Positions 1 to 64,000 of a DNA stretch of 64,000 nt are shown here, one piece after another. The DNA lies in contig NC_134034.1 of NCBI RefSeq assembly GCF_964204645.1, forward strand, positions 10,924,962-10,988,961, given 5' to 3'. A program made the position numbers and the translations under genes. Under the pieces are notes generated by a model that was not told the DNA's origin, searched no databases, and was given only the letters and a program-made list of their open reading frames with translations. Each line of letters opens with the position of its first letter. Within the stretch, counting starts at the first letter, position 1. The stretch comes from Tubulanus polymorphus. Taxonomy: Eukaryota; Animalia; Nemertea.

Positions 1-323
1 CAAAGCCTAAGGAGACAGATGGGGTGAAGATGGATTCTGAAACCGAGGAGGAGGCAAAGGAGGTGATGACAGATTCTGAGACTGAGGAAGAGACGAAGGA
101 AGGGATGACGGATTCAGAGACTGATGAGGAAACAGAGGAGGTGATGAGTGACTCAAATTGGGAGTTTGAATCAGATTCTGATACCGGGGAGGGCTTAGAA
201 TTAGAAGTTGAATTTGAGGACGAGGAAAATGTGGATCCGACAAAAATGACATTTGACGAATTGCACCCTTGGCAGCAGTATACTGAATTTTCTAATAAAA
301 TATGGATTTTTACAAACCGTTAA
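1..323 (+). CDS. 3' end of a zinc-finger-cluster paralog (acidic tail and conserved C-terminal motif); 5' part lies outside the window
   Basis: 13-aa acidic repeats (EVMTDSETEEETK) followed by ENVDPTKMTFDELHPWQQYTEFSNKIWIF, homologous to the C-termini of the ORFs at 6117 and 9016. Confidence 0.75.
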   Translation, partial: KPKETDGVKMDSETEEEAKEVMTDSETEEETKEGMTDSETDEETEEVMSDSNWEFESDSDTGEGLELEVEFEDEENVDPTKMTFDELHPWQQYTEFSNKIWIFTNR

Positions 324-1016
324 TTGTAGATTGATTAAAAGGTTTTAACCAGGCAGAACACATTATACAATGTAGATTTGATTTTACTGAAATTGTTGTA
401 CTAAAAACTTTGTGGTCATGAAATTTGTTTGTACAATGGAATTATAATAAAAAGAAATAATTTGCTTTGACATAAATAGTTAGCTCTTAAAATATTGTGA
501 TCGCTGGATTTGATCGTGGGGACGATTCGCGATGGGTCAAATTTTCTGACGTTGGACAGTTGCACACGCACAGCGGCCATATAAAATCGCAATAAATCGG
601 GATTCGAACCCATGTTGATTGACCAGAGAGGGCGCTTTAATCGAAAATCCTCCTTCAAAACAAAATACACTTTAAATCATATGAGTTAAACTGCAGCGTC
701 CCGTGAGAGGACCCGGGCCTGTGACGGGACATGGGTCCTCTCACGGGACAAATGTAGAATTCTTACATGAAACGTCGATTCCAATGCTAGCGGTTTCGAG
801 TCTCAATATTCTTATGTATTCTGTCTATAACGGTTATGAATAAATAAATTCAACTATCGATTGTAATTATTACATTTTCCATTTTGATTTCATTTATAAA
901 TACATAAAGGCCTACCGAAAAATTCTAATTTACTGCAGGGCCAGGGGGACAATATGGGGATATGAATGCACGTTTTTCACGCAGGATTTTACAACGGAAC
1001 CCGCGATTCAAGTTAC

Positions 1017-2982
1017 CGTCCCGTGAGAGGACCCGAATCAACACACTGTCCCGTGAGAGGACCCGATTTTAAATGCTGTCCCGTGAGAGGACCCGGTTCA
1101 ACACACTGTCCCGTGAGAGGACCCGATTTTAAATAATGTCCCGTGAGAGGAGCCACTTTTAAATGCTGTCCCGTGAGAGAACCCGATTCAACACACTGTC
1201 CCGTGAGAGGACCCGATTTTAAATAATGTCCCGTGAGAGGACCCTATTTTAAATACTGTCCCGTGAGAGGACCTGGTTCAACATTCTCTCCCGTGAGAGG
1301 ACCCTATTTTAAATACTGTCCCATGAGAGGACCCGATTCAACACACTGTCCCGTGAGAGGGCCCGATTCAACACACTGTCCCGTGAGAGGGCCCGATTCA
1401 ACACACTGTCCCGTGAGAGGACCCTATTTTAAATACTGTCCCGTGAGAGGACCCGATTTTAAATGCTGTCCCGTGAGAGGACCCGGTTCAACAAACTGTC
1501 CCGTGAGAGGACCCAATTTTAAAAACTGTCCTGCGAGAGGACCCGATTTTGAATACTGTCCCGTGAGAGGACCCGAATCAACTTACTGTCCCGTGAGAGG
1601 ACCCGGTTCAACACACTGTCCCGTGAGAGGAACCGATTTTAAATAATGTCCCGTGAGAGGACCCGAATCAACTTACTGTCCCGTGAGAGGACCCGGTTCA
1701 ACACACTGTCCCGTGAGAGGACCCACTTTTAAATACTGTCCCGTGAGAGGACCCGAATCAACTTACTGTCCCGTGAGAGGACCCGGTTCAACACACTGTC
1801 CCGTGAGAGGAACCGATTTTAAATAATGTCCCGTGAGAGGACCCGAATCAACTTACTGTCCCGTGAGAGGACCCGGTTCAACACACTGTCCCCTGAGAGG
1901 ACCCGATTTTAAATACTGTCCCGTGAGAGGACCCGAATCAACTTGCTGTCCCGTGAGAGGGCCCGGTTTCAAATAATGTCCCGTGAGAGGACCCGATTTT
2001 AAATACTGTCCCGTGAGAGGACCCGATTCAACACACTGTCCCGTGAGAGGACCCGGTTCAACACACTGTCCCGTGAGAGGAACCGATTTTAAATAATGTC
2101 CCGTGAGAGGACCCGAATCAACTTACTGCCCCGTGAGAGGACCCGGTTCAACACACTGTCCCGTGAGAGGACCCGATTTTAAATACTGTCCCGTGAGAGG
2201 ACCCGATTTTGAATACTGTCCCGTGAGAGGACCCGAATCAACTTACTGTCCCGTGAGAGGACCCGGTTCAACACACTGTCCCGTGAGAGGAACCGATTTT
2301 AAATAATGTCCCGCGAGAGGACCCGAATCAACTTACTGTCCCGTGAGAGGACCCGGTTCAACACACTGTCCCGTGAGAGGACCCACTTTTAAATACTGTC
2401 CCGTGAGAGGACCCGAATCAACTTACTGTCCCGTGAGAGGACCCGGTTCAACACACTGTCCCGTGAGAGGAACCGATTTTAAATAATGTCCCGTGAGAGG
2501 ACCCGAATCAACTTACTGTCCCGTGAGAGGACCCGGTTCAACACACTGTCCCCTGAGAGGACCCGATTTTAAATACTGTCCCGTGAGAGGACCCGAATCA
2601 ACTTGCTGTCCCGTGAGAGGGCCCGGTTTCAAATAATGTCCCGTGAGAGGACCCGATTTTAAATACTGTCCCGTGAGAGGACCCGATTCAACACACTGTC
2701 CCGTGAGAGGATCCGATTTTAAATACTGTCCCGTGAGAGGACCCGATTCAACACACTGTCCCGTGAGAGGATCCGATTTTAAATACTGTCCCGTGAGAGG
2801 ACCCGATTCAACACACTGTCCCGTGAGAGGACCCGATTCAACACACTGTCCCGTTAGAGGACCCGATTTTAAATACTGTCCCGTGAGAGGACCCGATTCA
2901 ACACACTGTCCCGTGAGAGGACCCGATTCAACACACTGTCCCGTTAGAGGACCCGATTTTAAATACTGTCCCGTGAGAGGAC
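1017..2982 (+). repeat. 30-bp tandem array, ~65 units (left arm)
   Basis: Constant CTGTCCCGTGAGAGGACCCG plus a 10-bp variable part from a few variants; 660-bp higher-order duplication. Confidence 0.97.
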
Positions 2983-3857
2983 AGGTTTCTACCCGGCCCC
3001 GATTTAGTTACTTGAGTCCTTCGCCGTTAGTTGGCTGGATCCACTGTTCTAGGATTGGTAGACCTAATGAAATTGTCCACTTTGTCAATGTTGAGTCCCA
3101 TGTTCATAATGATAATGTATTTTTGCCGTATATAAAAATTACAAGAAATTATTATTTCAACAAAATGCGTACAATGATGACTGGATGTAAGAAACTGATT
3201 TTCCTATTCGAACATTTTGAAGAGGTCTTCGGCATCGATTTAATGGCAGCAACCAGGAATCATTGATCATAAGGCGTCTCAAAAGAAACTGATTTCCAAT
3301 TTTTAGAATGGGTTTATATACAAAGTTTCAGGTCGTTTTTAGTTATGGTCGATTAATAAATAGTGATGCATGAATGGAAAAATGAGTGTTGAACTAGTAC
3401 ACATGTAAACATACTCATGAAAGTAACCGCGTAAAATCCCGTCTCCGAGCACAAGTTACAGCTCATTAACAATGGCATATCTATACAATGGCATTTAACA
3501 ACGGCATATCTATCTAATAGGCATTTATCGGGCTTCTCTTTCGGCGTAACTTTGTAAACAGTACCATTCACAAATCCATCAACGGTGAAATATGTATCTT
3601 AATAACCCAGCAACGTCAGTGGGTGAAAACTGTTCAATTCAAAACACATTTATCTAGTCACATAAACTAAACAAGTCGATGAAAGGTAGAAGCACAATCC
3701 CGAGTAGTTAAAAACGTTCGAAGTTAATTTCCCGCGATTATGTAATTTAACTCAAGCTTAATGTCAAACTTAACCAAGAACTAGTTTTTGTAGAAATCGT
3801 GTTGAAATCGAATCGGGTCCACTCACCAACTTGAATTGGGTCGGTGAATAACCGGGT

Positions 3858-5323
3858 CCCCTCACGGGACAGAATTTAAAATCGGGTCCTCACGAGACAG
3901 TGTGTTGAATCGGGTCCTCTCACGGGACAGTAAGTTGATTCGGGTCCACTCACGGGACAGTATTTAAAAGTGGGTCCTCTCACGGGACAGTATTCAAAAT
4001 CGGGTCCTCTCACGGGACAGTATTTAAAATCGGGTCCTCTCACGGGACAGTGTGTTGAATCGGGTCCTCTCACGGGACAGTATCTAAAATCGGGTCCTCT
4101 CACGGGACATTATTTGAAACCAGGCCCTCTCACGGGACAGTATTCAAAATCGGTCCCTCTCACGGGACAGCAAGTTGATTCGGGTCCTCTCACGGGACAG
4201 TATTTAAAATCGGGTCCTCTCACGGGACAGTGTGTTGAATCGAGTCCTCTCACGGGACAGTTATTAACTCTCACGGGACAGTTATTAAAATCGGGTCCTC
4301 TCACGGGACAGTGTGTTGAATCGAGTCTCTCACGGGACAGTATTTAAAATCGGGTCCTCTCACGGGACAGTGTGTTGAATCGGGTCCTCTCACGGGACAG
4401 TGTGTTGAACCGGGTCCTCTCACGGGACAGTGTGTTGAACCGGGTCCTCTCACGGGACAGTAAGTTGATTCGGGTCCTCTCACGGGACAGTGTGTTGAAT
4501 CGGGTCCTCTCACGAGACGGTATTTAAAATCAGGTCATCTCACGGTACAGTATGTTGAACCGGGTCCTCTCACGGGACAGTATCTAAAATCGGGTCTTCT
4601 CACGGGATAGTATTTAAAATCGGGTCCTCTCACGGGACAGTGTGTTGAACCGGGTCCTCTCACGGGACAGTATCTAAAATCGGGTCTTCTCACGGGATAG
4701 TATTAAAAATCGGGTCCTCTCACGGGACAGTGTGTTGATTCGGGTCCTCTCACGGGACAGTGTGTTGAACCGGGTCCTTTAACGGGACAGTATCTAAAAT
4801 CGGGTCTTCTCACGGGATAGTATTAAAAATCGGGTCCTCTCACGGGACAGTGTGTTGATTCGGGTCCTCTCACGGGACAGTGTGTTGAATAGGGCCCTCT
4901 CACGGGACAGCAAGTTGAATCGGGTCCTCTCACGGGACAGTGTGTTGAATCGGGCCCTCTCACGGGACATCATTTGAAACCGGGCCCTCTCACTGGACAG
5001 TATTCAAAATCGGGTCCTCTCACGGGACAGTATTTAAAATTGGGTCCTCTCACGGGACAGTGTGTTGAATCGGGTCCTCTCATGGTACAGTATTTAAAAT
5101 CGGGTCCTCTCACGGGACAGTGTGTTGAACCGGGTCCTTTCACGGGACAGTATCTAAAATCGGGTCTTCTCACGGGATAGTATTAAAAATCGGGTCCTCT
5201 CACGGGACAGTGTGTTGATTCGGGTCCTCTCACGGGATAGTGTATTGAATCGAGTCCTCTCACGGGACAGTATTTAAAATCGGGTCCTCTCACGGGACAG
5301 TGCGTTGAATCGGGTCCTCTCAC
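3858..5323 (-). repeat. 30-bp tandem array, ~49 units, inverted relative to the left arm
   Basis: CGGGTCCTCTCACGGGACAG units with the same variable 10-mers in reverse complement. Confidence 0.97.
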
Positions 5324-5962
5324 TTTGAATTCTCTCTCGAGAGAGTGATCTAGGGCCATTAAGTTGCCCCCTCCACTTTTACTTTTGTTTGCAGTGTAAC
5401 GCTTAACAAACGGTTACTAACACCATTGGCACCAAAATTGTCAAGATACATTCACTTTATTTTCGATAGTATGAGTCAGTCTATACACTAAAAATTTAAA
5501 TTTCGATAGCTGTGGTTCTGTCTTCTCTTGATCCGATCTTCATTATTTCATTTAATGTTTCGATTTGATGATATCATTGATCTGAAATAATAAAATTACG
5601 AACAAATTTCGATTATTAACATGTTCTTAACATTATTTTGAGTGTATATAGTAACCGATCGAGTGCAGTTTCTTTCGACATTTCGTCTATGAAATGCAAA
5701 GTTTTCATTTTCCATCGGGACCTGTGACGGGACAAGGATGTCCCGTCACAGGCCCCAGGTCCTCTCACGGGACATGCTGCATAGCTGCAGTTTAACCTGT
5801 TTCCTTTAAATGCTCAAAACATAAGGTAAACGCCTGGCTAATGGTAGACCTCCCGGCCTCGGCTACCACACCCTTCTTCCATTTCCAATTTCTTAAATAA
5901 TCCTTTTTGAAGTTACCCCTACTAACAATTAATCATTGTTTGTGGTGATTCTGTTAATTTCA

Positions 5963-6330
5963 GGTCTTAGAGGAGATAAATCTGTCTTCACCTCCTTTTT
6001 GAAGAGAAAAATCTGTGCCACCAATATCGACGGCACCACCAGGGGGCGAACATGTCCAACCAGAGGAGGATGCAAGCAGTCTGTGAAAAGAGTTTCGATA
6101 TCGTGTATGACCACATATGTACGGCAGCACAAGCCGGTTGCACACTCCGGTTTGTTTAAATGTGATCACTGCGATTAATCATTCTCGAGGATCGGATTGT
6201 TTAAGAAACACGTCCGGCTTACATTTGAAATTAAAATTGCACCAGCGCGCCATCTGTCGGAAATATTTTTCAATTAAAATGGTATTGAGAAAATACGCGG
6301 AGATCGTGTACGAAGGCACCCGATTGCATA
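5963..6330 (+). pseudogene. Decayed N-terminal zinc fingers upstream of and overlapping the 6117 ORF
   Basis: FKCDHCD*SFSR (stop), a frameshift, and a finger lacking ligands (HQRAICRKYF...YAEIVY). Confidence 0.6.
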
Positions 6331-7535
6331 AATGTAAAATCTGTCCGGAGACGTTCGCAGAAAAGTGTGATTTAAATACGCACATATTAAAGATCCACCA
6401 GGGGGCGAAGCCATACCAGTGTAAGATTTGTAAAGTGTATTTCACTCAAAAAGCAGCAATGAAGGTCCACATAATGACCGTACACGACGGTGTTCGTCCG
6501 TTAAAATGTGATCACTGCGATCTAATATGCAGTACGAAAGCGCAGTTAAAACAACACACGTCTGCTGTACATTTGAAATTGAAGCCGTACCAGTGCGCCA
6601 TCTGTCAGAAACAATTCACGCTTAAATATCATTTGAAAAGACATGTCGAGCTCGTTCACGATGGAGTCCGGCCGTATAAATGTGAAATCTGTCAGCGTAC
6701 GTTTGGAGAGATGAGTAATTTAACTCGGCACATCGTTTCAATTCATACCAACGGTGGCGCTAGTCGTTCTAGTCCGTCGTCGTCGTTGTCGGCGCTGTTT
6801 AGCTGCAAAATATGCGAGAAATCGTACACGACAAAAAACAATCTGACCAAGCATAAATTTTTCAAGCATCCTAAAGAGGGCGCTGCTCAGAGATTTCGGT
6901 GCAAATTCTGTTTGAAAAATTTCTCGCATCCAAGTTCACTGAGACGCCATCTGAAAAGCATACATCAGTTTGAATCAGAGGAGGAAGTGAGGAGAGTTTG
7001 TGAAGAGGCTAAGGAGGCGAAGACAGATTCTGATACTGAGGAGGTAACAAAGGATATGAAGACCAACTCTGATGTTGAGGAGGAAACAAATGAGGTGATA
7101 ACAAACTGGGAGATTGAGGAGGAGGAAACAGAGGAGGCGGAGACCGACTGTGAGAAGGTTGACACAGATTCTAAGATAGAGGAGAGAAAGGAGGTGAAGA
7201 TAGATTCTGAGACACTGGAGGTAGAGACAGAGGAGAACACAGAGGAGGTGATGACTGATTCACTGTTTGAAGGGGTGACAAAGGTGGTCGATTCTGAGAC
7301 TGAAAAGGAGGTGAAGACAATTTCTAAGATTGAGGATGAGGAGGCAGAGGAGGCGCAAATTACCTGTGAGCAGGTCAACGCTGTTTCGGAGATTGAGGAG
7401 GTCCCAGAATCTGAGCGAGACTTCGAAGAGGAAAATGTGAATCCAATAAAAAAGATGAGATATGACAAATCTTTACAGTGGCAACACTATGCAGTGTGTT
7501 CAGGGAAAATATGGCTTTTTATAGAACAGGAATGA
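6117..7535 (+). CDS. C2H2 zinc-finger protein: 7 intact HX4H fingers and an acidic tail (start codon uncertain)
   Basis: CxxC-x12-HxxxxH repeats with KPY/RPY linkers; E/D/T-rich tail; ends WQHYAVCSGKIWLFIEQE. Confidence 0.88.
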   Translation: MYGSTSRLHTPVCLNVITAINHSRGSDCLRNTSGLHLKLKLHQRAICRKYFSIKMVLRKYAEIVYEGTRLHKCKICPETFAEKCDLNTHILKIHQGAKPYQCKICKVYFTQKAAMKVHIMTVHDGVRPLKCDHCDLICSTKAQLKQHTSAVHLKLKPYQCAICQKQFTLKYHLKRHVELVHDGVRPYKCEICQRTFGEMSNLTRHIVSIHTNGGASRSSPSSSLSALFSCKICEKSYTTKNNLTKHKFFKHPKEGAAQRFRCKFCLKNFSHPSSLRRHLKSIHQFESEEEVRRVCEEAKEAKTDSDTEEVTKDMKTNSDVEEETNEVITNWEIEEEETEEAETDCEKVDTDSKIEERKEVKIDSETLEVETEENTEEVMTDSLFEGVTKVVDSETEKEVKTISKIEDEEAEEAQITCEQVNAVSEIEEVPESERDFEEENVNPIKKMRYDKSLQWQHYAVCSGKIWLFIEQE

Positions 7536-7749
7536 TTATTAACTTATTAAATATTGACACCAGGCAGCTTTTTTATTCCAGATCATTATGTTAAGAATTT
7601 TAAACAATTTCTATGTTATGTAGCTGTATACAATAATTTATTTGCAATTGAATGCATGCATGTGTTTTATGTGATTAAATCAATTTATAAAGTATTTAGC
7701 GATGTTTCGTGTTACACTTGATGCGGGAAATCTGTAGCATTTTCAGGCA

Positions 7750-7921
7750 GGGTCCAGTTTCACAAAAAGGTTTAATTAACTCTTTAAATCGATTGATGCG
7801 TTTAACTAAAAAGTTTAACCCAAAATCTTTGGCGTAATCGCTATTGGTTACTTCAAAGTTTTCAACGAGGGCACTATCGAAACTCGAAACGTTTTAGGCT
7901 TAAGTCGTGAAACTGGGCCCT
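7750..7921. mobile_element. MITE with GGxCCAGTTTCAC...GTGAAACTGGGCCC ends (related copies ~43128-43220, ~57281-57391)
   Basis: Short terminal inverted repeats; dispersed similar copies in the window. Confidence 0.6.
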
Positions 7922-8467
7922 GAACTGGATTGTTTGAATTGGTTTTGGTCATAGGCAGGGATGGCTTTTGATGGAAAGTCTCCTTTTTCAATATATGTAG
8001 ATAAGAATGTACAAATACGCCTACAACTAAAGTATTTTAATTCCGATTTGCAAAGAGGCCCGATAAAAAGTGCGCGTTAATCAGGACTCGAAACCATCGT
8101 GATAGAGAAATAATGTTCGATGAAGGGTGGCTCCGACGATATCCATACCCTTATCCGCAGGCTCAAACCGCACTAGAGTAGAGTAAGTCAGTTTCTGGCC
8201 AATTTCAATCATCAACCTGTCGTTTTTGGGGTAGATTTCATCTATTTTCGATTGTTACTACTAATCTTTAGGCTAATGACTTTGTTTAAGTTGATCCCTT
8301 TTGATCAAATCGCGGCTGTTTGTCGTAATTTTTGTTTAAAGTAAAAGTAAACTTGATCATTTGAAGTAACGAAATACACTTTGTCATATGTAAAATTGAT
8401 ATTCCATTCTCTCCTTCTCATTTCGACCTCAGCTTTATCATCGCACACGAATTCTGTTTATTTCTAG

Positions 8468-9015
8468 GTCAATGACAATGTGAAGTCATCTATCAACTAT
8501 CCACCAGGGGGCGAGCTTGTGCGAGGACGAGGTCTGTGATAAGAGTTTCGGTTTGAATTCTAACCAGCAGCAGCGCACACGTCAGTTGAACACAGCAGTC
8601 CGTTTGAATGAATGTCACTGGGCGATAAAACTTTCAGTACATGATGTCTGCCACATAAGTCGAACCAATGCAGCACCTGTAGGAAAGATTTCGTATCGAA
8701 ATCAAATTTGAAACAACGGGCAGAGATTTTACATGAAGGCGCTCAACTTCATGTATGTGAATACTGTTGGCGGACATTTGAAGAAAAGATTAGTTTAGAT
8801 ACGCACTTGTCGAACATGCACCGCGGCCACGGAGAGAAGCCGTTCCCGTGCGAGGTCTGCGGAAAGAAATACAATCTGAATTCTAACCTACAGCGACACA
8901 TGTCACTCGGATATGCAGGTTCATTTAAATGCGGCTGGTAAGACGTTCAGTCTGAAAGGAAATTTAAAACAGCGTTAATCTGTTACAGCAACGCCACCCG
9001 TCAGAAACGCTCAAA
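8468..9015 (+). pseudogene. Decayed/frameshifted zinc fingers upstream of the 9016 ORF
   Basis: HVCEYCWRTF...THLSNMH and GEKPFPCEVCGKKY...QRHM in short stop-bounded frames. Confidence 0.65.
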
Positions 9016-10164
9016 ATGTCATCGAAAGAACATGTTGAAATTGTAGACAAAGGCCAACCGATTAAATGTGATATCTGTCAGCAGACCTTCAAAAAAAAAT
9101 ATAATTTAAACTTGCACATTTCGACCATCCACCAGAAGGCGAAGCTGTACCAGTGCGAGATTTGTGAAATGAGTTTCCGTTACATCGCTTCCGTGCGGCG
9201 TCACATGCGGAGCGTACACGACAAACTGAGACCGTTTAAATGCGACCAGTGCGATAAAACATTCAGTCGTGGCAGGATCTTGCGGCAACACATAATCGCC
9301 CTACACAGCGACTTGCGTCCGTTTCAATGTGAACACTGCGATCAATCTTTCAGTCGGAAAGAAAATTTAACGCATCATCATTCTTGCGTTCATTTGAAGT
9401 TAAAACCGCACAAGTGCGCCATCTGTCAGCGATGTTTCGCGCTAAAATCTGATTTGAAAAGACATGTGGAGACTGTACACGAACGCGCTCGACCGTACGA
9501 ATGCGAAATCTGTCGGCAGACGTTCGGACTAAAGAGCGGTTTAAACGCTCACATTTCAGCCGTCCACCAGGGGGCGAAGCCGTGTCAGTGTAAGTTCTGT
9601 TGGAAAAGTTTCTCACAAATGTCTTCATTATACCGCCATATAAAATACGATCATCGAGTCGAAAACGATTCCGAGACCGAGGAGGAAACTAAGGAGGCGA
9701 TGGCAAATTCTGAGTTTGATACGGAGGCAAAGAAGGTGATGGCAGATTCTGAGTTTGATACGGAGGCAAAGGAGTCGATGGCAGATTCTGTGTTTGATAT
9801 AGAGACAAAGGAGGTGATGGCAGATTCTGTGTTTGATATAGAGACAAAGGAGGTGATGGTAGATTCTGAGTTTAATACGGAGACAAAGGAGGTGATGGCA
9901 GATTCTGAGTTTGATACAGGGTCAAATGAGGTGATGGCAGATTCTGAGTTTGATATGGAGACAAAGGAGGTGATGGTAGATTCTGAGATTGTGGAGGAGA
10001 CTGAGGAGGTAAAGACAGAGAAAATCACAGGAGAAGCCGAGCAAGACTTTGAGGAAGGGGAAAATGAGAATCCGATAAGAAAGATGACACGTGACGAATC
10101 AATCCCCTGGCAGTACTACGCAGTGTGTTCTGGGAAAATATGGCTTTTCCTAGAACAGGAATGA
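9016..10164 (+). CDS. C2H2 zinc-finger protein: 7 fingers and a 13-aa-repeat acidic tail
   Basis: Seven CxxC..HxxxxH units; 39-bp coding minisatellite (EVMADSEFDTETK); ends PWQYYAVCSGKIWLFLEQE. Confidence 0.9.
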   Translation: MSSKEHVEIVDKGQPIKCDICQQTFKKKYNLNLHISTIHQKAKLYQCEICEMSFRYIASVRRHMRSVHDKLRPFKCDQCDKTFSRGRILRQHIIALHSDLRPFQCEHCDQSFSRKENLTHHHSCVHLKLKPHKCAICQRCFALKSDLKRHVETVHERARPYECEICRQTFGLKSGLNAHISAVHQGAKPCQCKFCWKSFSQMSSLYRHIKYDHRVENDSETEEETKEAMANSEFDTEAKKVMADSEFDTEAKESMADSVFDIETKEVMADSVFDIETKEVMVDSEFNTETKEVMADSEFDTGSNEVMADSEFDMETKEVMVDSEIVEETEEVKTEKITGEAEQDFEEGENENPIRKMTRDESIPWQYYAVCSGKIWLFLEQE

Positions 10165-10777
10165 TGATTAACTTATTAAAGATTGCCACCAGGCAGCTGT
10201 TTCATAAGATAAGCATGGATGTTTAGATGATAGTGGTATCATGCGATTATTTCGTGTAGTTGTGAAAGAAACAATGAATTTGATTGGATTGTTATGGCAT
10301 TTTATGAAATAAATTATTATTAACAAAATTATTTCAAAAACTGTGTTTTAATGATTGAAGTAGAGGACAATGGCTGACTGAGGAGGTTGATTGTCAAATT
10401 GGAAAAAAAAAACGACTTGATGTTAATTCCGTTTCACGTTCGTCTATGAATTTGAATCATCTTTGCATTTCATACTCGAAAATATTCAACTAGCTATAAT
10501 AGCAAAAAGGAGATCAATAAAATTAGATTTTGTTCAATAAATTTAATTTAATTAATGCGATAGACGGCGCTGTAGTCGTTAACAATGGCTGCGCCCATGT
10601 AAAACGATTATCGTATCGTATCGTATCGTATCGTTTTCGCAGTCATTGAAGAAGGCCTATTGGCCTATAAATTTGACTGCCTCGGTGTTTCGCTTAAGTT
10701 GCCAGGTATTGCCAGCACTTTGGTAATAGCGGAAAACATAACAACATCCGTGAATTCCGATAACATTCAGGTCCAAG

Positions 10778-13700
10778 TTAGTAGTGCTCGACCCGTAGTA
10801 GGAAATGCTTTTCTTGCCAGTGTTTATCGAGACGTAATTTGAAAGCATTTGTAGATGGAGCATTCACTATATCTTCCGTGAGCGAGTTCCAGTTGTTCAC
10901 CACTCTGTGCCGGAAGAAGTATTTCCTGATATCCTTCTTAGCTCTCTGTTTTTGGATCTTCAGAGAGTGTCCTCTTAGATTCACTCTTCGTTGATCTCGT
11001 GGCACTAAGGAGTCTCCAGCGCGGTAGTTGTTATGAACCAGATTGTAGACAGTTATCATATCTCCTCTTGCTCTTCGATAGCTCAACGATGGAAGCTTTA
11101 GTTGTTTTAGTCTTTCGTGGTATGGTAAATCGTACAGATGTGGTACTAATTTGGTTGCTCGTCGCTGAATTTTTTCGTAATTGTCTACATCTTTTAGTAG
11201 GTGTGGGTTGTATGCGGGGATAGCATACTCCACAATTGGTCTTACTAATGCTTTGTAGACAAGACTGAATGTTCTTTCATCTAAACGTTCAAATGATCTT
11301 TTGATCATTCCTAGGATCTTGTTACATTTATTCATTGTCGTGGAGTACTGTGCCTGAAAGGTGAGATTATCATCAACAATTATTCCCAAATCTTTCTCCT
11401 CTGGGACCGCCTTCAATTCGTGTCTTCTGTTTCCTGCATCCATAGTATACTGAAAATGTTGTCTATTTTTTCCTATGTGCATCACCACGCATTTGTCTGG
11501 GTGAAAAGTCATTTGCCACTTCTTTGCCCAGTCTGATAGTTTGTCCAGATCCTCCTGAAGTCTGTGTTGATCTTGGATGCTGTGTACGATTCTATAAATT
11601 TTTGTATCGTCAGCATACATGAGAATATAACTTTGAATTTCATCAGGGAGGTCGTTGATGTAAATGGCAAACAATAAAGGACCCAGCACGCTGCCCTGCG
11701 GTACACCACTTATCACTGGTTTAGATGTGGATGTCGCACCATTTATATTAACCACTTGGTTCCTTTCACTTAGGAAGTCTTCAATCCATTTCAAGGCTTT
11801 ACCTGTGATACCACAATTTTCAATTTTCTTTAGAAGTCGTTTGTGGGGCACTGTGTCAAACGCTTTTTGAAAGTCCAAAAAAATTACGTCAATGGATTTT
11901 TTTATTTCTAGGGCTTGTGTCCAATCATCCATTGATTTCAGTAATTGTGTGAGCGTAGATCTACCCTGTACGAATCCATGTTGGGCATCTGTTAAAACTC
12001 CATTAGTAATTAGGTGACTCATGATGTTATCTCTTACAATGGATTCCAGGACTTTACATACAATACTAGTCAGGCTAATTGGTCTATAATTCTCCACAAT
12101 ATTTTTTGGGCCCTTCTTGTGGATAGGCGTTACATTAGCTTCTTTCCATGATGTAGGTAATTTTTCTTCTTCTAAGGTTTTCCTGAAGAGAATGCTCAGT
12201 GGTTCTGCGAGCTCGTCTGCTGCTTCCTTCAAAATTTTCGGATGCAATAAGTCAGGTCCCATGCTTTTATTTTCATTCAGACCTTTCAGCTTGTTTGCAA
12301 TCAGTACGGGAGTGATCTCAATGTCATGTATTTCAGGAATTTCATTTATTTGTGCATTGGGTTCTGGTATGTGTGAGGTATCCTCTTCTGTAAATACACT
12401 TGCAAAGTATTCATTGAAGGTGTTGGCCTTGGTAATGTCCTCAGAAATGGATGTGCCATTCTTTTGTAAGTCTGGTATACTTCCTTTTGGTGATGTCTTA
12501 CTGCGGCAATATCTCCAAAACGCTTTCGGATTTGTTTTTACCTCTTGGGATAGTTTCTTTTCATAGTTCTTGATTGCATTTCTTGTTTCCTTTTTTGCTA
12601 GATTCCTAGCTACTTGAAATTTCCTGTAATCTTCTCCATCTTTTGTCCTGAGATACCGCTTCCAGGCTTCGTGTTTCTTTCTAACTTTTGACATTGCTTT
12701 TCTATTCATCCATAGTGGGGAGTGCCTTTTCCATCGTGGTGCTTGATAAAGAGGAACATGTGTTCTTTCTGCTTTAAGGATATTTTCTTTAATACTTTGC
12801 CAACATGACTCCATATCCAGTTGAAGGAGGGATTCTTTTTTGAGATTGTTATTCAATTCTTTTCGTAAATTGTCGTAGTTACCACGATAGTAGTTCCGCC
12901 TTTCGGTCTTAATTGCTGTATTTCTTTCGAGTAGTATATTCAGGTTAAACATTAGACAGATGTGGTCACTTTTTCCTAGTGCAGCCATGTAATCAACCTT
13001 CTGAACTATTTCCTGGTCATTAGTGAATAGTAGATCTAGCAAACTGGGTTCCTGGTTTTCTCTAAATCTGGTTGGGTGTTTGACGTGTTGTTCGAGAAAT
13101 GCATCATTACTTGCTTCCCATAGCTTTGTGGAGACATGAGTGTCTGCTTGTCTACAGTGGTTTGTTTCCCAATTAACTTCTGGTAAATTGAAATCACCAC
13201 ATAGTACAGTTTGATATTCCTTTAAGGTTCCTAAAGATATAATCATATCTCTGAAATGGTTGTTATTCACCAGACTGCTGTTTGGGCTTCGATAGGCGCA
13301 TCCCAGGAGCAAAGGCCGTTTGTTAGAAGTATGATGAATTTCTACCCAAATTATTTCATTAGTCATTGATGCCTTCAGTCTCTCTAGAACTCGCACGGGC
13401 GGTTTACATGGTTTCATAGTAGATCGGATGAAAACGGCGATTCCTCTTCCATCTTCCTCTATATTGGTAAATGTTTCATATTCTTCACAACCATTGAACA
13501 TAACATCACTGGGGTTATATGCTAAGGTACTATATTTCGGTTTAGCTTCAGTGATGCATATAATGTCTGGATCGTGTTCGATCTTTAGGGCACTCAACTC
13601 AGGTTTTTTATTCATCATGCTATCAGCATTAGTATATAGAACTTTAATATTTTTCTCTTGGTTTCTGTAATAACAGTTGTTTGAGTTTTTATTGTATCCT

Positions 13701-13795
13701 TCATTCTTTGGTGATTCTTTTTGATTATCTTCATTTTCATATAATATACTGTCATCTGCAGGGTTATGTGTCGGTCTGCTAGATGCAACATTCAT
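10778..13795 (-). CDS. LINE ORF2: APE endonuclease and reverse transcriptase
   Basis: EN motifs (YTNA, ITE, YRSP, GDFN, SDH); RT motifs (YRPISLTS, DFQKAFD, GVPQGSVLGPLLF, YADD); CR1-type C-terminus RGH..K..FF..RV...WNSL; uninterrupted 1005 aa. Confidence 0.97.
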   Translation of the reverse strand: MNVASSRPTHNPADDSILYENEDNQKESPKNEGYNKNSNNCYYRNQEKNIKVLYTNADSMMNKKPELSALKIEHDPDIICITEAKPKYSTLAYNPSDVMFNGCEEYETFTNIEEDGRGIAVFIRSTMKPCKPPVRVLERLKASMTNEIIWVEIHHTSNKRPLLLGCAYRSPNSSLVNNNHFRDMIISLGTLKEYQTVLCGDFNLPEVNWETNHCRQADTHVSTKLWEASNDAFLEQHVKHPTRFRENQEPSLLDLLFTNDQEIVQKVDYMAALGKSDHICLMFNLNILLERNTAIKTERRNYYRGNYDNLRKELNNNLKKESLLQLDMESCWQSIKENILKAERTHVPLYQAPRWKRHSPLWMNRKAMSKVRKKHEAWKRYLRTKDGEDYRKFQVARNLAKKETRNAIKNYEKKLSQEVKTNPKAFWRYCRSKTSPKGSIPDLQKNGTSISEDITKANTFNEYFASVFTEEDTSHIPEPNAQINEIPEIHDIEITPVLIANKLKGLNENKSMGPDLLHPKILKEAADELAEPLSILFRKTLEEEKLPTSWKEANVTPIHKKGPKNIVENYRPISLTSIVCKVLESIVRDNIMSHLITNGVLTDAQHGFVQGRSTLTQLLKSMDDWTQALEIKKSIDVIFLDFQKAFDTVPHKRLLKKIENCGITGKALKWIEDFLSERNQVVNINGATSTSKPVISGVPQGSVLGPLLFAIYINDLPDEIQSYILMYADDTKIYRIVHSIQDQHRLQEDLDKLSDWAKKWQMTFHPDKCVVMHIGKNRQHFQYTMDAGNRRHELKAVPEEKDLGIIVDDNLTFQAQYSTTMNKCNKILGMIKRSFERLDERTFSLVYKALVRPIVEYAIPAYNPHLLKDVDNYEKIQRRATKLVPHLYDLPYHERLKQLKLPSLSYRRARGDMITVYNLVHNNYRAGDSLVPRDQRRVNLRGHSLKIQKQRAKKDIRKYFFRHRVVNNWNSLTEDIVNAPSTNAFKLRLDKHWQEKHFLLRVEHY

Positions 13796-14063
13796 TGACA
13801 GTTGATTATTGCGATTATTATCGAGTGATTGTTTTGGTACTAATAATTTCTTTTTCGCTGATCTATTTTGTTGATTCTTATGTTATTTGGATCTTTCGTG
13901 ATTCTTTCTCGTAATTTCAGTTGATGATTGGCTCCTATCATAATTTCCTGGTTTTTGTTGATTCGATTTGCAATTACTTTTTAACATTGATTGGTTACTT
14001 TTCAGATTTTGATCATTTTTTCTTAAAAATTTTTTTGACAGTGATTTGTCTGGTTGATTGTCC

Positions 14064-15146
14064 TTATGGTTGGTTTTGGTTTGCTTGACGAAATGCCGGC
14101 GGTAATCTACTGACTATATCATTCCCACGAATGATAAGACCTCGTTCTCCATTTTTTGTTCTTTCCTGCAGCTCTTCCCTTAATTTCTGATAGTGTTTTC
14201 TTTGGTTCATAGTTCTATCGCTGGATACAGATACCCCTGTAATAGATGGATCTCCATTTCTCCTTAATTCGATAAATCTGTTTATGATCAATTCTTTATC
14301 GAGTTCTGTAGCTAGTATTACCCGAAGTGGGCGACATTTATTTTGCTCATACCGTCCTACACGGTTCACTAATTTAGGTTTATGAAGATCTGTTAAACCT
14401 AAGCCCTGGGTGATAAATCCATAGAGATTTTGCCACTCTTTTTTACGCCTTAATTTCACCTGTTCCTCGCTTGCTTCCTGTAAGCCATATATCAGTATAT
14501 TATTTCGTCTGATTTCCGTCTCCCAAATTTCACATCGAACATCTTGGATTTCTTTGTCTATTGCTGATTTTACAGTCTCGTTTACCTCCAAGTTTCCTTG
14601 TGTAATCTGCAAGTTTACAGCTTTATTGATCATCTCATGAACTCTGTCGTCCGGGAGATTGTGATTAAGTTGCTCAATTCTATCTCTCAATTGTGTTACG
14701 TCTGATGACAAAGAAGTGACAGTTGATTTGTCCGCTTTTTCTTCCAGTTTGTTCAGTATTCTTTCCATTGATTCATCGTAGTTCTTCAGGATCTTTTCCA
14801 TCCTATCTGCGTATCTAGTGAGTCGTCCTTCATCAGTTTTTCTTCCTTTACATTCACGGCAAATTACTGCTAAGCAGCAGTCATCCATGTTTGTTAAATC
14901 AACGTCATAACCGCTTGGTAAATTTGAGCAACTAGAGCACAAACTTTTTTCACAGAAAGTACATGTTAGCGAACTTGAGAATACAATAGGCTTCTGACAT
15001 ATTGAACAATAATTGTCTTCAGTAAATTCAGTATCAGGAGTGGTGTTGGCTTTTTTAACTGGTGAAATTATAAACCGGTTATTATTTGATTTGTAAGTAC
15101 GTTTTAATCGACGTTTTTGTTCTGGTTGATTGTGAACTACCTCTGC
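14064..15146 (-). CDS. LINE ORF1: PHD-like Cys finger, coiled coil and RRM-like region (start codon unresolved)
   Basis: The frame is open upstream of the track call: CSIC..CTFC..LCSSC..CREC, then RRNNILIYGLQE and RVGRY..CRPLRV typical of CR1 ORF1. Confidence 0.85.
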   Translation of the reverse strand, partial: AEVVHNQPEQKRRLKRTYKSNNNRFIISPVKKANTTPDTEFTEDNYCSICQKPIVFSSSLTCTFCEKSLCSSCSNLPSGYDVDLTNMDDCCLAVICRECKGRKTDEGRLTRYADRMEKILKNYDESMERILNKLEEKADKSTVTSLSSDVTQLRDRIEQLNHNLPDDRVHEMINKAVNLQITQGNLEVNETVKSAIDKEIQDVRCEIWETEIRRNNILIYGLQEASEEQVKLRRKKEWQNLYGFITQGLGLTDLHKPKLVNRVGRYEQNKCRPLRVILATELDKELIINRFIELRRNGDPSITGVSVSSDRTMNQRKHYQKLREELQERTKNGERGLIIRGNDIVSRLPPAFRQANQNQP

Positions 15147-15813
15147 CTACGAATCAGGACAATTTCGGATCTATTTTTCCATGCACTGCGTAAATTTAGG
15201 AATTCAGACTCTTAATTGAATCAACAGTTTACACAGGGAAAAGTAAAAAAAGAGCCAAGGGGGTCGGAATTTATCAGTTTTCAAACTCAAAGTTAAGGGA
15301 GGCTGCAAATAAAAGTTGCAACTGCAGAACCTTCCACCGATAACCATGGTAGTGGTAAAAAGATGCTATTGGAGAGAGGGCGCCACCGTTGTGTCAACAT
15401 GTTTACGCACAGCTGTTCCGAAACTTTTTTAAAAACGGTGTTGTGAAATCGGGACTTACGGCAGCCGACCTCTCAATAGACAATTTCGCCCTCTCTCCAC
15501 CGTTGAAAATCAATGCCAGAAGTGGTAACGTCAACGTGTATACAGATACAGATGCTTGCACGTCTGCGGTGCTTGCGTGTTCAAATCCTGATTTTTGTGA
15601 TATATCTCTGCTGCTGATTTTTCCATACAGTTAATGTGCAGTGCAACAAGTCTGTTATAGCCTATCTTCCTAAAAAGTCTTTCAAAGGAAGGCCCCTTAA
15701 AAGCCTATTCCCCTATGCCTACTATTTTAAAAGTAATTTTCATTTCATTATTGAAATGTATTTTGTGATGATTGTGGCATTTTTCAGACTGATTATCAGA
15801 GATTGGTATCGAT

Positions 15814-23747
<7,934 letters not shown>

Positions 23748-24554
23748 TTCAGTGAATTCATTCAATTTATATTTGAAATATTGTTTTATGAGTTTTCGTG
23801 TCCAGAGCTGCATTTCGATGTTCCTGGATCCAATTCTGCAAATTGTGAGTTTTATTTGACTCCGAGTCAAATCTTAATTCATAAATCTAGACACCAATAC
23901 AACGATGTAATAAGGAGGGTCGGACTATTTGTGAGAAATTCTGTTTTGAAGAAGATATCTTGTCGTGTAATATGTAAATGCTCTCTATCCTGAGCCGAGT
24001 TCTACCAAGAATAAAAAGAAGCGCTAACACTTATATTTTCCTACTCGTAATCAGTATATTTTCCCTTCAAACATTACAGTGATAGATGTGTGACGAAAAT
24101 ACAGCGTAAGGAATCCAGGGATCCATTCATTTATTACATGCGCATGAAATCAGAATTTTTCGGCCATTTTTTCATATACATTAAGCATTACAGTACGTAA
24201 TTGCACTGATCCCTCCCCCCTCCCCCCTCCCCTAATGCCTGCGTGATAAATGAATGACCCCCAAAGACATAATTGTCAAATCAGTTCCACCCCGACCGAG
24301 GATAGTTCCAGAGCTAGTTCTACTGCGATAACAGTTTAATTTGAGCCAGTTTTACTCAAAATTCGGATATACATAATTTGTGTAGGAGTCGATGAAGATA
24401 AACCAGAATTAAATACAGTGGAACCTCGTTACAATGAACTTCAATGAACTAGAAACTACCTCTACAACGGACGGTGGAAGGAGTGTCAGAGAGAGAGAGA
24501 CGGAGGTTTGTGGACGGAATTCATAGTAGGTGGCGTCTGCTGCTGCGGAGATCA

Positions 24555-27500
24555 TCACGTCGTCACTTCCCACAATCCCTCCAGCGTAAATCCATCTCGT
24601 AATTTCTCGATAGCGAGACCGAGTTCCTCCGAGTAGACGGCGTCGCGATCGCGTTCTTTATTCCCGTCCGCGAAATACGCCTGTAATTATCGAAAAAACA
24701 TCGTCGTCGTTAATTATTCGACCGGCAGACGTTAGAAATTCGAATATTCGAATTTCGAAATCGATGATTCTTACGGCGAACGCGTCCGATTGGTCGTTTG
24801 TGTTTTCGATTTCGACGTCATCTTGAACCGGTTCGACGGTCATTACATCGAGATCTTGAGGCTAGAAAAATAAAAAACATCCGACCTCTTAAGAAGCGTG
24901 CGTGCACCCTCCATCGGAGAAAACGACTACAGGGTGAAATGAAGAAATCCCACACTTCGAATTAAATCATAGGATAGAATTTATTATTTTGAAACCACAA
25001 CGTTTCGGCTGTTGACTAACAGCCATCATCAGGTGGAATGATTGATAGATGATCATCATTCCACCTGATGATGGCTGTTAGTCAAAATAATAAATTCCAT
25101 CATATGATTTAATTCGAAGTGTGGGATTTTTTCATTTATCTACAGTATACACGGATTAAAGTGTTTATTCGACAACTGACTACAGGGTTCTTACAGATCG
25201 GGATAAATCTCAGAGAATTCCAGATTTAGTGAGCAAAACCCACAATTGGATATTACCAATGATACCAACAGCTTATTCGATCAGTTTTCGAAATTTTGAC
25301 TAAACTTCATCAGAGAAATGGAAATTTGTGGGTTTTGTTCATCAATTCTAAAATACTGACATCAATATCAGTCTCTACCAGTCATGAATTCCAGATTTAT
25401 TCCCAGATTTATCCAGGAATTCCAGATTTGTCCACGAAAAATCAGCGAATTCTGACACTTTTAATCATTCAAATTCAGGGGAGTCTGGGAATTTGTAGTC
25501 ATTTGTTGTTCTTGCTAGTGTTGAGTGACACAAAGAACCTCTATATAAGAAACAGCCCTCACTGAGGATATCTCCATAATATAATCAGGGAATTTTTTGC
25601 CAAAGCAAGGATTGTCTTAAATCCTAAAACCAATCTGAAGTTGTTACGGTGGATTTGTCGCTATAGAACTAAAATGATGTTAGACAGGTCTAAACCTAGT
25701 CAGTAACCTGTCTGTGGTTAAGTTTCACGATCGGATATTTTCACGTTGGTATAAGCCCATCCGATCATAAAAAGCTTACCACCAACGATTAGGTAACTAA
25801 CTAGTCTAAACCCTGACTATATGGAACGGGCGCCACCTGTCAGAACCTGCATGAACTACGAACATCAGGAATAATCGTTAAGGGTCATTCATTTATTACG
25901 TACGTATTAGGGGGAGGGGGAGGGGTCAGTGCAATTGCGTACTGTAATGCTTAATTTCTGTGAAAAGATGGCCGATTTTGCGTACAGAGGGGGAATGGGG
26001 TTGAAAAATTCAAATTTTATGCGTACGTAATAAATGAATGATCCCTTATAAGTTACGTTACTTACGGCTTCTTCGGACTCGTATTCGATGCCGAATATCG
26101 GACACGCGCTGTATACGCGATGTAAACTCTGGATCTCTTTACAAGCCTCGTGTAGTTTCTCGACCGGGTCGATTCGAAACCCGAGCACGTAACCACCGCT
26201 CTGTACGGAACTCTCTATCACTAACGCTAAACCGAACTTAGACTCGCGAACTTTCACCGATTTCTGTACGAAATGAAGAAATATTTCGATAAATTCGATC
26301 GATGAAATGTTCGTGAAATATACCGCGAGAATTGTTGAATCAGTTAAAGTAATATCGAAATATTCACGATGAAATAATAAATATGAAATGCTACGATTGT
26401 TGAAAGACTAAAAAGTTTTAAAATTTCTAAAACTCAGAATACTAGAAATATTTCGGATGGTTGCTACCACCCATCTACCAGATTAAAATGTCATTTCTTT
26501 GCCATTTTAGAATGAAGAAGGGTCGTAGGAATATCCCGAAATATTTCTAGTATCTCATACTGTTGTTTAGTCTTTCAACAATTGTGGAATTTTACAGTTG
26601 TAAGAATTGCTGATATGAAATCGCACATTAACGACTATACGCTAATAGTCATCGTCAGGAATACTGTATAAAAATGTCAGTATTCCTGAAAATGACTATT
26701 AGGATATAGTTGAAACGTCGAATAAACACACAGCACAGGAAAACAGTTTTTGAGGATGGTTATGCGAGTAGAATACTACTGACAGTTTTTGAGGATGGTT
26801 ACGCGAGGAGGATATTACCGACGGTTTTTGAGGATGGTTACGCGAGGAGGATATTACTGACAGTTTTTGAGGATGGTTACGCGAGGAGAATATTACTGAC
26901 AGTTTTTGAGGATGGTTACGCGGGGAGGATATTACCGACAGTTTTTGAGGATTGTTACGCGAGGAGGATATTACCGACAGTTTTTGAGGATGGAGGAGGA
27001 TATAACTTACAATCTGTAAATATGGAATGCTAACGTTGAAAGATTCGTTCATATTCGCGTGCCAGACAACGCGCACATTTGTCACAAAAAACGTGCCTAA
27101 ATTTCCCTGCAAAAGTAAAACAAATGTATCAAGAACCCTTTCTTAAGATTCAGAGGTTTCTTTGCTTGGACTGATTTCGTGATATTTGATTAGAAGAATA
27201 TAAAAGAAGTGAAGCAATTGTCGAGACAAGATTTCAAGTAATTCTAGGACGCTTAAAAATAATCAACTAATACAAGTAAGTAACAGTTTAATAGTCTTTC
27301 GTGCCACCAAAATTTGAAACAGTTCAGTCTGAAATAAGAAAATAATGTGATCAAACAGAAAACAGTGATCACTCACTAAACATCAAAGCATTAATTACTA
27401 CCTACAGATCAAAGACTGTAATTACTAACTTTATTGAGTGATCACTCCACATACAATCATCATGGTACTGATTAGATCAGGCAATTAGCTAATTAACAGA

Positions 27501-30500
27501 GTGATCAGTCCACACTTGAAGATCAAAGAGCTGACTAGATCAGGTAATTAACTAATTAACAAGAGTGATCAGCCCACATACAAACATCTAAGAACTGATT
27601 AGATCAGTCAATTAGCTAATTGATTAATTACTTCCAATAATAAAGGAACAGTAAATCACTGATTCAGTGATAATTACTAATTCACTTTGATGTTTAAATC
27701 AAAGAGTAACAGATTAATTGATGATGTATTGTTGTACGCGGTTGTCGGGTATAAATACCCCGGACTTGCAGCTGGATTCAAACATTCTACAATGGAACAT
27801 CGAACAGCGAACAACCAGAACGAGAAGAGTTTATTCCTGCAGCCGGAGGTCGTCGAAACGATGAACGCCGAAGAAACAGTCGAACGTCTGTTCAGCGTCG
27901 AGACGAAATTCGTGAAAGCCGCCAAACAGATCGTCGTACTCGAACGGAAAATACAACATATCGTCGAACGCAACAATCGTTACCGCGGCGACGCCGAGTG
28001 TTGCTCGGTTCGTATTCAACTTCTGTCGCTCGGCAACACGAAGGACGCATTTTATTTGTACGCGCAGAAAAAAGCGGCCGAAATTCATCTGTTGAAACAA
28101 CGTCTCGTCGACCTGTGCTGAAACGGCGAACAACTCCTCGAGCAACGGTTCTTTTTAGAACCATCTCAACGTCCCAGAATCAGTCGGTCAAGGCTCTCAA
28201 CTCTGCTTAACTCAAATTATGGTTCTTTTTAGAACCAAATCAGGTCTCGACCTCATATTATCCTCAAAGGTTCTTTTGAGAACCACTTTTTTCCTTACGT
28301 AGCTAAAAATGGACCTGATCGGTTCAGAATATCCCTTAAAACGAATGTAGGTAAAAATGTCCCGGGAAATAATGTCCCCAGAAAAAATGTCCCGGAAAAG
28401 ATATCAGTTAAACAGTTAAGCATGAAGGCCCAGCACTAGTAATGGGGTTTAAAATGCAAGTCAATAGAATGGAGGCGCTAAGACCAAAAATATGGGTCTC
28501 TTAAGAAAAAGTTTTCAGAAGTGTTTTTGTTTTGAATGAAAACTCACCTGGTCGCTAGATAGATTCCACGCGCCGAATATCTGATCGTAGATTTGTTCCT
28601 GCGGCAGCAGACGCAGCTGTTTATTATTGATTAAAGCGCCGCGTAGTTTCAGCTCACGGTACATTTTAGACGTTTCGTACGCTCTACGAGAATAATCAGT
28701 AGAGAGGGTGATAATATTAGACAAAACGTCAGTTTTAGAGATTGGAGATTGCAGGTGAACCCACTCACCTGTGAACCGCTATCACCGTCGTAAACAGTCT
28801 CGGCGAACCAGGAACCTAAAATTGAATTCAAAATATATTTTCTCAATTCAATCGATTTCTGTGAACATAACATACCAGGAACCTCCAGGAACCTCAAAAT
28901 GAATTCGCTTTTCAAATCGGTTAAGTTTTCATCAAAAATTTCATTCGATTCGGATTGAAATGTAGGGATGCGGAAGACCGAGGGACTACTAGCGACACCT
29001 GGTGGATCCTCACTCGCCATAAGCGGGCATCCTTGCTCGCCATCGTAACAATGATTTGAATAATTTCGGATTTTTTTCCGAATTTCGATCCAAAAACGTA
29101 CCAGATTAGTGAATATGAACTCAAATCTGGTGTTGTTACATTTTGTAAGGACGTAAAGAGCTTCGACTGTTCCTCGAATTTTCTGAAATTTTTAAGAAAA
29201 AAAAACACAAAATTGACAGTGTGTACGTACGTAAAGCGCCCTCTGGTGATCAATAGTCTAACTATCCTTACCGATTGAGCTGTTTTTGTAGTTATGTTCA
29301 GTACACAATTGTAACCAATCGCTGAAATTCACAAACTTGAACTATCTATTTATCTGTATGAATTTATAGCGAGAAATTTTCTGAGAAGGTTTTGTGACTT
29401 ACACAAATTCACTCGAATCATTGTGTGTGAATGCCATATTATTCGCAGATTCGTTACCAACAGTTGACCTGAAATATAACGAAAACTCACGATTCAAGTC
29501 AGTTCTAAAACGGCGGGGCCCGGTCGCGGAGACGCGACGCAAAGTTGCACAGACGTGACGTAAGTCCAAAACTTGTCTTAAATCTGACGACTTATAGCCT
29601 AAGATTGGCTATAGAAATGTTGGAAATGACTAATAGCCTAAGATTGGCTATAGAAATGTTGGAAATGACTTATAGCCTAAGATTGGCTATAGAAATGTTG
29701 GAAATGACTTATAGCCTAAGATTGGCTATAGAAATGTTAGACATGACTTATAGCCTAAGATTGGCTATAGAAGTGTTATGACCTTAGGCTGGTCATAAAT
29801 TTCTAATCCTTGACTGCGCAACCGTACCAGGCCGGGTATAAATCAATAAGGGTCCATTCGTTCCACTGTTGACCGTTGGAACTGGTTCCTGGTGGTCCAG
29901 TGAGCCGAGGGCCGGTCCGGTTCACTAACCTCTATCACCGTTATTGCCTTTTGTATCTTCGACCGCGTCCAGTTTATCGATCAGTTTTTCTCCCGGTCGC
30001 ATTCGCATTTGCCTAAAACAACATAAAAACAGACGCGTCTAAATCACCGGGCGTACAGTTAAAATAAAGCGCAGGGCCAGTTTAACAGACTCGTATTACC
30101 TTTAACCCGTGGGCTAATTCAATTCATTTTCAATTTAGTTAGCCCCCGGGTTGAAGGTAATACCGGTCTATAAAACCGGGCCGTGGATATTTTTGATGCG
30201 GTCAGTTCAAACATAATTCATACTTACCAGCGATGCACAACACAATTATGTACGATTAGTTTTTAAAAGGAATCAGAGTTTTTTAATCTAAGCACTTTTG
30301 AATATTCCATAGATATCGTGTTACAACATGCTATATACCTGTAGAATTAATGAGGATTAAAAACACCTTAAAAACCATTCATTAGATTTTCTCATCCCAA
30401 TTTTAATTTTTTTTTTAGAGAAAGAAATTTTACGATTCCATAACTGGGTCAGATTGGAGTGAGAGAGGGAGGGAGAGAGAGATAGAGGATGGCATTTCTA

Positions 30501-32083
30501 TAACTACCCAAATCTTTCACCTATGATTAGAAAGGCTAAAACTTAAGAGACAGATAGGGAAAGACGGATATATACAGCGGAACCTCGCTAAAAATAATTT
30601 CTAGAATGGAATCAGAATAAAAAAATATCTTTTATTCATTAAAATCACTCAAATTAGTTTGTTATGTTGAGTTCATTTTGACAAGGTTCCAGAATCATAG
30701 AGCTCATACCGCTGTATGTATTATAGCTGATTAGAGTCCAATTTTTCTCTGAACTTTCAGGCATTTGGCCAGCGTTTCACAAAAATATAGTCTTAAGAAA
30801 TTACGAAGCTATGTCTACGCTTGAGATATGAATCAATAGAATCCAGTTCCACTGTTTTGAGTAAAGATTTGTAGAACTGGATCCTGTAGGAACTAGACAC
30901 AGATCATTAGTTTGACAACCTAGAGCAATCTAGTTCAATTATCTTAGTCCAGTTGCACATTCCTGAATCAAGCGGTCTTAAATTTCTAAAGTGGTCTTAA
31001 GTATAGATTGGCAATAGAACCAAAATGAGCTTAGACGGGTCACAAGTTAGATTGGTATGTACCAAAATGAGTTCAGACCTGTCTTTAAGTTGTTTGATTG
31101 GCTATAGAACGAAAATAAACTTAGACTGGTCTTAAGTTGTAAGATTGGTTATAGAACCAAAACGAGCTTAGACTGGTTTTAAGTTGTTAGATTGGTTATA
31201 GAACTAAAACAAGCTTAGACTGGTCTTAAGTTGTTAGATTTGCTATGGAACATAATGGTCTTAAACCTAAGCCATATTACTGTGCAACTGACTGTAGTCT
31301 CAATATACCGGTAACCTAAATAATTGTGTTCTATTGGAATTAGTGAGGCTTTATGTTGATTGCGACTAGCAGCGAGTGAAGCTGATTAAAGAGGAGGGTT
31401 GTGCACTTACATTACAGGAATATCAATCCTAATCACTAGATCCTCGGTCGGACCCGCTTCCATTAAAGCAGGTGCTGATGACATATTGTTTAATATCTGT
31501 GTGGATGACCGACAAGAACGTTATTTTTTCAAGTTTTTCTAAAACAGCAGTTTCTGTCACTTTTCAGGTAGCAGAGCCATCCTTAGCTAGGTAAGCATCT
31601 AGCCATTGAAAAAGGTGCAATCTAATAAGGTTCCTCTGTAGGGGTAACCCGTTAGATCATCTGGAATCTTGAGTTTAAATCTGTTTATTTTCCATGTTTT
31701 ATCTGAACTGGTCTGAACTAGTTGAATAGTTCAACTTCAAATTCGAAACTATTGAATTGGGTCCAGACTTAGGCCTAACAATCACTTTACTTATAATTTG
31801 GGGGAACTGTTTGTGCCAGTAGAATCTATCTGGGCCACAAAATGCAGTCAAAAAAGCCTTTTCAATAATTCTATTCATGACATTCCATTCTCAACTGTCA
31901 AAACGAATAAATGTTAATTGAATTGTATTGTTATTTCCGGGTTAGTAAAATGCTCTAAAACAGCGCCGTATTTTACTGAAAATCTGGTGAACAGAAATAG
32001 AGAGATCGGGATTGGAATAATCTCACTTACCCCGGGCTTATATCGAATCGAATATCGCGATCTTCCCAAATTATATCCAGCAT
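24555..32083 (-). CDS. BBS5: Bardet-Biedl syndrome 5 (BBSome subunit). Exons: 32031-32083, 29930-30012, 29403-29468, 29272-29321, 29102-29182, 28769-28815, 28548-28683, 27011-27106, 26066-26263, 24775-24861, 24555-24680
   Basis: [89 protein letters not shown]; exon phases consistent. Confidence 0.96.
24936..25177. mobile_element. Palindromic Penelope-like terminal-repeat remnant
   Basis: ~200-bp imperfect palindrome containing a hammerhead core; flanked by the direct repeat GACTACAGGGT (24925-24935, 25178-25188). Confidence 0.7.
24995..25036 (-). ncRNA. Minimal type I hammerhead ribozyme motif
   Basis: Minus strand reads CCAC-CUGAUGA-U-GGCUGUU-AGUC-AACAGCC-GAAACGUU-GUGG: intact core, 7-bp stem II, CCAC/GUGG stem I, palindromic ACGU stem III. 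Confidence 0.72.
25881..26046. mobile_element. PIF/Harbinger (Tourist)-like MITE; copies ~24117-24263 and ~62394-62560
   Basis: GGGTCATTCATTTATTACGTACG...CGTACGTAATAAATGAATGATCCC inverted ends; three copies. Confidence 0.8.
26681..26724 (+). ncRNA. Degenerate hammerhead-like motif in a second Penelope-like palindrome (~26632-26725)
   Basis: TATTC-CTGAAAA-T-GACTAT..ATAGTT-GAAACGTC-GAATA; G8 position is A; the inverted partner has CTGACGA but is truncated. Confidence 0.5.
26743..26995. repeat. 39-bp minisatellite abutting a BBS5 splice donor
   Basis: CAGTTTTTGAGGATGGTTACGCGAGGAGGATATTACYGA, 6-7 units. Confidence 0.92.
27340..27630. repeat. Degenerate ~63-bp tandem repeat upstream of the nested ORF
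   Basis: Recurring GAGTGATCA..CCAC, TAGATCAG and AATTAGCTAATT blocks. Confidence 0.65.
27750..27785 (+). promoter_or_regulatory. TATA box and initiator-like site of the nested gene
   Basis: TATAAATA at 27750-27757; ATTCA ~26-30 nt downstream; ATG at 27792 in ACAATGG (strong Kozak) context. Confidence 0.65.
27792..28121 (+). CDS. Intronless 109-aa uncharacterised, probably helical protein, nested antisense in BBS5 intron 7
   Basis: Clean ORF with the CpG-rich codon style of the host exons, TATA/Kozak start and amphipathic helical pattern; no histone similarity. Confidence 0.75.
   Translation: MEHRTANNQNEKSLFLQPEVVETMNAEETVERLFSVETKFVKAAKQIVVLERKIQHIVERNNRYRGDAECCSVRIQLLSLGNTKDAFYLYAQKKAAEIHLLKQRLVDLC
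28147..28284 (+). promoter_or_regulatory. Three histone-type 3' stem-loops (28147-28162, 28221-28236, 28269-28284)
   Basis: GGTTCT-TTTT-AGAACC twice and CAAA-GGTTCT-TTTG-AGAACC-AC: 6-bp stem and 4-nt U-rich loop as in the metazoan histone stem-loop. Confidence 0.8.
29589..29780. repeat. 39-bp minisatellite inside a degenerate MITE
   Basis: GACTTATAGCCTAAGATTGGCTATAGAAATGTTGGAAAT, about 5 units. Confidence 0.9.
31411..31484 (-). CDS. BBS5: Candidate alternative first coding exon of BBS5
   Basis: [24 protein letters not shown], then AT|GTAAGT donor in phase 2; resembles canonical exon 1 ([10 protein letters not shown]). Confidence 0.6.
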
Positions 32084-32563
32084 TATTTTTTTTCGAGAGA
32101 AGTCGATGTCAAGTTTTGGCAGATTCGGCGTCGGGGATTCCACCGCCTCTGAGCGTCAACGGAGTTCGCGGCTTCGCAGGAACCGAAAAAGACTCAAACC
32201 GATAGGCCCAGTGCAGCGGAACGACGATGAAGTTTTTAAACAAGAATGGTGCATCTAAACTAATTATTCCTCAAATAAAGTATCAGATCTTTCATTAACT
32301 GGCTCTCTAATCATCTAATTATGCTGAAATAAGTGTTTAAATTATTCAAATGTGAATTTCGTGTGAAATATTCCAGCAATCTCCTTGTAATTGATTTTTA
32401 TTTTATGATTTTCCATACCGGACTGACTCGACATGCAGTAAGAGACCTCGGGTCTTCACTCGCCTTTTCCGGCATGTATTGAATTGAATTGAAAAAAAAG
32501 AACCCCGTTTCAACCTTGAATGTCCCGAGTTTAGTTTATTTCGTCTTTTTAAGTTGTAAAACG
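32084..32563. promoter_or_regulatory. Putative bidirectional promoter shared by BBS5 and MMUT
   Basis: Divergent start codons only 480 bp apart. Confidence 0.65.
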
Positions 32564-42488
<9,925 letters not shown>

Positions 42489-43672
42489 TAACGTCTCTCC
42501 GTCGCTCGCCGATGACAGATTTTGATACGCGTTGTAGTTTAGACCAAGTTGTTGTTGCGGACGCTTTCATGACATATAGAATGTGCTATAGAATTCCTGG
42601 AACTTACTACGAGTATATAATCCGTCTGCTCTTAGACACCTGTATCTACTTGCGATGACACTTACAGTATTTGAGTGAACTCTGCGGCGGGGGGGGGGGG
42701 TTTCAGGATGGGCAGGAAGGGGCTGTGTGCGAGGTTTCTCAGCTTTAATTTCGATGTTATTTTGTGACTAGAAAACGACGGAGAAAATTCTCGAACTAAA
42801 AGGAAAATCGTGCTCTTGACTCTTTTTTCGAGTTAAGATAATCGAAGAAATTGTCACATATACCGGTAATATTATGTTGTTTGCCGTAAACGAAAACGTG
42901 TAAACATCACTTTATTTGTTAACATCATTTTATAAAGAGCATTTCAAAATCTATGGCTTCTATAAATGGAATCGATGATCTTCGTAGAATGTAATTTTCT
43001 TGTCCTCTAGTAAAGCGGTTATCCGGCCGGTAGTACCGGTATAAGTATTTAAGGCTTAGGGTAGTCGGCATTTCAATGCATGCGTGCTCAATTGAGAAAC
43101 CTAGTTGAAATTGATTAATTGCATTCTGGGTCCAGTTTCACGAAAAAGATTAACTTTATTTTCTTCATTGATTTAGTTAATCATATGTTGATTTTGGAGT
43201 TAATCCTTTTTGGTGAAATTTGTGTCGACCCTGACTAGAAGATGATTGGTTTGTTGTATTTCTACTTCTGGTATTGTTTGTGTGAAGGTGTCAGTGATGG
43301 TCTTTTGGCTACTAAAGTATGTTTTTGAAGTGGGGGTAGTAGAAATGTCAGTATAAGTTTTTTGTAGATATTGTTTTCTTTGTTTCGCAACCCGCAGAAA
43401 TAAATCGACAAAGTCATTATTTATAACGTCTTAGAAAAAATTTGTTTCTTTTATTCTTGTCGTATTGGGATTATTTCTCGATTTGGATTTTTGGAACTAA
43501 GAAATCCTATAAGCGTTCAATTGGAATGGTGATTGCACCCAAAATGTAAAAGCTTGAATTAGACAAAAAATTTGGGCCAATTTTAGTTCGACCCGTTGTC
43601 GCTAGAGGCAGCATGTTACCGTCTGCGTAAAAATCCACGACCGCGTTTTAGCGTTTTGATATATAACACAAA

Positions 43673-43763
43673 ATGGCAGCTGCGGTCGGTGAAAACACTC
43701 GCTGGATTTTATTCGGATTAATCGCGATTTTAAGCGTTTTAGAAGCGACGGATTTTGTTCGAG
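43673..43763 (+). CDS. Candidate first exon encoding a signal peptide (rest of gene not identified)
   Basis: AAAATGG start; MAAAVGENTRWILFGLIAILSVLEATDFVR; phase-1 G|GTAAGC donor in a CpG-rich region. Confidence 0.45.
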
Positions 43764-44499
43764 GTAAGCGACCGTACGAGTGAATGTGATATCTGCGCAT
43801 ATCTCGAATTTCAGGTGGATACAGACCGTAATAACGGAGATACGGCCGAGAATATCTCGACCGTTCTACCGTCAACGAGCTGTCAAAACTGATTTATCTG
43901 GTTGTTATTACGTTACAAGTCGGAGCGTGTGTTCGCTTGACAAGGTTTGATGCGCTGTTAAACGTTAGCTGTCGACGCATCGAAACTATTAGCTCAATTT
44001 ATTGCAGAGAGAGAAATTAGGCTGAGAACTATTGAAATGGGAAGAAAGTAATTAGGCCTAGTCAAAATGAGTTCACGAAGCACAGGGGTCAAAAACTGTC
44101 ACAACTGAAATGAACTTTAAATTTTATGTAACTTGTAAATTATGTCTCAGGAATTTAATGGAAAACTTAATTATATTCCTAGAAGAATTGCGTTATTCAT
44201 TTTGTACTTCAGCCTTCGGGCTGCGACCTGAATATGTTTGTGCACAAATTTGAAAATTTGTGTCGAAATTAAAATACTATTTGCCCATATCAAATCAAAA
44301 CCTTCCTTAAGTTTCATCTCGAAAAGTTTCGATTTGAATAAAAAATTACTAGGCCTATAGTAATGAATACGGGTCTAGATAGCGTCTGAATATGAAGCAT
44401 TTTCTTAAATATTTGCTGGAGTCTCAATTACTGCTTCAGATTTAGTGTAATTTTGTCTGATTAATTAAGAGTCATTATTGATTAGTACTCTCGACCCCC

Positions 44500-45100
44500 G
44501 GTATCCAGCAGTATCGACAGCATCCTACTAATTGTATCAGCAATATCCTTACAGTATCAGGCAGTATCTTGACTATCAGCGTTATCAGCAGTATCCTGAC
44601 AGTATCACAGGCAAATCCTGCCAGTATCCAACACTATCCTCCTGACTGTATCATCAGTATCCTGACAGTGCCAGGCAGTACCCTCGTCCCCAGCAGTATC
44701 CTGAGTGACAGTACCAGGCAGTATGGAAGTATCCTCACTTGGCCTTATCGACAGTATCCAAAACTATCTTCCTGACTGTATCATCAGTATCCTGACAGTG
44801 CCAGGCAGTACCCTCGTCCCCAGCAGTATCCTGAGTGACAGAACCAGGCAGTATGGAAGTATCCTCACTCGGTTCTATCGACAGTATCCAAAACTATCTT
44901 CCTGACTGTATCATCAGTATCCTGACAGTGCCAGGCAGTACCCTCGTCCCCGGCAGTATCCTGAGTGATAGTACCAGGCAGTATCCTCTCTCAGCGGTAT
45001 CCTGACCAACGCTCGTCAGACAATATCCCGACAGCGTCCAGCGCTATTTTTATAACTCTTTAACTGACCACAACAGTATCCAACGCTATCACACAATATC
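44500..45100. repeat. 130-bp tandem repeat built from CAGTATC submotifs
   Basis: Units begin at 44641, 44771 and 44901. Confidence 0.85.
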
Positions 45101-46093
45101 CTGACTTCTTCGCGAGCTTAATGAAAACTCATCGATTTTCCTCCTCGCCGTCCTTTCCCTCTTTCTCCCGCGTGTCATCCTTTCTTTTCTCTTCGCTCGA
45201 CGACGACGACGACGGCGAAGATGATTCCCGACTAATTGAAAATCGTTCGGGCGAAAAGTTGCGCCTTTTAAAATTAAACGCGGGTCTCGTCGTAGTCGAC
45301 GACGACGACGACGCGGGATTCCGTGTCGATTAATGATGATTGATCTCGCTGTGAAGCGTCTATAGAAAACCAGCCGCAGTTCAATTTACGGTTTTAAAAC
45401 TTTACAACAAACAATCCGCGAACGAACAATTGATAGACAGCGGTACGATAACCACGCTCGAATGTGGTGAACAGATGATAGGATAAAAACCCACTATTCA
45501 AAAATTAAAAGAAATCTAAAATCGAGAATTATTTATTGAAACAATCTAAAATATAAGAACACGACATTTCGATCTCATCCTAGAGATCATCGTCAGGTTT
45601 ATCTTATCAGCAGATAGACAGTGTCGAGTATGGATCAGTTGGGACCGATAAAATTCATCCAGTTTGATGATGTAAAAATCCAGGGGCTGCAGTTAATCAT
45701 CGGATAGTCGAAATAGTGACAATTAAAAGTTCATTGGTTCTATGGTATTTATTCTATTCCCCCCTTAGTCTTTGTCCCAACTTTTGAGCAACTGGCTCGG
45801 ATTAAACGCGTTATATTTTACATCACGAAATCCCGTTTTATCGGACCGTGAACCCGGTTCCACAGCTGACTGTTCTGTTTGATTCTCGGCCCTGGGGTTT
45901 ACTCAAATGAAGATGAATAGAGTTTTAGCCCCCCTCCCCCCGGGTTAAATTAATTACAGTCTATAAAACCGGCCCCAGAGTTTTGAATTCAGGTCATTTT
46001 CGATGTTTGAACCTGAATAAATGATCTGTTCTCTTTCGCTCAACTAATGCCTAAAAATATACAAAATTCATCCGTTTTAAATATTCTGTTTAA

Positions 46094-46367
46094 CCCTCTA
46101 GTGCATCTACGCCGCAGTGCGGTGTATAAATCGGTGATAGATTTTGCTAGTACACTGCACCACGGTGTATTGATTTAATTAGTAATTAGTAATCATCTCT
46201 CGAAAGATGGCAGCATCTGTCAAACAAACTTAAATACTAGTAACTAACGATACACCGCGCCGCGGTGAAGACGCACTATAGTGTCATCCCGCTATTCAAC
46301 ACACTAGGGTGGAATTTTCACATTTTCTCCAGCACTATAGGGTATTAATTAGTCAGCACGGAAAGGG
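46094..46367. mobile_element. piggyBac-like MITE (copy 3, inverted)
   Basis: TTAA|CCCT...AGGG|TTAA; reverse complement of copies 1 and 2. Confidence 0.85.
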
Positions 46368-46789
46368 TTAAAATTCATTAGTTTTGAATGTTTTGACATT
46401 AAAATCAACAGTTGAACTGGTAATCACTGGTAAACACAAATATATGTTTTGAAAATATTGAATACGAAAATTAACCGGTACTCGGAAACGGAACGATAGT
46501 TGCCACGACGCGATCGATGATAGGTTGATATAGAGTACGGGACGTATGTACGGCACTCCGGGGACTCGTTTTACCTGCAGATAAAATGAGCTGTTCGTTA
46601 CCTCGAGATCGCTAACACTTCTTCTATATCGATATACCTCACCGTCGGGCTGTCTGTCTGTCTGTACCCCGGGGATCAGCGGCGGTTAAAAGGCGTAGAC
46701 CCGGAATAGACGTACATACTTCGGTCTCTTACTAGTCCTATACAGTACAAACAGTCTTCTACTTAGTCGACAAAAACCCACAATAAAAA

Positions 46790-47480
46790 AAAAAAGAGGA
46801 AAAACTATCTGATAGTTTGACGTTTCGACTCAAATCTATGAGCCATTTTCAAAAACTGATTTATTGTACAGTTATAACAATACAAAAATACTAAATATAG
46901 CAACAAGGTGACTAAGTGATCCCTATAGCTGTTAGTATATAGTGACTAAGAAGTTTATTTTTGGGAGGAGAAACCTTAATATGAGTTTTTTAGAATAATT
47001 TAGCAAAGCTATATTCTGTCCTATTCTCGAAGAATGGTCGACGTCGGAAATCCGGAACAGAGCGAAAGAGTAACGAGCGAACTATCAGTTCGGAATACCA
47101 AAACTGGAACTGACTTTATTTTTACACATAGCTATTTATATAACACAGATTCAGACAGGTTGAGACATGGAAAATGATACAAAAACAAAGGTGACGAGTA
47201 GTGACATGACAGTGAGACAAACAACAATTAACACTTTCTGACACAGACAAACAGTCTCAGAGGACAATGAGTAATAAGATGGAGACATAAAACAATAAAG
47301 AAATACGAAATATAGATGAAATATGTATAACAATTATCAGTGACATTCAGTGTTGTTAAAATAATAGCTGACTCAAGGATTCGACGTTTATATAAATCAG
47401 AACAAGGATATATCAACTGGCTAGAGGAGAAGTCAAAAATATGGCCGGTTTCAAATGTGTGTGAATAATAGCACTCAGTT
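46790..47480 (-). mobile_element. Penelope-like retroelement 3' remnant
   Basis: HTFETGHIFDFSSSQLIY..DLYKRRILESAII resembles the C-terminal part of the PLE GIY-YIG endonuclease; hammerhead-like hairpin (TTGAAAA..GAAACGTC) at ~46815-46856. Confidence 0.7.
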
Positions 47481-48474
47481 GTTTGGCATTTACGACGTCT
47501 TTTTGGTCTTCTACTTTTCTGATACGCTCTGTGTTCCAGTCCGGTGCTGGGGATATACAGATACTTACATACTGCTGGAATTGGTTCTGATCTATATAGA
47601 CGGGCGGGGTTGGATCCTAGAATTTCGAATAAGGGACCCAAAACATCCGAGGTCTAGCCACGTACTCGGTGCGTGAATTCGGATCATTTTCTGAGGATCT
47701 AAAGTGATTCTAGGATAAATTGACCGGCGATGATTACCCGCTGTAACTTACATAAGCCAGCTTATGAAAGTGTTATCTTGGCAACGAATATGGTAGGGAG
47801 GCGGGCAGCTGTGGCCCCCCTTGGATCCGCACCTAATTGATACGCGCCTAATGATCCATAAGGTTAGAGCCTATACGAGTACCTATTTCGACCTATTCGC
47901 GGTCAAAAACTTATTATATGTTTAACCTTGTTTATCGATGCACTATTCGACATTTTCTGGTTGAAGTGGACCGTTTTTGAAATTGTTATCGATGGCACTT
48001 GGCCTGAATATTTCTCGAGTTGGTTTAAGTTTTGTACGAGAGACTCAACGGTGGAACGAGGCATATCTCGATATAATTCCGTTTCTAAAAAGTTTGTTAC
48101 TTTCGCGAGATCTTTCGATTCGCCGAAAATGCTATAGATGATATGATTGAATTTACAAAGTCGAGTTCAATTAGTCATCATTTTTTATAAGTCATCGGAT
48201 CATTTGAGTCATTTCTATTTGCGTGAGTCTCAATTCATATTTCCAATTCAATTTACGAGCGATCGTTTCGATAAGTCAATCACCTCACTGTGAATTCATC
48301 TCTATTTTCGAGTCACAATTTACGTGTTTCCAATTCAATTTTCTCAGCTTCATTCGGTTAAGTTGTCAATGTGACGATCGTCCCAACTAATGAGAACATG
48401 GAGCCTGCTTAAAAACGATTATAATACGAATTTCAAACCAGACCATATTTTATAATAGCTGAGTTCAACACCCC

Positions 48475-48757
48475 CTTTCCCCTCTCTCCTCTCCCCTCCC
48501 CCTCTCTCCTCTCTCCTCTCTCCTCTCTCCTCTCTCCTCTCTCTCCCTCTCTCCTCTCTCTCCCTCTCTCCTCTCTCCTCTCTCCTCTCCTCTCCTCTTT
48601 CCTCTCTCCTCTCTCTTTCCTCTCTCCTCTCTCCTCTCTCCTCTCCTCTCCTCTCTCCTCTCTCCCTTCTCCCCTCTCCCCTCTCCCCTCTCCCCTCTCC
48701 CCTCTCCCCTCTCCCCTCTCCTCTCCTCTCTCCTCTCCCCTCCCTCTCTCCCTCTCT
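48475..48757. repeat. Polypyrimidine (CT/CCT) low-complexity tract
   Basis: Direct inspection. Confidence 0.95.
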
Positions 48758-49529
48758 TGCTCTATTCAATTCAATTTGCTGAGCGCAAGTCTTCATTTGG
48801 ATAAGTCATCAACATAATGAACATCTCGGCTTTTAAGCTAGTTTGTAATAATATTTTCAAAATGAAAATAAGCCTTCATTATCAGGTGAGTGGGTGCCAG
48901 AGTGGGTGGTAGAGTGGGTGGTAGAGTGGGTGGTAGGGTGAGTGTTGAGGTATTCATCTGTCCACCCACAATCATACATGATATACCGACTTTAATATCG
49001 CTACTTATCACAATTTACTTAACACAATTAGTTGTTATCTTCGTCTTATCGTCACAATTAATCACCGATACGTCCATTCTTATCAAGACGTCGGTTTTAT
49101 GCGGATACGTCAATTTTTTAGACCATCGTCTTTAAACAGGGTCCCTACGGCTTCGCGATTCCTTAAAAACTCCTAAACAGAAAATGCTATCGCTTTTAAA
49201 GGTGCTGGGAACTCCTTTGATCTTAGCAAAATGCCTGAAACTCCTTCAATTTCGAGAAATAGGCAATTAGAAATTTTTGCAGTTGGAACCAGGATCTTTT
49301 CGTCACCCTATCAGGCGGTTAACGAATTAGGAACTGAGTGTAAGTGGTGTATAACAGTGTTTTCGATAAGAAATTAACGAGCCAGGTCCCTTTGAAAAAC
49401 AGTAGGGTCCCATAATATGTCACAGTCCCTGAAACGAAAGCTGGTTTGAAAAAACAGGCGGGTCCTTTTTTACAAACGACAGACGGGTCTGGGACCTGGG
49501 ACCTGGCTCTTATTGAAAACACTGTATAA

Positions 49530-49887
49530 AGCCTAGCGCACATCGACACTGCGATTGGAGACAACTAGTTGCAAGGCAGTTTTCGGCGCATGAGAGGAAC
49601 TGGCCGGATACGATCAGTTGCTTGAATGTGTTGATGTGAGCGAGCTTACGACTGGTAAGCGTCGATCTATCTCCAGTTCCAGCCAGTTGCCCATGTTCTA
49701 CTTTTGAGCAACTGGTTGTACTCAATCGCAGTCATATCTGTCGATGTGCGCGCTCTGGATCTCGACGATCGACACGCGCCATGCAGTTGCTGCAACTGAC
49801 CGGTTGTAACTAGATTTCGATGTGCGCGGGGTAATCGTTCGGTAGCAACTAGTTGTCTCCAATCGCAGTGTCGATGTGCGCTAGGCT
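49530..49887. mobile_element. PIF/Harbinger-like MITE with ~43-bp perfect inverted ends
   Basis: AGCCTAGCGCACATCGACACTGCGATTGGAGACAACTAGTTGC and its exact reverse complement; TAA on both flanks. Confidence 0.85.
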
Positions 49888-50839
49888 TAAGGATACAATT
49901 TTGCGTATAAAACCATCGAATTACTGGTCCACCGAGGTAAACAGAACTGTTTTGGAAGGAGTCTACTGTAATTGGGATATGGAAGTGATGCAGACGCTTC
50001 CTCGAAATACGAAATTTTCTCCTTTAAAACTCCTTCGATCTGTAGAGATTGTTTTAACGGCGTTAAAAAGTTCGACTTTATAACGACGTGGTTTATAGAG
50101 AGGGAATGTTATTAATATTTCTGTTCTAGTGCGGTTTAGAGATCGACAGACCACACCCAGTCATCGCACATACACGAACACACGCCGACTATAAACACCG
50201 GAATACCTGTCAGATACCGGTATAACGTTAATCCTTCGTAATCGGTTTATACGCTCGAACGTAGGGGGCACTGCGCGTAATTACCTCTCGGTCAGTCGAG
50301 TCAGTCAACTCGTGGTCTATATGACTCTTACGAGGACGTATGACTCCGAGAGTCTTTTGATCGAATTATGAGTTAGTGACTTTCATTAAGCTTGCTAAGG
50401 AGTGAAGATATTGTCTGATACCATTGGTTCTGGGGTAGTGCGGAATTCGAGCCATGCGTGCTGTGACTGTTTGAATTATAACCCCCCCCCCCCCGTTTCA
50501 CTGCCGGCAGGTGAAAGCGGTGGGTTTAATCTCAATCGTCAGGTACACCAAATCAAAACAAATCAAACGAAATCTACCAATCAAATAAATAACAAGTATT
50601 TTAAAAGGCTGGAAATGATAATTTCAGGTATTTTTCAGTAGGTAATTTCAGTAGTAAGGTTTAATACGAGAGACGCCTATTATAGTTGTAGGCTTATTGC
50701 CTATTGTGCTAATGTCATGTTTGATTTCCTGATTATTTCTTCAAAACCGGTTTTTTCATGACGCTGTAGGCTATATGAATGAAACCATGGCAATCAATAT
50801 CATATTTGCCCTGGAGTTTTGACCTCTGTATATGAGTCT

Positions 50840-51425
50840 CTCACTTACCAGTGGTAGAATCTGATCGCCAATCTTCAGTCCTCGCTTGCCAGTGGTAGAA
50901 TCAGTCTTCAGTCCTCACTTGCCAGTGGTAGAATCTGTCCTCAGTCCTCACTTGCCAGTGGTGGATTCATTCATCAGCCCTCACTTGCCAGTGGTAGAAT
51001 CAAGTCTTCAGGCCTCACTTACCAATCTTATCCCCAGCCCTCACTTGCCAGTGGTAGAATCTGTCCTCAGTCCTCACTTGCCAGTGGTGGAATCATTCAT
51101 CAGCCCTCACTTGCCAGTGGTAGAATCAAGTCTTCAGGCCTCACTTACCAATCATCTTATCTCCAGCCCTCACTCGCCAGTGGTAGAATCAGTCTTCAGT
51201 CCTCACTTACCAATCTTATCTCCAGCCCTCACTCGCCAGTGGTAGAATCAAGTCTTCAGGCCTCACTTACCAATCTTATCTCCAGCCCTCACTCGCCAGT
51301 GGTAGAATCAAGTCTTCAGGCCTCACTTACCAATCTTATCTCCAGCCCTCACTCGCCAGTGGTAGAATCAGTCTTCAGTCCTCACTTACCAATCTTATCT
51401 CCAGCCCTCACTTGCCAGTGGTAGA
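50840..51425. repeat. Minisatellite of ~30-bp units with higher-order structure
   Basis: CTCACTTGCCAGTGGTAGAATC core. Confidence 0.9.
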
Positions 51426-51929
51426 AACAGGCCTCCGGGTCTCTGTAATACACAAGCTATGTCGATGTTTATTATGATTGTACAGCGTGGTCTGTATGGA
51501 CTGTGGGTAATATCGAGGTCGATCGGCGCATTGGAAATCCATAGAAGTAATTTAACAGCGAGACCACGCTCCCCTCCCCCTCCGCTCCCCCTCCCCTCCC
51601 AGCTTCCTCAACTAAAACTCGGTTGACAAAAAATCATTTGTTATTATCCTCTCTCTCTAGATATTCAACGACAACGAGTTCAGATCACATTACATACGTT
51701 ACTGATCACATGACGAAAAATCATATATGTGACTTAAGCCATAAGAGAACGGCGGGTCGTGCAATCTGATCGTCCTGCAATGATAGTCCGTGTTGAACTA
51801 TTGCGATGCTCTGGGCTCGCTCACCTTGTGACACAATCGAGTGAGATCTTCTTGTTTTCTTCTTGCTCAATTTGTGGCTGCGGAGGAAATTAGAGAGGCG
51901 ATGTGAAAGATGAGGAACTGGAAGGTTCA

Positions 51930-52645
51930 GTACGGAGAGGAGAGTGGAAGAGGAGAAAGAGAGGGGGATGAGAGAGAGAGGGAGAGCTAGGTAGAGAGAG
52001 GGAGGGGGGAGAGAATCAAGTAGAGAGAGAGAGAGAGAAAGAGAGCAAAGTAGAGAGAGGAAGAGAGGGATAGGAGAGAGAGCGAAGGAGAGAGAGGAGA
52101 GAGAACAAAGTAGGGACAGGGAGAGGAGAGAGCAAAGAAAAGAGACAAGGAGAGGAGAGAGCAAAGTAGAGAGAGGAAGAGGGAGAGGAGAGAGAGCAAA
52201 GTAGAGAGAAAGAGAGAGGGAGAGGAGAGAGAGCAAAGTAGAGAGAAAGAGAGAGGAGAGAGGGAGAGGAGAGAGAGCAAAGTAGAGAGAGAGGAGAGAG
52301 GGAGAGGAGAGAGAGCAAAGTAGAGAGAGAGAGAGGAGAGAGGGAGAGGAGAGAGCAAAGTAGAGAGAGAGAGAGAGGAGAGAGAGCAAAGTAGAGAGAG
52401 AGAGAGGAGAGAGAGCAAAGTAGAGAGAGAGAGAGAGGAGAGAGAGCAAAGTAGAGAGACAGGGAGAGGGAGAGGAGAGAGAGCAAAGTAGAGAGAGAGA
52501 GGAGAGAGAGCAAAGTAGAGAGACAGGGAGAGGGAGAGGAGAGAGAGCAAAGTAGAGAGAGAGAGAGGAGAGAGAGCAAAGTAGAGAGACAGGGAGAGGG
52601 AGAGGAGAGAGAGCAAAGTAGAGAGACAGGGAGAGGGAGAGGAGA
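51930..52645. repeat. GA-rich minisatellite punctuated by GCAAAGTAG
   Basis: Direct inspection. Confidence 0.93.
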
Positions 52646-54396
52646 TTGTTTTCACTAAAGTATGCGATGAAACCACTTTTCATTCATTGCTTCAATCTCG
52701 AGTCTAATGAGTTAGTCGCTGCGTCGTCGACTGCTGTCGTCGTCGAAGTCGTTTCCCTCGGGCGATTTTTTTCGAATTAAGAAACTCCGTATACGGAAAC
52801 TGATTCTCGTGCGTCGGATTTATTGATGGGCACTCGAACGAGATCGCTTAAACTCACCTTCGATGTTACGATTCAATTAGAGTTCTCAATCTCGCGTTCG
52901 CAGCGCGCTGTATCGCGTGTAGCTTTACATCGAGATCTCATTATTTTTTCATACCTCTCAAATTTTGCGATTTCGGAACGAGATTTCGAGAACGGTGTAT
53001 CGAGATCGTGAGATTGATCGAGTTTAAAATCTCTGAAGATCTGTTAGTTTTCTTTTGTCAGATGAATCAGGAATATTGCTGCTTGTTTTCTCTATTTTGC
53101 GTTTAACGAAGAAAACTGTTTCTAAATCAGTTTCGATTGCAAACTCGTTTCTCGGAATGGATGAAAAGAAAGGAAAATAATCAACGGTTTCTAGCTGTTC
53201 AATTTCTCTATCTATAGCTGGTGATTTTTTTCACTTTAGTAAATAGAACAGCTTGCATTCAGTTGTAGCTTCAGTCGAAATCAGTTTTGAATTGGGGCCT
53301 GTCAGGTTCGTACGTAATTGCTTAATCGCAAACCCTGAAGCCTGCGATGACATCATATAGTATTCATAACCAGCAGCCAATCAAAACCCTCCCCGGGTCA
53401 CCTGACCAGCTTTGGCGTAGTAACCCTAGCAATAGGTTTGACCAGCTGTGACATCATAAACCGATATAGCCGTATCGATACCGAGACATTGAGCTGTCAT
53501 CCCTCACTTTCTTCTCACTTGTCTCTTTCTTACTCTTCTTTTTTCACTGTTTCTTTTCTCACTCATCTTTCTTCTCACTTTTCTCTCTTCTCTTCTCTTC
53601 GCTCATCCCTTCCTTCTAACTCATTTTTCATTGTTCTCACTTTTCTCACTCTTCTCTCTATTCTCTCTTCTCTCACTCTTCTCATTCACTCTCTCTCTTT
53701 CCTCTCACTTTTTTCTCCTCTCTCCTCTCACTTTCTCATCTCATTTTCTCTCCTCACCCATCCCTTTCTTCTTTCTCTTCCCACTCTCTCTCTCTCCTCC
53801 CACTCCCTCTCTTCCCACTCTCTCCCTCTCTTCCCACTATCGGTGTGATTTTGATGGTGATTATTTGCGGAGAGTAATTCACTATTTACAGCTCTATCCT
53901 CAGTCTATGACTGTTTATTGTGACGTACTCAAATGTTTTATAGTTTCGCACGCCGAGATTTATATCACCTTCCCTCACCAGCTATCAGCGGGTTTAATCT
54001 GTCCGAGAAAAAAATTATCTATTTTACACTTTTTGACAAGTTCTGTCATCATCATCATCATTATCATCATTGTTCTCATCATTCTCGATGACATCGACAT
54101 TATGATTTCATTCTTTTTGAAAAAATGTGCGTTTCCATAGTAACGTTGTGGCGAGGTTTGTTAAATCGGGGCGCGTGTCGTTCATGATTTGTTTCCTCGT
54201 GTGAAAAACTGTGTCCAATTTAGGCAATTTACTCGACGTGTAAATTCGATGTTAATTTCTCTAAAAGTGTTACAACGCGACGTAAGCTGCGGAAGTGGAT
54301 TTTTGTTTTGTTTTCTCTGAATTTCTTAATTCAATCTCGAGTTACGCGTTTTTGATACGCAGCCAAATTTGAAAACATTCTCAATGCTCAGAAGCT

Positions 54397-54887
54397 CCAC
54401 AGTTCTGAACCCAGTTCCGCAGTTCTGGACCCAGTTCCTCAGTTCTGAACCCAGTTCCGCAGTTCTGGACCCAGTTCCTCAGTTCTGAACCCAGTTCCGC
54501 AGTTCTGGACCCAGTTCCTCAGTTCTGAACCCAGTTCCTCAGTTCTGAACCCAGTTCCACAGTTCTGGACCCGGTTCCACAGTTCTGGACCCAGTTCCAC
54601 AGTTCAGAACTCAGTCCCATAGTTCTAGACCCAGTCCCACTGTTCTGGACCCATTTCCGTAGTTCCGGACCCAGTTCCACAGTTCTGGACCCAGTTCCAC
54701 AGTTCAGAACTCAGTCCCATAGTTCTGGACCCAGTTCCACGGTTCAGGACTCATTTCCACAGTTCTGGACTCATTTCCACAGTTCTGGACCCAGTTCCAC
54801 AGTTCTGGACCCAGTTCCACAGTTCTGGACCCAGTTCCACAGTTCTGGACCCAGTTCCGCGGTTCAGGACTCATTTCCACAGTTCTC
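54397..54887. repeat. 20-bp minisatellite
   Basis: CACAGTTCTGGACCCAGTTC, about 24 units. Confidence 0.95.
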
Positions 54888-55979
54888 AGTGAGGTTAAGT
54901 TTTCTTCATTGCCGCCGGTGACATCAATAGAAATATAAGTTAACGAAATTATTGCAGGCCCCGAGTAGAGATTTAGAGAGAGCGAGAGCATGAGGGAGGA
55001 GGAAGGGAGAGGAGAGGGAGGAGAGGAGAGAGATGGGGAGAGGGAGGAGAGAGAGAGGAGGGGGAGAGATGGAAAGAGGGAGGGGAGAGATGGTGAGTTA
55101 AAGCAGATGCTATATCAGTAGAGAGAGAGGGAGTGAAATAATTTCTATGGTAACTGAATTACCAGTTAGTTACTGCTGCTGCTGCTGCTGCTGCCGCTGA
55201 TGCTGCTGCCGCTGTCCGGTGTTTATTAACTGAGATTCTCGCTGAAAACGTTTCGATGATAAATAGATTGTGATAATCGAATGAATTTATACAGATCTGG
55301 AGGGAAACATCTGAGTTAAAAGCATCGTCGCGTTTCAGCACATAAAATACAATAGAAATAGATCGGTCTTTAATTCAGTTTTCTGTAGAAAATTCCCGGT
55401 AGTTTTCACCGTGACAATTTCTCGATAGGCCACGACCTGATTCCAACGTTCTTCAGGCGGGCCACTGACCTAGAAAACCAGGAAAAATATGGAAAATATC
55501 GGGGAAAATTCGAAGAATTTGACAGATTTCGCAAAAAAAAAACCTGGAAAATTCCGGGAATAACGGGTGATGCTATTGACCACGTGTTTCAGTGCATGAT
55601 TCAAATGGACGAATTGTAACATTTTAAACCTAGAAATTTCTCTGAGTTTCTCAGGGGAAATCTCGTGTTATAACTTGGAAAAATCAGGGAAAAGTTGATA
55701 TGATGACAATTGAAATTTCATCGTTACTATGGTATTTAACGGCCCGTTATCTTTAACCAACTTTTGAGCAACTGGCCCAGGTTGTTGTAATTGGGCGGAA
55801 AGTGGCGCCATTGCACCGCCTTATTCATAGTTAACTCTGGTTCAACTGCATGAGTTTGAAACTCTTCAGAATTTCTGGTGAGTTGTTATTTGTACGTGAC
55901 GTGCGTCGTATCTGAAAAATATATCAACGTTATGAATTTTAGATTTGAATAATGAGATCTCGATCACATTGAGATGTCA

Positions 55980-56440
<461 letters not shown>

Positions 56441-58184
56441 CTATATCAAAACGGAAATTAAACCAGCCCATATCAGATAGCTACGTTTCACAGTTGAATA
56501 ATTCTGAATTCACTCGTGCAAAAATTTCCATCTTTATTTGATTTTGTTTGCGCTGCTTCGCATTCACTGTTTACTCAATATATCCTCATCGGACTGAGAT
56601 GGATGTGTACAGTGTTTCGGGTGAGGGTGGGTGGTTTTGGCCGAATGGAGCTGGTAGTGAAGGGGTGTCCGAACCAGGAGGCGCGTTCAAAACTGCATGA
56701 AATGATTTACAAGATATTTTTGTTTTTATTTCAGGTGAATCGCTGCATTTCATCGATACAAGTAAGTTACAATTATGTCATATGTATTCTCCCTTTCTCC
56801 TCCCTCCTCCCTATCCTCCCTCCCTATATCCTCCCTCTCCTCCCTGTCTTAACTCCCTATCCCTCCTCCCTATCCTCCCCTGTCTCCTCCCTCTCCTCCC
56901 TGTCTTCTTAACTCCCTATCCTTCCTCACTATCTCCTCCTTATCTGCTCCCTATCCTCATCCCTCCTCCCTCTCCCCTCATCCATCTCCCCACTCTCCAC
57001 TCTCTGCAGATGTACGTCGTCGCGGTAATCAGTCTCTCAATTCAAGAGATTGAAACATGTTGAAATCTAATGAAGCATTGTTTGTTTATCTCTTGCTGTT
57101 GTGTGTCGTTACCCGGTAATTGCAGCCGAACGCCTTCTGGCTGATTTTCACAGAGTCTAGACATTCGTAGTTTAATACCTAACTTCTGAAAATGTTTACA
57201 TTTTGTCTCGCTAGTTTCAGGGTCAGCCCTTGACACTGTCTTGTTAATATCGACGAATCAGAACCGTGAAACCACGTCCAGGACCCAGTTTCACGGAAAG
57301 GATTAAGGCCTAAATCGATTTAAGATAAACTGAATTAATGAAGAAATTGAAACTAGTTGAAAAGTTAAACCTTTTTGTGAAACTGGGCCCCGCCTGAAAA
57401 TGCCCGATTGATTTTGGCAGAGTTCATTGTTTACCAAAAATGAAAAACGCCTCTGAAATTGTGGCCTGGCATCCGCATATTAAGAACAGCCAATTTCTTC
57501 TTTCCTTATTCCCGAGAATCTAATCGCCACCTTATTCAGAAATTCATAAAATATGCAGTTGGTGTTGAAATCTACGTAGGGGGCGGATCTAGCTTTTCGG
57601 AAAAAGGGCTGCGCACTAATTACTTGGGTCATTACATATATAATTACATATGTGGGATATGCTCCTCCAGAAATTTTTTTAGAAAATTAGATGCATTCTG
57701 ATCACTTTCCTGGTTGAAATTGGTAATGAAATATGATTGTTCACAATTTCACCATTTCCTAAAACAAGAAATCTTGGGTAGAAAATTCGAAGGTCACTCA
57801 CCACACTGCTACGAATACGCGACTATATAGTTTAAGTTGGAAGAGATTGATCTGTAGAATATCTCTCTTAATTGAGGTGTTTAACTTCAGCGCAAGTCTG
57901 AGATAACCCGACGAGATAACTATAAATTGTAGGATTTACTAAGTCTCGCGGGAATAACTAGGTCCCATGGGATTAACTAGGTCTCGTGGGATTAACTAGG
58001 TCCCGCGGGATTAACTAGGTCTCGTGGGATTAACTAGGTCTTGCGGGATTAACTAGGTCCCGTGGGATTTAGATCCCTCATGAAACATTAATGTAAGGAT
58101 TATGCGTAAATTCACATTTCGGATTCTGACTGCATTAATTAACGCTGTCCGTTATGTAACCAGTGGATACAGTGTTTTAGTAAT

Positions 58185-58646
58185 CAGCGGTCAGTCATTT
58201 ATCATCAGCGGTCAGTGCATGGTCATCAATGGTCAATTCTTGGTCATCAGTGGTCGGTTCTTGGTCATCAGTGGTCGGTTCTTGGTCATCAGTGGTCGGT
58301 TCTTGGTCATCAGTGGTGGGTTCTTGGTCATCAGTGGTCGGTTCTTGGTCATCAGTGGTGGGTTCTTGGTCATCAGTGGTGGGTTCTTGGTCATCAGTGG
58401 TCGGTTCTTGGTCATCAGTGGTCGGTTCTTGGTCATCAGTGGTCGGTTCTTGGTCATCAGTGGTCAATTCTTGGTCATCAGTGGTCGGTTCTTGGTCATC
58501 AGTGGTCGGTTCTTGGTCATCAGTGGTCGGTTCTTGGTCATCAGTGGTCGGTTCTTGGTCATCAGTGGTCAATTCTTGGTCATCAGCGGTCAGTTCTTGG
58601 TCATCAGTGGTCGGTTCTTGGTCATCAGTGGTCAGCTCCTGGTCAT
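58185..58646. repeat. 21-bp minisatellite
   Basis: TTCTTGGTCATCAGTGGTCGG, about 20 units; a 19-bp array lies just upstream at ~57950-58070. Confidence 0.95.
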
Positions 58647-59359
58647 TCGAGGCTCATTACAATGATTGCGCCTAAAGGAATTCCTGTCATATCAAACTCA
58701 AACTATTTCTGGTATTCGTCAAGTTTTCCGATAAGAATATGTAGGACTCGAGGGGGGGGGGACAGGATCTTATGCCCAAAATTGGTCTCGGATCTGAACT
58801 TAATCGATATACTATAAAACTATTAATATAGTCCTAGGTCTTAAATCTATAGAAGACATGAGGCTGTGTAGCTGATCTGCTCTGTCGATGAAAAAATTGG
58901 TTTTATATCGAAATTTCTAACTGTCGCTGTCGTTGTACAGGCTATTAGTGCCCGACTGACCGCTGAAGGGGAGGAGGGGGAGGGGGGGGTACAGCTAGAT
59001 TCCTAACTAGGAAGGAATCAAATATGTAAAACGCGTTCTTGCTTTGTAAACGCGGGGAGAACATTCTAAATGAACCCGGCGGGGAGAATTTCTATCCGGT
59101 GTTCGTGTTTGCGGTTAGTTGTAGCCGCAAGGGTAATGAGAATATATTTAACCTTGTTAGTTGATAAACCACCGGGGCCTCGAGGAGTAATCTACCGATC
59201 CACGTTCCACCGCGCAGTTCCACATCAGTCTGTAACTGGATTTATCGGTAATAAACTCCCTCTATCCCTTGTATTTGTGTTCGGAGTTAACAGTTACTCA
59301 AAGACATTTTCTTTAATCAGAGAAATCATTTATAACAAGCTTGCGTTAATAAGACAGAC

Positions 59360-61652
59360 AGTGAAAGGGGGCTGTATAGGGGCTGAGGGGAGTGTGTATG
59401 GGGTGAAATGGATCTATATAGGGCTGATGGGAGTCTGGGGTGAAAGGGGGCTGTATAGGGCTGAGGGGAGTCTGGGGTGAAAGGGGGCTGTATAGGGGCT
59501 GAGGGGAGTCTGGGGTGAAAGGGGGCTGTATAGGGGCTAAGGGGAGTGTGTATGGGGTGAAATGGATCTATATAGGGCTGATGGGAGTCTGGGTGAAAGG
59601 GGGCTGTATAGGGGCTGAGGGGAGTCTGGGGTGAAAGGGGGCTGTATAGGGGCTGAGGGGAGTCTGGGGTGAAAGGGGGCTGTATAGGGGCTGAGGGGAG
59701 TGTGTATGGGGTGAAATGGAGCTATATAGGGCTGAGGGGAGTCTGGGGTGAAAGGGGGCTGTATAGGGCTGAGGGGAGTCGGGTGAAAGGGGCTGTATAG
59801 GACTGAGGGGAGTCTCGGGTGAAAGGGAGCTGTATAGGGGCTGAGGGGAATATAGGGGTTAGGTATCTGTAGGGGTGGTGGAAGGGAACTAGGTACTGCG
59901 GGAAGTCTCTAGGTAGTAGGATCTGTAGGGGGTAGGATCTGTAGGGGGTAGGATCTGTAGGGGTAGGATCTGTAGGGGTAGGATCTGTGGAGGTTGGATC
60001 TGTAGGGGGTAGGATCTGTAGGGGTAGGATCTGTAGGGGGTAGGATATGTAGGGTTAGGTATCTGTAGGGGAAGGATCTATAGGGGTAGGATCTGTAGGG
60101 GTAGGATCTATAGGTGGTATGATATGTAGGGGGTAGGATCTGTAGGGGGTAGGATATGTAGGGGTAGAATCTGTAGGGGGTAGGATATGTCGGGTTAGGT
60201 ATCTGTAGGGGTAGGATCTGTAGGGGTAGGATCTGTAGGGGTAGGATCTGTAGGGGTAGGATCTGTAGGGGTAGGATCTATAGGTGGTAGGATATGTAGG
60301 GGGTAGGATCTGTAGGGGGTAGGATATGTAGGGTTAGGTATCTGTAGGGGGTAGGATCTATAGGGGGTAGGATATGTAGGGTTAGGTATCTGTAGGGGGT
60401 AGGATCTATAGGGGGTAGGATATGTAGGGTTAGGTATCTGTAGGGGGTAGGATCTATAGGGGTAGGATATGTAGGGTTAGGTATCTGTAGGGGGTAGGAT
60501 CTGTAGGGGTAGGATATGTAGGGTTAGGTATCTGTAGGGGGTAGGATCTGTAGGGGGTAGGATATGTAGGGTTAGGTATCTGTAGGGGGTAGGATCTATA
60601 GGGGTAGGATATGTAGGGTTAGGTATCTGTAGGGGGTAGGATCTGTAGGGGTAGGATCTGTAGAGGTAGGATCTGTAGGAGTAGGATCTGTAGGGGGTAG
60701 GATATGTCGGGTTAGGTATCTGTAGGGGTAGGATCTGTAGGGGGTAGGATATGTAGGGGGTAGGATATGTAGGGTTAGGTATCTGTAGGGGTAGGATCTA
60801 TAGGGGTAGGATCTGTAGGGGTAGGATCTATAGGTGGTAGGATCTGTAGGGGGTAGGATCTGTAGGTGGTAGGATCTGTAGGGGTAGGATCTATAGGTGG
60901 TAGGATCTGTAGGGGTAGGATCTGTAGGGGTAGGATCTGTAGGGGTAGGATCTGTGGAGGGGGTAAGATCTGTAGGGGTAGGATCTGTAGGTGGTAGGAT
61001 CTGTAGGGGTAGGATCTATAGGTGGTAGGATCTGTAGGGGTAGGATCTGTAGGGGTAGGATCTGTAGGGGTAGGATCTGTAGGGGTAGGATCTGTAGGGG
61101 GTAGGATCTGTAGGGGGTAGGATATGTAGGGTTAGGTATCTGTAGGGGTAGGATCTATAGGGGTAGGATCTGTAGGGGTAGGATCTATAGGTGGTAGGAT
61201 CTGTAGGGGGTAGGATCTGTAGGGGTAGGATCTGTAGGTGGTAGGATCTGTAGGGGTAGGATCTATAGGTGGTAGGATCTGTAGGGGTAGGATCTGTAGG
61301 GGTAGGATCTGTAGGGGTAGGATCTGTAGGGGTAGGATCTGTAGGGGTAGGATCTGTGGAGGGGGTAAGATCTGTAGGGGTAGGATCTGTTGGTGGTAGG
61401 ATCTGTAGGGGTAGGATCTATAGGTGGTAGGATCTGTAGGGGTAGGATCTGTAGGGGTAGGATCTGTAGGGGGTAGGATCTGTAGGGGGTAGGATATGTA
61501 GGGTTAGGTATCTGTAGGGGTAGGATCTATAGGGGTAGGATCTGTAGGGGTAGGATCTATAGGTGGTAGGATCTGTGGAGGGGGTAGGATCTGTAGGGGT
61601 AGGATCTGTGGAGGTGGTAGGATCTGTAGGGGGTAGGATCTGTGGAGGGGGT
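59360..61652. repeat. Two adjacent G-rich satellites (~34-bp unit at 59360-59850; ~14-15-bp unit at 59910-61652)
   Basis: GGGGTGAAAGGGGGCTGTATAGGGGCTGAGGGGAGTCT and GTAGGATCTGTAGGGG units. Confidence 0.96.
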
Positions 61653-61964
61653 ATAAACAGCTACAGATGAAGGGAATGTCAACAGATTTAATATGATTAA
61701 TGCTCTTTGAACTGTACTTCCTCTGATCCGTTACTGACCAGTTTGATGGATGAATGTTAGTTTTTATCAGATATAACCAGTGAGGTAGAATCAGCATTCC
61801 GTTTGAAGTAAGTCGTAAGATATTGGAGGCTGGGGAATGGTCATGATACCGCGGGGAACGAGGGGGGATTATGATTATTGTAATAGCGCTGCTATGTTTG
61901 AAGTATTACACACTGTTTTTCGTGGTGTTTATCCTTTGAAGTGATAAGAATTCATATCTCAATC

Positions 61965-62175
61965 ATCAGCGGACGGATCCTCAACGGATGGATCCTCAGC
62001 AGACGGATCCTCAGCAGACGGATCCTCAACAGACGGATCCTCAACAGATGGATCTCAGCAGACGGATCCTCAGCAGACGGATCTCAGCAGACGGATCCTC
62101 AGCAGACGGATCCTCAACAGATGGATCTCAGCAGATGTATCCTCAGTAGACGGATCCACAGCAGACGGATCCTCA
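61965..62175. repeat. 15-bp minisatellite
   Basis: CAGACGGATCCTCAG. Confidence 0.92.
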
Positions 62176-63199
62176 TGAAGCTAGCTCTGTGCACGAATCA
62201 GCGACCATTTTGTTTGAGTTTTTTATACCATTAATTTTTTTCGCGTATGATTCGACACGACTGGAAAACAACTCAACCGTGTCTATGAATCAAGCCGTTA
62301 CCGTTAACGATGATGACAATGATTAGTTTACGTGCAGACGGACGGACAGACGGAAGTCAGTTCGAATATCATCGTGGCAACCATTGTTGCTTTAGGGATC
62401 ATTCATTAATTACGTACGCATGAAATTTGAATTTTTCAACCCCCCCTCCCCCTCAGTACGCAAAATCGGCCATTTTTTCGTATACATTAAGCATTACAGT
62501 ACGCAATTGCACTGACCTCTCCCCCTCCCCTAATGTGTACGTAATAAATGAATGACCCCTTAACGTTTAATCTACCAAGTCTTTCAAGATGTCTGCATCT
62601 ATAGAATCCCCCTATGACATCATCAAACGCCTAATGATTTGATCTATGAACCTTTCGGATAAGATGGCAGCATCTATAGAATCCCCCTATGACATCATCA
62701 ATTGGCAAAGGATTTGAGAACCTTGCGTATATGATGGCAGCATCCATTGAATCCCCCTATGACATCATCAATTGGCAATGGATTTGACATACGAGCCTTC
62801 TGGATAAGATGGCTGCTGAATTCCCCTATGATATCATTATTGTCTAATGAAAAGATGATCTTAAACTCGGTATCATAAATTCTAAACCAGGGCCACAGTT
62901 GGACTAGTCACGACTATTAGAGCATTAGGGTGGCGCCACTGATGTGGAAAATGTGAAAAATTCTGGGAATAATGTAATTGACCACCTATTTCTTTATCGA
63001 TACGTGATTCAATGAAAAATGAATGAATTATAAGATTTTAAACCTAGAAATTTCTCTGATTCACTCGAGGAATTTTGTTCAATCGCACGGGAAAAATCTT
63101 AAGAAAACTGAAAATGTTACATTAACCCAGATTGAGGAGGAGGTGAATCCTTAAAACGACCAGGACGTCGTCTGAAATCTGATAACGTCGACGATTTTC

Positions 63200-63375
63200 C
63201 GTGAATTAAAGATTACGACTGAGTTGCAACGAGTCGTCCCGCGCTAATTCAATGGAAGACGATCTTCTTTGATGTGAAGAAAGCGTTCGACCAGCGCAGG
63301 ATTAGCCGGCGTCGTCACAATTTTTATATCTAGGGTGAAAGAGGACGCGCATTCAAAAAGGTGCACAGGAAAAAA
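63200..63375 (+). pseudogene. Possible degenerate non-LTR reverse-transcriptase fragment
   Basis: IFFDVKKAFD followed by GERGRAFKKV resembles RT domain 3 (compare IFLDFQKAFD..GITGKALKWI in the LINE above); stop codons present. Confidence 0.4.
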
Positions 63376-63399
63376 AGATTCTGGGATCGGTGGATGCGG

Positions 63400-63808
63400 A
63401 GAGCTCGGAGAAGGACGGCAGAAAGAATCTCTGACACTTTCAGGATTCAAACTATCAATTGTCGGGGGTGGAGAGCTCAGAGAAGAACTGCAGAAAGAAA
63501 CTGTCACTGTCAGGATTCAAACTATCAAATGTCAGGGCTGGAGAGCTCAGAGAAGAACTACAGAAAGAATCTCCGTCACTGTTAGGATTCAAACTATCAA
63601 TTGTCGGGGCTGGAGAGCTCAGAGAAGAACTACAGAAAGAATCTCCGTCACTGTTAGGATTCAAACTATCAATTGTCGGGGCTGGAGAGCTCAGAGAATA
63701 ACTACAGAAAGAAACTCTGTCACTGTCAGGATTCAAACTATCAATTGTCTGGGCTGGAGAGCTCAAGGGTTGCAGAAAGAAACTGTGTTACTGTCAGGAT
63801 TCAAACTT
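63400..63808. repeat. ~70-72-bp minisatellite
   Basis: CAGGATTCAAACTATCAATTGTCGGGGCTGGAGAGCTCAGAGAAG, about 6 units. Confidence 0.92.
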
Positions 63809-64000
63809 GTAGCTATAGATCTAAGGCTGAGTGTGTTATTGATACAGCTAGACGGATGTAGTATGTGCGAGATAGTGTTCACAGAGAATGAGAGAAACTT
63901 GACAAACATCAATCCATATCAATCATTACAAACCAAAAACACAAGTGTCCGTGTCACTGGCAGCTCGTTCGCAGTCTCTCGCCGTAGATATCGCCGCGTT

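Follow-up and report, generated by a model that had tools for sequence, protein, structure and literature searches.

A non-histone gene with histone-type 3′ end signals, nested antisense in BBS5 of the nemertean Tubulanus polymorphus

The nested gene and its host intron

The window, by which we mean the whole stretch of 64,000 nucleotides (64 kb) of Tubulanus polymorphus (Nemertea) analyzed here, contains BBS5 on the minus strand. Within one BBS5 intron lies a short gene on the plus strand, followed by three hairpins. The features of the locus are as follows.

27011–27105, minus strand: BBS5 exon on the low-coordinate side of the host intron (Pfam BBL5, E 4.3e-16; spliced RNA contig)
27436–27621, plus strand: three tandem 63-nt units rich in TAATTA-type motifs (repeat family D1, 76–86% identity)
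27750–27757, plus strand: TATA box TATAAATA, from the sequence, with the ATG 42 nt further on
27792–28121, plus strand: open reading frame (ORF) for a member of an unnamed lophotrochozoan family of two-helix hairpin proteins (ORF, profile search, AlphaFold2)
28147–28162, plus strand: SL1, histone-type stem-loop GGTTCT-TTTT-AGAACC (Histone3 26.5 bits, local E 4.5e-5)
28173–28188, plus strand: histone downstream element CCCAGAATCAGTCGGT, exactly 10 nt after SL1, with the core CCCAGAA
28205–28215, plus strand: third motif GCTTAACTCAA (consensus about GCTTAAACCCAA), from flanks read by eye
28221–28236, plus strand: SL2, a 16-mer identical to SL1 with poor flanks and without a downstream element (Histone3 18.3 bits, E 0.054)
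28269–28284, plus strand: SL3, CAAA-GGTTCT-TTTG-AGAACC-AC, with good CAAA/AC flanks and without a downstream element (Histone3 26.0 bits, E 7e-5)
28547–28683, minus strand: BBS5 exon on the high-coordinate side of the host intron (Pfam BBL5, E 1.3e-17; RNA joint)

The host gene was called from Pfam BBL5 matches on three exons, each searched separately. One spliced RNA contig skips the nested gene and connects 27105 with 28547, with GT..AG on the minus strand. Together these confirm the antisense nesting in BBS5 that had been proposed from a sequence-only reading of this DNA. Apart from a dispersed 15-nt tandem repeat (28353–28399) and coding similarity to paralogues, the host intron is unique in the genome. 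A search for A[AT]TAAA from the stop codon to 28630, inside the antisense BBS5 exon, found none, as the same reading had stated for AATAAA.

The ORF is intronless and encodes 109 amino acids plus a stop. The TATA box at 27750 and the Kozak ATG at 27792 (context acaATGG) are likewise where they had first been described. TATAAATA recurs in the nearest paralogues, about 44 nt 5′ of the ATG, and TATA-like boxes are found in most family members. The array of 63-nt units sits 130–310 nt 5′ of the TATA box and is possibly a regulatory region. Compared with its nearest paralogue, the ORF has a dN/dS of 0.22 and is under purifying selection; it is a real protein-coding gene.

The encoded protein is not a histone, as the sequence-only reading held. 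The AlphaFold2 model (pLDDT 84.7) is a helical hairpin of two long helices, residues 26–63 and 69–108, and has no histone fold. There is no basic tail, with a pI of 8.5 and 17 Lys and Arg residues versus 15 Asp and Glu, and Pfam gave zero matches at E ≤ 10. A sequence search of the PDB returned generic coiled coils only, and Foldseek against the PDB found nothing at E ≤ 0.001; its weaker matches were all generic helical hairpins. ESM Atlas features of the protein were below recognition. In a word-indexed search of 5.8 billion proteins, the single protein had no match, while the Tubulanus alignment as query had two.

RNA over the gene was read from assembled Logan contigs, which are strandless and carry no information on RNA ends or on the depth profile. 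In the run that also yielded the spliced BBS5 contigs, RNA covers 27739–28370 at a depth of about 20, compared with 0–3.5 in the intron upstream. The contigs begin at or before 27739, 5′ of the proposed TATA box. RNA is thus present over the gene. In run X2, contigs are unbroken from 27800 to at least 28370, past SL1, SL2 and SL3. Because they pass all the loops, either at least some transcripts are uncut at SL1 or the library caught only read-through forms.

Three hairpins and one downstream element

The three near-identical hairpins were found at 28147, 28221 and 28269, as had been claimed, the first of them beginning 25 nt 3′ of the stop codon. All have a 6-bp stem with a GG/CC base, and positions 1 and 3 of the 4-nt loop are U. 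In a search with the Rfam Histone3 model, the check proposed for them, all three score and none reaches the gathering score of 34 bits. The core-histone loops of T. polymorphus itself (cluster H3, H2A and H2B) also fall below this value, at 27.8–31.7 bits, and the threshold therefore does not discriminate in this species.

A palindromic 16-mer close to a dispersed 15-nt repeat could mean that the hairpins arose by chance or belong to a fragment of a MITE or other dispersed repeat, beside a spurious ORF. The 16-mer GGTTCTTTTNAGAACC has 8 occurrences in the 268-Mb genome, 3 of them at this locus, and the intron is otherwise unique; the hairpins are therefore neither chance nor MITE. A composite pattern of stem-loop plus downstream element gave 48 matches in the genome, the SL1 site among them, and 0 in the reversed control. 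The ORF beside the hairpins has a confident fold, and its homologues fall into 1004 clusters. A chance or MITE origin, the latter named as a concern in the sequence-only reading, is excluded on these grounds and we regard it as extremely improbable.

The DNA between the hairpins is no more similar than shuffled sequence. The best hint of duplication, ctcaaattat before SL2 and ctcatattat near SL3, has a p of about 0.09. This lack of significant similarity supports the description of the 16-mers as the only conserved parts, and simple decay is no explanation for the near-perfect identity of SL2 and SL3 amid dissimilar flanks. SL3 is polymorphic: in DNA run X1 the first base of its loop, at 28275, is heterozygous T>A, with a depth of 20/41.

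SL1 differs from the other two in what follows it. In H3, H2A and H2B of the same genome, a 10-nt spacer precedes CCCAGAAAG[AG]GCC, and SL1 has the same 10-nt spacing and the same CCCAGAA core. Its flanks match those of H2A, with agcaac 5′ of the stem, then the spacer and CCCAGAA. Past this core the element reads TCAGTC, versus AGRGCC in the histones, and the first 7 nt alone match. The sequence-only reading had seen no purine-rich element for U7 pairing and considered that processing may be non-canonical; a downstream element is nevertheless present at 28173–28188, at histone spacing, and gives non-canonical processing no support. Because the histone downstream element is present at the same spacing, SL1 is a complete canonical histone-type processing signal.

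A species-specific covariance model of the stem-loop plus downstream element, R1, was built solely from histone and unrelated genes. It matches the SL1 signal over its full length (28139–28196; 35.9 bits, E 4.6e-7). SL3 is matched as a hairpin only (15.1 bits, E 0.21) and SL2 not at all, and nothing else in the 64-kb window is found by the model. SL2 and SL3 thus appear as bare extra hairpins. In many members of the family a motif of consensus about GCTTAAACCCAA, read by eye, stands 20–35 nt 3′ of the downstream element; the histone genes lack it. Extra intact loops, or three loops, were found in no other family member. The idea of three functional loops has so far found no support: SL1 alone is complete, SL2 and SL3 would sit 3′ of the predicted cut, one allele has a changed first base in the SL3 loop, and no other family member has three.

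Conservation of the signal and its trans-acting factors

The family has 25 members in the T. polymorphus genome, with the number of paralogues put at about 20 to 25, and the present ORF scores 98.2 bits (E 6.2e-26) against the family profile. The stem-loop with its downstream element is kept in about 16 to 18 of 25 members at a protein identity of about 30%, a count made up of about 16 at E ≤ 1 by R1 and one or two degenerate cases recognized by eye. Across the family the stem is 98% paired, with compensatory changes at 3 of the 6 pairs. In loop-bearing pairs of genes dN/dS is 0.13–0.25, and in the pair that has lost the loop it is about 1. Some paralogues are arranged in divergent pairs. The family tree is poorly resolved, and an ancestral loop and repeated gain both fit it. 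The RefSeq-annotated T. polymorphus member, XP_074640406.1, has no stem-loop. Other non-histone genes in this genome, RING-like, Cys-rich and transposase-like and unrelated to the family, carry the signal too.

The profile search recovered 1004 cluster representatives at E ≤ 1e-3. Named members are from Mollusca, Annelida and Nemertea (molluscs, one annelid and this nemertean) and include, with XP_074640406.1, XP_070194631.1 of Littorina saxatilis and hypothetical proteins in Mya, Dreissena, Mytilus, Patella, Nucella and Lamellibrachia. The gene studied here shares with them the two-helix core, conserved F, A, R, Q and Y positions and a motif of about EGVRxxYYEYA, but it lies on a divergent branch and lacks the acidic C-terminal tail typical of most members. 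Among ten foreign homologues with enough flanking sequence, six carry a histone stem-loop, with Histone3 scores of 41.3 (above the Rfam cut-off), 29.9, 28.2, 25.1, 24.7 and 20.2 bits. These loops are of their own lineage's GGCTCT type and directly follow the stop. None was found at the L. saxatilis gene XP_070194631.1. Histone genes in many invertebrates lie in tandem arrays with 5S rRNA or snRNA genes, and foreign relatives of the family were also found in such arrays.

The signal is thus conserved, and its stem covaries, across paralogues and species. Because it is kept in most paralogues and in foreign homologues, with compensatory stem changes, it looks functional rather than accidental, and the central claim of the original reading, a non-histone gene with the architecture of a histone gene, is strengthened accordingly.

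The present copy could nevertheless carry a relic, in a family that was once on the histone pathway, with the signal now decaying or unused, the hairpins neutral and the gene otherwise expressed or becoming a pseudogene. Its stem is GGTTCT rather than the genome's standard GGTCCT, its downstream element agrees in the first 7 nt only, its Rfam score is below threshold, and it shares a divergent long branch with the three paralogues nearest to it, in which the loop carries a mismatch. However, the change from C-G to T-A in the stem is compensatory and occurs in all three copies, and the RING-like genes of the same genome use an identical GGTTCT stem together with a good downstream element. The intact, constrained ORF, the R1 score of SL1 and the presence of RNA also argue against decay, and we consider a relic quite improbable.

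As for the factors that would act on the signal, an SLBP gene is present, with PF15247 in two exons (G000:C2:3287142-3287528; 46.5 and 35.7 bits). Searches of the whole genome with Rfam U7 and with patterns yielded no U7 snRNA whose 5′ end would match. The best Rfam U7 match (28 bits; cut-off 34) combines a good Sm site with a good 3′ hairpin, and was ruled out as its 5′ end is unable to pair with the downstream element. Patterns joining an anti-downstream-element sequence to an Sm site matched only a dispersed repeat family, CTTTTTCTGGGCAAATTTCT, and isolated, unconvincing sites that had no U7-like 3′ hairpin.

Predicted processing and comparison with histone genes

Histone 3′ ends are processed by SLBP, the U7 snRNP and CPSF73. 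We consider it probable that the present gene, a non-histone gene of the helical-hairpin family built like a replication-dependent histone gene, is 3′ processed canonically at SL1. Family genes in Tubulanus share one plan: intronless, TATA-preceded, in some cases divergently paired, and ending in stem-loop plus downstream element. We infer that SLBP would bind SL1, that the U7 snRNP would pair with CCCAGAA and the following bases from 28173, and that CPSF73 would cut a few nucleotides 3′ of the stem, at about 28166–28168, between SL1 and the downstream element. The mRNA predicted to result is short and non-polyadenylated, and its stability and translation would be tied to SLBP and, through it, to the histone-mRNA regime (S phase, or oocyte and early embryo). 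SL2 and SL3, 3′ of the predicted cut, would be local copies of the hairpin, most likely leftovers of small duplications. They may at most be auxiliary on read-through transcripts, for example as a backup SLBP site.

The unbroken contigs of run X2 also fit a gene of dual mode, mainly polyadenylated downstream, in which the three loops would stand, and all count, in the 3′ UTR as SLBP-binding or other regulatory hairpins and cleavage at SL1 would be minor or regulated. The almost perfect 16-mers of SL2 and SL3 between flanks that resemble shuffled sequence would suit such a role. Yet no AATAAA or ATTAAA occurs before 28630, and the complete SL1 signal is conserved family-wide, which argues for cleavage as the main outcome. 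The extra loops are particular to this gene and one has a polymorphic loop base. Moreover, read-through forms are all that a poly(A)-selected library should contain for a histone-type gene. This reading is unlikely, and canonical processing at SL1 remains the one we prefer.

The gene resembles replication-dependent histone genes (RF00032) in being intronless and TATA-preceded, in its short UTRs, and in a 6-bp stem on a GG base, a 4-nt loop with U1 and U3 and an A-rich 5′ flank. It differs in its non-histone product, in having three loops rather than one, in being a single-copy gene antisense in a BBS5 intron, and in a stem with T-A where histone stems have C-G. Cleavage and SLBP binding are predictions in the present case.

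To our knowledge, the stem-loop end signal is otherwise thought to be confined to histone mRNAs. In the searchable literature we came across no description of a non-histone gene that carries both stem-loop and downstream element. In human cells, SLBP CLIP and RIP recovered histone targets only (PMC4604434). Both stem-loop and polyadenylated forms have been described for H2A.X, polyadenylated H2B (PMC3661734) and maternal Drosophila histone mRNAs (PMC11997800). In the present gene, too, some RNA extends past the stem-loop, so that a 3′ end of either kind is possible, as in H2A.X-like genes. Those genes, however, encode histones and have a defined poly(A) signal downstream, whereas here neither AATAAA nor ATTAAA occurs within 500 nt.

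For the family as a whole, we give about an even chance to a broader proposal. In it, the lophotrochozoan family (molluscs, annelids and nemerteans) would be an old, conserved client of the SLBP/U7 pathway and a second class of cellular mRNAs without poly(A), organized like histone genes. In Tubulanus the pathway would have spread to RING-like, Cys-rich and transposase-like genes, and the hairpin protein, often acidic-tailed, would probably work alongside histones during S phase or in early development. Should these RNAs in fact end at the loop, the SLBP/U7 pathway would not be exclusive to histones across a large share of the animal kingdom, and the family would rank as a strong candidate for a function coupled to histones. 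Genes of this sort would then be systematically missed in these animals wherever transcriptomes and annotations are based on poly(A). The family offers a natural system in which to ask what the SLBP/U7 pathway adds beyond histone supply.

A nested intronless gene and its RNA

The gene is nested antisense in BBS5, as a sequence-only reading had proposed. The host is on the minus strand, three of its exons, each searched separately, match Pfam BBL5, and a spliced RNA contig connects 27105 to 28547 with GT..AG on that strand. The TATA box, start codon, ORF and three hairpins were each found where that reading had placed them:

27750, + strand: TATA box TATAAATA, read in sequence
27792, + strand: start codon in the context acaATGG, read in sequence
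27792-28121, + strand: uninterrupted ORF of 109 aa, read in sequence
28147-28162, + strand: SL1, GGTTCT-TTTT-AGAACC, starting 25 nt past the stop codon
28221-28236, + strand: SL2, a 16-mer identical to SL1, read in sequence
28269-28284, + strand: SL3, CAAA-GGTTCT-TTTG-AGAACC-AC, read in sequence

The claimed lack of AATAAA between the stop codon and the next BBS5 exon holds, with neither AATAAA nor ATTAAA before 28630, and the DNA between the hairpins is indeed dissimilar, its similarity being no higher than that of shuffled sequence. The 16-mer GGTTCTTTTNAGAACC occurs eight times in the 268-Mb genome, three of them at this gene, and the 1441-nt host intron is unique genome-wide except for a 15-nt tandem repeat (28353-28399) and coding similarity to paralogues. 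Because the 16-mer is rare and the intron unique, a MITE or chance origin of the hairpins was excluded, and the explanation of the signal by chance or a mobile element is scarcely credible. The tandem repeat comprises three 15-nt units (AAAAATGTCCCGGRAAA) whose dispersed family has at least 50 members spread over many chromosomes, which accounts for the peak in read depth seen in the corresponding bin. Upstream of the gene, three tandem 63-nt repeats (27436-27621) are densely packed with homeodomain-type motifs (TAATTA/TAATTGATTA), and TAATTAG motifs resembling them occur in the promoters of paralogues on contig C11. The ORF has a GC content of 50% and a CpG observed/expected ratio of 2.04, compared with 32% and 0.42 in the surrounding intron (27106-27749). 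All family members have CpG-rich ORFs (1.3-2.3), and histone ORFs reach 1.05-1.24.

Expression was assessed from contigs assembled from four sequencing runs of a single study; such contigs show neither strand nor ends. Run X1 is DNA-like, with an even depth of ~32, and run X2 is RNA-like, its spliced BBS5 contig reaching a depth of 474. X2 contigs cover the gene at 27739-27829 (two alleles) and 27800-28370 at a depth of ~20, compared with 0-3.5 in the upstream intron (27169-27669), so RNA over the nested gene region exceeds the intron background. One X2 allele, A>G at 27799, changes His3 to Arg; T>C at 27977, present in every X1 and X2 contig covering that position, is synonymous (Asn). The X2 contigs traverse SL1, SL2 and SL3, and their start, at 27739 or earlier, precedes the proposed TATA box. 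The main rival reading, which we consider rather unlikely, holds that the mRNA is dual-mode or mostly reads through, with the loops acting within its 3' UTR; read-through forms are also the expected picture for a histone-type gene if the library was poly(A)-selected, and the X2 library type is not on record.

The 3' processing signal

On the plus strand, the Rfam Histone3 model scores SL1 at 26.5, SL2 at 18.3 and SL3 at 26.0 bits, all below its gathering score of 34. In a whole-genome scan, loops of the species' own histone cluster (contig C10, 8.36-8.43 Mb) reach only 27.8-31.7 bits, so this threshold fails to separate real from false loops in the nemertean Tubulanus polymorphus. It is the sole defining feature tested that the signal lacks, and the species' own core histone genes miss it too. 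As a species reference, one unit was fetched from the cluster. Its H3, H2B and H2A genes carry GGTCCT-T[C/A]TC-AGGACC, a 10-nt spacer and then CCCAGAAAG[A/G]GCC, which is the histone downstream element of T. polymorphus. SL1 is preceded by agcaac and followed by atctcaacgt and CCCAGAATCAGTCGGT; the 5' flank is identical to that of H2A in the same genome, and the spacers, both 10 nt, share 7/10 bases. The sequence-only reading had seen no clear downstream element and supposed that processing may be non-canonical, but the CCCAGAA core is present 10 nt past SL1 (28173-28179), as in H3, H2A and H2B.

A composite pattern (loop, 8-13 nt, CMAGAA) matched the genome 48 times, SL1 included, versus no matches for a reversed-pattern control. 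A covariance model, R1, was built from 16 stem-loop and downstream-element sites of histone and unrelated genes, leaving out the family under study. It gave SL1 35.9 bits (E 4.6e-7 over 140 kb; full-length match, 28139-28196) and SL3 15.1 bits, confined to the hairpin; SL2 was unmatched, and the 64-kb window held no further match. With its downstream element and full-length R1 match, SL1 is therefore a complete, canonical-looking histone processing signal. Its sequence groups it with the 3' processing signal of replication-dependent histone genes, and it is predicted to work alike. A third conserved motif (~GCTTAAACCCAA) is found in many family members 20-35 nt past the downstream element, here at 28205-28215 and at the same position in seven fetched loci (L007, L006, L009, L018, L002, L008 and L086). 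It falls past the predicted cleavage site and is absent from histone genes.

SL2 and SL3 are bare hairpins, positioned past the predicted cleavage site. A derived T-A pair common to all three loops marks them as copies of SL1. Neither has a downstream element or a counterpart in any relative, and SL3 is polymorphic, DNA run X1 being heterozygous T>A at 28275, its first loop base. This base is important for SLBP binding in histone loops, which hints at weak constraint on SL3. The proposal of three functional loops is not supported. We regard SL2 and SL3 as having arisen by local duplication of short segments, and on read-through RNA they would serve as a backup at most. Such duplications recur, as a C11 paralogue (L018, plus strand) has a second, degenerate loop copy ~130 nt downstream.

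Canonical histone-type processing at SL1 is the best-supported reading, and we hold it to be probable. SLBP, which is encoded in the genome, would bind SL1, the U7 snRNP would pair with CCCAGAA..., and CPSF73 would cleave a few nucleotides past the stem, leaving an mRNA with a 3' UTR of ~45 nt and histone-mRNA-like control. Several searches of the genome did not identify a U7 snRNA, the main computational gap. Dispersed repeats containing CTTTTTCTGGGCAAATTTCT (L074-L079, e.g. C2:11204492) could base-pair with the downstream element of the histone genes and resemble an anti-downstream-element sequence plus Sm site; a hairpin of variable length follows, and they look more like a mobile element than like U7.

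The protein family and its homologues

The protein is not a histone, in agreement with the sequence-only reading. It has no match in Pfam or in a word-indexed protein database, and with a pI of 8.5 it is close to neutral. In an AlphaFold2 model computed from the paralogue alignment (mean pLDDT 84.7), residues 26-63 and 69-108 form two long helices, so the predicted fold is that of a helical hairpin and not of a histone; a Foldseek search with this structure returned generic hairpins only.

A six-frame genome search found ~20 paralogues and a profile search 25, with 25-49% protein identity to the studied gene. One family match, XP_074640406.1 of T. polymorphus, is encoded on contig C2 at 100% identity. 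All members are intronless ORFs of ~95-180 aa; in most, a TATA box lies 35-45 nt upstream of the ATG, and divergent pairs occur on C11 (1.697-1.703 Mb) and C4 (23.82 Mb). R1 scores the 3' signal at E<=1 in ~16/25 members, or ~16 to 18 counting one or two degenerate cases read by eye. Aligned with histone 3' ends, the stems are 98% paired, with compensatory double changes in three of the six pairs (GGTCCT/AGGACC, GGTTCT/AGAACC, AGCTCT/AGAGCT). A dN/dS of 0.22 between the studied gene and its nearest paralogue, and of 0.13-0.25 for other loop-bearing pairs, indicates purifying selection on the coding sequences. Two tandem copies at C4:2896200-2901900 (L022) have no stem-loop and a dN/dS of ~1 between them, and are probably decaying; that the signal at the studied gene is itself a decaying relic is highly unlikely. 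Near 16.644 Mb on contig C8 (L004:1110-1169, minus strand), a second full stem-loop and downstream element (R1, 46.9 bits) lies ~330 nt upstream of a paralogue, on the opposite strand and with no obvious ORF ahead; it may be a remnant of a divergent partner gene.

An exhaustive profile search gave 1004 cluster representatives at E<=1e-3. Named homologues, all annotated as hypothetical or uncharacterised, come from molluscs (Mya, Dreissena, Mytilus, Patella, Littorina, Nucella), an annelid (Lamellibrachia) and Tubulanus. DNA was fetched for 12 foreign homologues, 10 with at least 100 nt of downstream sequence. Looking for the loop in these, as the first reading had suggested, revealed a histone stem-loop 12-41 nt past the stop in six of the 10, mostly of the GGCTCT type, a loop native to another lineage; it is absent from Littorina (L072), L073, L069 and L092.

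Histone3 scores of stem-loops at foreign homologues (fetched loci)
L090/L091: 41.3 bits, above the Rfam cut-off
L089: 29.9 bits
L095: 28.2 bits
L093: 25.1 bits
L068: 24.7 bits
L088: 20.2 bits

Three loci adjoin small-RNA genes, all on the minus strand, resembling invertebrate histone/5S/snRNA arrays. In L095 the loop-bearing gene shares a 1331-nt tandem unit with a 5S rRNA gene (946-1064; 111.5 bits); in L068 it shares a 2713-nt unit, tandem or circular given identical 141-nt contig ends, with a U5 snRNA gene (2142-2260; 89.6 bits); and in L089 the family member adjoins a U4 snRNA gene (283-419; 113.5 bits). The family tree is poorly resolved and interleaves loop-bearing and loop-less genes, so the stem-loop association either is ancient and was lost several times or was acquired repeatedly. 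The proposed co-option of the histone pathway by a non-histone gene is well supported by this comparative sequence evidence.

Other carriers and relation to histone genes

Inspection of the sequence upstream of other Histone3 matches in the genome revealed H1 and H2A.X-like genes, as expected, and also a number of unrelated non-histone ORFs with a stem-loop and downstream element after each (L040-L042, L012-L014, L057-L059, L047-L049, L052, L044/L045, L046/L050). These encode Cys-rich proteins, three families of small RING-like proteins, in part with RG repeats, and a 328-aa product, read by eye as IS1595/ISXO2-transposase-like, with at least two near-identical dispersed copies; a MULE-like fragment also carries both elements. 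Such unrelated carriers suggest that the histone-type 3' end is used well beyond histones in T. polymorphus.

Histone mRNAs are described as the sole cellular mRNAs known to lack poly(A), and in human cells only histone targets of SLBP were found (PMC4604434). The openly searchable literature yielded no report of non-histone carriers in invertebrates. The sequences thus point to an established mechanism serving a group of client genes that is new and apparently conserved: the studied gene resembles replication-dependent histone genes in its 3' signal, whereas its protein product is not a histone.
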